Shown here one piece after another: positions 1-64,000 of a stretch of DNA of 64,000 nucleotides. The stretch lies in the IMG/VR virus record IMGVR_UViG_3300035698_017294, positions 42,198 through 106,197 of that record; one strand, written 5' to 3'. Made by a program: the position numbers and the translations under genes. Every line of letters begins with the position of its first letter. Position 1 is the stretch's first letter. The DNA is from a virus. The notes beneath the pieces are model-generated. The model made no database searches, was not told the origin of the DNA, and worked only from the letters and a program-made list of their open reading frames with translations.

Positions 1-44
1 CGTGAAGATCCTATCTTCATATTCAGGATGTTGGTTTCCATGTA

Positions 45-506
45 TTACTTTTCCTCTGCGCTGTCTGAGCTTCCAAAACCTTTTTCGCCGCGCTCTGTAT
101 CATCAAGATTGTCTGCCCACTCGAAAGTAGCATCTATTCTATGATGTAAAACAAATTGAGCTATTTTGTCGCCCAGCTCTATATTTATTGGCTCTGGACC
201 GTGATTGGCCAGTACCACTTTAACTTCTCCTCGATAACCAGGATCAACGACGCCACCTTTGATAAAAACACTTTCCCTGGATGCAAACCCACTACGTTCG
301 TCGATTTTGATGTAGTAGTCTTCTGGAATGGCTACTGCTATACCTAGTGGCAGCACAGCTTTGGACCAGCCTGTAATACGCGTATACCCTACTGCTATTA
401 CATCGAAGCCTACGTCGGTCCGGTTTATCTTAACTGGCAGCTTGGCATTTTTATGTAATTTCTTAATCTTGATCGTTAAGTTTTCGAATTTCTGAGATTG
501 ACCCAC
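45..506 (-). CDS. dut: trimeric dUTPase
   Basis: Motifs GFDV, ERSGFA, GGVVDPGYRGE, RGEKGFGSS. Confidence 0.95.
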   Translation of the reverse strand: MGQSQKFENLTIKIKKLHKNAKLPVKINRTDVGFDVIAVGYTRITGWSKAVLPLGIAVAIPEDYYIKIDERSGFASRESVFIKGGVVDPGYRGEVKVVLANHGPEPINIELGDKIAQFVLHHRIDATFEWADNLDDTERGEKGFGSSDSAEEK

Positions 507-798
507 TATATTTTTCCATTTCCTTTTGCGTTAGTAATTTTCCTACTGTCATTATACTCGATTCCCTTATTCGCATCTCGCCTGGCACTGGCACGGCCCG
601 CTCAAGAAATGGGGATGCGAGTTCCATCTTTTTTTTAGGTAAAGGTAGAAGAATGATTGTTTCGCCGTTGGGCGTAGAATCACCCATTAGTCCTATATAA
701 CTTATACCACAGTTTAAGTGAATTAGTACGGGCGTGTCCTTTTCGAACATTGTCATCATGTTAACAACTCCATGTAATCTGTGAGTGGAACCAGCCAC
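463..798 (-). CDS. hypothetical protein
   Basis: ORF packed between RecU and dut; true start probably nearer 760. Confidence 0.6.
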   Translation of the reverse strand: MAGSTHRLHGVVNMMTMFEKDTPVLIHLNCGISYIGLMGDSTPNGETIILLPLPKKKMELASPFLERAVPVPGEMRIRESSIMTVGKLLTQKEMEKYSGSISEIRKLNDQD

Positions 799-1232
799 TC
801 GTCTTTGAATTCATCTGTCGGAATACTCTTACGCCCATCATCGTCGTATGCACTATTCCAGAACTTGCATATGAGCTCCATAGGGACCTTGTGAGCGTGC
901 GTTTCGTTTAAACTGTAAAAGTGTACCAAGAAGAATGCCGCGCCTCCTAGGGCGTCCCATAGGCGCAGAAATTCAACCTGATGCTGCTTAAGAAGAGCGA
1001 GAGGCAAAGAAGTTTTGTTCTGGGTCTCTTTAGCATCAAATGCTATCCCTTTACCGCCCTTCAACACGCCGATAAAATCGACTGTACTTAGCTGCGGAAT
1101 TAGACCCTGACTGGTTGGAACAATGGGCGTCTCAATCTTTTGTATGTTGGCAAGCTTCTTTTTACGGTAAGTTCGGTTACATCTTTGAACTGCTTTTTCC
1201 AGTGCCTTGCCGCGTGGTATCTTTTTAGTCAT
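756..1232 (-). CDS. recU: RecU-family Holliday junction resolvase
   Basis: RGKALE, STVDFIG, AFDAKET, HQVEFL motifs. Confidence 0.9.
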   Translation of the reverse strand: MTKKIPRGKALEKAVQRCNRTYRKKKLANIQKIETPIVPTSQGLIPQLSTVDFIGVLKGGKGIAFDAKETQNKTSLPLALLKQHQVEFLRLWDALGGAAFFLVHFYSLNETHAHKVPMELICKFWNSAYDDDGRKSIPTDEFKDEWLVPLTDYMELLT

Positions 1233-1233
1233 T

Positions 1234-1854
1234 TTATCTTCTACCTATAATTCTAAGATACGGACATAGCCCGTCCTTGTGTGTATTCCTAGTTAGCTCT
1301 ATCACTTCAAGACCCAGTTTGTCGAAAATTGCTCGAAGCTTTCCCCCTGTGTATGCATTTCTGTGGAACTGTCCTTTACCATTCTGGTGTCCGAATAGAG
1401 TAGCAGTTAGGTAACCCCACCTACTGGTGAAGTCCTTTTTGTATTGCCCGAACCAATGCGCGTCATCACGAAATCCCACTTCATAAAAGTCTTGGAAATT
1501 CTCGTCAGCTTCTAACCATATCTTAATCTGTGCCTCGAAATCCGGAACAAAAATATTGACCGTACCACCCGGTGCTAGCAGTCTGCGGATTTCTAGGAAT
1601 AATTTCTTTTCTTCATCAAAAGATAAATGCTCTGCGACGGATTCGCACAATATTTCTGATGCGCAGGCATCTTTAAACGGTAGAGCAAATATGTCGTAAT
1701 TGAAAACTGGGATTGATGGGTAAGATGTAGGATCCAATCCGTTCTGGGGAAGAATATCACTCTTCGAATCCATATCAATATTAATCCAATCGTCACCCAG
1801 TATGTTTTTGCCACAACCTAAATGTAATTTCATCATGTTTTTAGCCGTTATCAC
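1234..1854 (-). CDS. class I SAM-dependent methyltransferase
   Basis: KLHLGCG, EHL, RLLAPGG...VPD. Confidence 0.85.
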   Translation of the reverse strand: MITAKNMMKLHLGCGKNILGDDWINIDMDSKSDILPQNGLDPTSYPSIPVFNYDIFALPFKDACASEILCESVAEHLSFDEEKKLFLEIRRLLAPGGTVNIFVPDFEAQIKIWLEADENFQDFYEVGFRDDAHWFGQYKKDFTSRWGYLTATLFGHQNGKGQFHRNAYTGGKLRAIFDKLGLEVIELTRNTHKDGLCPYLRIIGRR

Positions 1855-2479
1855 CCTTTACAAACATTTTGTAATTTCTTTCCATCATTTGTCCATAACT
1901 AACTTCGTGCTTTTCAATATCACTTATACCTGTTGCTTGGATTGCGGCAATTGGGTACATAGCGTATACATCAAATTTACGGGCTTGTGTGACATACCAA
2001 TCGGTATATCGATCGATGGGCTGTTTAAAATTTTTTAAACCTTTAATCAAAAAATCGTACAGGGTAGACTTTATAGCATAAGCATGTAGTGCTTTTGCTG
2101 CTCTTGGAATTATTAAATTTGGGCTTGCCAAATTAGAATAATCGATAAGGTTACAACCGAAATATAGCATGTCCCAATCTTCTGGTAATTGTTCCATTGC
2201 TTTTGGTATTGTATCTTCCCACTCATTTGCTAGTTCGAAATCATCTTCGAATATTAAAACATTTTCGTAATTGTTTTCTTTTGCGTACTCATATATTTTA
2301 CAGTGACTGTCCTTACAACCAACGGTTGGCTGTGTAGGATTGTCAATGCCTTCGAACTTTATTACTCTGTCTGCGATTCCCAATTTTTCAAATTCTTTAC
2401 TTACAGCTTCCCATCGTTCGGTCCGCCGCTTTAAGTTAATGCAAAAAATTTGACCAAATAGGTCTAATGCGTTTTTCAT
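1841..2479 (-). CDS. glycosyltransferase family 25
   Basis: CINLKRRTERW, GCKDSH, LIFEDD, WDMLYFG. Confidence 0.85.
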   Translation of the reverse strand: MKNALDLFGQIFCINLKRRTERWEAVSKEFEKLGIADRVIKFEGIDNPTQPTVGCKDSHCKIYEYAKENNYENVLIFEDDFELANEWEDTIPKAMEQLPEDWDMLYFGCNLIDYSNLASPNLIIPRAAKALHAYAIKSTLYDFLIKGLKNFKQPIDRYTDWYVTQARKFDVYAMYPIAAIQATGISDIEKHEVSYGQMMERNYKMFVKGDNG

Positions 2480-3447
2480 AATATTTTTATCCAATACTGA
2501 ATCATTTCGTCTAACATTGTCTCAAAGGTATAGACAGGCTTCCAACCTAATGTCGTTTTGGCCTTGCGCGAATCGCCCTTTAGTCGAGCAAGTTCTTCAG
2601 GGCGCAGGTACTTACTGTCGGTTTTTACATAGGTGCGATAGTCTAGCCCAAGCTTATCGAATACGTATTTGCATAGGTCTTGTACCGTGTGTGATACACC
2701 TGTAGCGCATACGAAGTCATTGGGCTGTTCTTGCTGAAGCATCATCCACATTGCTTTTACATAGTCTGAGGCGTGTCCCCAATCTCGAGCAGCGTCTAAA
2801 TTTCCCAATGTGAGATGATCTAGGTGCCCCAGTTTGATTTCAACGGCACCTTTTACTACTTTGTTAGTAACAAAGTTTATTCCCCTTCTTGGAGATTCGT
2901 GATTGAATAGTATACCATTGGATATGAACATGCCGTAAGCATTACGATAGTTTTTAGTTAAATGATAAGCATATAACTTAGCACAGCCATAAGGACTCAC
3001 AGGTGACATTGGAGTAGTTTCTCGTTGGAATCCATCTGAGTCTATATTGTTCCCGAACATTTCTGAGGAACTAGCTTGATATATTTTTGCATGACGTACA
3101 GCATGTCTAGAGGTTTCCAACAAGTTTAACGTACCAATAGCATTTACCTGGGAGGTGTAAATTGGCTCATCAAAACTTATTCGTACGTGTGATTGGGCAC
3201 CAAGATTGTAAACTTCATCTGGCGAGTATTTACTAAATATACGCTCCAATGAAGAAGTGTCAAGCAGGTCCCCATACTCAAGGGTTATCTGATTCTGTAG
3301 GTGGTCAATCCGGATTGATTGGCTTTCCGGAACGCTGTTTCGGCGTATCATTCCGACTACTCGATATCCTTTAGATATAAGAAACTCGGCTAAGTATGAG
3401 CCATCTTGACCGTTAATACCTGTTATTAGCGCAGTTTTTTTATCCAT
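2476..3447 (-). CDS. gmd: GDP-mannose 4,6-dehydratase
   Basis: ALITGINGQDGSYLAE, YQASSSEMFG, SPYGCAK, NGILFNHESPRRG. Confidence 0.97.
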   Translation of the reverse strand: MDKKTALITGINGQDGSYLAEFLISKGYRVVGMIRRNSVPESQSIRIDHLQNQITLEYGDLLDTSSLERIFSKYSPDEVYNLGAQSHVRISFDEPIYTSQVNAIGTLNLLETSRHAVRHAKIYQASSSEMFGNNIDSDGFQRETTPMSPVSPYGCAKLYAYHLTKNYRNAYGMFISNGILFNHESPRRGINFVTNKVVKGAVEIKLGHLDHLTLGNLDAARDWGHASDYVKAMWMMLQQEQPNDFVCATGVSHTVQDLCKYVFDKLGLDYRTYVKTDSKYLRPEELARLKGDSRKAKTTLGWKPVYTFETMLDEMIQYWIKIL

Positions 3448-4600
3448 TTATCACCTTATTAATAACTGAGCAGACTGTCCTAATGTTAGCTTCTGACATG
3501 CCTGGATGATTTGGTATGTAAAGTCCTTTATTGTGAACCAAGTCATTGGCTACAGGACATGTATCACGTGAACTATAGGCTCGTTGATATGCTGGCTGCA
3601 TTTCCATACTTCCGCATATAAGTGGCCTTGTTTCTATATCATTTTCGATTAGAGCTTTAGCGATTTCATCCCGCTTCGGATGTATTACAGGATAAGCAAA
3701 ACTGGAGACGGTTCCACATGGAACCCTTGGTTTCCAGAAATCATTCATCAAAGTTTCCTGATACAGTTCGAAACCATTATGCCTTGCTCTTACAATTCTA
3801 TCTAGCTTATCAAGTTGTCGAAGACCTATACGTGCTTGTAAATCAGTAGATCTTAAATTCATGCCAGAGAAATAGAATGTAAAGGATTGGTGGAAATCAG
3901 AGATACCATGACTGTTCTGAAGCGTATCACTAGTTTTTTCCGACAGATCTCTTGCCCACCCATGGCTTCTGATACTTAGCATAACTTCATACAACTCTTT
4001 ATCATTGGTGCAAACCATTCCACCTTCAATAGTGGAAATGTGGTGACCGAAATATGTAGAGAAGCTGGACATCTTTCCATATGATCCTAGTTTAGTGCCG
4101 TAGTAAGTTGAGCCTAGGGACTCGCATGCATCTTCGAGTAGGATCATATGACGATCCTCACAAATCCTTTTTATTGCTTCCATCTGCGGTTGCATGCCTA
4201 ATACCGATACTAGTAAAAGTGCTTTAACTTTTGGGTCTGCGGTTAATTCGCCAAAGTGTTTAAAATCTACCGATAATGTCTCTTTGTTGCAATCACAAAG
4301 TACCGGAACTAACCCAAGTTGCATTACGGGAAACAGGTCTGTTGCCCACGATACTGCGGGTACAATAACCTTGTCGCCTTTGACAAGTTGGCCTAATTCG
4401 AGAAGAGCTTGTATCATTATCAGATTGGCAGAGGATCCAGAGTTTACAAACACTGCATGTTCGCGTCCTATATACTGTGCCCATTTCTTTTCGAATTCTT
4501 TTGTAACTGGGCCCTGAGTTAGTCTGGGGTAGGTTTTTAACCATCGAACGAGATCATCTAAATCTAGTCCATCTATAGTATCATTTATTAGTTTTATCAT
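3440..4600 (-). CDS. ColD-like GDP-4-keto-6-deoxymannose 3-dehydratase (DegT/DnrJ fold)
   Basis: VNSGSSANL, EDACESLG; His replaces the PLP Lys in STYFGHHISTIEGG; lies between gmd and the fcl-like gene. Confidence 0.8.
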   Translation of the reverse strand: MIKLINDTIDGLDLDDLVRWLKTYPRLTQGPVTKEFEKKWAQYIGREHAVFVNSGSSANLIMIQALLELGQLVKGDKVIVPAVSWATDLFPVMQLGLVPVLCDCNKETLSVDFKHFGELTADPKVKALLLVSVLGMQPQMEAIKRICEDRHMILLEDACESLGSTYYGTKLGSYGKMSSFSTYFGHHISTIEGGMVCTNDKELYEVMLSIRSHGWARDLSEKTSDTLQNSHGISDFHQSFTFYFSGMNLRSTDLQARIGLRQLDKLDRIVRARHNGFELYQETLMNDFWKPRVPCGTVSSFAYPVIHPKRDEIAKALIENDIETRPLICGSMEMQPAYQRAYSSRDTCPVANDLVHNKGLYIPNHPGMSEANIRTVCSVINKVING

Positions 4601-5510
4601 TGTCCCACTTTTCTTTCATTTGATCGTAAGTGTGTTTAATCCCACTCTCAAGACTTGTTAAGAATATAGGGAAAGGAGTATTACAAAAAGTATGTAGTTT
4701 ACTATTGCTTATATCTTTACGATGTTGCCCACCGAGCATGCCATTAAACTTTATTTTCAGGTGAGGTTTTCCGCAAGCACGAATTGCTATATTGGCAATT
4801 TTCTTAATACTATAATTCTCTGATGAGCCTACGTTCATATTTTCATTTACGTCCTTAAGTATTACATACTTGATTACTTTCGCTAAATCTCCAGCATACA
4901 TGAATTGACGTAGTGGAGTACCATCTCCCCACAGTTCTATTTCGTCCTCAGCCTCATATATTTTACGAAGGAGGGATGCTACAAAGTGGCTGTTATGGGG
5001 TTCATACTTATCGTATATACCATACAAGTTTGATGGTATCAAGTAGCTATATTTTTTATTGTATTGCTGACGGTAAGCATCTATTTGTGCCGCCATAGCT
5101 CTTTTGGCCATTGCATACGCAAAGTTACTTTGGGGGGCTGGTCCCTGATACAGCATGTCTTCAGTCATTGGGTACTGTTTCACCTGTTCAGGATAAATAC
5201 AACTGCTCAACATGCCAATGAATCGATCTACTCCATAAGCATGTGCATGCTTAAGTATGAGAGTGTTCATTAAGATGTTATCTTCCAGGTACTTTGTCGG
5301 ATTAGATGTGTTATCCTGTATGCCCCCCACTTTGGCCGCTAAGTGTATTACAATTTTCGGTTGGTATAGATAGAACATTTCTTCAACATCCGGTTCAGAA
5401 GTCAAATCATATTCTGCTGAGGATAAATAATTAAAATCTGGCATCACTTCTTGGAGGTATTGACCTACTAAGCCATATCCTCCGGTTATTAAGGTTTTAG
5501 TCATTAGCAT
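4581..5510 (-). CDS. GDP-L-fucose/colitose synthase (Fcl/ColC family)
   Basis: ITGGYGLVG, HLAAKVGGI, SSCIYP, YAMAK, WGDGTPLRQF. Confidence 0.9.
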   Translation of the reverse strand: MLMTKTLITGGYGLVGQYLQEVMPDFNYLSSAEYDLTSEPDVEEMFYLYQPKIVIHLAAKVGGIQDNTSNPTKYLEDNILMNTLILKHAHAYGVDRFIGMLSSCIYPEQVKQYPMTEDMLYQGPAPQSNFAYAMAKRAMAAQIDAYRQQYNKKYSYLIPSNLYGIYDKYEPHNSHFVASLLRKIYEAEDEIELWGDGTPLRQFMYAGDLAKVIKYVILKDVNENMNVGSSENYSIKKIANIAIRACGKPHLKIKFNGMLGGQHRKDISNSKLHTFCNTPFPIFLTSLESGIKHTYDQMKEKWDNDKTNK

Positions 5511-6559
5511 ATTCTTTCTGTAGGCTGTTGTTTAGCAAACTCCAACGTCTTCGCCGATTCATGCTCTAATAAAATATAAAATATTTTACTAATATCAGCA
5601 GTCTTACCACTTAAAACTAAATCGACTAGGCTAATAGATTCAACGGAACTATAATATTTTTTCCTATCATCACATATAGATACCCCTATGACATGTTTCA
5701 AGTTCATTTTAATTGACATAGCCCATTCTGTACTTAGCAGGAATACGTCGTTAAGGGAGCATGCGTTTAACATGAAAGCACCATTTTCACCATTAAGTAA
5801 TAATCCATCACTTAAATAGAAAAGTGCTAAGACTTCATCCTGCGTTAAGGTATCATTTATTTCGTGATAATTGGTGTGCGCAGGAGATATGGTTTGTGGC
5901 GGAAACCCTATATTTACGATATTCATACCCGAATCTAAAATTTTAGTTATTATATTCGGTAAGTTTGGTATTATGTTAAGAGTATTCGTGTTAGGTTGCT
6001 TTTTTGAGAAGTTCCGTGTTATAATTATGTATGTTTTGTTGTCAAAGTATTTGTTATATTTTTCTTTAATCTTGAGAAAGGTTGGATAATAGGGTTTTAA
6101 GCTATTACCATCTTGAATATAATCTGAGATAAATCTAAAATCTCTACGATAGCAGGATGCGAGATCTTTGTCTCGCACAGAATACCATTCTCGAAATAAA
6201 ATGTAATCTCTTATGTTTCGCATAAGAAATTCATTATAAAAGATTACGTTTTCTGGATTTATGCTGCTATAGTTAGTGTTAACATGTGTGATGAATTTTT
6301 CCTTAGTATCAGTTACATTGCGATCCCCAAGGTAATCTAAAATATCTGGAAGGGCTCCCTTTTGACTTTTCATATAATCTGTCGAAAATACTAAAAGCTT
6401 ATCGGCTTCGGGAATTACACCTATTACATTCTCTGGTATTGCTACAATTACTTGTATAGGATCGGTGTAGGTTTGTCGCAGTTTATAGATAAAAACATTT
6501 AGTCTAAAAAAAGCATTAAACTCAAATATTGGGGCGTATATTATAAAAGTTTCCACCAC
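5504..6559 (-). CDS. hypothetical protein, possibly GT-B-like
   Basis: 351 aa AT-rich ORF inside the glycan cluster. Confidence 0.5.
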   Translation of the reverse strand: MVETFIIYAPIFEFNAFFRLNVFIYKLRQTYTDPIQVIVAIPENVIGVIPEADKLLVFSTDYMKSQKGALPDILDYLGDRNVTDTKEKFITHVNTNYSSINPENVIFYNEFLMRNIRDYILFREWYSVRDKDLASCYRRDFRFISDYIQDGNSLKPYYPTFLKIKEKYNKYFDNKTYIIITRNFSKKQPNTNTLNIIPNLPNIITKILDSGMNIVNIGFPPQTISPAHTNYHEINDTLTQDEVLALFYLSDGLLLNGENGAFMLNACSLNDVFLLSTEWAMSIKMNLKHVIGVSICDDRKKYYSSVESISLVDLVLSGKTADISKIFYILLEHESAKTLEFAKQQPTERIC

Positions 6560-6852
6560 ACCTCCAAGTCTTCAATAGTAAATGCTTTGTCGTCTATAAA
6601 CAAATCGAATGCAGGTTTTCCAAATTTAAGCTCGTGATACTTTACTTTCCAACGCTTGAGTTGGGCTTTAGTAATTTTTGACCAATCTTTTTTAGATTGC
6701 GTTCCACGAGCTGTCCAGTATATAATACGATGGCCTTGATCAAATAACTTATTTATCATTTTTATTTTATCTGCACGAGGCATCGCAAGCGAGTAATCCA
6801 TGTGCGGCGATTCCGTACATATTGTGTTATCTATATCGACATAAATTATCAT
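6541..6852 (-). CDS. small HAD-family (capsule biosynthesis-type) phosphatase
   Basis: DIDNTIC, WTARG, FGKPAFDLFIDDKA. Confidence 0.85.
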   Translation of the reverse strand: MIIYVDIDNTICTESPHMDYSLAMPRADKIKMINKLFDQGHRIIYWTARGTQSKKDWSKITKAQLKRWKVKYHELKFGKPAFDLFIDDKAFTIEDLEVWWKLL

Positions 6853-7700
6853 TATTTTCTTAATCTTTTTCTAGTTTTGATTTCGGCTTCGGTTACCTGT
6901 TTATCAGGACTCCCCAACATCTTTTCTATATCAGCACATCTTTTATATAGCATATCCATAGCTAATATTTCAAGACTAGCATGTTGATCGGTGCCCCAAA
7001 GTTTTTTAGATAGTGTAATATGCCTTTCAATTACTTTGGCGCCAAGTGATACCGCAAGAACGGTAGGTTCTAAATCTTCTTCGTGCCCTGAGTACCCTAT
7101 TGTACAACCATATCGTTGCCTTAGGGTATCTATCACACGCAAATTAATTTGATCGACAGGGGTCGGATATGCTGAATTACAATGCATAATCACTGGGTTA
7201 TGCGTTTTGGAAATAATTAAATTAACAGCTGAATCTATCTCTTCTAATGTTGACATTCCCGTCGAGATTAGAAGTGGTATATTAGTAGAGCACAAACGAC
7301 GAATTAATTCTAAATCAGTAACTAGTGCTGAAGGTATTTTAATGAAAGGTGGGTTAAATTGTGTAATGAACTCTAAACTTGGAATATCCCATACTGATGC
7401 TGTCCAGTCAATTGGTTTTTGTTTGCAATAGGAATTTATGTCAGAATAATTTTTTGCAGTTAGTTCAACTTTATATCTATAGTCTAAATACGATATTCGC
7501 CCCCAAGGAGTATCACGCATTATATTTTTTTGATGTTCTGGAACACATGTAGCTGGGTCACGTTTTTGAAATTTGGCACAATCCCAGTTACACGCAAAAA
7601 CTGCATCTAGCAATTTCTTAACAATGCTCATATCCCCGTTATGGTTAATTCCTATTTCGCCAACAAAGTAAGGTTTTTCTAGGGCGTTAAAATCTACCAT
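6852..7700 (-). CDS. NeuB-family nonulosonic acid synthase, lacking the C-terminal AFP-like domain
   Basis: GEIGINHNGD, KFQKR, STGMST, HCNSAYP, GYSGHE, IERHITL. Confidence 0.92.
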   Translation of the reverse strand: MVDFNALEKPYFVGEIGINHNGDMSIVKKLLDAVFACNWDCAKFQKRDPATCVPEHQKNIMRDTPWGRISYLDYRYKVELTAKNYSDINSYCKQKPIDWTASVWDIPSLEFITQFNPPFIKIPSALVTDLELIRRLCSTNIPLLISTGMSTLEEIDSAVNLIISKTHNPVIMHCNSAYPTPVDQINLRVIDTLRQRYGCTIGYSGHEEDLEPTVLAVSLGAKVIERHITLSKKLWGTDQHASLEILAMDMLYKRCADIEKMLGSPDKQVTEAEIKTRKRLRK

Positions 7701-8374
7701 GCTGTCCATCCCCCATCTACTACTATATTTGATCCAGTCATATAGGAACAGTTTTTTGAGCACATGTAGTTTAAAAGTTCATTTAATTCGTTATTTGCCA
7801 TCATTCGCTTTAAAGGAGTATGTTCAGCATATTTATCTTTAAAATCCTTGCTTTGCTCAAATAGTACGCCCCCCGGGCTTACACAATTAACTAGGAATTG
7901 TGGAGAGAGGTGTGTAGCGAGATGTTTTGTAAGTTGTATAACTCCTGCCTTAGAAACACTATACCCGATATGTTTTTCGCCTGCTTCATATAGATCAGGC
8001 CTAGGTGAGACTAAACCATATGTAGAAGATACATTAACTATATGCCCAATTTTATTGTTAGCGGCGAAAGCTCTACAAACAGAAAATAGTGCTACTAGAT
8101 TTATGTCAAGGTAATCTTTAAAAGAGCTAAGAGAGATATCGAACAGAGTTTGGCATTTTCCGGAGTTATCGACGTGATCATTCAAAGCGAACATGTTTAT
8201 TAAATAGTTAGCTTTATTATGAGTGAAGAAATGATTAACTTCTTTTTCGTTTGTTAGGTCGTTACCCAGTTTAGTGTCACATCTAATAACTTGTGTTTCT
8301 TTTTGCTCCTCAAGAAATGCACTTATGCTTGATCCAATTAATCCTTCTGAGCCGGTAACTATTATAGTTCTCAT
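7694..8374 (-). CDS. short-chain dehydrogenase/reductase (PtmA-like)
   Basis: VTGSEGLIG, YSVSK, VNCVSPGG, VVDGGWT. Confidence 0.88.
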   Translation of the reverse strand: MRTIIVTGSEGLIGSSISAFLEEQKETQVIRCDTKLGNDLTNEKEVNHFFTHNKANYLINMFALNDHVDNSGKCQTLFDISLSSFKDYLDINLVALFSVCRAFAANNKIGHIVNVSSTYGLVSPRPDLYEAGEKHIGYSVSKAGVIQLTKHLATHLSPQFLVNCVSPGGVLFEQSKDFKDKYAEHTPLKRMMANNELNELLNYMCSKNCSYMTGSNIVVDGGWTAW

Positions 8375-9564
8375 TTGAAAAGTTCTCTTATTGCTTTTTC
8401 CAATATTTCAGCCTGCTTATCGGCTTCTGACTTATTATAGTTTGTTTGGAAAACCATTAGATTTTTTTGGAGTGACTCTGCAATTGGGCATAGCCCAGGT
8501 TTGTATGAAATATTACCGTATATCTCAGGTAATCTTTTTCTAAACTCTCCTGTTTGCATTAATGGCTCCAGGTAAGGCACGCTCCAAGCACTGTAAAATG
8601 CTTCTCCACCCAGTTCTACAACTTTAGTTTGAAACTCTTTCCAACTTACTCCGTGTGTACTGCCGTTAAATCGGGCAGCAACTGACCAGTAGGAATGGAT
8701 TGCATTAGAAGAAATAGTTTGTAATCCAAATATACCTTGCCCAGTGTTAAGTGCACGGGAAATAATTTCGCCAGCGTAATACCTTTTTTGGACTAAATCT
8801 TCTAATTGCTCTAGTTGCCCCAGGGCCACAGCTGAACATAACTCTGATAATCTGTAATTCCAGCCTAGTGAATCATGTCTTTTGTATAAAGGATCCTTAA
8901 AAACTATTGGGTCAAGCTTGACTTTTCCTTCATCTGCTTTTAAAGCTTTAAAACCGTGGCCTCCTAATTTTCGCGCTTTAACTGCTAAGTCTGCATTATC
9001 GGTGATTAATATTCCCCCTTCCCCGCAGGACAGATGCTTTGAAGTTTCGAAACTGAAACTTGACATATCGCCGTGTTCCCCAACTATTTTATTATTATAA
9101 ACTCCTAAAAAGCATTCTGCATTATCCTCGATTACGGGAATACCATGCCGTTTTGATATTTCCATAATGGCTTTCATGTCGCAAGGTACTCCGTAGACAC
9201 TTACAGTCATAATGGCTTTAGTTTTTTTGGTTATTTTATTTTTTATACTTTCAGGATCTATAGTAAAAGTATAGGGAGACACATCAGCGTAGACTGGAAT
9301 AGCGTTAGCGTGTAAAGTGGCTGCTGTATTCATTATCACAGTAAGTGCTGGGGAGATAACCTCATCTCCCGCTCGAACACCCACAGCTTCTAAAGCTGCG
9401 TGTAGGGTTGATGTGCCAGAATTAAAGGCTATTCCGTATTTTTTGTTGAACTTATTAGCGAAAGCTTTTTCAAGCGTAGTAGTGAAATCACCTTGTGTAG
9501 CACTATGTTTATCCTCAAACAAAACCTGCGCAAGGTATTTTAGTTCGTTTCCATCATATTTCAT
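8371..9564 (-). CDS. DegT/DnrJ/EryC1/StrS sugar aminotransferase
   Basis: NSGTSTLH, IEDNAE, SFETSKHLSCGEGG with the catalytic Lys intact. Confidence 0.9.
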   Translation of the reverse strand: MKYDGNELKYLAQVLFEDKHSATQGDFTTTLEKAFANKFNKKYGIAFNSGTSTLHAALEAVGVRAGDEVISPALTVIMNTAATLHANAIPVYADVSPYTFTIDPESIKNKITKKTKAIMTVSVYGVPCDMKAIMEISKRHGIPVIEDNAECFLGVYNNKIVGEHGDMSSFSFETSKHLSCGEGGILITDNADLAVKARKLGGHGFKALKADEGKVKLDPIVFKDPLYKRHDSLGWNYRLSELCSAVALGQLEQLEDLVQKRYYAGEIISRALNTGQGIFGLQTISSNAIHSYWSVAARFNGSTHGVSWKEFQTKVVELGGEAFYSAWSVPYLEPLMQTGEFRKRLPEIYGNISYKPGLCPIAESLQKNLMVFQTNYNKSEADKQAEILEKAIRELFK

Positions 9565-10324
9565 GTTTTATCTTAAAGTTTGTTGTTTTTAATTGGTTTT
9601 GCCGCCACTCAGCATGTCTAAACATATTGGTGTTTTTCAAGTGCTTATTAGCATTTATGTACTCCAATATTTCTTTTAACGTGCATTCCTTTTGTAGTAC
9701 AAAACTGTGGCCTAGCCCTGTTATGAGATGTTTGAAAAAGTCTAAATCCTCTTTGTAATCTAAAGTTAATCGAATTGTGTTATCCTTATACCCATCAGGT
9801 ACGGATTTTAATTGGCTTATATCGATATTTGGTATTTTGGTAAAATAAGGTTCTATCATTTCAGTATCATCTGTATCTTTTATATCACAAACGTGTTGTA
9901 ACGCTTTGCGGCTTATCCCATAAGTAAACCCACCGCATACGATACTGGGGCTATAAATAAAATCGTTACCTAAATGCTCGTGTTGGGAAAATGCTAAATC
10001 TGCCAGATGTGGATCACACAATAAATCGTCTCCGTCAGCCGTTACGAAAAAGTTTATATTAAAAGCTTTGCATGCGCTATTCCAGCGAATAAGTTTATCA
10101 GTTTTACTTCCTCTAAAATATTGTATATCGTGCTTAATTGCTAATTCGCATAGTTTGTCGTCTTCGGAATTTTCTGTTGTACACAATATTATTTTGCCAG
10201 CCAAAAGACTATGCTTCATTCTCAGTATCACGTAGACGATTGTGGGAATTCCACATATAGTTAAAAGTGCCTTATTTGGTAATCGCTTTGAGCCTGTTCT
10301 GACTGTAATAAAAATTGCATTCAT
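9554..10324 (-). CDS. cytidylyltransferase (SpsF/KdsB/NeuA-like)
   Basis: VRTGSKRLPNKAL, FRGS, RLTLDYKED. Confidence 0.85.
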   Translation of the reverse strand: MNAIFITVRTGSKRLPNKALLTICGIPTIVYVILRMKHSLLAGKIILCTTENSEDDKLCELAIKHDIQYFRGSKTDKLIRWNSACKAFNINFFVTADGDDLLCDPHLADLAFSQHEHLGNDFIYSPSIVCGGFTYGISRKALQHVCDIKDTDDTEMIEPYFTKIPNIDISQLKSVPDGYKDNTIRLTLDYKEDLDFFKHLITGLGHSFVLQKECTLKEILEYINANKHLKNTNMFRHAEWRQNQLKTTNFKIKHEI

Positions 10325-11742
10325 ACTTGCCTAAATCCTCTAAAATCGCTATTATGTTCTAAATATAAAAGTCTCGATTGTTCCCTACTAATGTTCAATT
10401 TTTTAGAGTAGTAGTTATTAATTAAGATCTGATTTGCTTCGAATAGGGCTTTATGAAATCCATCGTCAGTTAAATTGGTAAAATTTATAGTTAGCAAATC
10501 TGAATTTAAATGTTTAGTTTCGTAGAAATCTTGTACTGGATTATCTTTAGATAATAATCCTTGGTCTACGGCGTAGTTAAATAAGGGAGTACCAGGATAA
10601 GGTGTGACAGGCCTAATAGTACGCAATTCGGCACAATTATCGTACTTTAATAGGAAGTCGACTCCCTTTCTCAAGGTATCACAGGTTTCTCCAAGATTCC
10701 CCCATATTATATTAAACCCGATGTGGATATTTTCTTTTTGTGTAGCTTCGATACCTTTTATTATGGTTGAAACTGTTAGTGATTTATTCATTAATTCTAA
10801 TGCATTATCATCCATAGATTCTATGCCGTAATTAATGTATATGCATCCTGCTTTTTTCATCAACGCTAAGATTTTACTATTCGCATAATTTAGTCTTCCG
10901 TTGCATTCCCAAGTAAACTTTCTATACTTTTCTTGGTATCTTATAAAACTCTCGCAAAGTGAAGTTATTCGTTTTTCCCCCAACATTAACAGTTCATCTG
11001 AAAATACAAAATAGTTGATATCATGTAAGTTTTGTAAGTAACTTATTTCGTGTATAATGCTTTCTGCACTTCTACTTCTATGCCCTTTATCCATTCTATA
11101 GCAAAAGTTACAACGAAATGGGCATCCTCGTCCAGATAGTATTGGCATAGAGAAGTCAGTAGCTTTAATCCAAGGCGTGCGTATTAATTTGTAATGGTTT
11201 ATGGGGAATGAATCGTAGGCAGGCATTGGTAATTTATCAATATTTTTAATCTGGTCTCTTGCTGAATTTATTCTTATCTCGTTATTTTCTTGATAAGCTA
11301 TGCCAGGAATATTGGTAAAATTTGTATTACTTTTAAAGGCTTGCACTACTTCTTTAATCGTTTCTTCTCCCTCCCCCATAACAACAAGGTCGGCATTAGT
11401 TTTATTTAAGAAATATTTGGGATCAGGTGAGGGCCCGTGTCCGCCCAATAGGAATAAAGCTGGTCTGTTTTTTGAGTGGTTAATAGCATTCGAGAGCCCG
11501 ATTAATTTTTTAAATTGCCAATAACCTGCTATAACCCCTATTCCTATTAAATCGAAAGGTTCTTCTGTATCCAGATAATTGGTTAAGGCACTATCGGGGC
11601 TATGATTTATATCTTGATGATAAAATGATAAATCACAGTCTTGTCGTAACACACTTGCTAGTGCTGCGATTCCTTGCGGAAACCAACTTATATGTGATTC
11701 ATTGTCGTAAATAACAAAAAGAAAACGTGGGTTATTTTTCAT
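10321..11742 (-). CDS. B12-binding radical SAM protein (class B methyltransferase-like)
   Basis: GG...GEGE cobalamin domain; GRGCPFRCNFC; PYPGTPL. Confidence 0.9.
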   Translation of the reverse strand: MKNNPRFLFVIYDNESHISWFPQGIAALASVLRQDCDLSFYHQDINHSPDSALTNYLDTEEPFDLIGIGVIAGYWQFKKLIGLSNAINHSKNRPALFLLGGHGPSPDPKYFLNKTNADLVVMGEGEETIKEVVQAFKSNTNFTNIPGIAYQENNEIRINSARDQIKNIDKLPMPAYDSFPINHYKLIRTPWIKATDFSMPILSGRGCPFRCNFCYRMDKGHRSRSAESIIHEISYLQNLHDINYFVFSDELLMLGEKRITSLCESFIRYQEKYRKFTWECNGRLNYANSKILALMKKAGCIYINYGIESMDDNALELMNKSLTVSTIIKGIEATQKENIHIGFNIIWGNLGETCDTLRKGVDFLLKYDNCAELRTIRPVTPYPGTPLFNYAVDQGLLSKDNPVQDFYETKHLNSDLLTINFTNLTDDGFHKALFEANQILINNYYSKKLNISREQSRLLYLEHNSDFRGFRQV

Positions 11743-12529
11743 GTAAGCTACCTAACTCAAAACTACTATACCATGGGTCCTTTGTGGTATTTATTATTTG
11801 AATATTTAAGTTTTGTGCTGATCCTTGCAAAATGTCAAAGTCCTTTTTAACTCGCGGTCTGGCGTTATCCAATCCTCCTACGTCAGGTGATCCTTGTTTA
11901 TTAGTAATAATAGTTCCCGGTTTTAAAGCTTTTGCGTATAGGTCTCCACCTCGTGTGTAACTCATATCCATGCCTAAAAGGTAAATTGGATTACATCCCA
12001 TAATAATAGCTGCCGCTATCATATGTAGTGAAACTGAGTCACCGCTACTATAATGTTCTGGGTAATTTGATAATTTTTGGACTTGCTCTTGTATACATAA
12101 TTGGTTCTTGTCAATTCGACTACAACAGGATATTCCATTTTTATAGATTTGTCTAGAGCCGTGCGCTGGGCAAGGTTGAGTATTGAAATGTCTTTGATCA
12201 TATCCTAGAAAATCACAAGATAGGTTAGCGTCTATAAAGGAATAGGGAGTTAAATCTATATTGCGAGCATATAAGACGGTAGCGCCTACCTCATTCATTT
12301 TTCTGTGATGCACGGTTATCGACTCCGAACCGCTAGCTAATACCCAATAGTTTGGCTTTGTTTCTATATGCGTGAACCAATCGTTACATGAAAATTGAAG
12401 TGACGCAGGGTTTTCTTCCATGTAGGTATAAGCTTTCTCTAACTCGTTATTTAAACTGGGACCGTGGCCCATAATCAGAGCTGTTATATTTTTGTGCTTA
12501 TCTACTATATCGTTTAAGTGTAATTTCAT
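11732..12529 (-). CDS. MAF/DUF115-like putative nonulosonate transferase
   Basis: IMGHGPSL ... MGCNPIYLLGMD signature. Confidence 0.7.
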   Translation of the reverse strand: MKLHLNDIVDKHKNITALIMGHGPSLNNELEKAYTYMEENPASLQFSCNDWFTHIETKPNYWVLASGSESITVHHRKMNEVGATVLYARNIDLTPYSFIDANLSCDFLGYDQRHFNTQPCPAHGSRQIYKNGISCCSRIDKNQLCIQEQVQKLSNYPEHYSSGDSVSLHMIAAAIIMGCNPIYLLGMDMSYTRGGDLYAKALKPGTIITNKQGSPDVGGLDNARPRVKKDFDILQGSAQNLNIQIINTTKDPWYSSFELGSLHEK

Positions 12530-13359
12530 AGCACGCCTTTTAGTATGTTTTCATACATCCAATCCTCTGTAATTGCGTATTGCTGAAAGCTTTGAAAATT
12601 GGATTTTACAGCTTTGGCTCTTCTATCATAATCTTCATCTGCCAAAGAGGTCAATATTGATTCTAATTCTTTTAAATTAGTAAAATGTAATATACCTTCG
12701 GGGTCAAAGAAGTCTTTTATATTGGGGCATCCCCAATATATAGGTATGGTACCGACAGCAAAGCAATCTAGTAATTTTTCTGTAAAGTAATTTTCAGCTT
12801 TGCAGTTTTCTGTGACCACGGAGAATCGGTATTTTTTTAAACCTTCTTCTTTCCGGCTTAGTCGCACTCCGGTTCCTGTTCCATACAAATCTATAAGGTG
12901 TTTAAAGCGCAAAGCCGCAGCATGGCGAAATTGGTGTCCTAGAGTAGATTTTTTAGTGGAGTAAATCATAGAAACGCTTTTGGTTTTTTGATGAATTTGG
13001 TACTGTGTTTCCGGTATCCAGCAACCTCCGAATGGAATAAATTTGGTTTTATTGGGGAATTGTGCTAGTAGCTTACTATCGTGAGTCATTGTAAAATCTA
13101 ATAGATCTTTGTAGTTTTCAAAGCTTTCATAGCGCGCAGTAGCGTCCATTAATGTATTTTGTCGATTCTCAAGTAACCAGCCTATTTTTATTTTGGAGTT
13201 TACAGCCTTTATTAAATCTTGGCGAAGATTACGATCGGTAAAAATAGTAATACCATTCCAGTTAAGCTGATCCCGAATATATTCTATTTTGTTAGAATCT
13301 TTATCGTGTACTGATATTTTAAGATGTCGGAATTCATCATCGAATAAGTTTAATTTCAC
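12526..13359 (-). CDS. glycosyltransferase family 10-like
   Basis: YRFSVVTEN...YFTEKLLDCF...PIYWG motif. Confidence 0.85.
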   Translation of the reverse strand: MKLNLFDDEFRHLKISVHDKDSNKIEYIRDQLNWNGITIFTDRNLRQDLIKAVNSKIKIGWLLENRQNTLMDATARYESFENYKDLLDFTMTHDSKLLAQFPNKTKFIPFGGCWIPETQYQIHQKTKSVSMIYSTKKSTLGHQFRHAAALRFKHLIDLYGTGTGVRLSRKEEGLKKYRFSVVTENCKAENYFTEKLLDCFAVGTIPIYWGCPNIKDFFDPEGILHFTNLKELESILTSLADEDYDRRAKAVKSNFQSFQQYAITEDWMYENILKGVL

Positions 13360-14102
13360 ATTTTAATCCAATCTAACGGTAGCAAATCTGATAAATCATA
13401 GTTACACTTTTTAATACCAAGCCACAACTTAGGTGCTACTACCTGTTTATTTGGGTTCACTCCAAGCCATGCACTCCACCAACTAAAACTACTATTGGCA
13501 ATTATGTGATTATCGCATAATGACTGCACGGCCATATCCACATATTGATTATTACCTTCGATAAATATGGAACGACTGTCTGCTAAATTTTCTTTACACC
13601 AATTTATATCGTCTGATGTTATTATAAAATTACTATCTGGGAATTTATCTTTTGCTTGAGTATAATACTCTGTGCTACAAATTGGAAAACTTTCTGGTTT
13701 TGTTAAGTAGTCGCCTCTACGTACATGAAGGCTTGTATTGATACCAGCGGGTAAAAGTTTTTTTGCTTTATTTAAGATAAATGGTCTAAAAGTAAAATCT
13801 TTTCGTATTACATCTTCTATAGCTTTAAAGTATTTCTCTGATTGGAAATAGCCATATAGATCGCAGTTATCTGGGCAGTTAAAGAGATCGGACCAGTAAT
13901 GAAAATGAAGTTCTTGTACAATAGAAGCATCTGGCACTATCCCAGCTATAGCATCTAATAGAAAACATTTAAACAAATGGTGTCCGCTAAGCGGTAAGCA
14001 CATTTCATAATTATTCTTTAGTGCAACAGCTTTAAGTGCTGCGTACTGGAACATTTGGTTTCCTAAATGTCCGTACGAGCCTAATTTAGAAAAGGTAATC
14101 AT
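13356..14102 (-). CDS. glycosyltransferase family 11 (alpha-1,2-fucosyl/colitosyltransferase)
   Basis: GHLGNQMFQYA, GYFQSEKYF, HVRRGDY, IIANSSFSWW. Confidence 0.93.
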   Translation of the reverse strand: MITFSKLGSYGHLGNQMFQYAALKAVALKNNYEMCLPLSGHHLFKCFLLDAIAGIVPDASIVQELHFHYWSDLFNCPDNCDLYGYFQSEKYFKAIEDVIRKDFTFRPFILNKAKKLLPAGINTSLHVRRGDYLTKPESFPICSTEYYTQAKDKFPDSNFIITSDDINWCKENLADSRSIFIEGNNQYVDMAVQSLCDNHIIANSSFSWWSAWLGVNPNKQVVAPKLWLGIKKCNYDLSDLLPLDWIKM

Positions 14103-14776
14103 TTAAAAATCTCCATTGCGCTTACTTCTTCCCCGATAAAGTTAACCGCTTTATCGTGGTATTGTGCTATAGCTTTGGCTCCAACATGCCCAATATGCTC
14201 TACTATAGAGGGTAAGGTACAAATTAAATTACCTCCATATTTTTTAACATCTGTAGTTAAAGCCCAATCCCACTCTTCTCCTATTTTAAAAGGATGCTTC
14301 TCAAAATAGTCCATAGCGATTAATAAATTAGCTCCGCCTATTGATGTTTTAGTACAATAATGTCCATGATCGTCTATTAAATCATGCTGGTTAGTTCGTG
14401 TATCAAAACCAGTAATAACTGGCTGTTGGGTTTCCTGGTATAATTTAACAAGAGCCGTTATCCAATCTTTTGAATACAGCATATCTGCGTCGGTAACTAA
14501 AAAGTATGGAACCTTTTCTACAAGCTTGCGTATTCTAATGTCTTGCGCTATGCGCATTACCTTGCACAATGGAATTCCTATATGCCTATGTACTTGATAG
14601 GTCCATTTATACTCTAAAGCTACACTTCGTAATTGCGCTTGTAAATTTTCGTTAGACCCGTCATCCATAATAATGACTTCGATATCTTCCGGGGTACTAG
14701 AATTAAAGAGGCTAGTTAAACTACGCAATGTAATGTCATCACGGTTATAAGTGCTTATATATAATGGTATTTTCAT
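14099..14776 (-). CDS. glycosyltransferase family 2
   Basis: STYNR, DDGS, DAD motif. Confidence 0.8.
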   Translation of the reverse strand: MKIPLYISTYNRDDITLRSLTSLFNSSTPEDIEVIIMDDGSNENLQAQLRSVALEYKWTYQVHRHIGIPLCKVMRIAQDIRIRKLVEKVPYFLVTDADMLYSKDWITALVKLYQETQQPVITGFDTRTNQHDLIDDHGHYCTKTSIGGANLLIAMDYFEKHPFKIGEEWDWALTTDVKKYGGNLICTLPSIVEHIGHVGAKAIAQYHDKAVNFIGEEVSAMEIFK

Positions 14777-15426
14777 TTATTAAAGGGCCTTTCGTATTTT
14801 TCATGCCCGGGCATTCCTCCCCACTTTCTAATGTAATACGTTTGACTACGTTGAAAATAAACTTGCAGTTCAGGCGTTTTTTCTAATGTTTGGGAAACTA
14901 ACTTAACTTCGGGTGATAACTCATCTACCAATAAGCACCATTTATCTGGAGCTCCAAGATTACATCGATACATAATATCATTGTCTTCATACCAAGCTGG
15001 CCAAATGATTTCGTCTGCATATTTTCCAGGTGCATATTCTAAGAATTCTGCTCCTTTTCGATTTAGCGCCCATGCAGCAAATCCGCTCGTAGCTCGCATA
15101 AACCAGTACGGAGTGGTCTTTAGATAATTTTTAATTATCTCTATTTGGCCCTGCCCATATCTTATGTCATCATTTAGTATTAGTAAAAAGTCTATTTCTT
15201 TTTCTTTGAAGCTTCGGTTAATTGCACGATTCCAGCTTTTTGCGACCCCTAGATTTTTTGGTTGCGTGTCAATGAATACTTTTGGGTGATCTACGTGTAT
15301 ACTTTGATTTCCGTTATCCACTATATGTATATACTCAAAATGCTCAGACTGTGGTAATAGCGTATCCAAGGATTGTTCTAGTAAATCTTTCCTGTTCAGA
15401 GTAGGTATTGTAATTGCTAATTTCAC
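14773..15426 (-). CDS. glycosyltransferase family 2
   Basis: IPTLNR, VDNG, NLGVAKSWN, LNDD, YEDND. Confidence 0.82.
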   Translation of the reverse strand: MKLAITIPTLNRKDLLEQSLDTLLPQSEHFEYIHIVDNGNQSIHVDHPKVFIDTQPKNLGVAKSWNRAINRSFKEKEIDFLLILNDDIRYGQGQIEIIKNYLKTTPYWFMRATSGFAAWALNRKGAEFLEYAPGKYADEIIWPAWYEDNDIMYRCNLGAPDKWCLLVDELSPEVKLVSQTLEKTPELQVYFQRSQTYYIRKWGGMPGHEKYERPFNK

Positions 15427-16430
15427 GTATCTTCCTCTATAACAGCCTCAGATAGCGCTCCAGCTGCTACGGCGTGTAGCGGGTCCGCGACTAACTCGAT
15501 ACTTTTAATGTTAATTGGGAAGTCCAGTTCATCGTAAATTCTTTTGAACACGTCAATAAATCCGTCTGCCATCGAAGTTCCACCACCACATACAATCTTT
15601 ACAGGTGTCTTAAAATGTGGCATACCTTCGCTTGTATTGAACAGGTGTGCTATATGAGTTAGGATATTTTTGATCGCATGGGTATAGTAGCTGCGTATAG
15701 CCAGTTGCTCTCTGCCAGCGTCCGATAAATTCTTAGTTAAAGAAAAGTCGGGGTCTTCCTTTATAGAAGTAATCTGTGGTATTGGGGTAGCTGTATCACG
15801 CGCTGCTTGTTGATCAATCCAGTCGCCTGATTTTGTAACACTAAAGTCTAGGGCAGCGACACCACGATACATCACAGTAACGTTAGCCATGCCGGCTCCC
15901 CAAGATATGGCTATCCCAGTGTAATCTTCGTCAGCCAAGGAACCATAGGCTAGGGCATGAGCTTCTTTAACTGTCTTTGGTGTATAGCCCAGGGATGCTA
16001 AAATAGCGTCAATTACATCTGTGTGATAATTTGTATGCGCGTCAGAATCAATAGGTTTGGAGGGTGTTACATAGATACAGGTTTCGTCCTCAATCTCAGG
16101 ATCGCCGAGAATGGCAGCTATTACAGCTTTAATAATTGGAAGAGCGTCTTTTTCAGACGGATTAAGTAACCCCAAAGCCATTGGACGCCGTAGCTCAATG
16201 TTGCCAAAAATATTAGCATAATCGTAAGCACCATTGCCAATAACGTATACATTGTCCCCAATGCGTACATAATTTATCCTCATTCGAACTAGTTCGTTTT
16301 TTCGTTGTTCCCACTTCCCCAAATAAACGAAAGCATTTCGTTCTGATGAAAACGTAGTTGTGTTCTTTTTACCTTTGGTTCGTCTAGCACCGACTATATT
16401 GCCGGTGCCAACATCAATTCCTACTGGCAT
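15423..16430 (-). CDS. actin-like ATPase (MreB/ParM superfamily)
   Basis: GIDVGTG phosphate-1, SWGAG phosphate-2, CGGGTS adenosine motif. Confidence 0.8.
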   Translation of the reverse strand: MPVGIDVGTGNIVGARRTKGKKNTTTFSSERNAFVYLGKWEQRKNELVRMRINYVRIGDNVYVIGNGAYDYANIFGNIELRRPMALGLLNPSEKDALPIIKAVIAAILGDPEIEDETCIYVTPSKPIDSDAHTNYHTDVIDAILASLGYTPKTVKEAHALAYGSLADEDYTGIAISWGAGMANVTVMYRGVAALDFSVTKSGDWIDQQAARDTATPIPQITSIKEDPDFSLTKNLSDAGREQLAIRSYYTHAIKNILTHIAHLFNTSEGMPHFKTPVKIVCGGGTSMADGFIDVFKRIYDELDFPINIKSIELVADPLHAVAAGALSEAVIEEDT

Positions 16431-16703
16431 TTATTTCTCCTCCGTATCAACACTGATGCGGCTTTCTACTGTTTCTATATCTGGCACACCGTAGCCGCCG
16501 ACCAGGTCTCTTGAATCAATTGTTCGTACACCGTGTTTATCGCCCGGCTTCGTTGCCTTGTTGCTAACGTAACTGTTTTTGCGTGTACTAATTTCAATTA
16601 ATCCCGATAGTAGATTCTGCAGCATTCTTTCATTATTCCGCATCGTCCCCAATACCTGCCAAGCACAGTACGCTATAGCTATGAGAAGGATTTCAGTAAT
16701 CAT
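16431..16703 (-). CDS. small protein with N-terminal hydrophobic segment
   Basis: Hydrophobic N-terminus; abuts the actin-like gene. Confidence 0.55.
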   Translation of the reverse strand: MITEILLIAIAYCAWQVLGTMRNNERMLQNLLSGLIEISTRKNSYVSNKATKPGDKHGVRTIDSRDLVGGYGVPDIETVESRISVDTEEK

Positions 16704-17517
16704 TGATTACATCCTTTATTTTGTCCCACTTATTGTCGAAGTTATCGAAGCATGCGTGGAATGTGTTTTCTTTGTTTTGGCCCCAAGACCACTGATCAGA
16801 AATACCTGTATCAAACCCATGCCGCTTTTCAGTTTCTGCGTCGTATAGCAGAATTTGCGGCTTGTCCATATGCCAAGCAAGTGCATTGATAGCGCTATGT
16901 GAGCACACTACACCGCAAGCCCCTTCTATGAGAGATGCTGTTTCTGGCACCGTAAGCTTATCTATTAGATTGTGCACTCGAGGGTATTGGCAAAACTCTT
17001 GCTCTATGCGCTCGGCTTTATGCCCATCAATGCTTGTATAGTTTTTACCAACTATAACACAGTGATAATCTGTGGTGTCTAGTATGTGGTCAATTATTTT
17101 GGTGGTTATTGAAATAGGAATGTGTCGTTTTGTATCAGTGCCTGTAGTTGAAAAGACGACATACTTCTTGTTACCAAGAAATCCGAAATCCGTTGGGCCT
17201 GGCACATACCAAATAATAGGTCTGCGGAGGCTAGCGGGTAGATAGGAGAGCCGCTTCCACGGAATTCCTGCCTTGTCCCAAGCTGCTGCAATATCTTCTT
17301 GTTTTTGAAAGCCGACATTGACTACGGTAAGCTGGTCTCTTTTAGGATGCCATTCAAATATTTCTTTTGCCGATGGGTTGTGGCACATGAGGGCGACATA
17401 GACGTGCACATTAGGTTCTAAGTGGGCGAGGTTGCAGTATTGGGTACCACTATACATGTTATTGATCATGTCGCCTAGGCCGCCGCCCCAGGCTATCATA
17501 TGTTCTCTCTTTTCCAT
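16693..17517 (-). CDS. glycosyltransferase family 9-like
   Basis: GGLGD N-terminal motif; NLIDKLTV..., SAINALA C-terminal GT-B motif. Confidence 0.65.
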   Translation of the reverse strand: MEKREHMIAWGGGLGDMINNMYSGTQYCNLAHLEPNVHVYVALMCHNPSAKEIFEWHPKRDQLTVVNVGFQKQEDIAAAWDKAGIPWKRLSYLPASLRRPIIWYVPGPTDFGFLGNKKYVVFSTTGTDTKRHIPISITTKIIDHILDTTDYHCVIVGKNYTSIDGHKAERIEQEFCQYPRVHNLIDKLTVPETASLIEGACGVVCSHSAINALAWHMDKPQILLYDAETEKRHGFDTGISDQWSWGQNKENTFHACFDNFDNKWDKIKDVINDY

Positions 17518-17534
17518 AAACTTAGTATAGCGAA

Positions 17535-17732
17535 TTACTCAACTTTGTCAAGTACTTTAACCTCGACAAGTTCAAAACTCGCTTCTCCTATCATTATGTT
17601 TTTTGGTAAGATAGACCTTAACCTCTTAGGGTTGGGATTCTCGCAAGTGTAGATATATTTATCCAACCAAGTTCGGGGATCGTTGTGGTCGAATTCAGGA
17701 CTAATGTTTCTGTATATTACTTCACACTTCAT
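17535..17732 (-). CDS. hypothetical protein
   Basis: ATGA overlap with thyX; GAGGAG RBS. Confidence 0.6.
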   Translation of the reverse strand: MKCEVIYRNISPEFDHNDPRTWLDKYIYTCENPNPKRLRSILPKNIMIGEASFELVEVKVLDKVE

Positions 17733-18352
17733 TGGTCACTCCTCGTGAATAAACATTGTAGATCTTCTGGTATCACGTCATACATCATGTTAGCAAGGAG
17801 ATAAAAAGGGGTAAATACAGTAGGGACAAGTCGCAGATCAAAGAGATGTTGCAAGCTAACCATGTTGAACTGATATAGGCCCGTAGTGAGCCAGCTTTCG
17901 GGGAGCGCATGTTTTAATTCCTCAATTTTTTCTTTTTTACTTAACTTATCCATGAGTACTATACGTCTTACTTTACTAGCAAATTCGCTAGCTAGATCGT
18001 CAATAAATACTGATGGATAGAGATTTTGTTTCACGATATCTCGTACTTCAAAGAAAGGCCTCTTACCCTCTTCCAATAATCTACCAAATGTATATCTGGT
18101 GGACTTAACTGAAGGTGACACAGCAATTCTATGTCGCGATATCTCTTGTAATACATTTCGCGGAAAGTCGATTAACCTAAAAGTCAGATGCCACTTTTCT
18201 CCTACACTAGTATGATGATACTGGTGTACTACTTTTTTAATATACTCAATATCTACATTATCTGGATCTATTTTATATTCTAAATTGTAACACGTACGCG
18301 CTGACTCCTCTACCAGAGCCAGCCCAGAGTGTTCTCGTAATACAACTTTCAT
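17729..18352 (-). CDS. thyX: FAD-dependent thymidylate synthase
   Basis: ARTCY, HTSVGE, QEISRHR, KSTRY, LRL. Confidence 0.9.
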   Translation of the reverse strand: MKVVLREHSGLALVEESARTCYNLEYKIDPDNVDIEYIKKVVHQYHHTSVGEKWHLTFRLIDFPRNVLQEISRHRIAVSPSVKSTRYTFGRLLEEGKRPFFEVRDIVKQNLYPSVFIDDLASEFASKVRRIVLMDKLSKKEKIEELKHALPESWLTTGLYQFNMVSLQHLFDLRLVPTVFTPFYLLANMMYDVIPEDLQCLFTRSDQ

Positions 18353-18573
18353 TTAGCTTTTCCAACGTTTATGTTTCTAGGCTGAGGGCGATTTAGGTCA
18401 CGCTGTAGCACAAGTTTTAATCGTTGCCCTGTCTCACGAAAGGCGCGGAACTTATAAGGCTCCTGACCAGATTGAGTTTCGTTGTGACTACGCATACCGG
18501 CAATCAACTCATCAGTTTTCTTTAAGAAGGTTACAGCCAATGCACGCATGGCGTTGATTTTACTTAGCTCCAT
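18349..18573 (-). CDS. hypothetical protein
   Basis: Overlapping operon-style ORF with RBS. Confidence 0.55.
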   Translation of the reverse strand: MELSKINAMRALAVTFLKKTDELIAGMRSHNETQSGQEPYKFRAFRETGQRLKLVLQRDLNRPQPRNINVGKAK

Positions 18574-18886
18574 TTACATCTCCGGTACCGTTAGGATTAG
18601 GATTGAACTGTATCACGTTGCCAGTACTGTTGGGATCAACATCTTGCGGGGCCAAGGTCTTAATAGTATCGTCCTCTGGTGGGGCATCCATCTTTTCTTT
18701 TACTTGTTCCATGAATTCAGCAAAACCCTCTTCCATCTTGGCCTTGACTTCTTTTTGCTTTTCTTCATCCCATTTGAACTCATCGGTAAGTACGGACATC
18801 ATAACGCCGACTTGGATTTGCAGCATACGAATATCCATTGTTAGATTGGACACCATAGCGGTAAGCTGCATGTTGTTAAACATCAT
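18560..18886 (-). CDS. hypothetical protein
   Basis: ORF preceded by AAGGA RBS. Confidence 0.6.
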   Translation of the reverse strand: MMFNNMQLTAMVSNLTMDIRMLQIQVGVMMSVLTDEFKWDEEKQKEVKAKMEEGFAEFMEQVKEKMDAPPEDDTIKTLAPQDVDPNSTGNVIQFNPNPNGTGDVNGAK

Positions 18887-18932
18887 ATTTTCTTTTCCTT
18901 TATCTATAATTTGGGTGTATAATAAGCTAAAA

Positions 18933-19007
18933 AGCAGCGGGAGGGATTCGAACCCATCGTCCCCGGCTTTGCAGGCCGGTGCATGAACCAGACTCTACCA
19001 CCGCTGC
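18933..19007 (-). tRNA. tRNA-Cys(GCA)
   Basis: Cloverleaf; CCGGC-CTGCAAA-GCCGG; T-loop TTCGAAT. Confidence 0.93.
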
Positions 19008-19015
19008 ACTGTGGG

Positions 19016-19162
19016 TTAATCGTTTTTCTTTTCTTCTTTACTCGAATGCTTGTCGCACAAAGTAACATGGATTACGTCGGAATACTCTCCATAGCCGTCA
19101 CTTACTTTCACTTTACAACCACACTTAGCATCTCGACCATTTACAAATGTAAGTTTTTCCAT
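19016..19162 (-). CDS. 48-aa hypothetical protein
   Basis: MEKLTFVNGRDAKCGC...; below the ORF-track cutoff. Confidence 0.4.
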   Translation of the reverse strand: MEKLTFVNGRDAKCGCKVKVSDGYGEYSDVIHVTLCDKHSSKEEKKND

Positions 19163-19201
19163 GTGAACGAATACCTTTCTGTTCCCTATTTCATTTATAT
19201 A

Positions 19202-19464
19202 TCAATCTGGGTCAGGCCCAATATCTATTATGGGTATTTCAAATATTTGTGAATACTCTTGATCTGCATGTCTCCAGGATTTTTGGTTACCATCTTTATC
19301 ACATGGTACCTTGCAGGCTCGACTAATACAAAAATTGTGCTTGTCGGCAGTAATAAATTCGCCAAAGTGTCCAGAAACTCCTACCGGTAAATCGTCTGGA
19401 ATACTCTCTAATAGCTTTTTTAAATCTCTTACGGTAAAATATTTTGGATAGGTTTTTTTGGCAT
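19202..19464 (-). pseudogene. ~87-aa phage protein interrupted by a frameshift at an A7 run
   Basis: AAGGAGAG RBS and ATG at 19464; the frame stops after 11 codons, but the -1 frame gives TVRDLKKLLESIPDDLPV... to TGA at 19202. Confidence 0.6.
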
Positions 19465-19483
19465 AATCTCTCCTTTAATTAAG

Positions 19484-19558
19484 GGCCCCCGACCGGATTT
19501 GAACCGGCAAAAATCCTGGGCCACGGCCAGGCGCTTTAACCTATTAAGCTTCGAGGGC
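19484..19558 (-). tRNA. tRNA-His(GTG), atypical (C33, no encoded G-1)
   Basis: CCTGG-CCGTGGC-CCAGG; acceptor GCCCTCG/CGGGGGC, C73. Confidence 0.85.
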
Positions 19559-19560
19559 AG

Positions 19561-19631
19561 TGGGAAATAAGGGTAACGATCCCCTGTTTAATGGATGTAA
19601 GCCATTTGTTCTACCTTTGAACTAATTTCCC
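19561..19631 (-). tRNA. tRNA-Val(TAC) with atypical T-loop
   Basis: AATGG-CTTACAT-CCATT; T-loop ATCGTTA. Confidence 0.85.
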
Positions 19632-20239
19632 TGGTAATAATTTTTCATATGAAAGTATCTAATCGAGTTGTGATTTAAAGACCCATAGTTTTCTGTGAGT
19701 GAGTGGCAGTTTGGGCAAATGTATTCTAAGTTTTCTTCCTTATTATTTAGGCAATTACCATCAATGTGGTTTATGTGTAAGGGGATCTTATGGGTTTTAG
19801 GGTTTATTTTAGACCAACCGCATTTTTCACATTTTCCATTACTACGTTTTCGCAGATAGGCGCGTATATGTTCTGAAATCCCAAACTTGCCTTTGATTCC
19901 AGTTACTGTACCTGCTTTCCATTTTTTGATATAAGTTTTGTACCTATATTCGAGATCACATGTTTGGCAACAATATTTTCGTTGGTTCCCAGTTAGTAGT
20001 TTATTGCAATTTAAACACTGGTGTAGCTTTACTGCTCGACATTCTGTGCATCTTGTTTTATGGTTGGCTCTTATATTAGCCTCGAATGTTTTGTTACAGG
20101 TTGGGCAGGTACTCGTCTTTGTGCGAATATCATTTTTCGGATTGAATTTGCGGCGAGAATTGTTATATTTAGCTGCGCATGCACTACAGCAAAACTTTTT
20201 ATTATATGTTGAACGTCCACAGCGTTTACATTTATTCAT
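19622..20239 (-). CDS. free-standing HNH endonuclease with Zn-finger repeats
   Basis: Several CxxC repeats, then CEKCG...LHINHIDGNCLNNKEENLEYICPNCH; start taken as MNKCKRC. Confidence 0.9.
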   Translation of the reverse strand: MNKCKRCGRSTYNKKFCCSACAAKYNNSRRKFNPKNDIRTKTSTCPTCNKTFEANIRANHKTRCTECRAVKLHQCLNCNKLLTGNQRKYCCQTCDLEYRYKTYIKKWKAGTVTGIKGKFGISEHIRAYLRKRSNGKCEKCGWSKINPKTHKIPLHINHIDGNCLNNKEENLEYICPNCHSLTENYGSLNHNSIRYFHMKNYYQGN

Positions 20240-20264
20240 TTCGAACCTTATTAACTTTATTATA

Positions 20265-20292
20265 AATATACGAAATATCCAAGTAAAGTCAA
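20265..20292 (-). promoter_or_regulatory. sigma70-like promoter for the HNH gene
   Basis: TTGACT-16 nt-TATATT. Confidence 0.5.
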
Positions 20293-20316
20293 TAGGTTCG
20301 AAATGAAATAATAAAG

Positions 20317-20392
20317 CATGACCCAAGGGCATTGAACCCTCCACATGACAGGTTTCACGCCTGCCATCGCCGACCCAGGAACATGGGGCCAT
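20317..20392 (-). tRNA. atypical tRNA-like RNA, nominal anticodon TGA with G33 and no long variable arm
   Basis: Acceptor ATGGCCC/GGGTCAT, stem GCAGG-CGTGAAA-CCTGT, T-arm GAGGG-TTCAATG-CCCTT; weak D-arm. Confidence 0.6.
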
Positions 20393-20488
20393 ATGAAAAA
20401 CCGTAGAGCCGTTATACGTACAATGAGGGCAGACCCGTAGGCCCACCCGTGGGGTTTGCGCCCACTACTCTACGGTTTAATTCGATAT
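20391..20488 (-). ncRNA. YrlA-like Y RNA (permuted tRNA mimic on a bulged-C stem)
   Basis: ATAT-C-GAA/TTC-ATAT bulged-C helix, 11-bp AAACCGTAGAG/CTCTACGGTTT stem, T-arm, acceptor-like stem closed by C(UACG)G, D-like hairpin. Confidence 0.72.
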
Positions 20489-20721
20489 TGTGTGTCACGG
20501 TACCTCTTCCAGTTGCGGAACGGTACGCGTACTCTTGAAAAGTTGCATCCCCACACAGAGCGGGTTTTAGAATCATAGTGAGATACATCTTTACAAACAA
20601 TGTCGCAAGCTTCTTGAAAACTATCTGCCAGCGCACAGCCTTCGTAGTGGGCACATGCCTCATTACCAGTTGCAATGTAACCTTCTGACCAAACTGCATA
20701 GTGTCTTTTTTCGTCACTCAT
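20470..20721 (-). CDS. hypothetical phage protein
   Basis: MSDEKRHYAVWSEGY...WGC; ATGA overlap with the upstream gene. Confidence 0.65.
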   Translation of the reverse strand: MSDEKRHYAVWSEGYIATGNEACAHYEGCALADSFQEACDIVCKDVSHYDSKTRSVWGCNFSRVRVPFRNWKRYRDTQYRIKP

Positions 20722-21233
20722 AATTTATCTCCGTTGTTGGGCCTTTCGGACATTATAACTGTTAACTCTTCAAGACTTATAGGACTGTAGTCGTTATTAT
20801 CGACTCCGACGTCCCACGATTTTCCAATCGGCGGTAAACTAGAATGGCTATGTCCGTAGATGTGCCACGAATTCCTATGTGATTGATTCCATACGCGCAT
20901 GGCATAGTGACACATCGTAAGTCTCACTCGGCTATCAAGTTGAATTTCAACCAGTGGTGATACAAATTTAAACAGGTGTTTAACGTTTAGTGCAGGTTTA
21001 TCATGGTTCCCTGAAATAAGAACTATGTCACCGTTCAATTGGTGAATAAATGGGGCAGCCGGACTAAAAGAAAAGTCACCGAGGTGGTATACTAAATCCC
21101 CATGCTTAACTTTCTTATTCCAGTTTTCGACTAGAGATTTGTTCATGTGGTGTGCGTTATCAAAGGGTCGCTGGCAAAATTTAATAATATTGGCATGACC
21201 GAAGTGTGTATCGGCTGTGAAAAATAGATTCAT
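20718..21233 (-). CDS. calcineurin-like metallophosphoesterase
   Basis: DTHFGH, HLGD, GNHD, CHY, GHSH, VGVD. Confidence 0.92.
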   Translation of the reverse strand: MNLFFTADTHFGHANIIKFCQRPFDNAHHMNKSLVENWNKKVKHGDLVYHLGDFSFSPAAPFIHQLNGDIVLISGNHDKPALNVKHLFKFVSPLVEIQLDSRVRLTMCHYAMRVWNQSHRNSWHIYGHSHSSLPPIGKSWDVGVDNNDYSPISLEELTVIMSERPNNGDKL

Positions 21234-21613
21234 TTTGCTATTACACATTTCTGCCAAGCGAATGGGAAGTCGGTTACTCTGGCCGCACCGAGGTTATCAG
21301 CTAGAATTTCTAACATCCATTGCCGTCCTTTTGGGTTTATGCTATGTAGGACCACAACACCGGGGAATATAATTGGGCCTAACTCTTCTGCTATATACCT
21401 AGCTACATCACTACCAGTTCCTGCGGCTCCCGCTTCTAGCATTTCTTGCCCGCCCAGATCGTGATCTAAAAAGACGACATCAAATTTTGGGTTTAGTTTT
21501 AATAGTTCAATTGCTCTATCTGCTGTACGTACGAAGTGGATATTCTCTGGAAAGTAATTATCTACGAATTGAGCTATTCTTTCTGCGTTGTCTTCTAAAA
21601 TTAATATTCTCAT
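21230..21613 (-). CDS. receiver-fold protein, cyclic-phosphate-processing (cREC) type
   Basis: ILED...FLDHDLG...TG...HSINP pattern. Confidence 0.75.
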   Translation of the reverse strand: MRILILEDNAERIAQFVDNYFPENIHFVRTADRAIELLKLNPKFDVVFLDHDLGGQEMLEAGAAGTGSDVARYIAEELGPIIFPGVVVLHSINPKGRQWMLEILADNLGAARVTDFPFAWQKCVIAK

Positions 21614-21640
21614 TTTTCCCCTTTTAACTTAAATAAAAAA

Positions 21641-21712
21641 AGCACCCGGAGAGACTCGAACTCTCGTCACCTGGGTGGAAGCCAGGGTCCTTAACCGCTA
21701 GGATACGGGTGC
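21641..21712 (-). tRNA. tRNA-Gly(TCC)
   Basis: CCTGG-CTTCCAC-CCAGG; U73. Confidence 0.93.
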
Positions 21713-21721
21713 ATTAGCTGT

Positions 21722-22333
21722 TTAATAATCAGTTACTATCCAGTAAGTGCCGTCGCTAAAATCAAATGTAGCTTCGTGACACTCATCGAGATTCATATTG
21801 TCTGTAAGTATCTCCAGCGAGTCACGCTTTATCAGGCGGAATCTAGAGGTATGTTGGTCGCTTTTAATTTTATCTCGTGCTCGCATTAGGGCTAAGCCTA
21901 ATCTGTTTTGTCCGCGCCATTTAGACTCGTCAAGGCGTCGGCCATCGCCAATACCTAATCCAATTCCCCACCGCTTATCTGATGGACTGCACTCTACTAG
22001 GACACTATCCCCAGTACGCATCAGTTCGCTGCATGCGTTTGGGTTGCCGCGGAATTTGGATAGCACTGAGTAATACATTATATCATCGGCTATCTTATCC
22101 CAAGCGGTGTCGGAATAACTTGCTATTGTGCGTCCAAAGGCTTTCGCTTCCGCAGGTGTTTTGGCTTTTAAAATGGCTTCGGCTGTAGCCGTGTCCCAAA
22201 AAGACAGGGCCTTGTACCACATAAAACAATGCTCACTCGTTAGAAACATTGTATTGGTGTGAAAGAACGGTGCGCGGTGAAAGTTACTGAAAGGTGATAT
22301 AGAATTATAAAAAAACGTGTACTTTGGTTCCAT
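21722..22333 (-). CDS. NADAR family protein (YbiA-like)
   Basis: FSNF, SEHCFM.YKA..F, AKAFGR, VECSPSD..WGIG, GQNRLG..LM..R. Confidence 0.92.
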   Translation of the reverse strand: MEPKYTFFYNSISPFSNFHRAPFFHTNTMFLTSEHCFMWYKALSFWDTATAEAILKAKTPAEAKAFGRTIASYSDTAWDKIADDIMYYSVLSKFRGNPNACSELMRTGDSVLVECSPSDKRWGIGLGIGDGRRLDESKWRGQNRLGLALMRARDKIKSDQHTSRFRLIKRDSLEILTDNMNLDECHEATFDFSDGTYWIVTDY

Positions 22334-22365
22334 GGCATGACTCCTTAAGATTAGCAAATACGTAA

Positions 22366-22439
22366 CGGGACTGGCGGGATTCGAACCCGCGATCACCAAC
22401 GTGACAGGCTGGCGTCCTAGACCGCTAGACTACAGCCCC
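22366..22439 (-). tRNA. tRNA-Asp(GTC)
   Basis: CCAGC-CTGTCAC-GTTGG; G73. Confidence 0.95.
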
Positions 22440-22442
22440 AAG

Positions 22443-22516
22443 TGGGGCAAGGAGGACTTGAACCTCCGACCTTTCGGTTATCAGCCGAATGCTCTAACCT
22501 ACTGAGCTACTGCTCC
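22443..22516 (-). tRNA. tRNA-Ile(GAT)
   Basis: TTCGG-CTGATAA-CCGAA. Confidence 0.93.
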
Positions 22517-23140
22517 TTTTTTTGCTTTTTTAATCTTATCGTGTTCTTTGTGAATGAGTTTAAGAATGAACTTCACATCCGCTAGCATACGCCTAATGAT
22601 TGGCATAGCACCAATTACGGCATCTAAATTAATCTTTAGGGTTGTAGAACAGTCCGCTATAAATATCATGTTTCTGTTATGATCGTAAACAATCGTACCA
22701 GAGCCATCCCGGTGGTCTATATTCAAGAAAGACGAAAATGATTTTCCAGCGATTACATGTTCAAAGGCCTTTTGTATTCTATCCATTTTGTGATACGTAC
22801 GAGCTAGTCTATCGCCATCGTCAGGCTTATTTGTTGTAAAGAAAGGTACATCAAGACTAATACTTTCCTTTTCGCCAATTGCAAATCCGCCCTTTGGCGC
22901 GTCGATATTGAACATATAAAAGTTCAATGCACCATCGCCTTTGAGCCACGGGTTTTTAGTCCACCTACTCTCACCGGTATCTGTATAACCGTGTGTATGG
23001 GTGTGGCTCGTAAGCGTTATTTCTGATTCCATCATTAAGATCATGGTTTGTGGACCTGTTGTTTGGTCCTTGGATGTAACCATACCATGTGCCCTGCGCA
23101 CTCTATACGTTTTTCTTTTTTTATCAGGATCCTTCATCAT
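22499..23140 (-). CDS. hypothetical protein
   Basis: 213-aa ORF; its stop falls inside the 5' end of tRNA-Ile. Confidence 0.6.
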   Translation of the reverse strand: MMKDPDKKRKTYRVRRAHGMVTSKDQTTGPQTMILMMESEITLTSHTHTHGYTDTGESRWTKNPWLKGDGALNFYMFNIDAPKGGFAIGEKESISLDVPFFTTNKPDDGDRLARTYHKMDRIQKAFEHVIAGKSFSSFLNIDHRDGSGTIVYDHNRNMIFIADCSTTLKINLDAVIGAMPIIRRMLADVKFILKLIHKEHDKIKKAKKGAVAQ

Positions 23141-23582
23141 CGTCCTTTAGTAATATCGCCCTTGCAATTTCGTACTTAGTTCTTAATCGTTTCTGCATAC
23201 TCGGTGGCAGTTTTTTCATTCTGTATTCTGATGTATTATCCACTATATCTGCATATAGTTTCACATCAAATGCTATGAAGTTTGATTTTACCCTATGCAT
23301 ATAATTAGCATACGGTTCGTCTTTACGCTTTGTTATAGCTACAACGCTGTCTATAATAAATTTTGGCATGCCTATATTCATAAGATCTGCTGCGGTAGCA
23401 TCTGTTTCCTCTAGAACATCATGTAGTACCCCTACTACCATGTGATCAAGTCCGTAGTCAACCATCATGGCCATTACGCGCATTACGTGTGATACGTAAA
23501 GAAAGCCGGACTTATCTGGAGTGGTGCCGTGCTTCTCAAATGCAAAGTTAATAGCTGTAATTAGTAAAGAAATGTCGACCAT
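23124..23582 (-). CDS. RelA/SpoT-type HD-domain hydrolase (small alarmone hydrolase-like)
   Basis: AFEKHG..DKSG.LY..H, GVLHDVLEET, VKLYADIVDN. Confidence 0.82.
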   Translation of the reverse strand: MVDISLLITAINFAFEKHGTTPDKSGFLYVSHVMRVMAMMVDYGLDHMVVGVLHDVLEETDATAADLMNIGMPKFIIDSVVAITKRKDEPYANYMHRVKSNFIAFDVKLYADIVDNTSEYRMKKLPPSMQKRLRTKYEIARAILLKDDDEGS

Positions 23583-23638
23583 ATTAACCTCCTTAGTGCG
23601 TTAAACAAAAGATTATAACGCCATGTATAATCTACTTA

Positions 23639-23648
23639 TCTTATACCA
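23639..23648 (-). promoter_or_regulatory. recurrent TGGTATAAGA motif (putative phage promoter)
   Basis: Identical 10-mer in four intergenic regions on the - strand. Confidence 0.55.
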
Positions 23649-23666
23649 TAGAATATGAAAAAAGAA

Positions 23667-23738
23667 AGCCAGCGACAGGAATCGAACCCGCAGAAGAGCC
23701 TTACAAGGGCTCGGCTTTACCTACTGAGCTACACTGGC
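23667..23738 (-). tRNA. tRNA-Thr(TGT)
   Basis: GAGCC-CTTGTAA-GGCTC. Confidence 0.9.
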
Positions 23739-23743
23739 GTGTG

Positions 23744-24037
23744 TCACAAGGTCATTAAGAACTCGTGCGATCGTTCTATTTGTGATTCAACGCAGCCTTT
23801 TATGTATTCAGGATCTAGTACGAAATCCCTGCCAGGCCCACCGTAATACGTTACGTTCATGGTAAAATTTCTAGTCTGGGCAGAAAAGTTATGCATTAGC
23901 ACTCGTTTCAGCTTTATCTTTCTATGCCTAACCACATCTGTAATTTCAGCGACCTGATAAATGTTGGCGGCATTTCCAGCAGTCGTAAAATCTCCTACTT
24001 CTATAGTTTTCTGTATCCAACCCTTTTGCATATTCAC
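23744..24037 (-). CDS. hypothetical protein
   Basis: ORF between tRNAs with AAGGA RBS. Confidence 0.55.
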   Translation of the reverse strand: MNMQKGWIQKTIEVGDFTTAGNAANIYQVAEITDVVRHRKIKLKRVLMHNFSAQTRNFTMNVTYYGGPGRDFVLDPEYIKGCVESQIERSHEFLMTL

Positions 24038-24077
24038 TCTTTATCCTTTTTATCGTTATCGGCCCAGTCTGTCTTAA

Positions 24078-24149
24078 TACCCCCACAGGGATTCGAACCC
24101 CAGTTTCTCGGTTCGTAGCCACGCGTCCTATCCGTTAGACGATGAGGGC
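24078..24149 (-). tRNA. tRNA-Arg(ACG)
   Basis: Loop CTACGAA; canonical D and T arms. Confidence 0.9.
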
Positions 24150-24169
24150 GGGAAGGCATTTGCATGCCT

Positions 24170-25321
24170 TTAGTCTTTATTCTCTGCCTTTTCTTTTTTA
24201 TCCCACCACATTAAGTATTTTGATGACTTCGCTTTAAATCCTACGGACTGGTCTAACTCGGATCTCCATACAAATCCCTCGCGCATAACGTTTGGGTTAA
24301 GGTAAGACATGGTATTACTTTCAACGTTTTTACCATCTGCCTCATCGAGGACTTCTTCTACGGTATCGTATAGCTTGCAGCCGGTATGAAACAATGGAAC
24401 CATTTCGAATCCATTTTCAATGCAGTACCAGTCGAGGTCTTCGTAGTTTAGGTACGCGCCGGTAGTTAAATTTTTAACCGAGTAAACATATAACTTTATA
24501 GCGGGCAGTTCGTAGATGTTCTTTTGGATTCCTGGGCCTACTAATTCGCCCTGTACTGCTATTGCTGGGTATTTTTTTGAATTGGCTTTTAACTTTTCCT
24601 CAATACGATTCTCTAAAGCATATCTCCACCACGTAGAACCGTCAGGTTTTGGACGTTGGAAGTTGTGCGAGTATACACGGAACTTCGGCCTTTTACCTTT
24701 TGCGCGGTACTCATAAGTAGCTGCTTGTCCCTCAAGTTTTTCTGTCTTGTAGAATCGGTGATCGGGGTAACACTTCTGAATGTGAGCAAATGCTGCCTGA
24801 ACATTAGTCTCGTCTGATTTGCTAATGTCTTCGGGATACAGGTTCTTCCTATTAGGATTACCCTTCATCCAGAAGTATAGTTTACGAAACCACTCTTTCT
24901 TAAGCATGTACTTTAACCATGCTGGCCGTTTTTGCGGCTTTAGCATTTCAGCCAAATATTCGGGATCGTACTTGCGTACTTCTAGTGTGTCAGTTACATC
25001 CACACCTTCTTTTACTTTTACCTTTTTAGGTAAAATAGGGGTTGAGAATACAATGCCCTGACTGAACACTCCTGCCATTTTCATGTTACGGATACGGAAT
25101 CCGTTCCATTTTGGGGAGAAGCAGTTGCTACGTAAAAATTCAAATTCTTGTTTGATTGGTAGCAGTGTATCATATTCACAGTAGACTGCAAGATCGCCTA
25201 CTTGAAATTCCCCTTTTCCGACAATTACCTTCCACCCAAGGATAGATGCTAGCTCTATTCTATCCTTATTGGCGATTGGTTCCAATGCCGTTATCTTCTG
25301 TATCGTAGCTAATTTTCGCAT
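24170..25321 (-). CDS. RNA ligase, DRB0094 family
   Basis: MRKLATIQKI N-terminal domain, GVFSQG, KSDET, EKLEG (motif I), QGELVGPGIQKN, REGFV, FKAKS. Confidence 0.9.
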   Translation of the reverse strand: MRKLATIQKITALEPIANKDRIELASILGWKVIVGKGEFQVGDLAVYCEYDTLLPIKQEFEFLRSNCFSPKWNGFRIRNMKMAGVFSQGIVFSTPILPKKVKVKEGVDVTDTLEVRKYDPEYLAEMLKPQKRPAWLKYMLKKEWFRKLYFWMKGNPNRKNLYPEDISKSDETNVQAAFAHIQKCYPDHRFYKTEKLEGQAATYEYRAKGKRPKFRVYSHNFQRPKPDGSTWWRYALENRIEEKLKANSKKYPAIAVQGELVGPGIQKNIYELPAIKLYVYSVKNLTTGAYLNYEDLDWYCIENGFEMVPLFHTGCKLYDTVEEVLDEADGKNVESNTMSYLNPNVMREGFVWRSELDQSVGFKAKSSKYLMWWDKKEKAENKD

Positions 25322-26013
25322 TAGTCTGTTTTCGTCTCTTTCCCTGATTCGTATGGTACTCGTTTGTGATACGAGGAATCTAGCTCTTGCTTTAATACCC
25401 TACGTATTACGCGAAGCTGTCCAACTCTAAGCTGATCAAGCTGCTCATCGTCGGTTAGTTGTTTTAGCTTATCCTCAATAAGTGCTTCTCGTTCAGCGGG
25501 CTTATTGAATTTACCAGATAAAAATAAACTACGAGCCGTAGCATCTATAGAATCTGCGATCATTAAGATGCATGCTTCCACGGAGGCTGGCTTGCCGGTT
25601 TTATATCTAAACCCTTCCGGGTTCTTTTTATCTGATTTTTCAAAGAATGCTGTGAGCATAGTGTCGCCGTGATGCTGTATCGCAATTTGGATTATCTCCA
25701 GTGGAAATCCATTCTGCACAAGCACTAATGCGGTATCGCTAACATGCCTCGTAATTAAATGATATGATTGAGCTGGCGATAGATCATCGTGTATATTGTG
25801 CTCATCTTGATTTTCCCCGAAGTTTAGCGGGTGTAGCTTTTTACCAGCATCATGATACAATGACGCTATTTCTACTACCACTACCCTGTCTTCAGGTAAT
25901 ATTTCTTTAGCAATTGCTACTGCTATATCAGCCACTTGCACACTATGCTTAGCCGTTCCTGGCGCCGCTAGTTTGATTTCCTCAAACAGCGGGTGGTCTA
26001 AATATTGCTTCAT
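25321..26013 (-). CDS. stand-alone HD domain of PgpH/7TM-HD type
   Basis: APGT..HS..VA, YHDAGK..HP..F.ENQ, QHHGDT, ILMIADS; no TM region. Confidence 0.8.
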   Translation of the reverse strand: MKQYLDHPLFEEIKLAAPGTAKHSVQVADIAVAIAKEILPEDRVVVVEIASLYHDAGKKLHPLNFGENQDEHNIHDDLSPAQSYHLITRHVSDTALVLVQNGFPLEIIQIAIQHHGDTMLTAFFEKSDKKNPEGFRYKTGKPASVEACILMIADSIDATARSLFLSGKFNKPAEREALIEDKLKQLTDDEQLDQLRVGQLRVIRRVLKQELDSSYHKRVPYESGKETKTD

Positions 26014-26039
26014 TGGTCTCCTTGATACATGATTTGTTT

Positions 26040-26234
26040 ACATTCCTACTTGTGGTTCGATTGGTCGTCCGAGATAAGACCCCCGGGGTTTGCCCGCATG
26101 CGTTTGTGTAACTTTTTCATGGAAAATTTTCACACTGGAGGGTGGGTAAGTCCCGGGGGTCTTGACGGTCTTTTGTTATCTATAAAAGTCTGGGCAAGGC
26201 GATGCGTCTTGCATTGTTTGAATTCTAGGAATGT
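26040..26234 (-). ncRNA. candidate structured ncRNA, family A copy 1
   Basis: 9-bp closing stem ACATTCCTA/TAGGAATGT, GAATTCA and CACAAG flanks, 12-bp AAGACCCCCGGG/CCCGGGGGTCTT stem. Confidence 0.6.
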
Positions 26235-26246
26235 GGTTTGATGTTA

Positions 26247-26481
26247 ATAATTCTACTTGTGTGGCGCGGTGATCGCGCAACTCAGGGTAACCCCGACAGC
26301 CTCTCGCGCAGCGATAGGAAGCCCTAACACGTTTTACCTGGCTCTTAGAGACTTACCTGCGTCTGCCGATAAAGAGCTAAGGGGTGGGTATAACGTGTTA
26401 GGGCTGGGGTCCCGAATCTGCAAAGTTCCCTTTACTGTATATGGCGTATCACCATATTATAAAACTGAATGCTAGAATTAT
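26247..26481 (-). ncRNA. candidate structured ncRNA, family A copy 2
   Basis: 9-bp closing stem ATAATTCTA/TAGAATTAT, GCATTCA and CACAAG flanks, 14-bp AGCCCTAACACGTT/AACGTGTTAGGGCT stem. Confidence 0.6.
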
Positions 26482-26563
26482 ATATACTTCTCTATTGGAT
26501 ACCCATCACTGCGAACGTGGCTAGCATTGCAAGCAGTGTCTACATAACGGCAAGAAAAATAAA

Positions 26564-26637
26564 TGACCCAGGCGGGACTTGAACCCGCAACCTTCGACGT
26601 GAAAGGCCGATGTCTTAACCAATTCGACGACTGGGCC
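26564..26637 (-). tRNA. tRNA-Glu(TTC)
   Basis: TCGGC-CTTTCAC-GTCGA. Confidence 0.93.
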
Positions 26638-26647
26638 ACGGAATGGA

Positions 26648-26992
26648 CTATTCCGTAGGTTTTGGATCACAAGCTGGATCGCCTTCAGGACCATTGGGGC
26701 CGTTGGCTTCCTCTTCGGTGACTTCTTCTGGAACCACAGGCTCCTTTACCGTTTCGGGGACATGTATAGCATGGCGTTCCATGATCAGGCGCAGCTGGCT
26801 AGCCATGTGCTCGGATTCAGCGATAGCCGCTTCGTTGTTTTCTTTGATTGTTTCTTGCGCATGAATTTTGGTATTAGCGGTTTTTATGTTACCGCGACAA
26901 TCCATACTGGCGTTCCCGAGTTTCTGTACCATTGTGGCAAATATGCCTTTTTGTGCTGCAATGACCTTGATAGGATTTGAGCCTAAGCTCAT
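26648..26992 (-). CDS. hypothetical protein with coiled coil and acidic tail
   Basis: AAGGAG RBS before MSLGSNP; the ORF-track extension runs into the tRNA. Confidence 0.6.
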   Translation of the reverse strand: MSLGSNPIKVIAAQKGIFATMVQKLGNASMDCRGNIKTANTKIHAQETIKENNEAAIAESEHMASQLRLIMERHAIHVPETVKEPVVPEEVTEEEANGPNGPEGDPACDPKPTE

Positions 26993-27086
26993 GATTACTC
27001 CTTTACTTAAACGTTTTGGTATATCTAATTTAATTAATACGAGTGGAGGGAATCGAACCCACACGGGATTTCTCCCACTAGATCCT

Positions 27087-27888
27087 CTTACCACACTTGC
27101 TTTCACAAGCCAGCTATTAAGCTGTTGTAGTCTGGACTATATCATCATCTTCAGCATTACCTGCTAAGAGCCCGGCGTATAGTCTCTGAGGGGTCATTAC
27201 AGACTTCCCTGCGGATTGCCAATTGTTTCATTCTACACATTGTTACTTGACAAATCAGTCCAAATTTGGTAGACTTGTAGTAGTGCAGACTTTACGGGTT
27301 TCCCGCATATAGCCAGGTTCCATCTAATTATTTCTAACCAGAGGCTCAGATTCATGAAAAATATATCAAAAGATGTTTTGTCAGAAATGTATTTAACGCA
27401 GAAACTTAATCCATACGAAATAAGTAATATACTAGACTGCGATCATAAAACAGTTCGTAGATACCTAAAATTACATAAGATACAACTACGTACTGCGTCT
27501 GAGTATAATTACTTACCTCGAGTTTCGCATACTAATCCCACTAAAATAGAGTATATGCAGCCTAAATCAATAGCGGCGCATATTGCCTATTTATGCGAAG
27601 GTTGGCACACTAATAAAACTAATGGGCTTTATTTCTGTAATACAGATCCAAATTTAAATGATCTCATGTTGTGGTGCCTCAAAGAGATATACAATGCTAA
27701 AACTATTAGATTGCGCATAATGGCAAAGTCTTTAGAGTCGGCAAAGCATTTATTAACATTCTATCCTAATACACCAGTAAGTGTAGAGTTAGATAGAAAG
27801 ACACCAATACTTAGAATTGTCTCGGGCGGGAAAACATTTGCTCGGGACTTCATTAAAAACGCTTATGATATAATTGATTCACTTGGTT
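27087..27888 (-). mobile_element. group I intron after U34 of tRNA-Leu
   Basis: 5' exon ends in U, intron ends in G; core motifs ATATGCGGGAAA, AATCCGCAGGGAAG, TCAGAGACTATACG, GATATAGTCC. Confidence 0.92.
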
Positions 27889-27890
27889 AA
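27354..27890 (+). CDS. intron-encoded HTH + degenerate LAGLIDADG-like protein, antisense to the intron
   Basis: N-terminal HTH (EISNILDCDHKTVRRYL); AYLCEG...LYFCNTDPNL resembles a single LAGLIDADG domain. Confidence 0.7.
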   Translation: MKNISKDVLSEMYLTQKLNPYEISNILDCDHKTVRRYLKLHKIQLRTASEYNYLPRVSHTNPTKIEYMQPKSIAAHIAYLCEGWHTNKTNGLYFCNTDPNLNDLMLWCLKEIYNAKTIRLRIMAKSLESAKHLLTFYPNTPVSVELDRKTPILRIVSGGKTFARDFIKNAYDIIDSLG

Positions 27891-27931
27891 GTCTAGCGCG
27901 TATACCTAGTTTCGCCACACTCGCTAAAAGC

Positions 27932-28015
27932 GTACAGTTAGAGGGACTCGAACCCCCAAGGTATCACAGTACCACAACTCTCACTGCGCGTCTACCATTT
28001 TCGCCATAACTGTAC
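27932..28015 (-). ncRNA. tRNA-Leu-like mimic with the anticodon arm reduced to a GNRA hairpin
   Basis: 9-bp terminal stem, Leu-type D-arm GGCGAAAATGGTAGACGC, CAGT-GAGA-GTTG, variable arm, canonical T-arm. Confidence 0.75.
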
Positions 28016-28028
28016 TTTAATTTCGTAA

Positions 28029-28096
28029 GGTAGACCAAAGAGGTTTCGAACCTCAAATTGTCCGGACACTGCGCTCACCCAATGCGCTGGTCTACC
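28029..28096 (-). ncRNA. 68-nt minimal tRNA mimic
   Basis: GGTAGACCA/TGGTCTACC stem, GCGC D-like stem, TGT-CCGG-ACA stub, GAGG-TTCGAAA-CCTC. Confidence 0.65.
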
Positions 28097-28814
28097 TCTG
28101 CAGTTTAATTCTTTTAACTTCGTTATACAATGTAATTATTTGTGAACCATCTTCCTGGCTTTCAAACTCTTGATAACGGTGGAAGTGCCCTGTATACCAT
28201 CTTTTAAATTTTACTCTATCTGAAATTTCTGTTAAGTATTTACTAACTGGGTCATCAATTTTATTAGAGTATCTAAAAATATCAATCAAGCCGGTAGGTA
28301 ATGTATGTGTAATAATAACATCAACTTGGTTATCATGCTTTTCCAGGTTTGACAACCCATATTCCATTTCAGCTGCAGATGGTATTTCTTGCGGCCACCA
28401 GGATACTCCTTCGGTTCTATAGACCTTATCAATCGATACTGCACCCCCAAATGTAAAGAACTTAAGTTCCCCAATGTTATAGATTTCTCCTCTACGGAGA
28501 TGGAACACTGAATCATTAACTTTTCCTACTACACTGTCAAACATTTTGACTTGCTCTAGCTGGTAAAGCAGTTCGTGGTTCTCATGGTTGCCATCTATAA
28601 ATAGAGTAGTCCAGGGTTTTTCGTGGAGCCAATTTAGCCAATAGGCGGTACGTTTATTTGGTATAGCATTCCACACAAATCCAAAATCACCTGCAATGAT
28701 AACATAGTCACTCTTGGTCAACTCTTTTCCTTCAGGAAACGATATTGAACTAAAACGACTCATTTCCCCAGTTGCGTCCCCGTGCGTATCGCCTGTTACA
28801 AATATTCTACTCAT
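28092..28814 (-). CDS. calcineurin-like metallophosphoesterase
   Basis: GDTHG, AGDFG, DGNHEN, THT, GHFH. Confidence 0.92.
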   Translation of the reverse strand: MSRIFVTGDTHGDATGEMSRFSSISFPEGKELTKSDYVIIAGDFGFVWNAIPNKRTAYWLNWLHEKPWTTLFIDGNHENHELLYQLEQVKMFDSVVGKVNDSVFHLRRGEIYNIGELKFFTFGGAVSIDKVYRTEGVSWWPQEIPSAAEMEYGLSNLEKHDNQVDVIITHTLPTGLIDIFRYSNKIDDPVSKYLTEISDRVKFKRWYTGHFHRYQEFESQEDGSQIITLYNEVKRIKLQR

Positions 28815-29534
28815 GTGTTCTTTTTCTTCTCCTAGGTTTCTTGGTTCCAGGTGCCATACGGAAACTAGTCTTGTAATCAAAGCCTTTCCCCGTGATTAAA
28901 TGCTTATCCGAAATCTGTAATGTCTCTGGTGGTGGGTTTTGTAACACGTTGTCCATGAACATACCTAGTTCCTGATATATAGTAAATGGGTCCATTTGCT
29001 TTATGAACTCATATTCGTATAACGGTGGATTGATTTCCATAGCTGGGTTTTCATCCCGATGATAGTGTCTCCACTCATACCATTTTTTATTAGTTATGTT
29101 CATATGGATAACTATGATTGGGCTATTGTATTCTGCGAATATATTTCGATCTATTTCTTTGCCCGAATTAGAAAAGAATATATCCAATTTTTTTCCCAGT
29201 TCTTAGCATTCTTTTTATATTTCCCATGATTTTTTGCTAGAAATCTCATAGTCGAATCAGCGTTATAGAAGTAGTAGTAGATAGTTTTATGGTGTGTATT
29301 AACAAGGTAGTACACCACTGGATAGATTTTACCAGCTACTAAAATAAAATGTCTGCCGCCCTGTTCTGCTATATCCTCTGGTAACCAAGATTCATTTAGA
29401 TGAGAAAATATGGGAAACAAATGCTTTGGGAATTTTTCCATTTGTTGGCGTTTACGAAAAAGCACTAACTCGTCATCAAAATGTGACGAAGCTAGCGAAT
29501 CATAGTAATCTTTGTAATCAGATATAATCTTCAT
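28807..29534 (-). pseudogene. conserved phage protein (MKIISDYKDYYD...KGFDYKTSFR) split by a frameshift at an A7 run
   Basis: ORFs 29151-29534 and 28807-29187 fuse if one A is added to the run at 29188-29194. Confidence 0.65.
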
Positions 29535-29734
29535 CTATACTCCTCGTACTTTATCAATTCTACTTTTCACCACGATGCCGAGATGCTAAACTGGCGTTAC
29601 CACTTAAATTCTAAGATATTTATTTTTTCTTAATATTTTAGAATTTAAGTATAAACGCAGTTTGGTCTATATGTGCAATATACATATAACATAAGTGGCG
29701 AATCACCACTTAAATATTTGAATCTAGAATTGAG

Positions 29735-29816
29735 TGGGGCTACCCGGACTCGAACTGGGACGGGGTTAACCCAGCGAATTTTAAGTTCGCCGTGTCTGCC
29801 ATTCCACCATAGCCCC
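29735..29816 (-). tRNA. tRNA-Leu(TAA)
   Basis: GCGAA-CTTAAAA-TTCGC with variable arm. Confidence 0.92.
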
Positions 29817-29822
29817 TGGTGA

Positions 29823-30002
29823 TTAGTATCGTTTCTTTTTAGCGAATAACGCTTTTTCTTCAGCGGCCATTTGTGTGTAAAGTGGGGCACTGTGTGCTGC
29901 CCAAAACGCAGAACTACTTTCGTGCCCACCCATAGCGTTACGGCCCCCGGTTACATGTTTCTGAATTAAATGCTTACGCTGTAATACAGATCGTCTACTC
30001 AT
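29823..30002 (-). CDS. 59-aa basic hypothetical protein
   Basis: AAAGGGGG RBS; MSRRSVLQRKHL...KKKRY. Confidence 0.5.
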   Translation of the reverse strand: MSRRSVLQRKHLIQKHVTGGRNAMGGHESSSAFWAAHSAPLYTQMAAEEKALFAKKKRY

Positions 30003-30036
30003 GATGTTCCCCCTTTCATGTTAATATAAATGCAAG

Positions 30037-30127
30037 GGGAGGGCCAGGGACTCGAACCCTGAAGGCCAGTTACTCACCAACCGTACTGGTTTTCAAGACC
30101 AGCTCCTCATCCAGCCGGATGCCCTCC
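30037..30127 (-). tRNA. tRNA-Ser(TGA)
   Basis: CTGGT-CTTGAAA-ACCAG, long variable arm. Confidence 0.9.
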
Positions 30128-30129
30128 GT

Positions 30130-30528
30130 TTAACAAATCTGTCCGAATAGTTTATACTTTGCCAGGTGATTGTTTAGCTCTTCTTCGGTCGGTAGAATTT
30201 TAAATGATTTCAATCCTTTGTGTATTTCTTCTACTATCTTTTCTGAGTCTTCTTTAGTATGCGGTTCGCCCCATGCACTCCAATCGCCATCATCAACACA
30301 ACCTATATGCACAACTGCATGCCAAGTATTGGTATCATAATGCCAGCTCACTCTAATTGATAGTGAAAGGAATCCACGAGCATAGTCGTATATACCTTCA
30401 AAGTCACCAGTTGCTACTATTCCTAGATACTCGTGTTCTTTTATTTTTCTTACACCAAGTGAATTATGCAAATCGCTGATAGCCTTAAATGGATTTTTTA
30501 AATCATATTCTACTGTTACTTTCATCAT
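30130..30528 (-). CDS. hypothetical protein
   Basis: GGGAGGG RBS, 132 aa. Confidence 0.65.
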   Translation of the reverse strand: MMKVTVEYDLKNPFKAISDLHNSLGVRKIKEHEYLGIVATGDFEGIYDYARGFLSLSIRVSWHYDTNTWHAVVHIGCVDDGDWSAWGEPHTKEDSEKIVEEIHKGLKSFKILPTEEELNNHLAKYKLFGQIC

Positions 30529-30543
30529 CCCTCCCTAAATTAA

Positions 30544-30615
30544 CAGGCACGGAGGGATTCGAACCCCCGTTGCCGAGATCAAAACCCGGTGTCCTAACCG
30601 TTGAACGACGCGCCT
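30544..30615 (-). tRNA. tRNA-Gln(TTG)
   Basis: CCGGG-TTTTGAT-CTCGG; G73. Confidence 0.92.
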
Positions 30616-30624
30616 AAAACTAAA

Positions 30625-30680
30625 TACTCCCGCCAGGGTTCGAACCTGAAACCGGCGGCTTAGAAGGCGCGCATGCGCCT
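30625..30680 (-). pseudogene. 3' half of tRNA-Arg(TCT)
   Basis: CTTCTAA loop, T-arm and 3' acceptor strand present; 5' half replaced by an AAGGCGC-ATGC-GCGCCTT hairpin. Confidence 0.65.
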
Positions 30681-30683
30681 TAT

Positions 30684-31325
30684 TTATTTATCTTCTTTAA
30701 GATCAGCATTCATATCTATTGCACCGCCACCACGATAACTGGCAACGGCATTCGATGCGGTCATATATAAGTCACCTACACTAGAGCCCTTCGTTGCTCC
30801 TCGTGCGGTTTCGGCGCTAAAGTTCATAGCTCCAAGGTGCGCCATATTATAGTGAGCGAAGTTTTCTGCAGATACTCCCATATAAATGAATTCCCAATTA
30901 TACTTTTCTTTTTGATGGGCAATCATTTGTGTTAGCCGCTCGGCTGTAATTTCTTTGCTGACATTCTCCTCGCCATCCGTAGTAATCATAACGAGTACTT
31001 TTCCAGGTCGCTTGCTTTTCGGCAATCCAGATAGGCGTGCTCCTACAGTATTTATAGCCCGGCCAACCGCATCTCTAAGGGCAGTACAGCCTCTTGGGTA
31101 ATATATGTCTGCAGTAAGCTGTGGCACGTCATTAATGTTCACACCATTGTGTATCACATTATATTCGCTATCGAATATCACTAGGGTTAAATTTGCTTCA
31201 CCCGGTTCACTGCGCTGCCGTTTCACAAATTCGTTAAAACCTGTAAGTGATTCGGCAATAGGTGTTCCACTCATTGATGCACTGCGGTCTAAAACGCATA
31301 CAATCTCTGTTAAATTCTGATTCAC
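30684..31325 (-). CDS. von Willebrand factor A domain protein
   Basis: MIDAS LDRSASM, TALRDAVG, TTDGEENVS. Confidence 0.92.
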   Translation of the reverse strand: MNQNLTEIVCVLDRSASMSGTPIAESLTGFNEFVKRQRSEPGEANLTLVIFDSEYNVIHNGVNINDVPQLTADIYYPRGCTALRDAVGRAINTVGARLSGLPKSKRPGKVLVMITTDGEENVSKEITAERLTQMIAHQKEKYNWEFIYMGVSAENFAHYNMAHLGAMNFSAETARGATKGSSVGDLYMTASNAVASYRGGGAIDMNADLKEDK

Positions 31326-31421
31326 TCTATATCGTCCTTCTCTTCTTGTGGAATAGTTCCACTATCTACTTTGATTAAATTATTTGGCGTGAGCCATGAC
31401 TTCTTTATCACATTTTTCCTT

Positions 31422-31444
31422 AAAAAGGGGCGGCTACCCGCCCC
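31422..31444 (-). terminator. intrinsic terminator
   Basis: GGGGCGG-GTAG-CCGCCCC-TTTTT. Confidence 0.8.
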
Positions 31445-31452
31445 ATGAAATC

Positions 31453-33732
31453 TTACTTCGGAACCAATTCGTGGAGATTGGACAGGCTGTAAACCTTGGT
31501 ACCATCGGGAAGGCCCCCAGGAACATCGATTCCAACATATACGTATGGCCCGTACGTGTCTTTTAACTTATCCATATTAGGGGTAGCCCAAGACACGGTA
31601 TTGGCACTCTTGCGCCTCATCAAACGAGTCATTACTCCCACTGTAATGTAAGAGCGCTTTGCAACAGCACGAAGGAGCATTGAGGTACTTGCCTTGTTGC
31701 CCTCGATCGTATTATAGTTGGCGTGACCCTTCAGGAAGAAATGCATCCACTTAGCGTACCACTTATCGCCAGTGCCCTTCATGAACATCACTGGCGACGA
31801 GATTTCACCTACGCCCCTCATGTCAGAGCGATAGCGTACGGTACTGGGCTCGAATGGCTTCCCTTTCCCGAATTCAGTGCGCATCATAAATCCGAACATC
31901 GATTCCTTGGCGTCTGCAAAGCTTTCACCTGAGTAGAGATTTACTTGTGGCACGATGTAGCGGCACTCAGGTGGCACGTTATCCAGCTTGATGTCGATAA
32001 ACTCAGTAGCGCCGTTTGGAGCCCTTACTAAATCACCGCTGTAATAAGCGAAGCCACCTTGCCGGAGGCTGGTCCAGGAGACGTGGCAGAGCATTTTAAA
32101 GTTCTCGTCCAACATGATAGCGCCGAGATCGTAATCCGTGCGCTGGTGGTTCTGATGCCAGTGAGTGAAGAAGCGAAGTATGTTAAGCTCCGGATCTTCG
32201 GAAAGTTCAGTTACAGATCCAACCGGCATAATGTTGAAACCAGTGCCCTTGCCCTTCTCGGTGAGCGGGAGTGCTAGCCCTTCAACATGCCTGTCAACAA
32301 TCAGCGTCCCAATATTTGGTAACCGCGTCACAATCTCATCGGCAATCAAATTAGAGCACTTGTCCACATCATCAGAGCGTAACCATGGGCGAGTTTCCCA
32401 CGTGATCCAAGTTTTACCCTTGGTGTTTGTAAACATGCGGTTGTTGGCTTGTGATTGTGGCATACCGTCGTCCACACGATTGATAAGGTGCTCGCCTAGC
32501 GACAACATAACACGGGCCGATACCTTTGGAAGGACTGCCTCTATGTTGTGCAACACAAGCTTTTGATTGAGCGGGTGCTGATCCGATTTAACCAAAAGAT
32601 TGTCTACGCTGCGCATGAAGTTACCAGGGTTCATTTTTAAGAGACGTGTCGCCTTTGCAACATCCGGTGGAGATGCATTCAAGGCTTCCTGTATCTCACC
32701 CGCAGTGGTTTTTACTGCCATAGCACCATAAGCCACGGCAAAGACGTCCTGTGCGCCGGACCACGCAGTGTAGGACATATCAAATGGATGAATTCTTTCA
32801 CCAAGTCGTTTCCACTCCTCTCTGAATCGCATCACGTCGTGAAGTTTACCTGGATGAAGCTGGACTACCCTGTCGAGGGCCATCATGAGCAGACGGCGTA
32901 CACGGCGAGAAAGTGATACAAACTTAGTTGGCGTTGCAAGTGTTACATCACCATCAGAAAGTGCACAAGCCAGTCGTAATACATCAGTAACGGTATCCAC
33001 TAGTATACCCATACTGGGGGCTATTGGTATGAGTTTCTCAATGTGTGCTACACGCACGGCATTTACCAATGCCTTATTTTCCCTTATTGGGAAGTCTGGT
33101 TGTATAATATCGTTAATGCACACCTCTGCTAGCCCTACCAGCATGTCTCGGCCTTCATCACTCAGCGGAACTGTACTGTCGCCAAGCTCCGTGTACAACT
33201 TCCATGATTCGCGTTGCAGCGTCTCACCAAGATGTAATACAGTGATTCGGCCCTTTGCGTGGGAAAGGAGGTCTTCGTGAGCATTCAGCATATCCTCATA
33301 GGTATGCTGGTACCTCCCGTACTTTGGAAGATCTAAAAGATTGATGGTCTGGTGGTTAACCAGAACACTAATCGGATCCACCGCGCCAGTACAGAATGCA
33401 TCTACGAGGCAATCATGCCAGTGCTCTTCTGTTGTAGGAATATTGTGTGGGAAATCAATGAAGTAGGGATTGTGCTTAACGTTGTCACCGATAAGCTCCT
33501 TGACAGCCGGTATGAGACTCTCACATATTGTCTGTACTTCGGATACGGGACATGAGGTAAGTGCCCTAATTAGGTCTGCTGAAAGCTTGAATCCGGACTT
33601 CATTAAAGCCTCATCAAGATTTAGAACAAGCATGTTCACCCTGCACCCCTCTGTGCCAGCATGATCAACTGGTACACGCAAGGTATGCGTTATAATAGTA
33701 TGCATCAGATTCATATAACTGTCTCCTTTCAT
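31453..33732 (-). CDS. large protein with C-terminal TerD-like domain; N-terminal helical region possibly ROT/TROVE-like
   Basis: DYDLGA...YSGDLVRAPNGATEFIDI TerD motif; alpha-helical N-terminal ~470 aa; visibly higher GC than its neighbours. Confidence 0.7.
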   Translation of the reverse strand: MKGDSYMNLMHTIITHTLRVPVDHAGTEGCRVNMLVLNLDEALMKSGFKLSADLIRALTSCPVSEVQTICESLIPAVKELIGDNVKHNPYFIDFPHNIPTTEEHWHDCLVDAFCTGAVDPISVLVNHQTINLLDLPKYGRYQHTYEDMLNAHEDLLSHAKGRITVLHLGETLQRESWKLYTELGDSTVPLSDEGRDMLVGLAEVCINDIIQPDFPIRENKALVNAVRVAHIEKLIPIAPSMGILVDTVTDVLRLACALSDGDVTLATPTKFVSLSRRVRRLLMMALDRVVQLHPGKLHDVMRFREEWKRLGERIHPFDMSYTAWSGAQDVFAVAYGAMAVKTTAGEIQEALNASPPDVAKATRLLKMNPGNFMRSVDNLLVKSDQHPLNQKLVLHNIEAVLPKVSARVMLSLGEHLINRVDDGMPQSQANNRMFTNTKGKTWITWETRPWLRSDDVDKCSNLIADEIVTRLPNIGTLIVDRHVEGLALPLTEKGKGTGFNIMPVGSVTELSEDPELNILRFFTHWHQNHQRTDYDLGAIMLDENFKMLCHVSWTSLRQGGFAYYSGDLVRAPNGATEFIDIKLDNVPPECRYIVPQVNLYSGESFADAKESMFGFMMRTEFGKGKPFEPSTVRYRSDMRGVGEISSPVMFMKGTGDKWYAKWMHFFLKGHANYNTIEGNKASTSMLLRAVAKRSYITVGVMTRLMRRKSANTVSWATPNMDKLKDTYGPYVYVGIDVPGGLPDGTKVYSLSNLHELVPK

Positions 33733-33766
33733 AGAGGGTAGCTTTATCTTTCTTTATATCTAACGG

Positions 33767-33852
33767 GGGGGGGCGAGGGATTCGAACCCCCACAGACGTT
33801 TAAGCCCGCCTCCTTAGCAGGGAGGTGCAATAACCAATTATGCGAGCCCTCC
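33767..33852 (-). tRNA. tRNA-Ser(GCT)
   Basis: CCTCC-CTGCTAA-GGAGG, long variable arm; 3' end lies in a C9 run. Confidence 0.88.
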
Positions 33853-33866
33853 CTCGTTATTTTTAA

Positions 33867-33942
33867 TAGGCCCACCAGGATTCGAACCTGGGACCCTCGC
33901 CTTAAAAGGGCGATGCTCTAAAACCAGCTGGGCTATAGGCTC
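33867..33942 (-). tRNA. tRNA-Lys(TTT)
   Basis: TCGCC-CTTTTAA-GGCGA. Confidence 0.9.
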
Positions 33943-33947
33943 GGTAT

Positions 33948-34187
33948 TTATAAACCGTTATATTCGTCTATCCATTTTATTTTTTTATTTTCCATCTCAG
34001 CAACACACTTAGCTATTGAAGCTATTGAATCGCCTAGAAACTCTTGCCACTTTGTATTCGGGTTTATTATACATGAGTTACAACTGCTATCTAGCTCAAT
34101 TGTATCACCAGAATAATCTACCCCAAAACAATCTAAGAGCTCTTTAGCGCGTACTAGTTCCTCGTCTGTCATTCTTCTTAATAGCAT
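33948..34187 (-). CDS. hypothetical protein
   Basis: GAGGA RBS, 79 aa. Confidence 0.6.
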   Translation of the reverse strand: MLLRRMTDEELVRAKELLDCFGVDYSGDTIELDSSCNSCIINPNTKWQEFLGDSIASIAKCVAEMENKKIKWIDEYNGL

Positions 34188-34205
34188 ATTTCCTCTAATC
34201 TGCAG

Positions 34206-34227
34206 TGGGCGGAGGGGGACTCGAACC
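34206..34227 (-). pseudogene. tRNA 3'-end remnant
   Basis: GGTTCGAGTCCCCCTCCGCCCA with no upstream cloverleaf. Confidence 0.55.
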
Positions 34228-34292
34228 TAATATGTATGTTGCTTAGCAGTAGATACATACCCTAACTAAACTAAAGCTTAAAGCTACGTATC

Positions 34293-34682
34293 TTATTCCA
34301 CAATTTTTTGTTTTAATTCATCAAATGTTTGATGATGATAGCTCCGTTTGTGTGTGGATGGATCCACATGTACGAACACTATTTTATCAATTGAACAGAT
34401 GACAGTGTGATCTGTTTTATTGCGTACTTCGCAACAAACAGTATATGAAGTCTCGCCTACGTCGATAAGGTCGATACCAATCTCAATAAGGTCACCCTTA
34501 CGTGCGGGTTTCTGAAAGTTCACTTCGGATATGAGTTTTGTGACAATGCTTTTCTTGCCTGTCTTATACATAACCCATGCAGCCGCTTCTTCATCCACCC
34601 ATGCTAGTAATTGTCCACCGAATAAAGTATCATGGCTGTTTAAGTCTTGATACCTAATCAAATGGCTTGTAGTAAATTCCAT
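34293..34682 (-). CDS. acyl-CoA thioesterase (hotdog fold)
   Basis: DLNSHDTLFGGQLLAWVDEEA, VGETS, FVHVD. Confidence 0.9.
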   Translation of the reverse strand: MEFTTSHLIRYQDLNSHDTLFGGQLLAWVDEEAAAWVMYKTGKKSIVTKLISEVNFQKPARKGDLIEIGIDLIDVGETSYTVCCEVRNKTDHTVICSIDKIVFVHVDPSTHKRSYHHQTFDELKQKIVE

Positions 34683-35977
34683 TACATCCCCCTCGTTTTG
34701 CCGTGCACATGTTTTACTGTTGGAAAGCGTAACGAATATTGCTTCGTTTTCTGGTCTCGAGTTTCTTCAAAATACTGGACTGTAATTAGGTTGCCAATTA
34801 TAGCACCGGGGTTGTAGTGGTATTCTTGCCTCTGTTCCAAAGACCATCCAGACCCCACGCCAACCTCATTGTCGCGATACATTATAATTGCTTTAGTCAT
34901 TGTAGTTATTGTGTCTTCTAGTCCGGTTATTTTATTAATGATGCGGAACGGCCCAGACTTGATTCTGGTTACTGTAAACTCTGCATCGTGGAACTTTTTA
35001 AGCTTTAACAGGTTTTGCGTACGCTTACCTTCGTACGGCACATCTTTGCGAAGCATTGCACCTTCCCAGCCCTTTTTATTAGCGGCCGCAAAGAAGTCTT
35101 CAAGGTCTTCAACGCTGTGAACTATACGCTGGTTTAATGGTTTTAGGATCGTATTTTTGCGACCAATTGCTTCATATCGTAAGATGCGCTTTGTTAAGTC
35201 GGGGGATTTCTTTTTACCCTCAAACTCGTCAAGTGTTAGCATATCAAAAATCATGTATCTGGGATTTTGTATCACATGCTTTTTCTTGCGTATCTGCTTC
35301 ATTACGCTAGCAAAGTCTTCATTGCCGTGATCATCTATGATACATATTTCGCCATCAAAAACAGTATTACGTAGATCTAGTTTTTTAATTTCTTCAATAA
35401 CCAGCCCGAGTGTTTCTATGGGCTTGCCTGTTCTAGTCCACGCTTTAATATTTCCATCAGCCCCAACTATGATAATGCAGCGCACACCATCAAGCTTCCG
35501 TGATATATACCAGCTAGTTTCATATTTGCCGAACGTTACTCTGTGTATAAACTCTTTGTACTTCTCGGCTAGCGCAACCTTAAACTCCTTTATAGAGCCG
35601 GGCCAGACTTGGTTAATTTGTTTCACACCCAATCGGACCTTTAGGTTTTTATCCAACATCATGTGGACGATGTCTGCATATACTGGATACTCAGCTATAA
35701 AATGGTTAATATAGTTATGTGCCTCGTGCCCTGTTATTTTGCGGGAAGCTAAATCATCAAGCAGTGAGAATATATCCAAATGTATTTCACAGTCATCTTC
35801 CATATACGCTGCCTTCGTTAATGCTGCAGATGTTATCCCGTATGTCATATCAGGATCGTGTGCGTATATAAAATACTTTTTCAAATCTTCGTAACTTGCC
35901 AAGATGATTTTCTTAGCTGTCATCGAATTAGTTGTGTTTAGTTCATCTAAACATTCTTGTAATCTCTTTAAACTCAT
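34682..35977 (-). CDS. ATP-dependent DNA ligase
   Basis: KLDGVR, FDGE, WEGAMLR, LLKLK, VGSG, SLRFP. Confidence 0.95.
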   Translation of the reverse strand: MSLKRLQECLDELNTTNSMTAKKIILASYEDLKKYFIYAHDPDMTYGITSAALTKAAYMEDDCEIHLDIFSLLDDLASRKITGHEAHNYINHFIAEYPVYADIVHMMLDKNLKVRLGVKQINQVWPGSIKEFKVALAEKYKEFIHRVTFGKYETSWYISRKLDGVRCIIIVGADGNIKAWTRTGKPIETLGLVIEEIKKLDLRNTVFDGEICIIDDHGNEDFASVMKQIRKKKHVIQNPRYMIFDMLTLDEFEGKKKSPDLTKRILRYEAIGRKNTILKPLNQRIVHSVEDLEDFFAAANKKGWEGAMLRKDVPYEGKRTQNLLKLKKFHDAEFTVTRIKSGPFRIINKITGLEDTITTMTKAIIMYRDNEVGVGSGWSLEQRQEYHYNPGAIIGNLITVQYFEETRDQKTKQYSLRFPTVKHVHGKTRGM

Positions 35978-36002
35978 ATTTTCCTCTATGTAAATTGTGT
36001 AA

Positions 36003-36075
36003 CGGGCCCGGGAGGAGTCGAACCTCCGACACCGCGGTTAACAGCCGCGTGCTCTGACCACTGAGCTACAGGCCC
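36003..36075 (-). tRNA. tRNA-Asn(GTT)
   Basis: CGCGG-CTGTTAA-CCGCG; G73. Confidence 0.95.
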
Positions 36076-36091
36076 TTTATAAATTGTAAAT

Positions 36092-36150
36092 AAAAAAAAG
36101 CACACAGCTAATTCCGCCTACTCGTAAGAATAAGCCGAATTAGCCGTATA
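36092..36150 (-). terminator. long-stem intrinsic terminator
   Basis: TATACGGCTAATTC...GAATTAGCTGTGTG followed by T8. Confidence 0.7.
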
Positions 36151-36168
36151 CAATTTTATGCTTTGTCT

Positions 36169-36180
36169 ATGTCAAAGATC
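36169..36180 (-). promoter_or_regulatory. boxA-like antitermination signal
   Basis: GATCTTTGACAT resembles rrn boxA (TGCTCTTTAACA), about 20 nt upstream of the terminator. Confidence 0.5.
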
Positions 36181-36186
36181 TTTCTA

Positions 36187-36260
36187 TGGCGGGGACGGGA
36201 TTTGAACCCGTGACCTTAAGGGTATGAGCCTTACGAGCTGCCAGACTGCTCCACCCCGCT
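36187..36260 (-). tRNA. initiator-like tRNA-Met(CAT)
   Basis: A1xC72 mismatch, A11:U24, TAAGG-CTCATAC-CCTTA. Confidence 0.88.
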
Positions 36261-36264
36261 GTGT

Positions 36265-36475
36265 ACTAGCTTTACTTCTTGCGACTGGTCGTTAGTAATA
36301 TCGCATTGGCCGGTTTTCCGCCTTTGCACTAATACCTGCGCAGCTTGGAAAGCGGAGCGGGTGATCGTGGTTGGCGGAAAAAAGGCCTGGAGGCGATTAT
36401 TACCGGCGATCAATATCGCGTCTTCAATAATCGTCCGAGACGTTACGTCCCAGAATGTGATAGCCTAAAGCTAGT
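36265..36475 (-). ncRNA. candidate structured ncRNA, family B copy 1
   Basis: 10-bp closing stem ACTAGCTTTA/TAAAGCTAGT; AGGCTA, GGGACGTAACGTCTCG, TCCAGG and AAGTAAA shared with copy 2. Confidence 0.62.
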
Positions 36476-36757
36476 TAGTTTTACTTTTTGGCGGTACCCC
36501 TCTACAACGATAGGTTGTCGATAGATTGTTCCCGAGCGAATGCGAGGGAAAATCTGGCGATAAGAGGTGGTTCGCCAACTTTGGACTTGTTGGGGATCCG
36601 GATCCCCGATCGGGGAGCCCCGCACGCGTCGGGGCGCCTGCGGTCCGGAGAGCCGGAGACCTGGAAAGCCCATTTTGGAACAAAACGTGTTCCCGCGAGA
36701 CGTTACGTCTCACAGCATTACGAATCACCGTGGGCTGCACTAGCCTGAACTCGGCTA
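36476..36757 (-). ncRNA. candidate structured ncRNA, family B copy 2
   Basis: Same ordered motifs (AGGCTA, GAGACGTAACGTCTCG, TCCAGG, AAGTAAA); many GC-rich hairpins. Confidence 0.62.
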
Positions 36758-36810
36758 CTACAGATTACGCTGATTTTGACCGTAACACATATCTAAATCT
36801 AAAACTAAAG

Positions 36811-37133
36811 TGGAGGCGAAGGGAGTTGAACCCTTGTCCACACGATAACGAAACATGCTGTTTCTTACAGGCTTAGTTAGTTTTTACACTTTTATTTGTT
36901 AATCCGGGGCGGTTCTGAAACTAACTTAGTAGTCCCCGGCGTTGGCCATTTGTTTAGCCGTGGTCTAGCGGCTTTCCGATCCGGCGCCGATTCCCTAACA
37001 TCGGAGTCTTAGGGTCGACGGCTACTTAGTTAACCTAAGCGGCTAGTGGTAAATATTCGTCAATTACATTGAAAGGAGTATCATGCCTGTAGCATATATC
37101 GATAGAATCGCATGTCGAAACCAATGCGCCCCC
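36811..37133 (-). ncRNA. ssrA: tmRNA; predicted tag (A)DEYLPLAA* at 37035-37061
   Basis: 5' GGGGGCG...GGTTTCGAC, 3' GGACAAGGGTTCAACTCCCTTCGCCTCCA, G3:U70, tag ending LAA-stop. Confidence 0.93.
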
Positions 37134-37148
37134 ATAAAATAATACAAT

Positions 37149-37328
37149 TTACAACTGCTGTGCTGTTACGCCAAAGACGGTGGGAAAGCGCTCCCAATGC
37201 CGCGGGCTCCCACGCCTTTTTCTCGGGAGTACCATTTAAGTTACCGCTCCTCTGGTTCGTTGCAGATGCAGGCCATCGGTGTCACTCTTTAAAGGGTGGC
37301 TGCTTCTAAGCCTACCTCGCCGCTGTAA
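37149..37328 (-). ncRNA. ncRNA family C copy 1: split mimic of the 23S rRNA GTPase-associated centre (H43/H44)
   Basis: GGTAGGCTTAGAAGCAGCCACCCTTTAAAGAGTG ... ~110-nt insert ... GCGTAACAGC, enclosed by TTACAGC/GTTGTAA. Confidence 0.75.
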
Positions 37329-37362
37329 GGTGTATTCATATGTTGTTGTGTAAATTTATGTG

Positions 37363-37542
37363 ATACAACTGCTGTGCCGAGTTTAAGTCGACTAAAGACC
37401 GCTATCCAGCTGTGATAGCTACGGACGGTTCCTCCTTCACAGGGAGGAAAAAATTATCCGCGACAATAGGTCGTTGCAAATGCAGGCTACTGCCATCAAC
37501 ATTAAAGGCTCGCGTAATTGCGTCAACACCTGGCCGTTGTAT
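37363..37542 (-). ncRNA. ncRNA family C copy 2, with the rRNA-like loops replaced
   Basis: Shares TACARCGGC, CCTTTAA, GCCTGCATYTGCAACGA, GTCTTT and GCACAGCAGTTGTA with copy 1; same 180-nt length. Confidence 0.7.
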
Positions 37543-37558
37543 AGATAAATTAAAAAGA

Positions 37559-37640
37559 AGCGGAAAGCACATGAAGTAGTTGGTACATCATAAGTGTACT
37601 GCACATTGTGCAGTTAGAAGGAACTTCATGTATGGCCACT
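37559..37640 (-). ncRNA. ncRNA family D copy 1
   Basis: AGTGG-CCAT-ACATGAAGT-TCCTTCTA...ACTTCATGT-GCTTT-CCGCT. Confidence 0.75.
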
Positions 37641-37642
37641 AA

Positions 37643-37714
37643 TGCGCCGCCCCGGACTTGAACCAGGAACCGACCTCCCCACGGAGGGTGCTCTATCTAT
37701 TGAGCTAACAGCGC
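37643..37714 (-). ncRNA. tRNA-like RNA with a collapsed anticodon loop
   Basis: Canonical acceptor, D and T arms; anticodon arm CCTCC-GTGG-GGAGG (4-nt loop). Confidence 0.72.
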
Positions 37715-37720
37715 GAAATA

Positions 37721-37800
37721 TACGGAAGGCGTTCGAAGTAAGGTTTTTAAGGATTCGCCCGCCGGGCGAATAAGTAGAAGGAACTTCGAACATAGCCGTA
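37721..37800 (-). ncRNA. ncRNA family D copy 2
   Basis: TACGG-CTAT-GTTCGAAGT-TCCTTCTA...ACTTCGAAC-GCCTT-CCGTA. Confidence 0.75.
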
Positions 37801-37812
37801 ATAAAAACAAAA

Positions 37813-37919
37813 ACAGGAAAGCAGTTAAAGTAGGTTATATAGCGGGTCTCCAACGCCTCGATAGACGCCGAGCGCCCCGCTGGGCTTTATAAGTAGAAGG
37901 AACTTTAACTATGGCCTGT
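37813..37919 (-). ncRNA. ncRNA family D copy 3
   Basis: ACAGG-CCAT-AGTTAAAGT-TCCTTCTA...ACTTTAACT-GCTTT-CCTGT. Confidence 0.75.
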
Positions 37920-37921
37920 AG

Positions 37922-38018
37922 TGGGGCACCCAGGACTCGAACCTGGAACCAACAGAGTCCGCAGCGTCATACAGCGCCGCTTACAGTCAGCTGCCCTAGC
38001 CAATTGAGCTAGCGCCCC
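37922..38018 (-). tRNA. tRNA-Tyr(GTA)-like with a 23-nt insertion at 37/38 (37958-37980)
   Basis: Removing GCGGCGCTGTATGACGCTGCGGA gives a 74-nt class I cloverleaf with loop CTGTAAC. Confidence 0.7.
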
Positions 38019-38023
38019 TAAAC

Positions 38024-38053
38024 AAAAAAAGCGACTCATAACATGGTCGCTTT
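38024..38053 (-). terminator. intrinsic terminator-like hairpin
   Basis: AAAGCGAC...GTCGC-T7. Confidence 0.55.
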
Positions 38054-38180
38054 AAGATTTCAAATATTGCCATGTTTTATATATCTACTTGAAACCTGCA
38101 TTTCTCCCTAGGACGGATTGGTCTTCCGGGCGAATGGCTGGTTTATATGTAAATAATACATGGAGTGTTTTCATGTCATT

Positions 38181-38209
38181 AGTATACTAAATTTAGATCT
38201 GCTTGTCAA
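38181..38209 (-). promoter_or_regulatory. consensus sigma70 promoter upstream of the ncRNA island
   Basis: TTGACA-17 nt-TATACT. Confidence 0.8.
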
Positions 38210-38211
38210 GT

Positions 38212-38590
38212 AAAAAACCGGCGAGGCTGGCAAGAGTGGATAGACCACCCCTGCCGATCGGGTATCAACCGCATGCACTCGCCCCTTATAGCTTACCAAA
38301 CTATCTGTAAAACTGGACTCACAGAACCGCCGATGCAAATAAACGAACCAGTTCCGGTCCGCATTCCACCGATAAGCCCGTGCAGACTCGCGGTATTATT
38401 GTTTCACAGGTGCACGCTCTGTGAATTTTTAGTCCGCATAAAGGCCTTAATTTATAACCGATAACACCCTCGCATTTGGGGTGCCTCTCGGTACGATCCC
38501 GTAGCCCAGATTACAGTATAGTTGGCCCACAAACGCGTCGTGAAAAATGTATTAACACGACGGCAAGGGCAGGTAAACCGTATACGATAG
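38212..38590 (-). ncRNA. candidate ~375-nt multi-helix ncRNA
   Basis: No sense ORF; starts just after TGGTATAAGA; many helices; ends in a GGCGAG/CTCGCC domain followed by T6. Confidence 0.55.
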
Positions 38591-38593
38591 TTT

Positions 38594-38603
38594 TCTTATA
38601 CCA
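38594..38603 (-). promoter_or_regulatory. recurrent TGGTATAAGA motif
   Basis: See 23639; preceded by an A-tract. Confidence 0.55.
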
Positions 38604-38672
38604 GCTTTTTTTTTATTTTTTTTACTTTAACACCCTGGCATAGCCCTATGAATAAAGTTCTCATGTATCACC

Positions 38673-39560
38673 TTAAAAATTACCGTAGTTAACCTGTAAG
38701 CAAGTTAATCCGAGTTCCTTTCGCCACATATCTACAACTTGATCACGATCGTCCAGTACGAAGTCAACGTAATACTTGCCCTTCACATGTGCATCATATA
38801 GCTCACGCTTTACAAGGCTGTCCTTGCGATCGTCGCCAGGGTGCCGCATGAAAAGATCGGTATACTTAACTTTGTTATCAAACAACCATTCACGGGTGAG
38901 TGTCTCACATGATCCGTCGCGCCCAGATAAAAGTATCACGTGGCGAGTCGGATCTGCCATAATAAGGTCGTAAATAGGCTGACTAAGCGTGTCTAGCTTA
39001 ACCTTCTGGAATTCAAATGGCCCGCGATTACCGCGATGCAGCGCAAGAGTTCCATCAAGATCACAAATAATCGCACGTGGTAGAGCAAGATCCTGTACCA
39101 CCAAGTCAAGTTCAACATCTGGTTCTTTGATAAAGCTATCGTGGAAATCACGTATCACCTTTTCACCGACAGAGTTAGGGCAAACTAGGTCTCGGCGGAT
39201 GCACTCTTCTATAGGTACACTAAGGAAGTCCGTGTTGAGTTGTGCTACAACTGGATTTTTGCAACCCTCTTCCTTGTTGATCTCCTGCGCAATCTGCTGC
39301 ATGCGAGTCCAGTGCTTTGGGTGTAGATTTGTATCGTCTACAATAACACTGAAGCCCCCCTTTACTATTTGCTTTACCATCCAGTCGCGTGTTTTTAACA
39401 CAAGCTTTTCATTGTAAGGCGTCCACTTACCACCTAGCATCATACGCAGGTCGTCTTTGTTGACACGCTTGATCTGGCCAGGATGATCATTTACTTGTTG
39501 CTTCGCCCATGTCGACTTTCCCGACGCTGGAAGTCCCTTGACTACTATTATTTTCCTCAA
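38673..39560 (-). CDS. pnk: polynucleotide 5'-kinase/3'-phosphatase (T4 PseT-like)
   Basis: GLPASGKSTWA, DDTNL; HAD domain DLDGT, SGR, DDRDQV. Confidence 0.93.
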   Translation of the reverse strand: MRKIIVVKGLPASGKSTWAKQQVNDHPGQIKRVNKDDLRMMLGGKWTPYNEKLVLKTRDWMVKQIVKGGFSVIVDDTNLHPKHWTRMQQIAQEINKEEGCKNPVVAQLNTDFLSVPIEECIRRDLVCPNSVGEKVIRDFHDSFIKEPDVELDLVVQDLALPRAIICDLDGTLALHRGNRGPFEFQKVKLDTLSQPIYDLIMADPTRHVILLSGRDGSCETLTREWLFDNKVKYTDLFMRHPGDDRKDSLVKRELYDAHVKGKYYVDFVLDDRDQVVDMWRKELGLTCLQVNYGNF

Positions 39561-40611
39561 ACTTGATCCCCCTTTTTATTATTTTCCATATATACTCACC
39601 GGCTTTATCAAATCGCCTATCCCAAATATGGAACAGTAGGGCTGGATGCCGCTCCCGCTGAAAGCACTTAGCTACATACTTGCGCTCAGTATCAGGTGAA
39701 AGTTGCATCTTTTTAAGCGTGTTTAAGCCGCTGCGGATTAGATCGTCGTGCTTTTGATAAAACTTTGCGCATGTTTCGTCAATCCAATCCCAATGCTCTT
39801 CACCAGCGCCCTGGCGCAGGCTTTCAATCGGTTCACCTTTTATTATATAATCCAGCACAGTTTTCCCAGTCAGAGACATGCGTATACGTTGAAGCCGTTT
39901 GTACTCCTCGAACTTGACCTTCATTCTAAAGTCTTCTTTTGGGTAATACAAAACAAAGCCTTCTTTGTTCGTAAGATTAAGCTTTTGCGCACCAGCAAAG
40001 TCACGTGTTGCAATTGTATCAGCTGGGTATCGGTGCGGTGTGGGAAATCCTGGATTGTGATACGCTGTTTCTCCAAGCCTGTTGTCTATTGTTGCTACCA
40101 ATATAAGTTCTCTACGATCGCCGTAATTTATAACTAAACGATCTTCGGCGCGGTCGTCCGGATAGATGATTTCGAATTGATATGTCAACCCGTCTTTATA
40201 CTCTAAGCCACTATACTTTTCATTGAGGATTTTATTGGCTTGTATTGCCTGCTTGGAATCGAACGATCCACGTGTCGCTATGCCGCGGTAGTCACCATAG
40301 GCATACATAATGCCAGCATAGCCGTCCAGCTTATCGTATATTTCGAACTCGCTAATCGGTATTTCGCCGTCTTCTAGCTCATCAAAGTTAAAAAACTTGT
40401 ACAGCGGGCGAGAAATAACTTTCCAGTCATCATCAACAATCAATCCTCTGCACATCCTTACCGACAAGGGCCAGTACCAATCAAACATGGCCTTCTTGGT
40501 ATAGTTAAGTATCGATAATGGAATGGCTGGATCTGGATGATGCTGTAATCTTACGTACCCAGCATCCATCATATACTCAATATCTTTGCGCAGAGCGCCA
40601 TCGATAATCAT
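39487..40611 (-). CDS. T4 Rnl1-family RNA ligase
   Basis: CRGLI, KFFN, KLDG, ATRGSF, EGFV, KVKFEEY. Confidence 0.92.
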   Translation of the reverse strand: MIIDGALRKDIEYMMDAGYVRLQHHPDPAIPLSILNYTKKAMFDWYWPLSVRMCRGLIVDDDWKVISRPLYKFFNFDELEDGEIPISEFEIYDKLDGYAGIMYAYGDYRGIATRGSFDSKQAIQANKILNEKYSGLEYKDGLTYQFEIIYPDDRAEDRLVINYGDRRELILVATIDNRLGETAYHNPGFPTPHRYPADTIATRDFAGAQKLNLTNKEGFVLYYPKEDFRMKVKFEEYKRLQRIRMSLTGKTVLDYIIKGEPIESLRQGAGEEHWDWIDETCAKFYQKHDDLIRSGLNTLKKMQLSPDTERKYVAKCFQRERHPALLFHIWDRRFDKAGEYIWKIIKRGIKFEENNSSQGTSSVGKVDMGEATSK

Positions 40612-40628
40612 AATCTCTCCTTTGTTGT

Positions 40629-40650
40629 GAAAGGGAGATTGCTCTCCCTT
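40629..40650 (-). terminator. hairpin, probable terminator
   Basis: AAGGGAGA-GCAA-TCTCCCTTT. Confidence 0.5.
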
Positions 40651-40730
40651 GTTCTATTCAAGCGCTGGTAGCATTCCCGTACGGCGACGAATTTCCTCGA
40701 ATGTGTGCTCTTTTACAATAGCACCTATGA

Positions 40731-41267
40731 TTACTCCCACATTAGTGGCTGGATCAGTTCTTGGTTCCATAGTCTTGCCCCCAAAATTATGTTGTTAGCA
40801 TGTTCTTCAATCGTTGTAGCTATCTTAGTTTCTATATCCGGCAAGGCCAGTTCCAGTTGTTTGCGCACATCGCATTCTCTTTTATATCCAGGCTCAATTC
40901 CTACACAAATGTACTCTTCTGCCCCCTCGAGATACATAGTAGCCACATTACGGCCTAGCTCGTACATGCAGATTGGTTGATCAGATGGGGCGTTGCAGAA
41001 CCACATGCTGAATATGTTACACATATCAAGCGCGTTAAATTCCCAAGTTATCTGCTGTTCTGCTGCATCAGGATTACCTATTGGAAAATTAGCTCGCCTT
41101 GGATTATATACGGTTAGGGGTGTTCCACCCTCAAGATTCCTAAGCCGCCCAATAACATCTGTCTGCCATTCTGGGCAGTTGGTTATTCCACCGGCTAAGA
41201 ATACTGACACGCTGTTTTGTATTAAGTTTAAATCATCTAAGCTATCTGGAGCTGTTATTACATTCAT
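40731..41267 (-). CDS. nucleoside 2-deoxyribosyltransferase-like protein
   Basis: VFLAGGI, WQ, YNPRR, QITWE, YELG. Confidence 0.88.
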   Translation of the reverse strand: MNVITAPDSLDDLNLIQNSVSVFLAGGITNCPEWQTDVIGRLRNLEGGTPLTVYNPRRANFPIGNPDAAEQQITWEFNALDMCNIFSMWFCNAPSDQPICMYELGRNVATMYLEGAEEYICVGIEPGYKRECDVRKQLELALPDIETKIATTIEEHANNIILGARLWNQELIQPLMWE

Positions 41268-41673
41268 CTTCTTGTCCCTTTAAAAGTAAAAATACCGTCT
41301 CCGCTTTATCAACGAAGGCTTCATATTCAGGGCTGTCATCTATAATCAACCCCACTTTGAATTCTTTGCAGAGCTCGCCTTTGCTGCTCCACCACTCTTT
41401 GGCGTGTGTTTCCCAACCGCCTTTTTTATCTTTCCACAATTCTATCCCCTTGTGGCGCAGATAGTCAACTATAGAAATAACGTGCTGGTAATGAATTCCT
41501 CGCTCATACCCCAGCTTGGTAAGTTCGGCTACTACCTCTTCTCTAGACGGCCCAGACATTATAGATATCTTCATCCCTTGTGCTACAAGCATAGACGTGA
41601 TTATTTTAAAAACGTGCGGTGCCTCCGTTAGTACGCCGTGCAAATCAAACGCTATATGATCGAGGTCATCCAT
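41242..41673 (-). CDS. HAD-like protein
   Basis: FDLHGVL, MSG, K...IIDDS. Confidence 0.7.
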   Translation of the reverse strand: MDDLDHIAFDLHGVLTEAPHVFKIITSMLVAQGMKISIMSGPSREEVVAELTKLGYERGIHYQHVISIVDYLRHKGIELWKDKKGGWETHAKEWWSSKGELCKEFKVGLIIDDSPEYEAFVDKAETVFLLLKGQEDECNNSSR

Positions 41674-42616
41674 GGTGATCCCTTATAAGGTTTATAACTA
41701 ACTCATTTACTTCGTGATACGCTGGCTTTTCTCGCACCCTCGGACATATTGAGAGGGTCTTGATTAAGTCTTCTAACTCTGTTGCTCGCTCCATTACTTC
41801 TTCAATGGTGCGCTTGCCTTGCTTTATCTCTAGTATTTCTTCTTTGTATGGCAACGGAAATCTTAGATAACCGTATGTGAGTAATTCAAACGCTTGCTTT
41901 AGCAGCCTAATCAAATGTGATGCAAACTTTGTGTCATAGCCGTGTTTTGCTACTAATTCTTTGCGATTAGAAAACTTAGAGTACCGACGGTGCAGCATGG
42001 TGAGTGCCCTCTGAACAGTAATGTTCTTTGCCATGTTCTGGTCGCCGATCTGGTAAAACGCGCCCCGCCGGTCTAGGCCAGCTTCGGTTAAAATCTCTGT
42101 TGGTAGTTCTATCAATATTTGTTTTTTATCTTCTACTGATTCCAGCTCATCGATACCGCGTTCTAACTCTCTATAATTCCCCGAACGTATCACCATCTTA
42201 TGTTTCTGTGATGATGCATATCCTATATACTTTTGAACCAGCCCTTTGTGCGGAAAGAGGTGTCTATAATTAATAAACTCCTCTATGAACCAAGGCTCTT
42301 GGTGTAGGATACTTTCTTCGGGAGCATACAGAAGTTCTAATACGTTAGGGTTATTCTGAAGAGCTAGTTTAGCAAACTTGCGGATGTCATAGTATGTAAC
42401 ATCAACTGCGTCTTTTGTGTTACGCCCGTCGGCAGCTTTATCTACTATACTATCATCAACTACATCTGCTCTATGCAAGCCGAACAACATTTCACTGTTG
42501 GGAATAAAAATACCGACGCGGTCTTCGTCGGACTCTGGCGTGTCGGTGCCGTATAAATGACTACCGCTTCTTATTAGGAAACAGCAGTTGTCTTTAGCTA
42601 ATTGTTGTGTGTTCAT
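41666..42616 (-). CDS. Pol beta-superfamily nucleotidyltransferase (RlaP/YcgL-like)
   Basis: GSHLYGTDTPESDED, NPNVLE, GYDTKFASHLIRL. Confidence 0.88.
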   Translation of the reverse strand: MNTQQLAKDNCCFLIRSGSHLYGTDTPESDEDRVGIFIPNSEMLFGLHRADVVDDSIVDKAADGRNTKDAVDVTYYDIRKFAKLALQNNPNVLELLYAPEESILHQEPWFIEEFINYRHLFPHKGLVQKYIGYASSQKHKMVIRSGNYRELERGIDELESVEDKKQILIELPTEILTEAGLDRRGAFYQIGDQNMAKNITVQRALTMLHRRYSKFSNRKELVAKHGYDTKFASHLIRLLKQAFELLTYGYLRFPLPYKEEILEIKQGKRTIEEVMERATELEDLIKTLSICPRVREKPAYHEVNELVINLIRDHHG

Positions 42617-42945
42617 AATCCCATTACTATCCATATCCAAATAATGTGCAACAGTTGGTCGTACATGATATATCCCATTGGGTATAACTCAGACCCCGGA
42701 GTCGCGTAGCGTTTAAAGCCGAACCGTTTTAAGAACCACCCTATCACATGGGTACGATCTAATACGAAATGTTGTATAGCGATCAATAAAAATTTCCACC
42801 ACACCATTCCTGGGACGAGCAGAAAGAATAACATGTAAATGACGATGTGAATTACGCATGCTTTTGTGTCCTTCTTTTTATTCAACGCTAAACTATCCGG
42901 CTGGAGCATCCAGTCTCCGATAAAATGTGCCATTAGCCAGTGCAT
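42613..42945 (-). CDS. DUF3307 membrane protein
   Basis: AHFIGDW.LQ, H, HFVLD, DQLLH. Confidence 0.85.
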   Translation of the reverse strand: MHWLMAHFIGDWMLQPDSLALNKKKDTKACVIHIVIYMLFFLLVPGMVWWKFLLIAIQHFVLDRTHVIGWFLKRFGFKRYATPGSELYPMGYIMYDQLLHIIWIWIVMGL

Positions 42946-42970
42946 AGTTTGTCCTTAGTAATTTGTAAAT

Positions 42971-42999
42971 AAAAAAAAGCCCACCATAGTGGCGGGCTT
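42971..42999 (-). terminator. intrinsic terminator
   Basis: AAGCCCGCCACTATGGTGGGC-T8. Confidence 0.8.
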
Positions 43000-43031
43000 A
43001 TGTCATGAAGTCAGTCGAAAAGAAGAGGAAT

Positions 43032-44342
43032 CTAAGGTTTCGCGGTAAGCGATTTGGATCCAGGATCCACATTTACATCTAGCCCGTTGAGGGCCTTGAT
43101 GACATTGATGTCCAACAGCTCTTTGATCTGAGCGTCGTATCCTGCCATTCCAGCGCTTCCGCCTTTACCCTTGGAACCGCCGCCGTAATCGATGTAATTT
43201 TGCGGAACAGCTCGTTTTGCTACGGCAGCAGCATTCGCAGCGTTCATAGCTTCCAGGGTTTTCATTTTTAACTCAAACCCACCATCGGCCATGAAGACGG
43301 AACGACGATAGTTCGCATCGGCTTTGGCTTCCAGATCTTTGGCTTTCTTGTAGTTTGAGGCTTCTTCGACGCGAATCTTGGATACGGTAAGCTTCTTAGC
43401 GGCTTCGATATTCGCCGTAAGTGAATCCGTACGGGCTTGTTCAATCACCGGGGCTAGGGTAGTCATCATTGCATATTTTGCCGTGGTGACATTCTTTAGC
43501 CCCTCAAATTCTGCTTCGGTAGCCCTTGCCTTAGCAAGCGAAGCCTGCGCGTTGGCAGTTTGGATGCTGGCGTTGATGTCTTTCTGCCGATCCTGCTGCT
43601 TTTGCACGCGGCTATCATATTCAAATTTAACAATATTGAACAAACCGTAGTCCATCCCAATGCCAAATTTTTCCCATAGCCCACCTTCGGAATTTGCGCG
43701 CAGTGGTGTGATACCATCAGCTTCATACAGAATGCGCGCGCACTTGCGCACCGTTTGCTTATGATTGCCGGATGTACTATCAACTACGATCTTTTCCAAT
43801 GTTCTGCATCGGTAATCGCCATGCAGCATCTGGTCATATACGTATTGATAAAACTTCTCGCGGCCGTTGCCCTGCCAGGTTTCCTGTGCTTCGAATATCG
43901 GGCCCGTTTTCTTTACGGCGTTAACAAATGCCGGCTGAATTAACTGTTTTGAAATTTCATCTGGGGTTCGGAAGTTGTGCTTGAATCGCAAGTCCTCACG
44001 AAGTGCATCAGTTGTAGGCATGTTGATACGGCAGGATCCCAGTAGGCCCGCAGTAGTAGCATCGTTGAACCGTGCTGTGATTGTGTCAGCCTCGGATTGC
44101 AGGAAATCGTGAGTGTAATTGAACTCAAATTTATCCGTGATGTCCATCATGTTGAAGTACGCGCCCGGGATGGATTCGACCTGCTGTTTACCAGTGTACA
44201 CCTGCTGTGTAACATGGTACCAACCACCCTCTACGGTATTGTAGCTTTTGACGCCTGCAACTACCGCGATAAACGCGACTAAGGCGAGGGCCCCAAGAAA
44301 GATCTTCTTTGATAAACCCATTGATTTCTTTTCGTTTTCCAT
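43032..44342 (-). CDS. SPFH/Band-7-like membrane-anchored protein
   Basis: N-terminal TM, RFND..., Ala/Glu-rich C-terminal coiled coil. Confidence 0.72.
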   Translation of the reverse strand: MENEKKSMGLSKKIFLGALALVAFIAVVAGVKSYNTVEGGWYHVTQQVYTGKQQVESIPGAYFNMMDITDKFEFNYTHDFLQSEADTITARFNDATTAGLLGSCRINMPTTDALREDLRFKHNFRTPDEISKQLIQPAFVNAVKKTGPIFEAQETWQGNGREKFYQYVYDQMLHGDYRCRTLEKIVVDSTSGNHKQTVRKCARILYEADGITPLRANSEGGLWEKFGIGMDYGLFNIVKFEYDSRVQKQQDRQKDINASIQTANAQASLAKARATEAEFEGLKNVTTAKYAMMTTLAPVIEQARTDSLTANIEAAKKLTVSKIRVEEASNYKKAKDLEAKADANYRRSVFMADGGFELKMKTLEAMNAANAAAVAKRAVPQNYIDYGGGSKGKGGSAGMAGYDAQIKELLDINVIKALNGLDVNVDPGSKSLTAKP

Positions 44343-44344
44343 TT

Positions 44345-44632
44345 CTACCCCTTTTCGTTGTTTTCCTCATCCTTCGACGGATGTTCGATGTTCCCGATAG
44401 CTGCGCTACTAGCTTCGATTGTTTGCTCAACCTTATCAATTTCCGTGGTCAGCCCCAGGTTCTCGGCGACGTCATTTAATACTTCTTTTTTCGCCTCCAA
44501 AACCTTACGCTTATCTTTGACAACAGCGTTTTTCGTTTTACGCTTGCGATATTTGTCCCACTTGTCCCACGCTGCAACAGCGCCAAACACAATTATCAAA
44601 ACCGCAAGAATCCGCAGTACGGTAAAAATCAA
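44345..44632 (-). CDS. small membrane-anchored coiled-coil protein
   Basis: N-terminal TM helix; directly upstream of the SPFH gene. Confidence 0.65.
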   Translation of the reverse strand: MIFTVLRILAVLIIVFGAVAAWDKWDKYRKRKTKNAVVKDKRKVLEAKKEVLNDVAENLGLTTEIDKVEQTIEASSAAIGNIEHPSKDEENNEKG

Positions 44633-44865
44633 TTCAATCTCCCATCACTGGTTAATCGTGTATTTCCCATTTCTTCAATTAATTCACCCTTCATCATAGA
44701 CCCGGGATTTAGCCATTCAAAATCGCCAAATACCTTTCTCGCGGCTTCCGTTACCGCCGTGTCACGGAATACCACTTCGCCGCAGTGTGGGCAAACGTGG
44801 TTCTCCCCAACATCTGATAGCGTCATGATGCTGCAGCATTTCGGGCAGGTTTTCCTCTTTGTCAT
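44629..44865 (-). CDS. zinc-ribbon protein
   Basis: CPKC...CPHCG; AGGAG RBS. Confidence 0.65.
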   Translation of the reverse strand: MTKRKTCPKCCSIMTLSDVGENHVCPHCGEVVFRDTAVTEAARKVFGDFEWLNPGSMMKGELIEEMGNTRLTSDGRLN

Positions 44866-44891
44866 AGCTGGTTCTCCTGTTGTTTGTAAAA

Positions 44892-44965
44892 TGGACCCAC
44901 CTGGACTCGAACCAGGGACCCGCGCTTTATGAGAGCGCCGCTCTAACCAGCTGAGCTATGAGTCC
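44892..44965 (-). tRNA. tRNA(CAT), probably Ile2, possibly elongator Met
   Basis: GCGCT-CTCATAA-AGCGC; C4:G69, A73. Confidence 0.88.
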
Positions 44966-44990
44966 TAAATGTAATCGTTAAACTTAGATA

Positions 44991-45000
44991 TCTTATACCA
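44991..45000 (-). promoter_or_regulatory. recurrent TGGTATAAGA motif
   Basis: 25 nt upstream of tRNA(CAT). Confidence 0.55.
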
Positions 45001-45002
45001 TT

Positions 45003-45221
45003 TTATTTGATATTTTCATCTTCTTTGGTGATGTAAGTAATTAATTGCTCAAACATATTTGTAAACCCGCCAACTATATTTTGGGGTACTATACCCGCAG
45101 ACACCAGTTCATTAATTTCAGCTAGCTCTTTGATATATTCAGCTGCATCCAAATGGCCTTCAATTTCTTCATGATCGTCTTCTTCCGACGGGTCGTATTC
45201 TGCATATTTATCTTTTTCCAT
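45003..45221 (-). CDS. acidic hypothetical protein
   Basis: ORF track; operon packing. Confidence 0.55.
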   Translation of the reverse strand: MEKDKYAEYDPSEEDDHEEIEGHLDAAEYIKELAEINELVSAGIVPQNIVGGFTNMFEQLITYITKEDENIK

Positions 45222-45224
45222 ACG

Positions 45225-45515
45225 TTACCCCATGTACTTTTCTATTAATATAATCGTGAGCTCGGTGCCAGTTGTATTCCAATTTACACGTGTGAGAATA
45301 TTATATTCACAAAGCAGGTTTCTAAGATTTTGTATCACGGCTAGTTCGTGGTAATCTGCTACACCATGTAACCCCTCCTCGGTGGGTAATCCGCCTACCC
45401 GGAATACATTGTCCTTAATTTTTACTACTCGCCCTATCTCGCTAAGCTCACTCATCACTAAATCTTCAAACGAGACATACCCTTCAATATAATCCCCGTA
45501 TTCGTTTATAACCAT
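45225..45515 (-). CDS. hypothetical protein
   Basis: ORF track; N-terminus resembles that of 45506-45820 (EYG.Y.E.Y...ED.V). Confidence 0.55.
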   Translation of the reverse strand: MVINEYGDYIEGYVSFEDLVMSELSEIGRVVKIKDNVFRVGGLPTEEGLHGVADYHELAVIQNLRNLLCEYNILTRVNWNTTGTELTIILIEKYMG

Positions 45516-45820
45516 GGCAGTGGCTCCATATCATAAAATCCATGAATGATTAATTCGGTAGGCCTATCATATTCATACCCTGAGTAAGCAAATCCTATTT
45601 GTATTCTGTACCCTTTGAGTAGCGTATCTTCAAATTCATCAAATATTTTCCGTTGCTTTTTTGTAAATCCAGCCTGTATCTCGGTTAAAGGTATGATAAA
45701 TTCTTTATTTTTCCCTCCAGCATATCTATAATCGCCCAGTAAGCCTAAATAAAAAAGCACCACATCCTCAGGTGGGATGTAGTGCTCGGTGTAATTTCCG
45801 TATTCGCTTTCGTGTGTCAT
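45506..45820 (-). CDS. hypothetical protein
   Basis: ORF track; possible paralog of the neighbour. Confidence 0.55.
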   Translation of the reverse strand: MTHESEYGNYTEHYIPPEDVVLFYLGLLGDYRYAGGKNKEFIIPLTEIQAGFTKKQRKIFDEFEDTLLKGYRIQIGFAYSGYEYDRPTELIIHGFYDMEPLPWL

Positions 45821-46014
45821 GTCATTAATCTATCCGCTATCGTTATCCAGTCCATTTCACCGGACTCTGCTAAGTGTGGAATCGTCTCTTTAATGAAATC
45901 CTCTAACTCTATTGCAAGTATCGTAGTATCTCCGTCGGCAGATATTCGCATGTCGTCCATACAGTCATAGTAGTTAGTGGTCAGCTCGTCGTATACAACC
46001 TGTTCTAAATCCAT
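45817..46014 (-). CDS. acidic hypothetical protein
   Basis: AAGGAG RBS; ATGA overlap. Confidence 0.55.
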   Translation of the reverse strand: MDLEQVVYDELTTNYYDCMDDMRISADGDTTILAIELEDFIKETIPHLAESGEMDWITIADRLMT

Positions 46015-46026
46015 TATAAGGCTCCT

Positions 46027-49000
46027 TTAGCATAATGAGAGTCCACATTGTGGGCACATTGTGCAACCTTCTTGCATTATCATTTGTGATCCACAGGACT
46101 CACATATTTTATTGGTTTGTGTACCATTCGGGATGTAGGATTTGAGTAGTTTGTTAAGTATAAAAATAAATGAACCTAGCGGCACTTCTGCCGTGTCTAC
46201 TGCATCCGTTATTTCCGTTATCGATACGTTGTGTCGCAATAGCAGCCCCAACATCCGACATATACGTTCTATGTTCGATTGGTGGTAGCTCTTTGTTTCC
46301 AGCTCTTTAATGTAGGGTTTTAGGAACTTACGTTTATGTGCTACCTTCCTTAGCAAGTCTAGCGTCTCCTTTGTAACAACTGTTTTTTCCGTGGAGTTAG
46401 TATGCGTGAATACAGCTATTGGCTTTTCTTTGTTAGACGTCGGAAATGCTAGTATCACGTACCATTTCTTATTTTCTGATTTAATTAAGTGACCTCGTGC
46501 ATGGAATGTCTCTGGAAACTTTACATTATACAGAATCTCCAGCTCTTCGTGCTCCTTCTTGGATAAAGTTTCCATAACAGTTGTCATGGTTCCCGCTCTG
46601 TATGTCGTAAGTCCCTTAATGCCTTTATCGTATGCTTTCATGTAGAAGTCGGAGAAATCATCAAAAGTAAAGCTAGCAGGAATGTTAACGGTTTTAGACA
46701 TACCAAGATGCAGGTATTTGTATATAACCTCCATAACCGACAAGTGCTCATCAATGCTTAGGTCTTCTGCGCCAGCATAAACTCCTTCATCGTTTAATTC
46801 CATCATACGACCAATTTCTACATTGTCAAGAACCCATTCCCACCCATAATCACGAATCGATTCTGCTTTGGTCATCCCACGATTTTTATCTATTTCATAA
46901 TTAACGCTGCCATATCGACAGGTTAGCACCTCTTCATCACCGCGTAGTTCCAGTTTAAAATCATCTGTTTCAAACCACTCGCCTTTTTTGGCGTCGGGGA
47001 ATTTTAAGTCGTCATATAGTAAGCCAGCAATATCCCCGTCGGTTACCGTGACCCATCTTGTATATTCTTTGCAGAACACAGGCTCTCCGCCTCCAGACAT
47101 TAGCCGCGCTAGTATGCCAGTATTTCCAGTAGGTGCCAATGTAGTAAGGTGTGAATTCCGTAGCCCGTGCTTTTTCATACCCCCTTCTAGGGCTGCTTTA
47201 GTTGCTGCAGGTAGAGGTAATGCTTTCCAGTAGTCTGTATTTATGTATTCATCATAATCAAAGTGCTCAAATTGGCCCTTTTCCTTAGCCAATAATACTG
47301 AGGCCGCGTACGAGTGATAAGTTATCCATTCGTATATTTCTTCTAACAGTTCCAGGAATTTAGGAGAGCCGTATCGTAAGCCCGCCATGAAGCCCAAAGA
47401 TCCCAGACCCATAACGCCAAGGCCTATACGTCGGAACGCCAGAGAGGCCGTTTCTAGCTCTTTCAGGGGATATGTAGTTATGTCCAGTATATTGTCTAAG
47501 AATCGTACCATTATGGGTATATCGCGGGCCAGCTTTGCGAAATCAAAAATACTTGATTTTGAGTCCCAGTAAGCCGGTAAATTGATGGAGCCAAGATCGC
47601 ATACTCCTGTAGCCATAGGCACCTCACCACACTGTAAACTATTTATATAATGCGTGAACTTTTTTTCAACTCCTTCAACTTTACATGCAGTAAAAAAGTT
47701 ATGAAAGTCATCTACGGTTCCATTATAAACATCTTCTTTGCCAACATGTGTGACTGAAACCACTCTGTGATTGAAATTAACAGCAGCTTCTTGTAAAGCC
47801 CTATAAGTTGGGAATGGGGAAGTCTTTCCAAACCTAATTGGTACTTTATTTTCTTTGCACAGTTCTTCGAATTCCACTTTCATAGGATTTTTTTTTAATT
47901 TAAATTTAAGGTCGGTATAAAGCTTTAGTTGCGCTTGCCTCGCATTTTGTTTATACTTTTCCTTTTCTATGCGTTGGCCACATGTAGCGGAGCAAACGCC
48001 CTGTTCGCGTCTAGTATAAGTTACATTGAAAGAACTGCCACACAATTCGCATTTTTTATTTATCCTAACTTGATTCCTTTCATCAAAATAAGCATCATAC
48101 CCAGAGGCAAGCGCCTCCTTATAAGTAAGTAATGCCTTTTGACCGACTTCATCAAAAGATTCAAAACCGGCGTCAAGTGCAGCCCATTTGGCTAATCCAT
48201 CTATAGCGCCTAGATGATTTACTCGCCAATCGGAAAATTTTTGTGGCAATCCATGTTCTTTTGCATAGGCCCACCATTCGCGACTACCAAAACGACGACC
48301 TTCTTGTTTTGTGAGTATTACAGCATGTTTTTTCAAGTCCTCGTTAGTGTATCCAGAATAACGTCCATTGCCTGACCCGGAAACCGACTCAGACATATTA
48401 TCATGGTATCTTTGTTTCTCTTCGTCACTGGCATTTTTATACCAACGGTTCATTGGATTCTTTTCACCGCGCATATCTTCGCCGTGCAACTTATCATGCG
48501 CTTGTTTGGTCATCATTTCTAAATTAGCCGGCCTATTATTTTGGGCATTTCGGTCCTTATGGTGGATTACATGCGCAGCTGGAATACTCTCTAAATTATT
48601 ATGAAATTGGCAGATGAACCTATGCTCTGCACAATGAGTTTTTTTATCTCCGTTCTGAAGCCAAATGTATTCTTGAGAATTAGAATTTGCTCCTGGAAAA
48701 ATTCCTTTAATGGTTTTAAAAGATTTCGTTACAATACTTAAACTATCTCCAGGAATCAATTTAGCAGCTTCGCGGTAATCGCCGGAAGTCAATTTAAATT
48801 TGTGATTTTTTGTAACACGTGTTTTACTGCCATCATCTAATAGTACTTCGTAGATATCCTCATGCCCCGTAAATCTAGGATGTCGCATATATCTAATTGC
48901 AATTCTATCTTTATCATCATAGCAGAATACTGGAACGTCTTTGCCGTCGTCTACGAGAGTTTTTATTGGTACATTTCCACGACCGTCTGCTGTATATACC

Positions 49001-49947
49001 AGAGTATCCCCAGTGATACATGGGTTAGTTTGGAAAACCTTTTCCGCGTAACTCATCGGATTCATTTTGTTTACTATATCTAAAAATAAAATGCCCGGTT
49101 CATTGCGAGTGTATGAAGCTGTCATTAGCATATCATACAGTTCCTTGGCCTTTATAGTTTCGTATACGATAACTGGATAACCTTTAGCATGCCATAATTC
49201 TAGGTCCCCGTTCCATTCTTCCTCATACTGCTCATACGTAGTATCCGGATAAACCAGATCCCAGTCTTTATCATCTTTTACACATTGCATGAAGCCATCT
49301 GTGACACCTACAGACATGTTGAACTTTGTTAGAAAGTCCTTTTTCAGTTTCGCATTTATAAAGTCCTTGATGTCGGGATGCCATATACTCAGCACGAACA
49401 TCATGGCACCTTTGCGTAGTTTCTTTTTAAGGTCGGTGCGCTCTGCGTCACGATCTAATTTCGCTTCGCCGCCACCACGTGTGATGACTGCGGACACCTT
49501 ATCCCATATCTCTGCAAAGGCAACTGGGCCAGGAGTTGTGGATTTAATGCCCTCAATAACAGTACCAGAAGGCCGCAGATAAGACAGGTTAGTTCCGTAA
49601 CCAGCTTCACTCTTTAGTATGTGGGCTGCCATCTTAATCTGATTGAAGATATTTTCCAAGCTGTCTACATCTTTTATCCCATTGTCGGCTGGATGCATTG
49701 TAGTACAGTTAATAAGTGTTGTGTTCTTGTAGGTTGTGCCGGCATTTGCAATTATGCGGCCACCGGGGATAAATGGTTTTAGTGTTGGTGATAATATATT
49801 TAAAAACGAGTTATATGCTTGTTCTTTTTGCTCAGGAAGTTCTGCTGTTGCCGCAGCGTGTGCTACACGTTCCCAAGTCTGTTCTTCTGATTCACCGTTG
49901 AATCTATAATTAGTGTCCCACAGTTCGTGCGGCAAATTACTTGTCAT
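46027..49947 (-). CDS. nrdJ: class II (AdoCbl-dependent) ribonucleotide reductase with intein
   Basis: PGGRIIANAG, LINC, NEPG, TNP|...|CGE, CDLGSINL, RRIGLG, APTG, TTYR, C-terminal Zn ribbon. Confidence 0.9.
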   Translation of the reverse strand: MTSNLPHELWDTNYRFNGESEEQTWERVAHAAATAELPEQKEQAYNSFLNILSPTLKPFIPGGRIIANAGTTYKNTTLINCTTMHPADNGIKDVDSLENIFNQIKMAAHILKSEAGYGTNLSYLRPSGTVIEGIKSTTPGPVAFAEIWDKVSAVITRGGGEAKLDRDAERTDLKKKLRKGAMMFVLSIWHPDIKDFINAKLKKDFLTKFNMSVGVTDGFMQCVKDDKDWDLVYPDTTYEQYEEEWNGDLELWHAKGYPVIVYETIKAKELYDMLMTASYTRNEPGILFLDIVNKMNPMSYAEKVFQTNPCITGDTLVYTADGRGNVPIKTLVDDGKDVPVFCYDDKDRIAIRYMRHPRFTGHEDIYEVLLDDGSKTRVTKNHKFKLTSGDYREAAKLIPGDSLSIVTKSFKTIKGIFPGANSNSQEYIWLQNGDKKTHCAEHRFICQFHNNLESIPAAHVIHHKDRNAQNNRPANLEMMTKQAHDKLHGEDMRGEKNPMNRWYKNASDEEKQRYHDNMSESVSGSGNGRYSGYTNEDLKKHAVILTKQEGRRFGSREWWAYAKEHGLPQKFSDWRVNHLGAIDGLAKWAALDAGFESFDEVGQKALLTYKEALASGYDAYFDERNQVRINKKCELCGSSFNVTYTRREQGVCSATCGQRIEKEKYKQNARQAQLKLYTDLKFKLKKNPMKVEFEELCKENKVPIRFGKTSPFPTYRALQEAAVNFNHRVVSVTHVGKEDVYNGTVDDFHNFFTACKVEGVEKKFTHYINSLQCGEVPMATGVCDLGSINLPAYWDSKSSIFDFAKLARDIPIMVRFLDNILDITTYPLKELETASLAFRRIGLGVMGLGSLGFMAGLRYGSPKFLELLEEIYEWITYHSYAASVLLAKEKGQFEHFDYDEYINTDYWKALPLPAATKAALEGGMKKHGLRNSHLTTLAPTGNTGILARLMSGGGEPVFCKEYTRWVTVTDGDIAGLLYDDLKFPDAKKGEWFETDDFKLELRGDEEVLTCRYGSVNYEIDKNRGMTKAESIRDYGWEWVLDNVEIGRMMELNDEGVYAGAEDLSIDEHLSVMEVIYKYLHLGMSKTVNIPASFTFDDFSDFYMKAYDKGIKGLTTYRAGTMTTVMETLSKKEHEELEILYNVKFPETFHARGHLIKSENKKWYVILAFPTSNKEKPIAVFTHTNSTEKTVVTKETLDLLRKVAHKRKFLKPYIKELETKSYHQSNIERICRMLGLLLRHNVSITEITDAVDTAEVPLGSFIFILNKLLKSYIPNGTQTNKICESCGSQMIMQEGCTMCPQCGLSLC
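47632..49020 (-). mobile_element. 463-aa intein with HNH endonuclease, ending in Gln
   Basis: Starts CITGDTLV, block B TKNH, HHKDRNAQNNRPANL, block F VYNGTVDDFHNF, ends SLQ|C. Confidence 0.9.
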
Positions 49948-50237
49948 CTAGTCTCCTGTTTGATTGCGGCGCGTAAGGCATTCAGTGGTGTGTCACCTTC
50001 TCCGCTAAAAGACTTTTCTTTGGAGTATGATAGTGACGGAATACACGCGAAAAAAAGCCCAGTGTCGGGCTTCTGTGTTATAGTAATTTGGTTAAGTAGT
50101 ATTTGCAATTCGCCGTCGTGTAACACATCATTATCTATGTATGCCAACGGCCGATCAAATTTATATTCATCAATAAAAAAAGGGAGGCACCCGTAAGTGC
50201 CCCCGTTCTGCAATTTATTGAAAGGATGGATCTTCAA
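49944..50237 (-). CDS. hypothetical protein
   Basis: ATGA overlap with nrdJ. Confidence 0.55.
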   Translation of the reverse strand: MKIHPFNKLQNGGTYGCLPFFIDEYKFDRPLAYIDNDVLHDGELQILLNQITITQKPDTGLFFACIPSLSYSKEKSFSGEGDTPLNALRAAIKQETR

Positions 50238-50670
50238 GTGGACTCACAGGTGTTGTTGGAAAATCGATATCTATATCGAAACTAATGCCGTCCATATCTT
50301 CAATGCCTTTGTAATCTGATACCTGGTTACGTTCCCCAGAAATCCCTACAAATACACTGAACTCTGCTCCCATCAGCGGATCAGCGATATCTTTTGCTTC
50401 CATTCCATCTCCTAATAGATCTTTTTTATCCATGGCCTCATAAACCATAATTACTTTCCATAGGGTCTTGGGGGTAAGTACTAGGTTATCAAAAACCTTA
50501 CGACCGTGGAATGGTCCTTCATTTCCTACTTGATAGGTGATGGAGATCATTTCATTATCGTTAGTGGATGTTCTAAGTTCTGTCTTTATTACCTTCACCG
50601 CATAACGGTCTTCGGGTAACGGTTCAAACTTACCGGTCTTCTTCTTTTCGGCTTCGAAATCATAACTCAT
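50215..50670 (-). CDS. DUF669-type ssDNA-binding protein
   Basis: FEPLPEDRY...GRKVFDNL, acidic tail; follows the Sak4-like gene. Confidence 0.75.
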   Translation of the reverse strand: MSYDFEAEKKKTGKFEPLPEDRYAVKVIKTELRTSTNDNEMISITYQVGNEGPFHGRKVFDNLVLTPKTLWKVIMVYEAMDKKDLLGDGMEAKDIADPLMGAEFSVFVGISGERNQVSDYKGIEDMDGISFDIDIDFPTTPVSPLEDPSFQ

Positions 50671-51623
50671 GCATCGTCCTCTTCTTTATCAGTGATCATT
50701 TGATTTAAATCGACAATTAGCAGTTCAGCTTCGTCGTCTTTAAGATCTAATACAGAGGATACCGCATAATCTTCATTCAACTTGGAGGTCAGTAACTGGT
50801 CATCGCCTAATAGTGTTTTTAAGTTTTGAATCTTTACAATGTTCTCGCCGGTTATTCCGGCAGTTAGCTTGTCTTTGCCATTAAGCTTAGTTACAAAGTC
50901 ACGATTCCCTGACTGCGCAAGCGCTCTTTGGCCAGCTGCGGTATCAACGTCACGATAAATAACGTCTTTACCAAAATATGTTTCCAATGCTTCGAACGAG
51001 TAATCAAAATCGTCGGGCAGTTTATTTGTTCTGTCTTTGATCACATGTGCGGTGATACGGCCATCACGGTGCTTGGTAAGCTCTATAACTGTATCAAAGA
51101 TGAACGGCCAGTCCTTTGGACATTCTGGCTTAGTTCCAATAACTTTCATGAAATCGCCGCTACTAGTATCGGAACTGTATTCAACTTTATCGCGTGCTGT
51201 TACAACAACATTTAAATCCACATCCAGTAGCTTGGTAGAGATACTTTTCGTGTCGGCTTTAATTGCCTTATAATCTAACGGCTGTAAGGTGTAAGTTGAA
51301 TCACCCTTTTTAACCCGCAGGCGCTTCAAATGTGTTTCCTGCAAGAAATCCCAATACATGGATGCTGAATCTAATACAATGGTTTTGAAATCTTGTGGAT
51401 CATTTACAATCTCTTCAACAGCTTTGTGCACTTTTCTAATGTCGGTTGTAACTGATGACTCGAAGTCAAATTCCTCCGTATAGTGGATGGTCCCTTTCTC
51501 CATGTCAATTACAGCAGGCTTAGGCATTTGTAATGCAGACCTAGTTTTCCAGGTGCCGGTTCCTCCATAAATCAGGAGCTTTAATTTTCGGTTGGTTGTT
51601 GGTGGTTTAGAAAATAAACTCAT
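50667..51623 (-). CDS. AAA_24/Sak4-like NTP-binding recombination protein
   Basis: LLIYGGTGTWKT, IDMEKG, IVLDS, KDRT. Confidence 0.85.
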   Translation of the reverse strand: MSLFSKPPTTNRKLKLLIYGGTGTWKTRSALQMPKPAVIDMEKGTIHYTEEFDFESSVTTDIRKVHKAVEEIVNDPQDFKTIVLDSASMYWDFLQETHLKRLRVKKGDSTYTLQPLDYKAIKADTKSISTKLLDVDLNVVVTARDKVEYSSDTSSGDFMKVIGTKPECPKDWPFIFDTVIELTKHRDGRITAHVIKDRTNKLPDDFDYSFEALETYFGKDVIYRDVDTAAGQRALAQSGNRDFVTKLNGKDKLTAGITGENIVKIQNLKTLLGDDQLLTSKLNEDYAVSSVLDLKDDEAELLIVDLNQMITDKEEDDA

Positions 51624-51642
51624 TAACCCTTAGTCCTTTATC

Positions 51643-52296
51643 TTAGCTTTTAAATGTCTCTAAGCGTTGCGCTACCTTATACGTCGTTATGACATCTTTA
51701 AGGCAATATTTGCCTATCTCATCTATTTTCCCATCTAGCCATGCATCGTATACCCCGTCTGCACGCACTTCGCCCGCCTTTGGGGATTCTAGTCCCAAAG
51801 AGACTGCCGCTATTTCTAAAGAAGTTGCTTTTCTAAACTCCCAATCGCAGAGAAGCATTTGAACATCGTAGTGGGGATCTGTTCTATATCGCGCAGTGTT
51901 CATAAAGCGATAGTTGGTTTGTTTGATCCGGTTTATTAGTGATCTTATTATAATGAAAGGTACATCAAACCGCAAGCCATTATATGAGATAAATTCGCCC
52001 TTAAAGCGTTCGCCATTTATGAATTTCCAAAAGTTGGTTAATATATCTGCTTCAGTACCCTTCATGAATACAATCTGCTCGTTTGTTAACGGGCGATAGC
52101 ATCCTATGCACACCACTTGGCCAAACCACGGGTCCGTGGAAGCAATCCGCGTCCTTAGGCCCTCTTCTGTTTCGTTATCACGCATATTCTTCTTAAATAT
52201 CTCTAATCTATCTTCCAGCTTTGCTTTATGTATGACAGACATATTTTGGTCCGGTATAGTCTCGATATCGAATGCTATAGGATCGTTAAATGCCAT
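51643..52296 (-). CDS. stand-alone DEDD 3'-5' exonuclease (PolB exo-like)
   Basis: FDIET, YNGLRFD, YCLKDV. Confidence 0.88.
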   Translation of the reverse strand: MAFNDPIAFDIETIPDQNMSVIHKAKLEDRLEIFKKNMRDNETEEGLRTRIASTDPWFGQVVCIGCYRPLTNEQIVFMKGTEADILTNFWKFINGERFKGEFISYNGLRFDVPFIIIRSLINRIKQTNYRFMNTARYRTDPHYDVQMLLCDWEFRKATSLEIAAVSLGLESPKAGEVRADGVYDAWLDGKIDEIGKYCLKDVITTYKVAQRLETFKS

Positions 52297-52643
52297 TAAA
52301 TCTCCTTTGATTGTTTAACTGTTGTGTTGATAAGATGTACTACCTTATCAATTTTCCTTAGGGCTTTTAAATTTTTACATTCCCTAATTTCTACTTCTTT
52401 GTTAATTCGTAACAGTACTTCAATCAACAAATCTAAGTCTTCTTTGATGTATCCGCACTCGACCAGTAAAAGCGGTATTCCGTTGTTTACAGATTCGCTA
52501 TAGTCAATTAGTATCCCCATTGTTGGGACTATGTAGCTCTTGATACCTCTAGATGATTTATAATTTTGCTGCTGCACTGGAGGTACCAGTTTGCCGTTTG
52601 TAATAGTCCAAACCTTTTTTCCATATGTTCTGTGAACTAACAC
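52296..52643 (-). CDS. hypothetical protein
   Basis: ORF track; operon packing. Confidence 0.55.
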   Translation of the reverse strand: MLVHRTYGKKVWTITNGKLVPPVQQQNYKSSRGIKSYIVPTMGILIDYSESVNNGIPLLLVECGYIKEDLDLLIEVLLRINKEVEIRECKNLKALRKIDKVVHLINTTVKQSKEI

Positions 52644-52645
52644 AA

Positions 52646-53449
52646 CTACTCCAATTTTATAGGGTCTTCTAACGGCGCCACTAGTGCCCGTTCAGCAAAC
52701 CCCTTACTTACTGTTTTCTCAAGTTCAGCCTTTACCAATTCTGGTGAATTGGTCCTCCGGCTGAGATGCCCTATAACGACGTTTTTCAATCCGTCCGGGC
52801 CTATCTTGTTTATTGCTTCTGCCATCTGTGTATTGCTCAAATGGCCCACAGAGCTGCGTATACGATCTTTTAGAAGCTCGTCATAGTCTAAGTACTCGCT
52901 AAGCGACAACTCGTCGTAATCGGCCTCTATGAATAATGTGTCAACGGATTCCATTTTACTGTACATTAGGCGTGATACCATTCCAGTATCTGTTAAGTAG
53001 CCTATCTTATGTCCCGTCGGTTCGTGTACAATTAAGAACCCAACAGAAAATGCACTATCGTGTTTTGTGCTGAAAGGTGTCACTTTGAAGTTATCTACTT
53101 CGAATTCTACGCCCGGCTCTATGTACTCAATGTACCCCTCATAGTCTGCGTCAAGCGTTTTCTTAGGTATACGCTCAAAGTACTTCGCTCTCTTTTCCAT
53201 AGAGATTTGGTGCACCCACACCTTTGATTTGTGTTTCGACCATATAGGCCCAATACCCTTAATGTGGTCACCATGCTCATGTGTAATTAGAATATGGCTA
53301 ATCTTGTGGCCTTTCGGCAACTTATCCAATAGCTTCGCGTTTAAAAGCTTAACACCTATTCCAGCGTCTATTAAAATTGCTGATTTATCATCATATATTA
53401 CTGTGCAGTTTGCTTCCGACGATGACAGCATTGGCCAGAGACCTAGCAT
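52646..53449 (-). CDS. metallo-beta-lactamase-fold hydrolase (YycJ/WalJ-like)
   Basis: IDAG, THEHGDH, HD, TDTG, GHLSN, HLS..TN. Confidence 0.9.
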   Translation of the reverse strand: MLGLWPMLSSSEANCTVIYDDKSAILIDAGIGVKLLNAKLLDKLPKGHKISHILITHEHGDHIKGIGPIWSKHKSKVWVHQISMEKRAKYFERIPKKTLDADYEGYIEYIEPGVEFEVDNFKVTPFSTKHDSAFSVGFLIVHEPTGHKIGYLTDTGMVSRLMYSKMESVDTLFIEADYDELSLSEYLDYDELLKDRIRSSVGHLSNTQMAEAINKIGPDGLKNVVIGHLSRRTNSPELVKAELEKTVSKGFAERALVAPLEDPIKLE

Positions 53450-53640
53450 ATTCTCTTAACCATTGTTTGTAATTCAGTCATGGTTATCTTCCTCTTTCTG
53501 TATTCCCTAGAACTGATATAGGCATATTCTTCGCCCTTATAATCCTCCTCTGGGTCACACGTGATACCAATGGACTCTATGTATACATAGGTCCCGTTTA
53601 CTAGTTCCAACTTAGTTGATATTTTAAGATTACTAATCAT
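53443..53640 (-). CDS. hypothetical protein
   Basis: ORF track; overlaps its neighbours. Confidence 0.5.
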   Translation of the reverse strand: MISNLKISTKLELVNGTYVYIESIGITCDPEEDYKGEEYAYISSREYRKRKITMTELQTMVKRIC

Positions 53641-56302
53641 CTAATAAGATCCTTACAACTCTAACTGACTTACCATTTAATTTTCGTGAAAACGAGTCTT
53701 TGTCTAAAACTCTTCCTTCCTGATGCAGCTCACTGAATATTGCTTTGCGGCTATGCCCGAAGGTTCGCCCGACCTTCTGCAGGTATTCACATACTGCAGA
53801 ATATGCTAAGTTAACTGCCATATACACTTCTTTGCCGTTATAGTAACCAACAGTTGGAATGAACCTTCGTGTTTCATCTGATACGCTGGAGGATGCTTGT
53901 ATTTTTAGCTTATTAGAAGCTAGCATTTCATGCAGCGTTTCCCAGAATATGTTGGAGGCAAGTTCCTCTTTAGCGGCTTGTAGGTTTAAACGCATTTCGT
54001 TTTCAATACGTTCGCAGAAACCCTTGATATGCTTCAGCGGATCATCCCATATAAAGTGCGCTATAAAGTAGTAGCTGGTCATCAACATAGCAAAATTTCT
54101 AGCTATACGTATTGAGTTAGGCTCGCCACGTATTAGTTCATTGAACTGTACCGTATAGTCTGCCATAACCTTGGCAAACTCTGCTGGGTCTTTACCAAGC
54201 ACCCATTGAATGTAGCGCGGCGTAAACCCACGATACTTTGCCTGCATTGCATTGCAAACTTGTCCCTTGACCAGATCGGTATCATTTTTTGATCTGTATC
54301 TGATTGTTATCATTCGGGCTAGGTTTGAGGCTTCGCCTTCAATATCATGTTCAGCTGTTATGGCCAAGTAACCGCGAATGTAGTACGATTCCTGAAATGA
54401 TGAATCCGACTTTAATCGCGAGCGAGCAGAGTCGTCGGCGTAACCTTGTAGAATGGCTATGGCCTTAGCCCAGTCATTCTTTGAGAAGTTAGCCTTCTTA
54501 AAATCATCGACATGGAAAAATGCATCCTTAAATCTGAACCCCATTTTCTGTAGCGAGTATGGGGTACTTAGCCACGATGGCACGGTTTTGAAATTACCAT
54601 AGAACATCATCATTTTATTAAGTAGCCAAGATTTACCTTTACCGGTAGTTCCCTGTAGATAGAAAATGAAACGCGACTTGTCTTCTTTTGTTAGGAATGA
54701 TCCGATAACCGGAAGCATTGCATGGGCGAACGTCGCCTCCGCGATAAAGTCATCTTCAGGGGTTGTCAGTAATGTATCACGTATATGTGTTTTTACTTCT
54801 TCAAATTCATCGTCTTCCAGCTTTATAAAGTCCAACTGCGATGCCTTGTCTTCGCCCGTTAGGTCGATTTTTATTTCACTGTTCTCTGTGATACCATCTA
54901 CATTTACAATATACGACGGCGTGTAATACGCTGTTAGTTCTGTATTGTATCCGAAGTTTTTACTTATCTCCAATTTACGCGGCTCACTAAATGCAGCGAA
55001 GGCCATTGTAAGTTCGCGGAAGTGTGTAAATGATAAATCATCGATTCCACCCGCTGTATAAAGGGCTTCACGGAATCTTGACTCTGTTGCAAGCTGTGCT
55101 GGATCAACATCGAATGGGAATGATTGCCCATCACGTTTATGTATCACACCTTTGAAATGTCGATACTTCTTAATTCCATCATCGATTTCTAGATCTTCCA
55201 TAATGTCATAAATGAAAGTAGATAATGACTGATCACCGTTAGGGCGCCTGAGGTAGTAACAATTGTGATCCACGAACATATCTACCAGAGGTCCAGTTGG
55301 TGACTGTTGCTGGGGTTCATCATCTCCGCGCGTTCTGTAATAAAATGCTATTGGAGATTTACTTTTACCTATTATTCCACATTGGCCTGGACATATCTTC
55401 TCGAACTTCGTTTCCTGCAATGTAGCACACAAGATCGGCTTAAAGCCCTTTTTAATTGCGCGCTCAATATAGTACTTAACCTTTCTGGGATCGTAATCAG
55501 AGCACTTAGATAAGAACTCCTTTTCAAAATATTCTGGACCACCATCTATACTAATGAAAAGCATCATTAGAGCTACGCGTTCCTGATCTGTTAGATGGTG
55601 AGATGCCTCAACCTTTTCTTTTAGATTACGAATGGCAGCGCAGTTCTTTTGCATTGCTTCCAGAGGATTGGCAGAGTTTAACACCTGTGCGTGGTTAGCA
55701 AACTTGATATTTTTGAAGCTAAAGTCGGGGTCTGTGAAATATGATTGTTTTTGGGTTTTTTGGTGTAATGCATACGGACCTTTGACCAAATTCCCAGATG
55801 CAGCACTCTCTTGTTTTGGAAACAGCTCTAAGTGAATTCCAGGATTTACTGGCCTTACTTTAGTAAACATGTTGTCCAACGAGTGCTTCACCATACGAGC
55901 ATCCATTGGTACTTCAAAGAATACCCAAACGTGATACCCTTTGAATCCGGACCACTCCACATAGTGTGGCAGGTTAAACTTACTAAGGACTTCTGAGACT
56001 TCTTTCACTTGTTTGTCAAGAACAGGTTTCCAGTCGTTAACGTCAAAGTCCGGTTTACCCCATTCGGACTTATTAACGTCGATATCTACTACGGCCCATT
56101 TAACCGTCCACTTCCCAGGTGGATCCTCCTTGAGTTGATAAAAGCCGAATGTGGCTTTACCCGCTAAGTGATCCTCGATATCCTGGAGACTGATTGGACG
56201 CTCAAATGCCGTATACTGTCCGTCACTTCTTTGAATTGCATAGCGAGCTTCGGTATGCACAAAAAGCTTTTTGTATTCTTCGGCTGTTAATGGGATGTCC
56301 AA
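53633..56302 (-). CDS. AEP primase fused to a PriL-like Cys cluster and a P-loop helicase
   Basis: VDID, SGFKGYHVW, ELFPKQ; C...H...C...C cluster; GTTGKGKS, VDDFK. Confidence 0.85.
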   Translation of the reverse strand: MDIPLTAEEYKKLFVHTEARYAIQRSDGQYTAFERPISLQDIEDHLAGKATFGFYQLKEDPPGKWTVKWAVVDIDVNKSEWGKPDFDVNDWKPVLDKQVKEVSEVLSKFNLPHYVEWSGFKGYHVWVFFEVPMDARMVKHSLDNMFTKVRPVNPGIHLELFPKQESAASGNLVKGPYALHQKTQKQSYFTDPDFSFKNIKFANHAQVLNSANPLEAMQKNCAAIRNLKEKVEASHHLTDQERVALMMLFISIDGGPEYFEKEFLSKCSDYDPRKVKYYIERAIKKGFKPILCATLQETKFEKICPGQCGIIGKSKSPIAFYYRTRGDDEPQQQSPTGPLVDMFVDHNCYYLRRPNGDQSLSTFIYDIMEDLEIDDGIKKYRHFKGVIHKRDGQSFPFDVDPAQLATESRFREALYTAGGIDDLSFTHFRELTMAFAAFSEPRKLEISKNFGYNTELTAYYTPSYIVNVDGITENSEIKIDLTGEDKASQLDFIKLEDDEFEEVKTHIRDTLLTTPEDDFIAEATFAHAMLPVIGSFLTKEDKSRFIFYLQGTTGKGKSWLLNKMMMFYGNFKTVPSWLSTPYSLQKMGFRFKDAFFHVDDFKKANFSKNDWAKAIAILQGYADDSARSRLKSDSSFQESYYIRGYLAITAEHDIEGEASNLARMITIRYRSKNDTDLVKGQVCNAMQAKYRGFTPRYIQWVLGKDPAEFAKVMADYTVQFNELIRGEPNSIRIARNFAMLMTSYYFIAHFIWDDPLKHIKGFCERIENEMRLNLQAAKEELASNIFWETLHEMLASNKLKIQASSSVSDETRRFIPTVGYYNGKEVYMAVNLAYSAVCEYLQKVGRTFGHSRKAIFSELHQEGRVLDKDSFSRKLNGKSVRVVRILLDD

Positions 56303-56310
56303 TTAGCCCC

Positions 56311-56724
56311 CTATTCGATTCGTAATTCTTTCCATACAACCTTGCCGGCTTTTATCAGATTTCGTATATGTTGTTGGCCTTGCGTAAGTCTAGATTTACC
56401 AGACTTAATCTCGACAAAGGCCACTTCATTATCAGCGAATACAATATAGTCTATTGGGTTGCCTAAGAAATGCGCTTGCTTAGGATTATATGGAAACGTG
56501 TCTAAAAATGGAGCCAAGGTTTCTGCTATCTGCCCGGTTCTTATTTCTGATGATTTTTTTTGTCCTAGTAATTTTTTTGAATCGACCCTAGCATTGCTAA
56601 GTTCATCAAGTTTTATGTTTAGCTCGCCTTGCATCCTGCGCAACTGTTGTCTATGCGAGGCCAAGCCGTAAGACACAGCTCCTAGTGCCGCTACTAGTAT
56701 GGCAATAATAATTAATAGTATCAT
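56311..56724 (-). CDS. membrane-anchored PD-(D/E)xK endonuclease (Hjc-related)
   Basis: TM helix, GQIAETLAPF, FLGNPIDY, FVEIKSG. Confidence 0.85.
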   Translation of the reverse strand: MILLIIIAILVAALGAVSYGLASHRQQLRRMQGELNIKLDELSNARVDSKKLLGQKKSSEIRTGQIAETLAPFLDTFPYNPKQAHFLGNPIDYIVFADNEVAFVEIKSGKSRLTQGQQHIRNLIKAGKVVWKELRIE

Positions 56725-57122
56725 GTCTCCCTCGCGGTTGGTGGAATGTTGGCTTTATTGGTGTACGCCAGTATGCGTAATTTAGGTTGGTACCTGTGCA
56801 GGCTGCAGCAGGAGTATGCCATTGTTGGGGGTAAAGTTGTTATATCAATTTCGCGTTTAGCTTTTACTGTTTTAGCGTTATGATCAGCAAATACTACACA
56901 CTTACCACCTATATTTGCGTATGAGGGCCTAAAGAAGAACGCACAAGTTCCACATACGCGCTTAAGTAGGTGGTTTGGTAAGGGAGACTCCCCATTGTCT
57001 GTTGTAACCCCCTCTGAATAGTGCTCATATATATGGCTTTTTGTCTCTTCCTCTACAGCTTCGCTGCCAAGGTCATCTATGAACTCTTCAAAGTTATCAT
57101 ATTTTCCTCCAGGCGCACTCAT
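56721..57122 (-). CDS. Cys-containing hypothetical protein
   Basis: CGTC...C...C..H. Confidence 0.55.
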   Translation of the reverse strand: MSAPGGKYDNFEEFIDDLGSEAVEEETKSHIYEHYSEGVTTDNGESPLPNHLLKRVCGTCAFFFRPSYANIGGKCVVFADHNAKTVKAKREIDITTLPPTMAYSCCSLHRYQPKLRILAYTNKANIPPTARET

Positions 57123-57553
57123 CGTCTTCGCCTACGATCATAGATTGTGATACCGTTAAGATGATCCACTTCATGCTGTAACACCAATGCCTCACGCTGG
57201 TCTCTTATGGTTCGTTCTCCATCTATTTCGTCTATGATTCGTATTCGCCTATATCGTCTAGTCGCGTATGCTTGCTCAAGGGATAGGCATGCCTCTTGTG
57301 GCACGATGTAGCTGTTGGACCGGCGGAGGATTCGTGGATTTACAATAGCATATGATTTTCCAGGCAATCGAATTATGGCCACTTTAAATGGCAAACCTAT
57401 TTGAGGGGCGGCCAGGCCTAACGCCTTTCCATCCAGTTTCAGATCGGCCCAAGTTTCTTCTAATGCCGTAATAATTTCTTGATATCTGCCTACTTCTACT
57501 TCCTTGATGTCCGATAGAAATAGATCGAATGGCAAAGTTCTGCTTTCTGTCAT
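57119..57553 (-). CDS. def: peptide deformylase
   Basis: GLAAPQIG, EACLS, QHEVDHLNG. Confidence 0.92.
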   Translation of the reverse strand: MTESRTLPFDLFLSDIKEVEVGRYQEIITALEETWADLKLDGKALGLAAPQIGLPFKVAIIRLPGKSYAIVNPRILRRSNSYIVPQEACLSLEQAYATRRYRRIRIIDEIDGERTIRDQREALVLQHEVDHLNGITIYDRRRRR

Positions 57554-59010
57554 GTGTCGCCCCTTAATCCTTTTATTATTTTTTTCCTTCTAAACGACTG
57601 TGCCTTTAGGATCTGTATTTTCCTATCTACAATATCGACAATTATAGGCTTCTTATCCAGGTTTTTGCACGTACGCATGAAGCGTCCGGCACTTTGCCGA
57701 ATCTTGATAGTAGACTTGATGGGGGAACAAAAAAAGCCAACCTCTAGCGTGGGTACATCCAATCCCGTTGAGAACAATCCGTAGGTTGATATTATAACCC
57801 TAAGCTCGCCAGAACGCAAGCGCTTCATGACCTTTCTTCGATGAACTTTGGAAGCTTTTGACTTTAACACGTCTACCCTAACGGCTCCAAGCTTTTCTGC
57901 TAATCTGATCCTAGTGGCCTTTGGAATTGGTGCTATAAGAATATCGGAATTGGGTATCTGCTCATGTAAAAGCAAGCACTGTGAGATTCGTGCGCACAAC
58001 ATAGCAATTTGCTGCGTTGGGTACTCCGCAACTGCGTCTATAATGATCTGATTACGATCTTCGTCTTCTGATAGATCAGTTATCATTTCCTGATACTCAG
58101 TCGTGCTAGTTAATGGGAAGTAAAAATCGGATTTCTTTTCTGTGTATTCGGGGTATACCAAAACATCGTCCAGCTCATTCGTTGGAACTTCATGAATTTT
58201 TGGACCAGTTGCCCAGTGAATAAGCGGAGTCATACCATCGTCGCGCTCCAATGTTGCGCTAAATCCGAATTTATACATTAGTTCCAGACGCGACATTACA
58301 CTATAATAGGTAGATGCTGCAATGATGTGTACTTCGTCTACAATAACTTGCCCGAAGAATGCGTTACAAGCTTCCATTACATTTGGCCTAAACTGATGAA
58401 CAGTTTGAAATGTTGCCACAGTAATTGGACGAAATTCGCATTTGCCATCCCCCATAAATCCTATGTGCTTCTCATCAATGTCGGTAAACTCCTTTAATTG
58501 TTCCATAAACTGATTTGCCAGTTCTATCCTATTAACAAGAACTAAAGTGGGAACCTTTCGTTCAGTAATCATCTTAACCATGACGATTGTTTTACCGCTA
58601 CCGGTCATAGCCTGAACCACTCCGATTGTTCGATCCCTTACAGCGTCCACAGCGTCTTGCTGATAGCCGCGTAGGGTTCCTACAAACTTGCAGTCCTTTA
58701 TGGCTTCAGTAGCTATACCCATTCCCTTTTTTCGCGCATCGACGAAATCTATGTTCAGCTTTTGTTCTTTTACTTTTTCCAATAAAGTCGATGTGTAACC
58801 AACTGGTAAGCATATCTCCCCCTTCTTGGTCCATGTGGCGTATACGAGGCTCTTAGGGGTATTATAGCTCGATAGCTGTAGTTTTAGCTTATTTAAGTAT
58901 TCTGGGTTCTCTATGGTAAGCTCGCGGACCACGTCAGCTACCAATCGCTTTTCCCCCGTGTTGGCTGGATCCCAGCTCAGCTGTGTTGTGTTTTTTACAA
59001 TTGCTAGCAT
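57550..59010 (-). CDS. SF2 DEAD/DEAH helicase (UvsW/XPB-like)
   Basis: LRGYQ, TGSGKT, DEVH, SAT, TGLDVP, QSAGR. Confidence 0.92.
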   Translation of the reverse strand: MLAIVKNTTQLSWDPANTGEKRLVADVVRELTIENPEYLNKLKLQLSSYNTPKSLVYATWTKKGEICLPVGYTSTLLEKVKEQKLNIDFVDARKKGMGIATEAIKDCKFVGTLRGYQQDAVDAVRDRTIGVVQAMTGSGKTIVMVKMITERKVPTLVLVNRIELANQFMEQLKEFTDIDEKHIGFMGDGKCEFRPITVATFQTVHQFRPNVMEACNAFFGQVIVDEVHIIAASTYYSVMSRLELMYKFGFSATLERDDGMTPLIHWATGPKIHEVPTNELDDVLVYPEYTEKKSDFYFPLTSTTEYQEMITDLSEDEDRNQIIIDAVAEYPTQQIAMLCARISQCLLLHEQIPNSDILIAPIPKATRIRLAEKLGAVRVDVLKSKASKVHRRKVMKRLRSGELRVIISTYGLFSTGLDVPTLEVGFFCSPIKSTIKIRQSAGRFMRTCKNLDKKPIIVDIVDRKIQILKAQSFRRKKIIKGLRGDT

Positions 59011-59564
59011 TAACGTCCTTTAATCTTGTTGTAAGTCCCTGCTATTATAGGGTTATAGTGTATTTCGTATGGCTCATCGAGTCCACACGGCAGATTATGT
59101 GCAATGCACAACCCCGGTATAGCGACAAACCTTGTTTTATTTGAAACATCTATAACTAAGTTATTCTTCACGTAATCTGAAACAATAACGTGATTACCGA
59201 TGTTGTATATTTTATTAAATAAATTAAAAATAGTACTAACGCGATTTTTTGCCATTATATCGAATGGAGGTAAATAAATAGCTACAGTTCCAGTAGCCAT
59301 ATTGCGTGCCAAATCTGCGTAATCGCCCAGCTCTAGGCCTCCTGGATGCTTTATAGCTAAAAAATCGAAGGGCTTGAAGTTTATTATCTTTCTCTTCCAA
59401 TCTGCTATCTTGCTGTCTGTCTGGCCACGATCGGAAGTACCGGCATTGACCAAAATTAATTCATAGTCTATATCATCTACATCTGATTGATTAGCGATAC
59501 TTTCCATGCTTTGATCTAATTGATTGTAAAAATTAGATCCGATCATAATAATGCTAATATCCAT
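59010..59564 (-). CDS. degenerate GT2-like protein
   Basis: ISII...SIANQ...ELILVNAGTSD...ARN; DxD missing. Confidence 0.5.
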   Translation of the reverse strand: MDISIIMIGSNFYNQLDQSMESIANQSDVDDIDYELILVNAGTSDRGQTDSKIADWKRKIINFKPFDFLAIKHPGGLELGDYADLARNMATGTVAIYLPPFDIMAKNRVSTIFNLFNKIYNIGNHVIVSDYVKNNLVIDVSNKTRFVAIPGLCIAHNLPCGLDEPYEIHYNPIIAGTYNKIKGR

Positions 59565-59608
59565 ATATCTCCTAACTAAATTTTGGGATATATACATCCC
59601 GATACAAA

Positions 59609-59618
59609 TCTTATACCA
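59609..59618 (-). promoter_or_regulatory. recurrent TGGTATAAGA motif heading the leftward replication operon
   Basis: Back-to-back with the rightward sigma70 promoter. Confidence 0.55.
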
Positions 59619-59624
59619 CATATA

Positions 59625-59653
59625 TTGACAGAAATTTTTTCACGGTGTATAAT
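59625..59653 (+). promoter_or_regulatory. perfect sigma70 promoter
   Basis: TTGACA-17 nt-TATAAT at the strand switch. Confidence 0.85.
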
Positions 59654-59688
59654 TTAGTAAGGTAAAATCAAAAAAAAATGAGAAAGCT

Positions 59689-60147
59689 ATGAAACCGAAA
59701 GAAACCACAGAAAAGAATACACAGCTAGAAGAAACCACATCGCGCGAACCGAGGATCGACCTGAATCTTGATGATGAGAAAATACAGCAACATCTTGAAG
59801 AACTGGTATTTAAGTTCGATACCGAATATACGTTTGATCTGTACGATAAGGTGCCTGTTACATTTGCAGCGCTCAACAGTAGCGCGCAGATGGAAGTTGA
59901 AGCAGAAATGAAGGATGTTAAGGGTACACATTCAGAAGTGTATCATATTTACCAAAAGAAAATACTTAGCCGCGTTTTGCGTAAATACAAGGAGGATGCT
60001 TTTAGTGCTAAAGAGTATGAACTGGCTTGGGACTTCATTGGTGGGTGGTCTAGTGTAGTACTTGACCTAGTTGTAGCACACCAGCAAGCTTTTGAAAAAG
60101 CATTGTTGGAGGCCACCAAGACAAGGTACTTTAAAAATTTATCCTAA
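59689..60147 (+). CDS. putative tail assembly chaperone (gpG-like)
   Basis: First of two small ORFs before a very long gene; ends with slippery A-AAT-TTA. Confidence 0.6.
   Translation: MKPKETTEKNTQLEETTSREPRIDLNLDDEKIQQHLEELVFKFDTEYTFDLYDKVPVTFAALNSSAQMEVEAEMKDVKGTHSEVYHIYQKKILSRVLRKYKEDAFSAKEYELAWDFIGGWSSVVLDLVVAHQQAFEKALLEATKTRYFKNLS
60135..60141 (+). other. putative -1 programmed frameshift site
   Basis: In-frame X-XXY-YYZ heptamer; the -1 frame is open into ORF 60162-60470. Confidence 0.65.
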
Positions 60148-60161
60148 GCCCTGTTAATCGA

Positions 60162-60470
60162 ATGCGTGCAGAGATGCTGATTAATGGGGCCGATGTAGCG
60201 CGTATTATGAATACACCTACAGAGAGTGCTTTGCTTTATGCTTTTGTTCATAAGGAAAAGAAACACTATCTGGAAACTGAGCTGATGTATCGTGCTACAC
60301 TTGTAGGTGAAGGGGACGAAGACGCCAAGAATTCCTTTAACAAGCTACTTAGCCAGTATTGGGATATTTTGGATCCAGCTAGACAGACCGATAGGGTTGA
60401 GTTTGCTGACAAAATGGCTGACTTCGACAAGGTCTTTAAAGACAGAACCATCGTTATAAAAGAACAGTAG
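60162..60470 (+). CDS. putative gpT-like frameshift extension
   Basis: -1 frame relative to the upstream ORF; no clear RBS. Confidence 0.6.
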   Translation: MRAEMLINGADVARIMNTPTESALLYAFVHKEKKHYLETELMYRATLVGEGDEDAKNSFNKLLSQYWDILDPARQTDRVEFADKMADFDKVFKDRTIVIKEQ

Positions 60471-60474
60471 ACAT

Positions 60475-63400
60475 ATGAGAAATTCGCCCTTCGGCTTTTA
60501 TGATAACGAATACATACAATCTGCCATGTCTAAGGAGACACAGCCGCAGATGAACGCGCACCTGAACGACAAGGTGCCACATCATGTGTTTTATGCGGAA
60601 ACCTTTGGTTCCCCATCGGCCAACAGGCAGGCCCCAAACTACTATGACGGCGTCACAGAAGATAACGTACGATACCCAGAGATTTATTCCAGTACCGCAG
60701 CAATGGGCAATGCATTCGGTGCCGCGTTTGGTATGACTGCTGGTATAACTGGAGCGGTGCTGGGGGCTGGATCACCTATACCTGGCGGGTCTTTTATTGG
60801 TATGCTAGCCGGAGATTACATAGGCCGTGGTGTTGGTAATTTTGTAGGTGACACGATTGGTGCTGCGTACCAAAAAGACCTCAATGCTGCAAATTTTGTT
60901 TTCAACTCAACTAAAGGTGCAGCCGGCGGTGGGCTAAGTTGGGGCGAATCTATGTCTGCTTCGTCGCATCTACGTGACTGGTCTAATAGTAGCTTTGAAA
61001 CAAATCGCATGATCGGCGGTAAAGAGGGACTAAGCGAACTTATGTCGGATCTTACCGGTGCTGGCGCATTCAACGACATAACATCGGGAGATGACTACAC
61101 CAGGAAAGTAAAGTCCGAAATTGGTGCCCTAAAAGAGCTGCAGCAGAGACTAAAAGCATCTAAAGAAGAAATACTTGGATTCATGTCCGAGTCATACTCA
61201 ATGGGTATAGACGCTAGTAGTTTAACTGGTGGAGCGCTAGGGCGTAGCTCACTGGAACAAGGCGCCGCCCTAGGTTTCGAAGCGACACAAATAGCACAAG
61301 CTGGAATTGGTGCTGGTGGAATAGCTACGGGGTATGGACTATCAGCAGGCAGTGCTTTTAGCGCTGGTGTTACATCGCTATTTCACAGCCAAGCGCTGTA
61401 CAATACCCTTGGAGTCGCTGATAGAAAACTTGTAGACGCCAGTGGCGGAGTTGGCGGAATGGCCCAAGATAACATCCAACAAGGCTACGGCTTTATGCAG
61501 ACTGGTGCAGGCCAAGCTACTATGGCTGCTATGGTCATGGGTGGAACATCCGCGGGTGAACTCAGTAACATGAGCATGGGTAACATAATTGGGGCAGGTG
61601 CAGACGTTTTCACGAATGTTGAAACACGTGATAGGTTCACTGGCATGCAGCGTGATATCATAGGACAAATGGATCCTATGGTAATGCGCCAAACTGAAAT
61701 ATTAACCCACTTAAAAAGCGCTCAGTTATTCTACCGTCTTGGCGACAGTCCGGTCGACGAATATCTATTTAAAGGTTATTTGCAAAAGCAGCACGGGTAC
61801 ACAGCCGCCTCCGCAGATCGAGAATCTATGCAAGCCAACATGAGTTATTATGACTTTATGGCCTCTGCAGCAGAGGACGGAAGATATTCTCCATCCGATG
61901 CCAGAGCTAGGAAAAGCGGATTAGGGTCTATGCTGGGGGACGCCTCCGATGATGTAGGGCGCTTCTTTCATGGTATCACATCTCCCGTTGCAAAGGGTAT
62001 TCACGATGTTTGGTCTGATGCTGGAGAAGCAGTTCTTGGCGGGCTATCTGCCGGGGTGGCCGCAGTAGATGATGTATGGGAACGAAATATACGCTTTCGT
62101 AGGCCGACAACTATAAGCCAATCTGCCTTAGATAGTTTAGGAGCGAATGAGGCTGCGGCTAATAGCAGAAAGAGCCGGGGGTGGTACGATACTTGGACAA
62201 GTGATACGGAAATTGTCGACGAGGATGCTGCGGCTCTGCGCTATCGTCGTGATACAGTTGCAATGTTTGGTGATACAGATGGAAGTAGTCTTGACGACAT
62301 AAAAGGCGTTTTGGGCGCAGACCAGTATTCAAAAATATCAGCGGAATTACGTAATACAGCACATCAGACAGCTGCTAGAGCCTTTCGTAGCGCCGTTCAA
62401 ATGGCTGGCGGGCTAGAAAATCGCAATCTGGTTGGCGATCTTGCCCAAGGACTAGGCTTAGGCAAAACTAGCAGCTACATGCAGTGGTATGGTGAAGCAG
62501 ATACTGATGATATTTTACGCAATGCCAGTTCCGGCGAAACTGGGGGTCTAGCCGGAGTTACTCCAAATACAAACCTTAAATGGGCTAGAGGCCTATCTGG
62601 GCCAGACGCTGTTACAGTTGGAACAGAATATAACTTACACAAGTCATTTTTGTCTTCACTTACTGGTGATCAGGAGACCAATTTAATGGGGCTTGGTTTA
62701 GATTATAAGGGACAACAGTGGATGCGTGGGGCTATCAATGCTGGAGAATTCAGAGCCAGCCACTTGGATACCCCAGAAAGTGCGCGATCCAGACTTACGC
62801 AATTCGATGAATTGGGCTATGGGTTTACATCAGAAGCCACAATGCCTACGCTGGAGCAATTTAACATAATCGCTAAAGCAGATATGACTGGCGATTTTAC
62901 AAACGATGTACAAGATTTATCAGCCGATCTTGGAGGTATAGCGCCTAATCGCACTGTGGCACTTTTGCGCGGTGGGGCTGGTAATAGTGACACAGCCTCT
63001 AGCCTTTTGAGAGAAGGTAAGAGATTTGATAAAAATAGATATGCCGGCGACCTATCTAATTTTTCCGGATCAATAGAATCACTTAAGGCGCGTCGCACGG
63101 AGATAGACAAAGATCTATCTTCTGGCATGTATCAGATACTACGTTCTACCAACGTTACTCCGGAATTTGGATCGTATAGCTTTAGATCGTATAGCAAAGT
63201 TAAGGCGTCAGCAAAAGCACTAGAGATGATTGATGTGGCTGCTAACGCTTACGGCGTTGATCCTGAGGATCTTGGGGGTATTCCATCTATAGATTGGGAC
63301 GGAAAGGTATGGTCTGCTCTAAGAGATCAGAAGTTTACGATCGGAGATTTCAATAGCGAAGCTTTTGTTGGCTTGCGAGGTAACATAGACACGTATCGAT

Positions 63401-64000
63401 CTTCATCTAGAGCAACAGAGCTTAGAGACGAGATAGGAGACAATGAAGATGCGCAAGTAAACCTTAGCGCATTTAACAATCTGCGCAAGACAGTAATGAG
63501 TAGAGACGCGCGAGCTGTTACTAAGAAGTCGTTTGCAGAAGCTAAGGAAGACGCCAACAGCGATGTTATGCGTATAGTAAAAAAATCCAAACTAGGCACG
63601 GCAGCATTAGATTTCCTTGAATCTCCTAATGTTGGTACTGGAAGACTTCTTGGACAGGCAATGTCATCTGCAACCGAAATGACGGGTAATGACATTGAGA
63701 TGCAAAGAGACTTAGGCGAATTTATGAATCAGGGGCTATTTAAGGATGGTCCGCTGGGTGCCTTCTTTCGTGAGGGATACCGCGGGTCGGTTCTAAACCG
63801 AAATAACCCAGGGGCTGGGTTTATAGGCGCCGGCAAGTCATTTGCGTCGTTAGAGCAAAAACATTATGAGCAAACCATCAGCCGTAACTCAGGCAACGAG
63901 TCTAGTCTAGCAGGTTTAATGACTACTACATCTAACATGTTTGCCAAGATGGAAAACCTAGGTGACCAATTTGAAGACATCGGCGAAGACTTCTTTAAGG
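60475..64000 (+). CDS. tape-measure-like protein, >1170 aa, truncated by the window end
   Basis: ATG at 60475; frame open wherever checked; Gly/Ala/Ser-rich; follows the chaperone pair; absent from the ORF track, consistent with no stop in the window. Confidence 0.65.
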   Translation, partial: MRNSPFGFYDNEYIQSAMSKETQPQMNAHLNDKVPHHVFYAETFGSPSANRQAPNYYDGVTEDNVRYPEIYSSTAAMGNAFGAAFGMTAGITGAVLGAGSPIPGGSFIGMLAGDYIGRGVGNFVGDTIGAAYQKDLNAANFVFNSTKGAAGGGLSWGESMSASSHLRDWSNSSFETNRMIGGKEGLSELMSDLTGAGAFNDITSGDDYTRKVKSEIGALKELQQRLKASKEEILGFMSESYSMGIDASSLTGGALGRSSLEQGAALGFEATQIAQAGIGAGGIATGYGLSAGSAFSAGVTSLFHSQALYNTLGVADRKLVDASGGVGGMAQDNIQQGYGFMQTGAGQATMAAMVMGGTSAGELSNMSMGNIIGAGADVFTNVETRDRFTGMQRDIIGQMDPMVMRQTEILTHLKSAQLFYRLGDSPVDEYLFKGYLQKQHGYTAASADRESMQANMSYYDFMASAAEDGRYSPSDARARKSGLGSMLGDASDDVGRFFHGITSPVAKGIHDVWSDAGEAVLGGLSAGVAAVDDVWERNIRFRRPTTISQSALDSLGANEAAANSRKSRGWYDTWTSDTEIVDEDAAALRYRRDTVAMFGDTDGSSLDDIKGVLGADQYSKISAELRNTAHQTAARAFRSAVQMAGGLENRNLVGDLAQGLGLGKTSSYMQWYGEADTDDILRNASSGETGGLAGVTPNTNLKWARGLSGPDAVTVGTEYNLHKSFLSSLTGDQETNLMGLGLDYKGQQWMRGAINAGEFRASHLDTPESARSRLTQFDELGYGFTSEATMPTLEQFNIIAKADMTGDFTNDVQDLSADLGGIAPNRTVALLRGGAGNSDTASSLLREGKRFDKNRYAGDLSNFSGSIESLKARRTEIDKDLSSGMYQILRSTNVTPEFGSYSFRSYSKVKASAKALEMIDVAANAYGVDPEDLGGIPSIDWDGKVWSALRDQKFTIGDFNSEAFVGLRGNIDTYRSSSRATELRDEIGDNEDAQVNLSAFNNLRKTVMSRDARAVTKKSFAEAKEDANSDVMRIVKKSKLGTAALDFLESPNVGTGRLLGQAMSSATEMTGNDIEMQRDLGEFMNQGLFKDGPLGAFFREGYRGSVLNRNNPGAGFIGAGKSFASLEQKHYEQTISRNSGNESSLAGLMTTTSNMFAKMENLGDQFEDIGEDFFK

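Follow-up and report, generated by a model that had tools for sequence, protein, structure and literature searches.

The window analysed here, 64 kb in length, is the 3' part of a 106-kb IMG/VR virus contig that is estimated to be 56% complete. All of its RNA genes (19 tRNA genes, a tmRNA gene, and a group I intron) are on the minus strand, and the window also encodes a DNA ligase, PNKP, and an Rnl1-type RNA ligase. The tmRNA and tRNA-Met are separated by a gap of 547 nt, which holds two abutting structured units, as the first-pass annotation had claimed; both are on the minus strand (Table 1). The length it gave for the downstream unit (W_down, 211 nt) is right, but the upstream unit (W_up) is 334 nt long rather than about 280 nt; 50 nt at its 5' end, and with them the 5' strand of the closing stem, had been omitted. 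Since the closing stems define the limits of the units, the 5' end of W_up lies right at the 3' end of the tmRNA. The two units overlap by one nucleotide, and 4 nt separate the end of W_down from tRNA-Met. Their terminal duplexes are perfect, with 9 bp in W_up and 10 bp in W_down.

Table 1. Features of the RNA locus and of the other units in the window (positions are those of the window; a2 and a1, 5' and 3' strands of the closing stem).
Feature	Position	Strand	Evidence or remark
tmRNA	36808/36810-37133	(-)	Directly upstream of W_up; tag DEYLPLAA; ARAGORN and Rfam, 88 bits
W_up, upstream unit, 334 nt, candidate retron-type template RNA	36475-36808	(-)	Closing duplex UUAGUUUUA/UAAAACUAA; fold z = -6.0
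W_up a2	36800-36808	(-)	Begins 0-2 nt past the tmRNA 3' end
W_up invariant G, candidate priming guanosine	36799	(-)	Directly after a2
W_up P2, 10 bp, UAA triloop, candidate RT-docking stem-loop	36693-36715	(-)	P2 covariation
W_up variable GC-rich hairpin domains, candidate msd (template)	36487-36692	(-)	RNA fold; cDNA-sense DNA fold z = -4.5
W_up AAG (36484-36486) and a1 (36475-36483)	36475-36486	(-)	
W_down, downstream unit, 211 nt, candidate retron-type template RNA	36265-36475	(-)	Closing duplex ACUAGCUUUA/UAAAGCUAGU; fold z = -5.9
W_down a2 (36466-36475) and invariant G (36465)	36465-36475	(-)	
W_down P2, 9 bp, UAA triloop	36434-36454	(-)	Starts 11 nt past the G
W_down AAG (36275-36277) and a1 (36265-36274)	36265-36277	(-)	
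tRNA-Met(CAU)	36187-36260	(-)	Directly downstream of W_down; 1:72 mismatch
W_X1	29554-29733	(-)	Abuts the 3' end of tRNA-Leu (29734-29816); descriptor and covariance model, 39.9 bits
W_X2	26247-26481	(-)	Downstream of tRNA-Glu; 35.0 bits; in 'family A' of the first-pass annotation
W_X3	26040-26234	(-)	In tandem with W_X2; 34.8 bits; in 'family A' of the first-pass annotation
Repair, ligase, reductase, and primase genes around the RNA island	38673-40611, 34682-35977, 46027-49947, 53633-56302	(-)	

A series of ordered motifs had been listed as common to the two units. The hairpin G(G/A)GACG-UAA-CGUCUCG and the 3' AAGUAAA are indeed shared. AGGCUA, on the other hand, is not homologous between them: in W_down it is made up of the end of the closing stem, the invariant G, and the linker, while in W_up it lies within an inserted hairpin of 83 nt that precedes the conserved hairpin P2 and that short units do not have. 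UCCAGG is not found across the family. The hairpin, searched for as the 14-mer GACGUAACGUCUCG, has exactly two copies in the 64-kb window, both on the minus strand, where 0.13 would be expected from chance alone.

The GC content is 0.47-0.59 across the units and 0.34-0.44 in the flanking genes, so the reported elevation over the flanks holds. Compared with shuffled sequences, both units are strongly folded (z = -5.9 for W_down and -6.0 for W_up), and their cDNA-sense strands, when folded as DNA, gave z-scores of -3.9 and -4.5, respectively. The region between P2 and the 3' strand forms one long hairpin in W_down and most other units, and two branched GC-rich domains in W_up and its orthologue, with only three to five sequences per subtype. 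A coding function was rejected. The overlapping open reading frames (60-116 aa) have no Pfam match and are not conserved in the related genome; to the first-pass annotation they had looked spurious.

An Rfam scan lent no support to RNase P, GOLLD, ROOL, or the ribozyme classes, which the first-pass annotation had named, and it matched no family, msr included. At the gathering score there was no match within 36261-36807; at E <= 10 the sole match was tmRNA_permuted at 12.9 bits (cut-off 47), and it begins in the true tmRNA. Two other likenesses were considered and rejected. A resemblance to Cas9 crRNA/tracrRNA (GUUUUAGA, AGGCUA) was set aside, since the elements do not come in a matching order. 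A role as a restriction-site or palindrome decoy was also set aside: 68 six-base palindromes were observed in 14 units and 57 were expected from dinucleotide shuffles (p = 0.09), with nominal enrichment in only two of the 14 units.

The two units belong to a larger family, of which at least 17 members were found in four related phage contigs. The units range from 97 to 375 nt and share one order of elements: a terminal duplex of 7-16 bp ending in UA, a G, a linker of about 11 nt, the hairpin P2 with a 3-nt loop, variable and mostly GC-rich hairpins, AAG, and the 3' strand of the duplex. The window holds five of them (W_up, W_down, W_X1, W_X2, and W_X3). The terminal duplex is fully paired in 17/17 units, with a mean length of 9.5 bp, and each of its positions 3, 6, 7, and 8 shows three or four types of Watson-Crick pair across the 17 units. 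The last two pairs are U-A and then A-U in 16 of the 17. A G directly follows a2 in every unit; it is preceded by UA in 16 units and by CA in one. The base after this G is A, C, or G, mostly A (it is G in W_down), and thus the AG of the AGC context is kept and the C is not. AAG stands ahead of a1 in 14 of the 17 units.

P2 has a stem of 7-10 bp and a 3-nt loop with an invariant G...CG closing. Its covariation was assessed by aligning 12 units over their 5' cores. In this alignment 91.9% of the cells are paired, and compensatory double changes occur at seven of the nine pairs (25 cells). None of 500 shuffles attained the observed score, and slid controls were 33-53% paired.

The family was searched for with a descriptor and with a covariance model. 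The descriptor demanded a terminal duplex of 7 bp or more, with its 5' strand followed by G and its 3' strand preceded by AG, and a hairpin that has a stem of 6 bp or more and a loop of 3 nt closed by YG...CG. In the genome of the window it found four true units, against 0.37 per shuffle, together with one mirror match, which lies on the other strand at the P2 of W_up, a near-palindrome; in the complete genome of a relative (G001, see below) it found five units, against 1.3 in shuffles. All true matches have the same orientation as the tRNA and RT genes. The covariance model, R1, was built from the 12-unit 5'-core alignment, and it recovers only family units in the window, in G001, and in a second relative (L211), whose fourth unit is weak (17.9 bits). 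In 943 kb from further phage loci, among them other retron loci, R1 had no match. The first-pass annotation had placed W_X2 and W_X3 in one family and W_up and W_down in another. These two families and W_X1 are a single family, captured by the single model R1. W_X1 is AU-rich and 180 nt long, with the closing stem UCAAUUCUA/UAGAAUUGA; its orthologue in G001 (110894-111268) has an identical closing stem and a body of 375 nt.

Searches by primary sequence did not extend the family. A blastn search of the RNA against 50,697 phage records gave no match, and nhmmer did not even link the paralogues W_up and W_down to each other. Exact-pattern scans of IMG/VR and metagenome contigs returned the known relative and chance matches only. 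In other phages with tmRNA-ligase synteny, the tmRNA is followed by ordinary genes and by no such RNA.

A strong promoter-like site was found at 38209-38181, with no further one, and no terminator-like site, down to tRNA-Met; specifically, a simple scan found none of either kind between the units and the tmRNA or tRNA-Met. Since no such site intervenes and the unit ends abut the 3' end of the tmRNA and the 5' end of tRNA-Met, co-transcription and release by RNase P- and RNase Z-type cuts are plausible, judging from gene arrangement. The view of the first-pass annotation that these are multi-helix non-coding RNAs on the tRNA strand is supported. Between tRNA-Met and tRNA-Asn (36076-36186, minus strand), a long imperfect hairpin is followed by eight U and is thus terminator-like; it is preceded by a promoter-like stretch containing TTGACA, and the simple scan flagged neither. 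Because of these two stretches, tRNA-Asn may begin a separate transcript.

Several other observations concern the surroundings of the units. A segment of the tmRNA (36845-36862, minus strand) contains GUAAAAACUAACUAAGC, a near-repeat of the W_up/W_down junction (36465-36485, minus strand; GUAAAACUAACUAGC), and the tmRNA of G001 carries the same segment. This near-repeat may be a shared processing or binding signal, or it may be due to chance. On the flanks of the RNA island are a tRNA-repair pair, PNKP and a T4 Rnl1-type RNA ligase, and an ATP-dependent DNA ligase. Farther along are a ribonucleotide reductase, which is split by an intein that contains an HNH endonuclease, and a primase of AEP type that belongs to the TOTE conflict-system family. 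In a relative (L050), a GC-rich stretch upstream of the RNA island (L050:2080-2300) contains GGGAAAGUCCG, which is reminiscent of the P4 region of RNase P RNA; it is followed by a consensus-like TTGACA/TATAAT promoter, and Rfam gave no match for the stretch at E <= 5. Just upstream of the tmRNA of this relative, there are two matches to tRNA models that ARAGORN did not call (L050:2502-2573 and 2741-2829), one of them with an insertion.

The adjacent DNA ligase (53% identical) led us to G001, a complete phage genome of 189 kb with direct terminal repeats, and to a near-identical contig of 140 kb. The contig of the window is collinear in gene order with G001 from 33.9 to 146.5 kb. G001 has six units. 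Its tmRNA/tRNA-Met gap holds one unit of 296 nt, with the closing stem UAGUUUUA/UAAAACUA as in W_up, and the outer pairs of its hairpin, AGGACG-UAG-CGUCCU, covary with those of the window copies. A scan of G001 for this hairpin found one more copy outside the tRNA region, at 172.8-173.0 kb, with two more units in tandem just upstream. These three units form a tandem array before an RT gene, and the last of them ends 9 nt before the start of a 276-aa open reading frame. The RT-proximal unit and W_up have in common the a2/a1 strands UAGUUUUA/UAAAACUA and a 14-nt P2 core, GAGACGUAACGUCU. The subtype of the units between tmRNA and tRNA-Met is the one that is common to the RT-proximal unit of G001, and the window units are very probably homologous to the RT-adjacent RNAs.

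By its sequence, the 276-aa product is a retron-clade reverse transcriptase. It matches Pfam RVT_1 (3e-20), and its best PADLOC model is retron RT_XIII (7.7e-79, 264 bits); some 80 further PADLOC retron RT models also match. The NCBIfam retron St85 model gave 223 bits, just under its cut-off of 235, and Drt2 gave 39 bits. The hallmark motifs of retron RTs are present as NAKYH (NAxxH), YADD, and SVTG (VTG). The RTs of the closest relatives are 272-276 aa long. In L211 the RT is 75% identical and has four tandem units upstream, and in L212 the RT is 42% identical, also has RT_XIII as its best model, and has two units upstream. A scan of genome contigs with an 80%-identical RT returned only distant bacterial retron RTs.

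The order of genes around the RT is kept in G001 (L208:1-5070, corresponding to 171-176 kb) and L211 (L211:1-5800): a bpMoxR AAA+ ATPase, a ViaA-like vWA protein, three or four RNA units, and the RT. The RT is followed in both by an open reading frame of 65-68 aa, a glycosyltransferase-like one of 449-456 aa, and one of 120-132 aa. Any gene of this conserved neighborhood may be the effector of the system or a cofactor of the RT. We found no RT gene on the 106-kb contig of the window. This is uninformative because the contig matches only 33.9-146.5 kb of G001, where the RT is at 172 kb.

A bona fide retron allows the layout to be compared. In a Bacilli MAG (L223:9700-12121), there is an Ec107-like retron (402 bits) with an RT of 315 aa that carries YSDD. 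Upstream of this RT is a single RNA with the same a2-G-hairpin-a1 layout as the phage units. The RNA and RT are followed by open reading frames of 86 aa and 354 aa without a family match.

The first-pass annotation had taken the units to be an RNA of unknown kind. Because they have the msr-msd architecture and because homologous copies stand directly upstream of retron-clade RT genes in relatives, W_up and W_down look instead like retron-type (msr-msd-like) template RNAs that have moved from a retron cassette into a tRNA/tmRNA operon (probability about 0.62). In retron ncRNAs the terminal repeats pair, a priming G comes just past the 5' one, and between the repeats are from one to three msr hairpins and an msd hairpin that is long and stable (PMC7736814). 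The RT of Ec86 binds an msr stem of 8 bp with a 3-nt loop, and the priming G is in an AGC-like context (PMC6868368). The phage units resemble the msr-msd RNAs of Retron-Eco1/Ec86 and of the myxobacterial type XIII retrons (Mx162/Mx65) in that their terminal inverted repeats pair, a G comes immediately past the 5' strand, an msr-type hairpin has about 8 bp and a loop of 3 nt, and one or more stable hairpins form the candidate template. Their sizes are also similar, the Mx162 precursor being 241 nt long (PMC7736814; PMC6868368). In the relatives, the units are directly upstream of an RT with NAxxH, YADD, and VTG, as in retrons.

There are also differences from known retrons. The window units are not beside an RT gene; their neighbors are tmRNA and tRNA genes in the genome of a large phage. 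Several distinct units are present per phage genome (five in the window and six in the complete relative). The context of the G is AGA or AGG rather than AGC. Compared with type XIII retrons, the RT of the relatives is minimal, at 276 aa, and does not have the type XIII N-terminal extension. No type XIII accessory genes (SWIM/winged-helix, HEAT/ARM) were found among the neighbors of the RT in the relatives. Points against the retron reading are that W_up has the 83-nt insertion between G and P2 and two branched 'msd' domains (its orthologue, too, has an inserted hairpin there), that the base after the G is mostly A and not the C of the canonical AGC, and that the RT falls just short of the St85 cut-off. 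Moreover, because no RT is contiguous and the neighbors of the units are the tmRNA and tRNA-Met, we file the units as a detached variant and not as a canonical retron.

If the units are retron-type templates, they would probably work as follows. The two ends of each unit pair (a2/a1), and the invariant G is the first residue past the 5' strand. DNA synthesis in retrons starts from the 2'-OH of the priming G, and the G of the phage units could serve in the same way. P2, about 11 nt past the G, would be the likely docking site of the RT, and the template would consist of the variable GC-rich hairpins between P2 and the conserved AAG beside the 3' strand. A small retron-clade RT, which is encoded about 50 kb away in the relatives and presumably lies in the part of the genome outside the contig of the window, would act in trans, and from each unit it would make a separate small single-stranded DNA. 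The promoter of the operon would supply the RNAs, and RNase P at tRNA-Met and a 3'-end cut at the tmRNA would trim their ends.

To our knowledge, retron-type template RNAs in a tRNA operon far from the RT gene have not been described for retron-type enzymes. Stable non-tRNA RNAs of phage tRNA clusters are known, such as RNA C and D of T4 and RNA1 of T5. Like these, the window units are non-tRNA RNAs inside a phage tRNA operon that are probably freed by tRNA-processing enzymes. However, the T4 and T5 RNAs are tRNA-shaped, whereas the window units have no T-arm or acceptor-like geometry and their family is linked to an RT. The action of a natural retron RT in trans on distant templates is not established, and it is known only from engineered systems (10.1101/2023.07.17.549397). 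In such 'multitrons', one retron RT acts in trans with several arrayed template RNAs, as it would in the phage; they are a laboratory construct, and the phage system would be their natural counterpart (10.1101/2023.07.17.549397).

The closest analogue is the UG27 group, presented in a bioRxiv preprint of September 2026. UG27 systems are phage and prophage RT systems with variable ncRNA arrays. The arrays template cDNA hairpins of 50-100 nt, extra units are sometimes found in neighboring intergenic regions, and short free cDNA is made, aided by two accessory proteins, one small and one large (10.64898/2026.09.22.753630). Both systems have a phage-borne RT with an array of structurally conserved and sequence-diverse RNAs, extra units in other intergenic regions, a small and a large open reading frame beside the RT, and small cDNA hairpin products, which for the phage units are presumed. 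The available text mentions no placement of UG27 units in a tRNA/tmRNA operon (10.64898/2026.09.22.753630).

The units might therefore be templates of a phage RT with UG27-like chemistry, in which only a central hairpin would give a short free cDNA without a 2'-5' branch at the G, helped by the small and large open reading frames. The 65-68 aa and 449-456 aa open reading frames that follow the RT in both relatives do recall the UG27 trio of RT, sORF, and bORF. The enzymes, however, are of different kinds. UG27 RTs are of the class 2 'unknown group', have 380-450 aa, and carry YSDD, whereas the RT of the relatives is of the retron clade, has 276 aa, carries YADD, and keeps the retron NAxxH and VTG. 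Its score is also much higher with retron models (264 bits) than with Drt2 (39 bits). The RNAs differ as well: UG27 units are described as about 135-167 nt long, with a pseudoknot and the motifs AUC-N7-UANAG and UUYA, and AUC-N7-UANAG is absent from all 14 family units tested. In addition, the terminal duplex with the adjacent G is the priming geometry of retrons. UG27-like chemistry is thus improbable.

Another explanation is that the units in the tRNA operon are never copied into DNA and are decoys or scaffolds derived from retron RNAs, for example sequestering the retron RT or effector of a host or of a rival, or regulating the phage's own RT. The units are detached from any RT gene, they would be highly expressed by virtue of their position, and their neighborhood is rich in tRNA-repair genes (PNKP and the Rnl1-type ligase). 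Furthermore, conservation is limited to P1, the G, and P2, which would contact an RT, and the 'template' part varies freely. But the AAG beside a1, where templating would start, is also conserved, and the DNA-sense folds are stable, as expected of real templates. RT-adjacent and detached units are also interchangeable in design. We consider a decoy or scaffold to be an unlikely role.

It is very unlikely that the units are a new family of structured RNA unrelated to retrons, such as a freed ribozyme or a protein-binding RNA, which is adjacent to RT genes by coincidence. Such a family would agree with the missing Rfam match and the strong folding z-scores. However, the adjacency to an RT recurs in three independent RT lineages (100%, 75%, and 42% identity), the last unit always ends a few nucleotides before the RT start, the layout matches that of the L223 retron, and no members were found in genomes demonstrably without an RT.

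The weakest proposal, a mimic of a piece of rRNA or a remnant of a tmRNA duplication, can be dismissed. An 11-nt match of a G001 unit to 23S 2098-2108 (E = 0.25), at the base of the L1 stalk, went no further than those 11 nt. The matches to 16S, 23S, and 5S that blastn-short found in the E. coli rrnB operon were 7-13 nt long and at chance level, and LSU and SSU models had no match at E <= 10. The weak tmRNA_permuted matches (12.9 and 24 bits), which together with the resemblance of GUAAAAACUAACUAAGC in the tmRNA to the W_up/W_down junction might suggest a remnant, begin in the acceptor arm of the true tmRNA.

Interest in retrons has centred on their role in bacterial defence against phages and on their use for genome editing, and in the textbook form one RNA stands beside one RT. 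What is new here is that retron-type templates are multiplied and partly relocated into the tRNA/tmRNA operon of a phage, in a lineage with a minimal retron-clade RT. If the RT copies these templates in trans, natural retron RTs would be multiplexable, which so far they have been only by engineering, tRNA punctuation could set the ends of retron RNAs, and phages would use retron chemistry for their own purposes. There would also be a parallel to the UG27 arrays that suggests convergent evolution of viral "cDNA libraries". The compact pairs of RT and template (an RT of 276 aa and templates of 97-375 nt) could serve editing tools. A bolder proposal, which we make tentatively and think rather doubtful, is that a large, apparently virulent phage runs a natural 'multitron', in which one minimal retron RT serves five to seven templates, most of them cut out of a tRNA/tmRNA operon by tRNA enzymes, and the distinct small DNAs act in infection. 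If so, these DNAs might be, for instance, decoys against host defences or weapons against competing phages, and retrons would be offensive viral tools as well as bacterial defences.

Follow-up and report, generated by a model that had tools for sequence, protein, structure and literature searches.

GOLLD (RF01998) and ROOL (RF03087) are structured non-coding RNAs (ncRNAs) of phages and prophages and are often found beside tRNA genes. Non-ribosomal RNAs that imitate an rRNA site are known from the mRNA leaders of ribosomal proteins, e.g. L10_leader (Rfam RF00557), where the site imitated is that of a stalk-region protein. These leaders are cis-regulatory, lie upstream of ribosomal protein genes and imitate the rRNA loosely, by shape. 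Phages also supply translation parts in the form of tRNA arrays, tmRNA and ribosomal proteins; both viral bS21 and the stalk protein bL12 are encoded by phages (PMC6375957). The pseudo-ToxI decoy is a phage RNA that imitates a host RNA, an antitoxin RNA repeat, and neutralises a host protein (PMC3475682).

The GTPase-associated centre (GAC) of 23S rRNA comprises the tip of helix 42 (H42), H43 and H44 (E. coli positions 1051–1108) and constitutes a 58-nt domain that binds uL11 and thiostrepton; Mg2+ and thiostrepton stabilise its complex with the uL11 C-terminal domain. An isolated GAC RNA of 58–60 nt folds and binds the L11 C-terminal domain; uL11 contacts on the RNA are at positions 1058–1060, 1062–1065, 1075–1083 and 1088 (PMC1802607).

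A 180-nt ncRNA that closely resembles the GAC is found between the tRNA genes and the tmRNA gene of a salt-lake phage, on the minus strand at positions 37328–37149 of the 64-kb stretch of DNA analysed here (the window; the RNA is termed the window RNA). The nearest known systems, i.e. rRNA-mimicking leaders, viral ribosomal proteins, pseudo-ToxI and GOLLD/ROOL, all differ from it in kind. Unlike an L10_leader, the window RNA has no ribosomal protein gene nearby and is near-identical to rRNA. Phage tRNAs, tmRNA, bS21 and bL12 share its genomic niche and the theme of phage-supplied translation parts, and bL12 belongs to the same stalk region; these are working parts, however, whereas an rRNA domain of 180 nt has no way of being incorporated into a ribosome and must therefore act as an imitation. 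Pseudo-ToxI exemplifies the mechanism favoured here, but the window RNA copies a ribosome domain. There is no sequence or model match to GOLLD or ROOL, and the window RNA is much smaller than these, with a core modelled on rRNA.

The locus and its likeness to the GTPase-associated centre

Read 5′ to 3′, the window RNA consists of UUACAGCGGC, GA, a hairpin GGUAGGC-UUAGAAGCA-GCCACCC, UUUAAAG, AGU, a 108-nt insert, UUUG, a hairpin GC-GUAACA-GC, ACA and GCAGUUGUAA. The rRNA-like segments are GGUAGGCUUAGAAGCAGCCACCCUUUAAAGAGUG (37316–37283) and GCGUAACAGC (37171–37162), and UUACAGCGGC is base-paired with GCAGUUGUAA (37158–37149). In E. coli 23S numbering the RNA corresponds to positions 1046–1090 joined to 1091–1113. 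The fold is a four-way junction formed by a closing stem, a copy of H43, the 108-nt extra arm and H44 with the A1095 loop (Table 1). The closing stem of the window has 10 bp with one G·A mismatch, and its compensated pair C1055–G1104 is unique to the window.

Table 1. Features of the window RNA and of its immediate surroundings (window positions).
Feature	Position	Strand	Remarks
Closing stem P1, 5′ strand UUACAGCGGC	37319..37328	-	Replaces tip of H42, rRNA 1046–1055
Helix 43 copy, loop UUAGAAGCA	37293..37317	-	rRNA 1057–1081; loop identical to rRNA; A1067 at 37307
Junction UUAAAG + AGU	37284..37292	-	rRNA 1082–1090; includes 1082:1086 lone pair and A1088
Extra arm, 108 nt	37176..37283	-	Between 1090 and 1091; base GAC/GUC
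3′ junction string UUUG	37172..37175	-	Family-conserved
Helix 44 hairpin GC-GUAACA-GC	37162..37171	-	rRNA 1091–1100; A1095 at 37167
ACA + P1 3′ strand GCAGUUGUAA	37149..37161	-	ACA is 1101–1103; C1102 pairs with G1087
tmRNA gene, tag DEYLPLAA	36808..37133	-	Rfam RF00023 (88.3 bits) and ARAGORN
Promoter-like TTGACA-17-TATACT	38181..38209	-	11/12 consensus matches; consensus match only

PMC1802607 prints a 60-nt uL11-binding RNA; compared with it over rRNA positions 1054–1105, the window has the same base at 41 of 52 positions. Of the 11 mismatched positions, six make up three compensated pairs (1054:1105, 1055:1104 and 1058:1080). The elements have the order and length seen in the GAC; the loop is identical in H43 and near-identical in H44, and the junction UUUAAAG matches. 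The phage RNA and the GAC are also alike in the covariation of 1082:1086 and 1058:1080, in G1087:C1102 and in the non-canonical positions 1060:1078 and 1056:1103. They differ in that the phage RNA is free-standing and encoded in phage tRNA arrays, whereas the rRNA GAC is part of 23S. In addition, the phage family has a covarying arm of 48 to >340 nt at 1090|1091, and the junction is four-way in the phage RNA but three-way in rRNA. Position 1101 is A in the phage RNA and pairs or stacks with a conserved G. The junction strings AGU and UUUG are specific to the phage family and the H42 part is an arbitrary stem.

A sequence-only reading of this DNA had proposed a split mimic of the GAC on the minus strand that keeps the A1067 and A1095 loops in order and carries no other rRNA sequence. 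This is borne out by the sequence, by homologs with the same split (see below) and by the 41/52 identity; both loops are present in the proposed order, and what flanks them is a private stem, the tmRNA gene and a paralog termed copy B. The insert described in that reading is also present, but it is not a loose spacer between two loops. It forms a covarying helix, and its point of departure from the 5′ strand of H44 is precisely between 1090 and 1091. Identification of the locus as a 23S gene or fragment was rejected because of the 108-nt arm inside H44, the private-stem flanks, the tmRNA, copy B and the lack of an LSU match.

The adjacency to tmRNA is real (a 15-nt spacer separates the window RNA from the downstream gene), but it is not a family trait, whereas adjacency to tRNA genes is. 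The tmRNA 5′ maturation site would define the 3′ side of the window RNA. A tRNA-His gene is situated 331 nt upstream on the same (minus) strand as the tmRNA and the window RNA, and the promoter-like site is upstream of a 97-nt tRNA, tRNA-His, copy B, the window RNA and tmRNA. ARAGORN does not call the 97-nt tRNA (37922–38018, minus strand), which Rfam recognises at 46.5 bits. It has the anticodon loop CUGUAAG (GUA, Tyr-like) and a long variable arm, and is the first gene past the promoter-like site.

The RNA cluster is directly preceded by genes for a T4-type polynucleotide kinase-phosphatase (Pnkp; PF25109/AAA_33) and an Rnl1-type RNA ligase (PF09511), and a gene for an ATP-dependent DNA ligase lies downstream (38673–40611 and 34682–35977, minus strand). 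The three are a tRNA-repair set that adjoins the tRNA array. Elsewhere in the tRNA-rich region there is a group I intron (RF00028, 63.3 bits) and an ARAGORN tRNA with a four-base anticodon (gttg), at 27114–27368 and 27932–28013 on the minus strand. No ribosomal protein open reading frame was found downstream of the window RNA. The source record (IMG/VR, 106 kb, 56% complete) has the H43 motif once; this record shows no phage-encoded uL11 and no RelA/SpoT-related or other stringent-response gene.

Contigs identical to the window sequence were found in DNA runs from four salt-lake metagenomes. Salt-lake DNA reads pile up on positions 37265–37326; these come from real 23S genes and from other family members, and the DNA runs yielded no microdiversity usable for covariation. 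No RNA run was found to contain the phage.

Family members and covariation of the fold

IMG/VR viral contigs were scanned with a 22-base H43/junction pattern, and members of this first set are thus selected on the H43 loop. The scan gave at least 90 viral-contig stretches, only 4 of which are contiguous 23S rRNA. In the others, the rRNA-like sequence is interrupted after AAAGAGU and continues 48–341 nt further on with GCGUA..AGC. With so few contiguous rRNAs among the matches and the same split in all others, the split GAC is far from a chance occurrence. The first set comprises at least 57 distinct sequences, the window included.

For the second set, a 16-base pattern for the 3′ junction, which is absent from real rRNA, was used with GTDB genome contigs, and up to 2 mismatches were allowed in the H43 15-mer. 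There were at least 114 genome-contig matches, and at least 36 of these are further distinct real members, mostly from metagenome bins labelled with many phyla. The number of non-member matches is consistent with the chance estimated for a 16-base pattern in 596 Gb; one sequence (L179) was discarded as a false positive. Homologs with the same split architecture are thus numerous. The two scans together give at least about 100 distinct members, which range from Pseudomonas to bins labelled Clostridia, Chloroflexota and Saccharibacteria.

A covariance model (R1) was built from 16 members with the window left out. It matches the window at 37147–37332 over its full length (model positions 1–168 of 168; 91.4 bits, E-value = 2e-31). 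This is a single copy, as R1 gives no other convincing match elsewhere in the 64-kb window. H43 with its UUAGAAGCA loop and the junction UUUAAAG-AGU are exact in the window. The family consensus past the arm is UUUG followed by GC-GUAAYA-GC-ACAC, and the window keeps the arm with GAC/GUC base pairs, UUUG, GCGUAACAGC and ACAG, the last base being compensated by C1055.

Rfam 15 shows no match over the window RNA even at E ≤ 10, LSU included. The expectation had been a fragmentary LSU match and no existing family; the latter proved correct, but the LSU match is not there either. A search of the available full-text literature, in which few subscription journals are represented, gave no description of a split-GAC RNA. 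The statement that the RNA has no named family thus agrees with Rfam 15 and the searchable literature, and the split-GAC phage RNA is apparently a large undescribed family. The approximately 100 split homologs, the covariation and the lack of an Rfam match support the view of a purpose-built, stand-alone RNA of 180 nt.

Covariation was analysed in a 30-sequence alignment. At 24 core pairs, 95.7% of cells are paired, as opposed to 38%–51% (maximum 50.6%) in controls with shifted partners. A covariation score of 0.618 compares with 0.12–0.17 in the shifted controls, and was reached by 0 of 500 shuffles. All nine family pairs of the closing stem (1047–1055:1104–1112) covary, both among the 57 members and in the 30-sequence alignment, which confirms the terminal stem as the closure of the element. 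The basal pairs x1–x4 of the inserted arm covary family-wide, and x1:y1 is paired in 57/57.

H43 was proposed as a place to look for covariation, and compensated changes are found across the family at 1058:1080, 1057:1081, 1062:1076 and 1063:1075. Pair 1058:1080 shows four Watson-Crick types and is paired in all 57 members. In the second set, 1057:1081 goes from A:U to C:G, and compensated changes occur at both 1062:1076 and 1063:1075. Among the 33 second-set members with standard spacing, the lone pair 1082:1086 known from rRNA is U:A in 13, C:G in 15 and A:U in 3. The covariation of 1058:1080, 1057:1081 and 1082:1086 is exactly that expected of an rRNA-like fold.

Invariance of the loops partly reflects how members were found. 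As membership of the first set had required the H43 loop, the 5′ half was examined in the second set, for which selection was on the 3′ side. U1066, G1071, C1072 and A1073 are invariant in 36/36 second-set members, and A1077, A1084, A1085, A1088, G1089 and U1090 in the 33 with standard spacing; when the first set is included, A1088, G1089 and U1090 are nearly invariant. The exposed residues A1067–A1070 vary in 8%–19% of the 36, and A1067 is G in 5 of these. An invariant core with a varying A1067–A1070 fits selection for the fold and for the surface that meets the uL11 C-terminal domain. All of the contact nucleotides listed in PMC1802607 are kept or covary in the phage family, and the insertion point 1090|1091 is not on that list.

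On the 3′ side, the four positions of UUUG are each kept in 53–56 of 57 members that were not selected for them. Members whose discovery did not depend on the H44 loop number 62, and in 57 of these the loop fits GCGUA[A/G/U]NAGC. Of the other five, three differ at 1095 (C, G and G), one has A instead of U1094 and one has a compensated U-A at 1092:1099.

Minimum-free-energy folding of the window sequence alone was uninformative (z = −0.76) and did not recover the GAC core. There is also an alternative register, in which UUUG (37172–37175) may pair with UAAA (1083–1086, 37288–37291) rather than under the arm. This would undo the GAC core and could represent a switch or a folding intermediate. 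The covariation of 1082:1086 favours the GAC register. The family keeps the GAC architecture, including the tertiary pair, and adds one helix between 1090 and 1091.

The extra arm, copy B and the genomic neighbourhood

The arms of different sub-families are unrelated in sequence and range from 48 to >340 nt, but they are always inserted at the same place. Hairpins of the window arm are GCA-UC-UGC, GCGG/CCGC around CUCC(C)/GGAG with a purine-rich loop, and UGGGAG/UUUCCCA. Only L044 and L019, the two nearest relatives, lend support to these internal helices. The window arm is alignable only with these, and a sub-type pattern matched only the two and their duplicates.

One arm sub-family (L001, L002, L004, L007, L008, L026, L028, L031, L036, L042, L048, L059, L067, L070 and L082) displays a module GNCACC-CC[GNRA-type hairpin]GG-UAAGGNY with covarying flanks, and a strand pair AGUR...GAA (bulged-G-like) near the arm base. 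The module is absent from the window arm.

A sarcin-ricin loop, defined as an AGUA/GAA bulged-G module closed by a GNRA loop (a AGUACGAGAGGACC-like hairpin), was sought in the window arm and rejected. The best match is 12/17 with a CAGA (non-GNRA) loop, and it is absent or different in L044 and L019. Only one of the 57 members, L021, has a convincing sarcin-ricin hairpin (AGUACGGGAGGAA).

Copy B (37363–37542, minus strand) is a paralog situated 34 nt upstream of the window RNA. The closing stem is retained, through a compensated change of U-A to A-U, and so is the arm motif GCCUGCAUYUGCAACGA. At the places of H43 and H44, both GAC loops are replaced by other sequence. Copy B shows no match to model R1 and has no relatives among the loci examined.

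With respect to location, tRNA or tmRNA genes are found within 1 kb of 42 of the 57 members, and the other 15 have none. All of the 149 nearby tRNA/tmRNA genes are on the same strand as the RNA. In 32 of the 57, such a gene is within 35 nt when counted from the core, i.e. a few nucleotides from the closing stem. These strand and distance counts indicate that the RNA behaves as one more unit of the tRNA array, and the enzymes responsible for maturation of its neighbours presumably define its ends. There is no protein family common to the neighbourhoods: the commonest clusters (DNA methylase, HNH and SSB) are each found at no more than 8 of 93 loci. The lack of a shared neighbour protein points to a partner encoded by the host.

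The copy in Xanthomonas phage XacN1 (L209, 27–677 and ~692–929) comes immediately after a gene annotated as 2′-5′ RNA ligase, and its junction has AAU in place of AGU. Together with Pnkp/Rnl1 in the window, this ligase is suggestive of an RNA-repair or translation-protection setting, which is not general in the family.

Possible functions and cultured carriers

From its sequence, the window RNA is likely to bind uL11. The contact nucleotides are kept or covary, the insertion is outside the contact list and the isolated domain is known to bind; in principle, an arm inserted at 1090|1091 might get in the way of uL11 or disturb the fold. We consider it somewhat better than an even chance that the RNA is a stable, trans-acting ncRNA with a uL11-binding GAC fold, the leading use of which is as a decoy for a factor that reads or attacks this site.

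In the proposed mechanism, an RNA of ~180 nt would be transcribed together with the phage tRNAs and tmRNA and cut free by their maturation enzymes. Its four-way junction would reproduce the GAC (the tip of H42, H43, H44 and the nucleotides of the tertiary contacts), with one arm that varies by lineage. Off the ribosome it would bind host uL11 and present a free imitation of the stalk base. The decoy could then draw off a GAC-directed toxin or defence effector, or else RelA or a translation factor, and in this way would protect phage-directed translation.

The decoy reading is favoured because the RNA is found among translation-protecting genes, because the GAC is a proven toxin target and because a sarcin-ricin loop has been added in a relative (L021). 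The toxin is Tre23, which ADP-ribosylates H44 at positions 1095–1098 (PMC8661411). Very high RNA levels would be needed to divert a catalytic toxin, or to absorb a protein carried by tens of thousands of ribosomes, which weighs against this reading. So does the fact that we know of no anti-phage system that targets the GAC. Readings that depend on A1067 are weakened by the occurrence of G at this position in 5 of 36 members. Sequestering of the stalk proteins uL10/bL12, which the sequence-only reading had offered as a function, is unlikely as stated, since the stem in place of H42 varies in sequence.

RelA depends on uL11, as seen in relC mutants. The RNA could thus soak up free or exchanging uL11, and with loss of this RelA-needed protein no (p)ppGpp would be made when phage translation drains amino acids. 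A sink of this type is nearly as good an explanation as the decoy, although we give it a low probability. It agrees with uL11 being the one ligand known to bind isolated GAC RNA tightly (PMC1802607), with conservation that favours the uL11 C-domain surface over A1067 and so fits the relaxed A1067, and with the heavy investment of the carrier phages in translation (tRNA arrays). On the other hand, ribosomes without uL11 translate poorly and the phage would also be hurt, the stoichiometry is demanding, and the 106-kb record (56% complete) has no stringent-response gene. The remaining explanations are progressively less likely in the order given here. The GAC fold, perhaps with uL11, may serve as a nuclease-resistant handle for an arm that is the working part, a payload that differs by phage. 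The fixed place of the arm, its range of lengths and unrelated sequences, the arm modules shared within some sub-families, and copy B, which keeps the arm motif and closing stem without either GAC loop, are all in keeping with this. A scaffold is improbable, however, as it is only the GAC core that is conserved over ~100 members and many host phyla, including loop bases that a mere scaffold would not need, and the shortest arms (48–65 nt) leave little room for a payload.

Direct binding of translational GTPases (EF-G, IF2 or the EF-Tu ternary complex) or of RelA, with the RNA as a sink or platform, is more improbable still. Binding of EF-G to oligoribonucleotide mimics of the thiostrepton and sarcin-ricin domains is the subject of a 1997 PNAS paper by Munishkin and Wool, going by its title as cited in PMC3496166, and L021 carries both the GAC and sarcin-ricin elements. 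The window copy, however, lacks the sarcin-ricin hairpin and its 12/17 match is not common to the nearest relatives; A1067 varies in part of the family; and loss of elongation factors would harm phage translation. A cis element of the tRNA/tmRNA transcript, i.e. a signal for processing or folding or a leader of the ribosomal protein type, would explain the invariable location of the RNA on the tRNA strand and its frequent direct adjacency to tRNAs. This is nevertheless very unlikely with no ribosomal protein gene or conserved open reading frame downstream and with the 15 of 57 members that have no tRNA within 1 kb, and an exact GAC replica is needless for a processing signal. Real 23S pieces do occur in phage records (4 of the 90 or more viral-contig matches, and Pd_22F, below), but a dead, captured fragment of host 23S or an assembly chimera is refuted by the family data and has a negligible probability. 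The ~100 independent members have in common the split point, a closing stem that covaries and is not rRNA, and the lack of flanking rRNA; complete genomes of cultured phages are among these, and the window sequence is unchanged in contigs of four salt-lake metagenomes.

A broader form of the decoy reading, for which we have less confidence and which is at best possible, is that phages of many bacterial phyla use the GAC replica to load uL11 into an off-ribosome particle that traps or misleads a defence effector, a toxin or RelA. UUUG/UAAA would perhaps act as a switch that exposes the replica only with uL11 or Mg2+ bound. If true, RNA that counters defence by mimicking a ribosome domain would form a new class. 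If the decoy role holds, this would be the first known case of a trans-acting RNA modelled on a functional centre of the ribosome, and there would be a host process aimed at the uL11/stalk-base site that is important enough for many unrelated large phages to counter. The RNA also provides a classic RNA-protein model system in a compact, naturally occurring version with a four-way junction.

Direct testing is possible since eight cultured phages of laboratory hosts carry the RNA. The split form was found in Pseudomonas phages pf16, UNO-G1W1 and Milchi, Cronobacter phage GAP32, Pectobacterium phage CBB, Xanthomonas phage XacN1 and Aeromonas phage 4_4572; the eighth, Pseudomonas phage Astolliot, was identified by motif match alone. 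Paenibacillus phage Pd_22F is not a member. Its sequence (L211, ~680–760, near the record end) is a contiguous 23S fragment, AAAGAGUGCGUAAUA, which is host DNA or an assembly artefact.

The loci in cultured phages are either unannotated or overlaid by small “hypothetical” coding sequences on the opposite strand. Examples of opposite-strand coding sequences annotated as “hypothetical protein” over the RNA are at L212 769–876 (UNO-G1W1) and L213 727–858 (Milchi). These small coding sequences are probably mis-annotations, and such entries in some genome records need correction.

Follow-up and report, generated by a model that had tools for sequence, protein, structure and literature searches.

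A large phage carries a 182-nt RNA unit that copies part of 23S rRNA and, next to it, a second unit of 180 nt: is this second unit a relative of the first, does it still imitate the ribosome, and, if not, what is it likely to be? The two, hereafter unit 1 and unit 2, lie in the window analysed here, a 64-kb stretch of DNA that is a section of a 106-kb virus record. Salt-lake metagenomes from 2017-2019 contain this record at low depth, and contigs from four salt-lake DNA runs show 0 differences across this region, so that population variation is absent there. ARAGORN reports 19 tRNA genes and a tmRNA gene, and the minus strand encodes every RNA gene. Positions 36003-38600 form an RNA island without protein genes, flanked by polynucleotide kinase (PNK)/RNA ligase genes and a DNA ligase gene; the closest PNK homologues are ~52% identical, except for one 100%-identical fragment on a 2.1-kb contig. 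The order of transcription is unit 2 (37542 to 37363), a 33-nt A/U-rich spacer, unit 1 (37329 to 37148), 14 nt, and the tmRNA. In the list below, GAC is the GTPase-associated centre of 23S rRNA and R1 is the covariance model of the phage GAC-mimic family, most full-length members of which score 59-131 bits.

37363-37542, minus strand: unit 2, 180-nt paralogue without GAC heads (homology to unit 1; 3.3 bits on R1)
37148-37329, minus strand: unit 1, mimic of the GAC (23S H42-H44), 182 nt (112.9 bits on R1, E 1e-35)
36808-37133, minus strand: tmRNA gene, 14 nt downstream of unit 1
38181-38209, minus strand: near-consensus sigma70-type promoter, TTGACA-17-TATACT (11/12 match), upstream of the RNA island

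Judged from sequence, units 2 and 1 are probably transcribed from the promoter at 38181-38209, and the tmRNA and tRNAs with them, so that all would be co-transcribed.

Other RNA elements were noticed in the island and elsewhere in the window. Three repeated small RNA units (37553-37653, 37721-37800 and 37813-37919, minus strand) carry UCCUUCUA (GAAGUUCCUUCUA); the unit at 37553-37653 gives a weak Vault-RNA match (E 0.52), and a tRNA-His-like gene with the odd anticodon loop CCGUGGG lies between the repeat units of 37553-37919. A tRNA at 37922-38018 (minus strand; 46.5 bits, Rfam) has a 24-nt insertion in its anticodon loop and no ARAGORN call. At 27114-27368 / 27932-28013 (minus strand) the window matches the Rfam group I intron with 63 bits, and nearby lies an ARAGORN tRNA call whose anticodon has four letters (gttg).

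By sequence comparison, unit 1 is a true member of a phage family copying 23S rRNA H42-H44. Its ends reproduce H42-H43, which we matched to real 23S, and the H44 hairpin, and a 108-nt insert of three hairpins enters the 5' strand of H44. A pattern search of IMG/VR yielded at least 119 GAC-mimic loci, at least 100 of them distinct, from which 73 full-length units were extracted. An alignment of 36 sequences has invariant GAC residues and ample covariation in H42, in H43 and in the helix at the base of the insert; it is the insert that varies. Within the H43 hairpin, unit 1 columns G19, T21, T22, G27, C28 and C31 are invariant, and G18, C20, A25, A29 and G30 are conserved at 90% or more. AAAG (equivalent to E. 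coli 1084-1087) and the CUUU after the insert do not vary among the 36 members and are mutually complementary, which hints at an additional or alternative pairing at the insert junction.

Homologues are present in the Pseudomonas phages pf16 (KU873925, ~29.4-29.6 kb) and Milchi (PQ464597), in both cases among tRNA genes and unannotated, and these cultured phages are practical experimental systems for the family. The pf16 mimic (L001:1492-1684) sits between tRNA-Asn and tRNA-Pro; a small 'hypothetical protein' called on the opposite strand overlaps the Milchi mimic (L002:1493-1664). The nearest relative found, L021/L022 (ligase 53% identical), shows the same design with a single GAC mimic; just downstream of it, L021:8420-8850 holds several tRNA-like genes that have no ARAGORN call and apparently carry long insertions in or near the anticodon loop. 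The family is large; it is absent from Rfam 15, and no description of it was found in the literature searched. Thermodynamic folding of unit 1 gives a z-score of +0.39, and the energy model does not prefer its true fold, so that thermodynamic z-scores are uninformative for GAC mimics.

The earlier note described unit 2 as a paralogue of unit 1 with both rRNA-like loops exchanged, and the strings that it quoted are all present on the minus strand of the two units. The global alignment of unit 1 with unit 2 scores 16, as against 2.0 ± 1.3 (maximum 8) in 1000 shuffles (z ~11); unrelated 180-nt segments from elsewhere in the 106-kb genome, overlapping neither unit, reach 7 at most. R2, a covariance model built from unit 2 alone, matches unit 1 over its full length (42 bits, E 7.6e-9) and an L053-type family member at 21 bits. 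The alignment z-score and the 42-bit match establish that the two units are paralogues. Common to both are the 5' block UACA[G/A]CGGC, the 3' block GCACAGCAGUUGUA (14/14), CCUUUAA, GUCUUU and a 17-nt core block, GCCUGCAU[C/U]UGCAACGA, of which 16/17 positions are identical; identical positions cluster into blocks to a merely moderate degree (permutation p 0.012-0.068). The H43 head is ~4/18 identical to that of unit 1 (hand count), which is the random level, whereas its flanks are 12/15 and 7/7 identical. Both replaced heads changed in length and their immediate flanks remained nearly identical to unit 1, a pattern unlike uniform neutral decay. With the H43 segment at this level and a different H44 hairpin between preserved flanks, the claimed exchange of both heads is confirmed.

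On R1, with filters off, unit 2 scores 3.3 bits (E 2.9), which is noise, and the alignment lands exactly on the unit coordinates; taken with the R2 match to unit 1, this identifies unit 2 as a paralogue that no longer mimics the GAC. By every feature of head or score that marks a GAC mimic, unit 2 is not one: it has lost the H43 loop and the H44 hairpin, and with them the AAAGAGUG strand. Its H43 segment reads GGUGUUGACGCAAUUACGCGAGCC and its H44 hairpin GUCGA-CUUAAAC-UCGGC, and the two replacements map as follows.

37507-37530, minus strand: H43 head replaced; outer pairs GG...CC plus a small hairpin, CGC/GCG, whose loop is AAUUAC; lacks UUAGAAGCA
37376-37392, minus strand: replacement of the H44 head, GUCGA/UCGGC, with a 5-bp stem and the 7-nt loop CUUAAAC (anticodon-arm dimensions)

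The H43 hairpin that carries UUAGAAGCA (E. coli U1065-A1073, including A1067) on a GGC/GCC stem is not found in unit 2, which has GUUGACGCAAUUACGCGAG at that position; helix 3 of this replacement belongs to unit 2 specifically, 33% of its cells being paired among three sequences. Equally missing from unit 2 is the H44 hairpin GGC-GUAAYA-GC (G1091-C1100, including A1095), which in the family follows an invariant CUUUGG: unit 2 carries CUUUAG before GUCGA-CUUAAAC-UCGGC and so keeps only the CUUU. The best local match of unit 2 to 23S rRNA is 9 nt, equalled by 192/200 shuffles, and comparison with Acinetobacter 23S and 16S rRNA gave no similarity above shuffles. A candidate likeness of CCUUUAAUGUUGAUG and CUGCAU..CGACCU to L1-stalk rRNA was dropped on the same Acinetobacter 23S/16S comparison. 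A search of Rfam 15 over 37363-37542 returned no match at the gathering score or at E <=10.

What unit 2 has kept is the remainder of the GAC-mimic architecture, which consists of the following parts, listed from its 5' end with the closing helix first.

37536-37542, minus strand: 5' strand of closing helix P1, AUACAAC (7/7 pairs), followed by the junction GGC
37363-37369, minus strand: 3' strand of P1, GUUGUAU, the end of the GCACAGCAGUUGUA block (14/14 identical to unit 1)
37502-37508, minus strand: junction strand CCUUUAA (equivalent to E. coli 1079-1085), kept 7/7
37462-37494, minus strand: hairpin A, with the 8-bp stem GGCAGUAG/CUAUUGUC and the 17-nt loop CCUGCAUUUGCAACGAC at 37470-37486
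37421-37461, minus strand: hairpin B, with outer stem GCGGAU/GUCCGU, inner stem UUCCUCC/GGAGGAA and the 7-nt loop CUGUGAA at 37436-37442
37401-37419, minus strand: hairpin C, GCUAUC-ACAGCUG-GAUAGC (unit 1 equivalent GGGAG-CGCU-UUCCC)
37394-37399, minus strand: GUCUUU, comprising the 3' strand of the insert basal helix (GAU/GUC) and the family-invariant CUUU

The scaffold of a GAC mimic is thus found in unit 2 as P1 with 7/7 bp and GC/GC, as the junction strands AGGU, CCUUUAA, GUCUUU and GCACA, and as the basal insert helix P-ins (GAU/GUC). As in the family, the insert joins the 5' strand of H44 by way of a helix closed by G-C, and the location is also that of the family: a large phage, among tRNA and tmRNA genes and on the same strand. 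Unit 1, unit 2, L021 and L053 share one architecture made up of P1, the junction, a basal insert helix (GAC/GUC, GAU/GUC, GACG/CGUC and GAUAAC/GUUGUC, respectively) and three hairpins. Hairpin A is built on unrelated stems, CCGAUGG/CCAGAGG in unit 1, GGCAGUAG/CUAUUGUC in unit 2 and ACACACA/UGUGAUGU in L021, and yet the loop is kept; L053 has a small hairpin at this position, without the 17-nt motif. Hairpin B has an outer stem of the GCGG/CCGC type and an inner stem of the CCUCC/GGAGG type across relatives. In hairpin C, which is weakly terminator-like, 5/6 pairs are changed on both sides. P1 differs from unit 1 in two pairs, one with both partners exchanged (U-A to A-U) and one with a single partner exchanged (G.U to A-U).

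All the helices of unit 2 are intact (P1, P-ins, A, B-outer, B-inner and C, with 7, 3, 8, 6, 7 and 6 bp) and are the most regular among the four sequences. Unconstrained folding of the insert gives hairpins A, B and C, with the minimum free energy (MFE) structure equal to the centroid (z -1.91), and folding of the whole unit reaches a z of only -1.78. In a model-fitted alignment limited to three sequences (unit 2, unit 1 and L053), in which both the alignment and the structure derive from unit 2, 86.8% of cells are paired, against 72.9 ± 2.4 in shuffled and 34-52% in slid versions, and 17 pairs are changed on both sides, against 6.5 ± 1.9 (0/500 shuffles). Five G.U pairs fit the minus strand only. 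Stems that differ in sequence yet still pair count against plain decay. Of the proposal that unit 2 represents a conserved scaffold with interchangeable display loops, the scaffold stands on its compensatory changes, a display role is plausible, and interchangeability is a reasonable suggestion from a single example.

The 17-nt loop of hairpin A is the part that the earlier note had singled out as the most conserved, non-rRNA core. It reads CCUGCAUCUGCAACGAA in unit 1 and CCUGCAUUUGCAACGAC in unit 2 (15/17 identical), and CAUAUGCAUAGCAACUC in L021, where the 17-nt core takes the variant form UAUGCAUAGCAAC. The 17-mer GCCTGCATYTGCAACGA has 18 matches across viral contigs, about the number expected by chance and all in unrelated, coding-like sequence. 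The pattern CCTGCATYTGCAACGA-N6-14-GCGG likewise gave 67 matches in metagenome contigs, none with the flanking motifs. The loop sequence is therefore confined to this phage, and the claim of a most conserved core is true within the unit 1/unit 2 pair and fails across the family, where L021 carries a variant and L053 lacks the motif. A separate binding partner for the 17-nt core is a reasonable suggestion from sequence that rests on one genome; for the catalytic core proposed alongside it, we found no indication.

The loop of hairpin A is also self-complementary. Unit 2 contains the quasi-palindrome UGCAUUUGCA; the self-complementary stretch is UGCAUYUGCA in units 1 and 2 and UAUGCAUA in L021, and is absent in L053. 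Predicted loop-loop duplexes, for the homodimers and for the unit 1/unit 2 heterodimer, range from -9.7 to -11.5 kcal/mol. A search for pairing targets of this loop within the RNA island gave a best value of -17 kcal/mol, against -16.8 ± 2.2 for shuffled loops.

Two of the loops gained by unit 2 resemble anticodon loops. The loop CUUAAAC is 6/7 identical to the anticodon loop of the phage tRNA-Leu(UAA), and the hairpin B loop CUGUGAA, which replaces a longer loop, sits on a 7-bp stem and is anticodon-loop-like (U33, GUG, A37). Both fit the signature C32-U33-NNN-A37-A/C38 that nearly all tRNAs of the phage display, and this signature occurs in 0/58 predicted seven-nt loops in 73 family members. 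By hand count, the core of hairpin B agrees with the tRNA-Ser(GCU) anticodon arm of this phage at 15/17 positions; its CCUCC stem, however, is ancestral to the insert. The probability that a random 7-mer is 6/7 identical to any anticodon loop of the phage is 0.019, for a comparison that was chosen after the loops had been noticed. Because it was noticed post hoc, the likeness is a lead and not a result; as such, the new loops of unit 2 plausibly support the notion of display loops. The GUCGA/UCGGC stem (37376-37392) also corresponds to the strand-swapped anticodon stem UCGGC/GUCGA of tRNA-Glu (26563-26638), probably by coincidence.

If real, the likeness would connect GAC-mimic RNAs with an arms race centred on tRNA, of which the RNA ligase/PNK genes next to the island are suggestive. 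Carried further, it would make unit 2 a re-tooled decoy whose Leu-UAA-like CUUAAAC and His-GUG-like CUGUGAA bait anticodon-directed host enzymes, an idea drawn from sequence that we consider improbable. Were it true, the targets would be defence anticodon nucleases or queuosine-type modification enzymes, the decoy would complement the adjacent rnl1/pnk tRNA-repair genes and could form a heterodimer with unit 1 through the common palindromic loop, and the phage RNAs would constitute a modular platform displaying different mimics of the translation machinery.

We also consider whether unit 2 has orthologues and whether GAC mimics are duplicated elsewhere. Searches of viral contigs, of metagenome contigs and of the nearest relatives yielded no orthologue of unit 2. 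A blastn search with unit 2 against all fetched family loci returned chance matches only, and the viral contigs that matched the insert-subtype pattern were all of the L021 or L053 type, neither of which has a unit-2-like neighbour. R2 found nothing new in 825 kb of family loci and the whole contigs of the five nearest records, in a scan of limited sensitivity, since its first-look filter also missed the known 21-bit L053 match. The L021 region upstream of the tmRNA contains no homologue of unit 2. Paralogues within other loci were sought with R1, because a blastn self-similarity scan missed even the unit 1/unit 2 pair. L106:3845-4335 (minus strand) holds a tandem pair of GAC mimics with a 13-nt spacer (105 and 76.5 bits), and L038 has two copies, at 3766-4085 (82.8 bits) and 4723-4942 (39 bits), the second with a shortened H43 loop and with its H44 loop replaced by the 7-nt UUGAAAG. 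In L034 a 95-bit copy lies at 2930-3233 and a very weak one, 14.7 bits, at 1163-1353. None of these three pairs shows overall similarity beyond the model match. These second copies indicate that duplication of the GAC-mimic RNA is recurrent. The L106 and L038 pairs have recognisable GAC heads and different inserts, which is the converse of unit 1 and unit 2.

The reading that we favour, and hold to be rather likely, is that unit 2 is a remodelled and probably functional structured RNA that is not a GAC mimic and acts via its accessory domain and its new loops. It would be an old tandem duplicate of the GAC-mimic RNA, remodelled instead of decaying. Unit 2 would probably be made on one minus-strand transcript with unit 1, the tmRNA and the tRNAs, starting from the promoter at 38209-38181, and this transcript would then be trimmed to a self-closed unit 2 RNA of ~180 nt. 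Unit 2 has kept its H42-like helix, the strands of the junction and the full accessory domain with its 17-nt loop; the H43/H44 heads, with every residue by which the family copies the uL11/thiostrepton/GTPase-factor site, have given way to unrelated hairpins. As unit 2 cannot imitate the GAC, it would act through what it has retained and gained: its most likely partner would be whatever recognises the accessory domain, possibly including unit 1 itself through the self-complementary UGCA..UGCA loop, and it would present new hairpin loops where the rRNA heads were.

Two other readings accept the origin of unit 2 and differ on its fate or its fold. It could be a decaying pseudogene, a dead duplicate of unit 1 in which the shared blocks are chance survivors or are kept for processing of the transcript. 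All family-defining residues are indeed lost and the R1 score is at noise level, unit 2 is a singleton with a negative orthologue search and a single-copy closest relative, and the second copies of L106 (76 bits), L038 (39 bits) and L034 (15 bits) could form a decay series. However, decay to ~25% stem identity should have broken the helices, and those of unit 2 are the most regular of the four sequences compared; a stem of 8/8 bp exactly flanks the conserved loop, for which chance would be ~4e-4 at 0.375 per pair with random flanks; the replaced heads are neat hairpins of altered length rather than eroded copies; and 180 nt of junk is seldom retained in phage genomes. We therefore regard a pseudogene as unlikely. 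Slightly more credible, and still a minority view, is a different predicted fold, in which GUGUUGA..UUUAA.GUUGAU pairs with GUCGAC.UUAAA.UCGGCAC over ~18 bp to form a single rod-like helix that holds the three-hairpin domain. This rod is the MFE structure (-55.6 kcal/mol) and, with hairpins A-C equal, is computed at -52.4 against -42.4 kcal/mol for the GAC-like topology. Yet the same 5'/3' complementarity is reached by 102/500 shuffles, the energy model also misses the true fold of unit 1 (z +0.39), and the exact anticodon-arm dimensions and signature of the 3' hairpin favour a local hairpin.

The remaining alternatives place the function outside a structured RNA. An element acting at the DNA level, namely an internal promoter TTTGCA-16-GATAAT at 37480-37453 that boosts unit 1 and the tmRNA, would have the conserved loop-A sequence as its -35 and GCGGAUAAU as its -10, with a 9/12 match; such matches are at background (7 found, 4.0 ± 1.8 expected), the equivalent conserved block of unit 1 yields none, and the preserved helices would be left unexplained, which makes this reading very improbable. 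Hardly any credence is due to a small protein gene, the 56-codon minus-strand open reading frame (ORF) at 37402-37572: it starts with ATG and covers most of unit 2, but ORFs over unit 2 have no Pfam or PHROG match, no Shine-Dalgarno sequence is visible upstream, and helices with G.U pairs account for the conservation. On the minus strand of unit 1, moreover, no ORF reaches 40 aa, so that the blocks common to both units are not coding.

The unit 1/unit 2 pair amounts to a natural reverse experiment, in which insert and scaffold were kept and both rRNA-like heads discarded. Retention of the insert without the heads implies an independent role for the accessory domain, above all for the 17-nt loop in hairpin A. 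The pair also provides a built-in control, since the two units should differ in binding uL11 and GTPase factors and share the binders of the insert. The head-swapped paralogue, which we found neither in Rfam 15 nor in the literature searched, appears to be a natural domain-swap singleton of one genome; the weight of a single-genome variant is limited, and what we propose of its function draws on sequence comparison and predicted fold.

Among known systems, the phage GAC-mimic family stands closest: unit 2 shares its closing helix, junction strands, insert position, three-hairpin subtype, strand and tRNA/tmRNA setting, and differs in lacking the H43 loop UUAGAAGCA, the H44 hairpin GGCGUAAYAGC and the AAAGAGUG strand. 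With the 23S GAC itself (H42-H44, E. coli 1051-1108) it has in common only the remnants AGGU, CCUUUAA and GCACA and an H42-like helix, whereas the A1067- and A1095-type loops and the equivalent of A1088 are missing. Given these missing loops and the absence of rRNA similarity above shuffles, binding of uL11 by unit 2 is not expected. The leaders of ribosomal-protein operons (L10, L1/L11) mimic rRNA sites and, like unit 2, are non-ribosomal RNAs derived from or imitating a protein-binding site of rRNA; they are cis-regulatory mRNA leaders that keep the mimic, whereas unit 2 stands alone and has lost it. Kissing-loop dimerisation hairpins are also known, for example the retroviral DIS, and hairpin A resembles these DIS-type loops in exposing a self-complementary sequence, with the differences that its loop has 17 nt and not 9, that the palindrome is split and that the dimer is a prediction. 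Finally, the bacterial Y RNAs (YrlA) carry a tRNA-like module on a helical scaffold (PMC4201824). Unit 2 has no sequence or Rfam relationship to YrlA and no T-arm or acceptor mimic, and it implies no Ro60-type partner; both are nonetheless modular non-coding RNAs of phage or bacterial RNA islands in which a closed stem carries mimic modules, and the two anticodon-loop-like hairpins on the scaffold of unit 2 parallel the tRNA-like module of YrlA.

What the first reader, a model, noticed from the sequence alone, without database searches (positions are those of the whole stretch)
37559..37919. Triplet of covarying small RNAs with an invariant UCCUUCUA strand (Y-RNA-like architecture)
Seen: three units (37559-37640, 37721-37800, 37813-37919) each have a 5-bp end stem, a CYAU/GCYUU internal loop, a 9-bp stem, invariant UCCUUCUA and an unrelated distal hairpin domain. 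The 9-bp stems differ in sequence but pair perfectly each time (ACAUGAAGU/ACUUCAUGU, GUUCGAAGU/ACUUCGAAC, AGUUAAAGU/ACUUUAACU), which is within-genome covariation. Known: Y RNAs combine a conserved protein-binding terminal stem, a pyrimidine-rich strand and a variable effector domain. Inference: this is a distinct Y-like RNA class. UCCUUCUA is also complementary to Shine-Dalgarno-like AGAAGGA and resembles the 16S 3' tail.
Basis: partly seen in the sequence, partly recalled or inferred. Interest (0 to 1): 0.88.

Follow-up and report, generated by a model that had tools for sequence, protein, structure and literature searches.

The report
Y-like RNAs partnered with TerD protein
Three small structured RNAs in a phage's tRNA cluster belong to an RNA family absent from Rfam that, in many large phages and in all 80 bacterial loci examined, sits beside one uncharacterised protein gene, which points to a second RNA-protein particle built like the Ro60/Y-RNA system.

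Summary
Three minus-strand units (37640..37559, 37800..37721, 37919..37813) each fold as a 5-bp closing stem, a CYA/CYUU internal loop, a 10-bp stem and then single-stranded UCCUUCUA plus a variable domain.

They are members of a large family that matches no Rfam 15 model. A model built from these three copies alone found covarying copies in AT-rich phage contigs. An enlarged model found 3-8 copies in each of 19 phage records and 1-3 copies in 80 of 80 bacterial loci, mostly Actinomycetota. On 79 sequences, 95.6% of cells pair, against 42-50% when partners are slid.

The family is tied to one gene: a ~700-760-aa protein with a helical N-domain and a TerD-fold C-domain (window 31453-33732, minus strand). 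The gene is present in 19 of 19 RNA-bearing phage records and adjacent in 18. In five whole bacterial genomes the RNA occurs only beside copies of this gene.

The best long structural matches of the helical domain are Ro60 proteins, but the scores are inconclusive. Some relatives' units embed a YrlA-like permuted tRNA domain. No canonical Ro60 gene and no Ro-binding motif is present.

Best reading: dedicated partner RNAs of a Ro/Y-like RNP, set here among RNA-repair genes. Binding and expression are untested.

The parts
37559..37640 (-). Unit 1 (82 nt): AGUGG/CCGCU end stem, CCA/CUUU internal loop, 10-bp stem, UCCUUCUA, two small hairpins
   Evidence: Fold (z -3.3). R1 87.8 bits. R2 58.2 bits, E 1.2e-10.
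37643..37714 (-). tRNA-like RNA lying between units 2 and 1. It forms a cloverleaf with a 7-bp acceptor stem, D arm and T arm, but its 'anticodon' arm folds as 5 bp with a 4-nt loop.
   Evidence: ARAGORN calls it tRNA-His(gtg). Rfam tRNA 36.7 bits. The MFE fold has the 4-nt loop. A regular tRNA-His lies at 19483-19558.
37721..37800 (-). Unit 2 (80 nt): UACGG/CCGUA end stem, CUA/CCUU loop, 10-bp stem, UCCUUCUA, GC-rich 8-bp hairpin
   Evidence: Fold (z -5.5). R1 95.4 bits. R2 60.8 bits.
37813..37919 (-). Unit 3 (107 nt): ACAGG/CCUGU end stem, CCA/CUUU loop, 10-bp stem, UCCUUCUA, long distal hairpin
   Evidence: Fold (z -1.9). R1 81.3 bits. R2 50.6 bits.
37922..38018 (-). 97-nt tRNA with an insertion in the anticodon arm; its 3' end lies 2 nt upstream of unit 3 on the same transcript strand
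   Evidence: Rfam tRNA 46.5 bits. Not called by ARAGORN. Fold.
38181..38209 (-). Near-consensus sigma-70-like promoter (TTGACA-17-TATACT, 11 of 12) upstream of the RNA array
   Evidence: This is a consensus match only.
31453..33732 (-). Gene for the 759-aa candidate partner protein: helical HEAT-like N-domain (about aa 170-470) plus TerD-fold C-domain (about aa 500-690)
   Evidence: Homologue in 19 of 19 RNA-bearing phage records, adjacent to the RNAs in 18. Beside the RNA in 80 of 80 bacterial loci. AF2 model and fold searches. NCBIfam NF041916 below its cut-off.
38673..39560 (-). Polynucleotide kinase-phosphatase (Pnkp), RNA-repair context
   Evidence: Pfam HAD_PNKP 1.1e-45 and AAA_33.
39487..40611 (-). 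T4 Rnl1-type RNA ligase, RNA-repair context
   Evidence: Pfam RNA_lig_T4_1 4.3e-10.
41666..42640 (-). RlaP nucleotidyltransferase (RNA-repair pathway family), context
   Evidence: Pfam RlaP 5.4e-24. Present in 13 of 19 related records but not tightly linked.

Best explanation
The three units are trans-acting small RNAs of a family that matches no Rfam 15 model and that serves as the dedicated RNA partner of a ~700-760-aa helical (HEAT-like, possibly Ro60-like) + TerD protein. In this phage that protein is encoded at 31453-33732.

Shown: the units lie on the gene and tRNA strand, 2-12 nt from flanking tRNAs, downstream of a sigma-70-like promoter. They share a covarying two-stem scaffold with near-invariant GG-CYAU, U-UCCUUCU, UA and CYUU-CC elements. 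The family and the protein gene co-occur almost exclusively.

Inferred: the units are made as part of a polycistronic tRNA/sRNA precursor and cut out by tRNA-processing and other endonucleases. The invariant internal loop and the single-stranded UCCUUCU strand form the protein-recognition surface. The variable distal module acts as an adaptor that brings other factors or substrates to the protein. In this window that module is plain hairpins; elsewhere it is a T-arm-like hairpin or a whole permuted tRNA-like domain. This is how Y RNAs work for Ro60.

The likely role is RNA surveillance or repair, or manipulation of host RNA metabolism during infection. This rests only on neighbouring genes: Pnkp, Rnl1 and RlaP here, RtcB in Rhodococcus phage Weasels2, and a CCA-adding enzyme in Ruegeria phage RpAliso.
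For: (1) Real structured RNA. R1, built from the three window copies only, found covarying copies in AT-rich phage contigs. On 79 sequences, 95.6% of cells pair against 42-50% when slid, and 11 of 15 pairs carry compensatory changes. RNAalifold gives the same structure de novo.
(2) Coupling in phages. R2 finds 3-8 units in each of 19 phage records. A homologue of the 759-aa protein is present in 19 of 19. In 18 of 19 the units lie within about 600 nt of that gene, or flank it, on the same strand.
(3) Coupling in bacteria. All 80 GTDB loci fetched by the protein carry R2 hits, usually 1-3 units starting about 20-30 nt after the stop codon. In five whole genomes of 7-12 Mb the only R2 hits lie beside the gene copies; one genome has two gene copies, each with two units.
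(4) Distant homologues in cultured phages keep the RNAs with a variant motif (CUUACUUCUA): Weasels2 and LpeD.
(5) Y-like modularity. Units with a permuted tRNA-like domain occur in several lineages, with sub-threshold YrlA hits of 26-42 bits and matching folds.
(6) Protein fold. The C-domain is a TerD fold (Z 16-18). The longest matches of the helical domain are Ro60 proteins: phiLo Ro60 Z 9.4 with 245-331 residues aligned, D. radiodurans Rsr Z 7.3, Xenopus Z 6.7, human Z 6.4.
(7) RNA-repair genes lie 0.75-4 kb upstream in the window.
Against: No binding or expression data exist; no RNA-seq run holding this DNA was listed. The resemblance to Ro60 is weak. For the N-domain alone, phiLo Ro60 ranks 2nd at Z 7.4 among generic HEAT-repeat hits of Z 6-7.6. 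hhalign against nine actinobacterial TROVE proteins gave no signal, and Pfam TROVE does not match. In this window the gene lies 3.8 kb from the units, which is the single non-adjacent case among the 19 phage records. In bacteria the units sit directly in the gene's 3' region, which also fits a cis role. Linkage to RNA-repair genes is loose (Rnl1 in 6 of 19 records, RlaP in 13 of 19). The three window units themselves have no tRNA-like module.
Confidence: 0.68

Rival explanations
1. The units are cis-acting elements of the protein's own mRNA, such as 3'/5' UTR stabilisers, processing sites or autoregulatory operators, rather than free RNAs.
For: In 80 of 80 bacterial loci the units start about 20-30 nt after the stop codon and precede a terminator-like hairpin. 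In phages they directly flank the gene.
Against: In the window they lie 3.8 kb from the gene, separated by a tmRNA, tRNAs and two protein genes, and are packed against tRNAs like independent genes. There are up to 8 copies per genome with different distal modules, some of them whole tRNA-like domains. Each unit closes on itself with paired 5' and 3' ends.
Confidence: 0.12
2. The units are base-pairing sRNAs or sponges whose exposed UCCUUCU strand pairs with purine-rich Shine-Dalgarno-like sequences (AGAAGGA/AGGAGGA) to modulate translation.
For: UCCUUCU is predicted unpaired in all copies. The genes of this phage use AAGGAG-type ribosome-binding sites.
Against: The motif is nearly invariant across hosts of very different composition and is embedded in a conserved structural scaffold. 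It varies only in the lineages with the most divergent proteins (UUACUUCU in Weasels2 and LpeD). That pattern fits a protein contact. Complementarity of 5-7 nt to a Shine-Dalgarno sequence is expected of any pyrimidine tract. The exclusive coupling to one gene is not explained.
Confidence: 0.08
3. The units are protein-independent decoys or tRNA-related mimics that phages use against host tRNA-targeting nucleases, and the gene linkage is incidental.
For: They sit in tRNA clusters next to tRNA-repair enzymes. Some relatives carry tRNA-like domains. CUUCUAA resembles a tRNA-Arg(UCU) anticodon-loop sequence; this is my own reading and was not tested.
Against: The same RNAs occur in bacterial chromosomes in all 80 loci examined (at least 585 stretches in the GTDB genome collection encode the protein), always beside the gene and away from tRNA clusters. 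Most bacterial units have no tRNA-like part.
Confidence: 0.07
4. The units are DNA-level repeats (recombination or binding sites) with no RNA role.
For: They are repeated, partly palindromic units.
Against: Compensatory changes keep the pairing while the sequence diverges, and abundant G-U pairs would be A-C mismatches on the other strand. Their orientation always matches the gene.
Confidence: 0.01

Closest known systems
Bacterial Y RNAs YrlA/YrlB with Ro60 (Rsr) (Chen et al. 2014, PMC4201824; Rfam RF02553)
   Same: Small RNAs whose 5' and 3' ends pair into a long, interrupted stem that carries the conserved module. Several different copies are encoded next to the protein gene. At least one copy per locus in several lineages carries a circularly permuted tRNA-like domain (T arm, loop-closed acceptor stem, D arm), and others are simple hairpins with a pyrimidine-rich loop. 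The setting is one of RNA-repair genes.
   Different: The conserved module is GG-CYAU / UCCUUCU / CYUU-CC, not the GNCGAAN0-1G Ro-binding motif. The window units give no Rfam hit, and tRNA-bearing relatives reach only 26-42 bits against a gathering score of 69. The partner gene is not a Pfam TROVE protein and carries a TerD domain instead of a vWA domain. Four of five actinobacterial genomes checked also hold a canonical TROVE gene elsewhere, so this is a parallel system.
Thermus phage phiLo Ro60 with Yrl1/Yrl2 (PMC12135203; PDB 9KOP, 9L5Y)
   Same: A phage-encoded RNP candidate with the small RNAs encoded directly upstream of the protein gene. This protein is the best long structural match of the helical domain (Z 9.4, and Z 7.4 for the domain alone).
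   Different: phiLo Ro60 is a recognisable TROVE + vWA protein and its RNAs carry the CGAA motif. Neither holds here. The fold similarity here does not rise clearly above generic HEAT repeats.
MXAN_6230/SCO0854 family RING-domain proteins (NCBIfam NF041916)
   Same: They share the helical + TerD-like core (E 1e-89 to 1e-128 over profile positions about 172-757). The ESM Atlas structure search gives TM 0.86.
   Different: Scores are below the equivalog cut-off (299-429 against 600 bits) and the RING part is not matched. No function is known for that family either (my knowledge). Whether it has associated RNAs was not tested.
Stable 'species 1/2' RNAs in the phage T4 tRNA gene cluster (recalled from memory, not tested)
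   Same: Small stable RNAs of unknown function, co-transcribed with and processed alongside phage tRNAs.
   Different: No sequence or structure comparison was made here, and no linked protein is known for the T4 RNAs.

Membership tests
Y RNA / YrlA (Rfam RF00019, RF02553) | Scores at or above the Rfam gathering threshold | tested here: not met
   The window units give no Y_RNA or YrlA hit even at E <= 10. tRNA-bearing relatives reach 26-42 bits against GA 69.
Y RNA / YrlA | Encoded next to a Ro60/TROVE (Rsr) gene and bound by it | tested here: not met
   Pfam TROVE is absent from G000 and from 18 related records, 7 of them complete. Binding is not testable with these tools.
Y RNA / YrlA | Ro-binding motif GNCGAAN0-1G (bacteria) or GGUCCGA bulged helix near the 5' end (PMC4201824) | tested here: not met
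   Reading of the three units and of the family sequences and consensus shows GG-CYAU and UCCUUCU in that place. No pattern scan was run.
Y RNA / YrlA | 5' and 3' ends pair into a long interrupted stem; the distal module is variable | tested here: met
Y RNA / YrlA | tRNA-like domain (T arm, D arm, closed acceptor stem) in at least one RNA of the locus | tested here: inconclusive
   Not present inside the three window units. A separate, non-permuted tRNA-like RNA with a 4-nt 'anticodon' loop lies between units 2 and 1. Permuted tRNA domains are embedded in units of relatives.
Any Rfam 15 family | cmscan match | tested here: not met
   Nothing beyond tRNA/tmRNA and chance-level hits in the window region, in related phage loci or in bacterial loci.
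Ro60/TROVE protein (for the partner protein) | Pfam PF05731 or profile similarity | tested here: not met
   Pfam gives only a weak TerD hit. hhalign against nine actinobacterial TROVE proteins gives probability 0.1.
Ro60/TROVE protein (for the partner protein) | HEAT-repeat ring fold | tested here: inconclusive
   Ro60 chains from four species are the longest helical matches (Z 9.4, 7.3, 6.7, 6.4). For the domain alone, Z is 7.4 at rank 2, not above generic repeats.
Ro60/TROVE protein (for the partner protein) | C-terminal vWA domain with MIDAS | tested here: not met
   The C-domain is a TerD fold (Z 16-18). The separate vWA gene at 30684-31325 is found in only 3 of 19 records and is not adjacent in the others.
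TerD family (for the partner's C-domain) | TerD beta-sandwich fold | tested here: met
   Foldseek E 2e-7 and TMt about 0.7 to 3ibz, 2qng and 2qz7. VIA Z 16-18. The Pfam TerD hit alone is sub-threshold (15.8 against 25.3 bits).
NF041916 RING_SCO0854 | Score at or above the equivalog cut-off, and a RING domain | tested here: not met
   299-429 bits against a cut-off of 600. Only profile positions about 172-757 are matched.

The most novel reading that the evidence does not exclude
A second, Ro60-independent 'Ro/Y-type' ribonucleoprotein system exists. It pairs a HEAT-like + TerD protein with its own family of modular small RNAs, some carrying tRNA mimics. It is widespread in Actinomycetota and repeatedly captured by large phages of very different hosts, where it is expanded to 3-8 RNAs and placed among tRNA and RNA-repair genes to control RNA quality, repair or host RNA metabolism during infection.
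Probability: 0.55. Interest if true: 0.9.

Novelty: new variant of a known kind. Interest (0 to 1): 0.85.

Why it matters
Ro60/Y-RNA particles are the only known RNPs of this modular 'protein ring plus adaptor RNA' kind in bacteria, and their function is still only partly understood.

This work defines an RNA family that matches no Rfam 15 model and that was not found in the searchable literature. It has strong covariation. It shows an almost one-to-one genomic coupling to a large uncharacterised protein family annotated only as 'TerD family' or 'hypothetical'. Relatives of that protein were found in at least 585 stretches of the GTDB genome collection and in phages of Rhodococcus, Lactobacillus and Ruegeria hosts as well as uncultured large phages.

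The coupling gives that protein family its first functional handle, as a probable RNA-binding protein. It offers cultured systems for testing: Streptomyces strains, Rhodococcus phage Weasels2 and Lactobacillus phage LpeD. It also suggests that tRNA-mimic adaptor RNAs are a more general device than Ro60 biology alone implied.

Tried and rejected
- **Rfam.** Gathering and E-value scans of the window, phage relatives and bacterial loci found no family. The Vault hit (18.9 bits) is chance.
- **Octamer alone.** Not significant.
- **GenBank phage blastn** of the RNA region: no match.
- **Pattern hits.** The L009 pattern hit and most of the 75 pattern hits were chance matches with no CM hit.
- **Canonical Ro60.** Absent from all 19 phage records.
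- **vWA neighbour as a core component.** Rejected; found in 3 of 19 records.
- **Tight linkage to Rnl1 or RlaP.** Rejected; they are often tens of kb away.
- **Sequence searches for the protein.** The PDB profile search found nothing. hhalign against TROVE gave no signal. PADLOC found nothing.
- **Neighbours of the gene in bacteria.** Variable and uninformative.
- **ESM Atlas.** It showed the same helical core in SCO0854-type RING proteins and no TROVE cluster.
- **RNA-seq.** No RNA holder was listed; only salt-lake metagenome DNA runs hold the stretch.
- **Intramolecular pairing of UCCUUCU.** Pairing with GGA-containing segments occurs in a few units but is not conserved.
- **RpAliso units.** They were recognised by eye and by YrlA sub-threshold hits. 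R2 did not score them, and only one of four test folds reproduced the scaffold cleanly.
- **Literature.** Searches for the motif, and for TerD together with Ro60 or Y RNA, found no description of this system.

Full report
**Observation**

The window is part of an IMG/VR virus record of 106 kb, estimated about 56% complete. It carries about 20 tRNA genes, a tmRNA and a group I intron, all on the minus strand. Of 57 long ORFs, 52 are also on the minus strand.

ViennaRNA folds each into a 5-bp closing stem, a 3-nt/4-nt internal loop (CYA / CYUU) and a 10-bp stem closed by a U-G pair. Unpaired UCCUUCUA and a variable hairpin region follow.

The units abut a 97-nt tRNA (38018..37922) and a tRNA-like RNA (37714..37643) with 2-12-nt spacers. 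They lie downstream of an 11-of-12 sigma-70-like promoter at 38209-38181. The octamer on its own is not significant, and no Rfam 15 family matches, even at E <= 10.

**A real and widespread RNA family**

A covariance model built from the three window copies only (R1) found pairs of units with different stem sequences in viral contigs of 26-32% GC, at E about 5e-11. A looser DNA pattern plus R1 recovered about 20 large-phage contigs with tandem arrays.

On 39 distinct sequences, 94% of cells pair, against 36-48% with slid partners. With bacterial members added (79 sequences), the figures are 95.6% against 42-50%. Eleven of 15 pairs show compensatory changes, and no shuffle out of 500 reaches the observed covariation score.

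RNAalifold on a plain MAFFT alignment of 20 bacterial copies returns the same 15 pairs and leaves UCCUUCU unpaired. Frequent G-U pairs fix the strand.

The near-invariant elements are:
- GG at the top of the closing stem;
- C-Y-A-U;
- the terminal U-A pair followed by UCCUUCU;
- a U before the 3' strand;
- (G)C-Y-U-U followed by CC.

The enlarged model R2 finds 3-8 units in every one of 19 phage records, always on one strand and in one or two arrays.

**The link to a protein**

I tested that lead.
- The ORF is homologous (E 1e-54) to the 752-aa ORF that lies between the two RNA arrays of an unrelated AT-rich phage.
- A homologue is present in 19 of 19 RNA-bearing records.
- Comparing coordinates, the units lie directly upstream of the gene or flank it, on the same strand, in 18 of 19 records. 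The window is the exception, at 3.8 kb.

The protein family is large. At least 585 stretches in the GTDB genome collection encode a relative. They are mostly Streptomyces, Actinomadura, Nonomuraea, Amycolatopsis and other Actinomycetota, plus a Chloroflexia MAG and a Patescibacteria MAG.

R2 hits all 80 of the 80 bacterial loci fetched. Almost always there are 1-3 units starting about 20-30 nt after the stop codon on the gene strand, followed by a terminator-like hairpin.

In five whole genomes of 7-12 Mb the only R2 hits are those beside the gene. The one genome with two gene copies has two RNA sites. The coupling therefore holds in both directions.

Distant homologues in cultured phages keep the arrangement:
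- Rhodococcus phage Weasels2 gp266 is followed by four units.
- Lactobacillus phage LpeD orf166 is preceded by one unit. Both phages carry a variant motif, CUUACUUCUA.
- An uncultured 485-kb phage has three units right after the gene.
- Ruegeria phage RpAliso has four more divergent units upstream of its homologue. I recognised these by eye and through YrlA sub-threshold hits; R2 did not score them.

**What the protein is**

Pfam gives only a weak TerD hit. NCBIfam matches the MXAN_6230/SCO0854 RING family below its cut-off and without the RING part. PADLOC gives nothing.

The AlphaFold2 model has a mean pLDDT of 81. Its C-domain is a clear TerD fold (Foldseek E 2e-7; VIA Z 16-18).

After the TerD hits, the best matches are Ro60 proteins aligned over 245-336 residues of the helical domain:
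- Thermus phage phiLo Ro60, Z 9.4;
- D. radiodurans Rsr, Z 7.3;
- Xenopus Ro60, Z 6.7;
- human Ro60, Z 6.4.

With the N-domain folded alone and searched against 48,161 representative chains, phiLo Ro60 is rank 2. Its Z is 7.4 with 263 residues aligned, by far the longest alignment, but it does not stand above generic HEAT repeats. A profile comparison with nine actinobacterial TROVE proteins shows nothing.

The Ro60-like fold is therefore suggestive, not established. Four of five actinobacterial genomes also hold a canonical TROVE gene elsewhere, so this is a parallel system rather than a replacement. The vWA gene next to the ORF in the window is not a conserved component.

**Y-like modularity**

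In several lineages, one or two units of an array carry a complete, circularly permuted tRNA-like domain in the variable position: T arm, 7-bp acceptor stem closed by a loop, D arm and an anticodon-like stem. Rfam's YrlA model hits these at 26-42 bits against a gathering score of 69, and the folds agree.

Many second and third units in bacteria carry a T-arm-like GGUUCGA hairpin. This mirrors what is published for Ro60 partners: at least two Y RNAs per species, one with a tRNA-like module and one a hairpin with a pyrimidine-rich loop (PMC4201824). Phage phiLo likewise encodes two Yrl RNAs just upstream of its Ro60 gene (PMC12135203).

The three window units have only plain hairpins. A separate tRNA-like RNA whose 'anticodon' arm folds with a 4-nt loop sits between units 2 and 1.

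**Context**

Upstream on the same strand lie Pnkp, an Rnl1-type RNA ligase and RlaP. Weasels2 has RtcB 3 kb downstream of its array, and RpAliso has a CCA-adding enzyme next to the gene. Across the 19 records this linkage is loose. The repair or surveillance role is therefore an inference.

**Mechanism proposed**

The genomic coupling, the structure and the strand are shown. The rest is inferred.

The units would be cut from a polycistronic tRNA/sRNA precursor. The conserved internal loop and the UCCUUCU strand would bind the helical/TerD protein. The variable module would act as an adaptor or gate, as Y RNAs do for Ro60.

I rate the rivals lower, for the reasons given in their entries: a cis-regulatory element of the gene, a Shine-Dalgarno-pairing sRNA, a protein-independent decoy, and a DNA-level repeat.

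**Novelty**

There is no Rfam family for these RNAs. The searchable library holds no paper linking TerD proteins with Ro60 or Y RNAs other than a passing mention of stand-alone TerD genes in actinobacterial jumbo phages (PMC7824862).

I classify this as a new variant of a known kind: a Y-RNA-type RNP with a different protein and a different recognition module. Binding and expression remain untested.

Noticed in passing
window 37643-37714 (-): A tRNA-like RNA that ARAGORN calls tRNA-His(gtg). Its MFE fold has a 5-bp 'anticodon' stem with only a 4-nt loop, so it may be a tRNA mimic rather than a decoder. A regular tRNA-His lies at 19483-19558.
   Followed up: partly
window 37922-38018 (-): A 97-nt tRNA (Rfam 46.5 bits, missed by ARAGORN) with an insertion of about 20 nt in the anticodon arm. 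It could be an intron or a mimic.
   Followed up: partly
window 37149-37542 (-): Two paralogous ~180-nt non-coding stretches that share GCCUGCAU(U/C)UGCAACGA(A)CC. They lie between unit 1 and the tmRNA. Earlier notes of this scan read them as mimics of the rRNA GTPase-centre; I did not examine this.
   Followed up: no
window 27932-28013 (-) and 27114-27368 (-): ARAGORN reports a tRNA with a 4-base anticodon (gttg). A group I intron (Rfam 63 bits) lies nearby.
   Followed up: no
window 38673-42640 (-): An RNA-repair cassette: Pnkp, Rnl1-type ligase, a nucleoside 2-deoxyribosyltransferase-like gene and RlaP. An ATP-dependent DNA ligase lies at 34682-35977.
   Followed up: partly
L181 (Ruegeria phage RpAliso, OR257569.1) 1596-1817: An unannotated permuted tmRNA (Rfam 129 bits) in the gap upstream of the HEAT/TerD homologue, next to the YrlA-like units.
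   Followed up: no
ESM Atlas / NCBIfam NF041916: The same helical + TerD-like core occurs fused to a prokaryotic RING domain (MXAN_6230/SCO0854 family) in Actinomycetota. Whether those genes have their own RNAs is unknown.
   Followed up: no
L086 (Patescibacteria MAG contig SCTV01000088.1) 3397-3958: The gene here is preceded by several tRNAs and one unit and is followed by another unit. This is a phage-like layout on a 7-kb contig binned as a bacterium, so it may be a mis-binned phage fragment.
   Followed up: no
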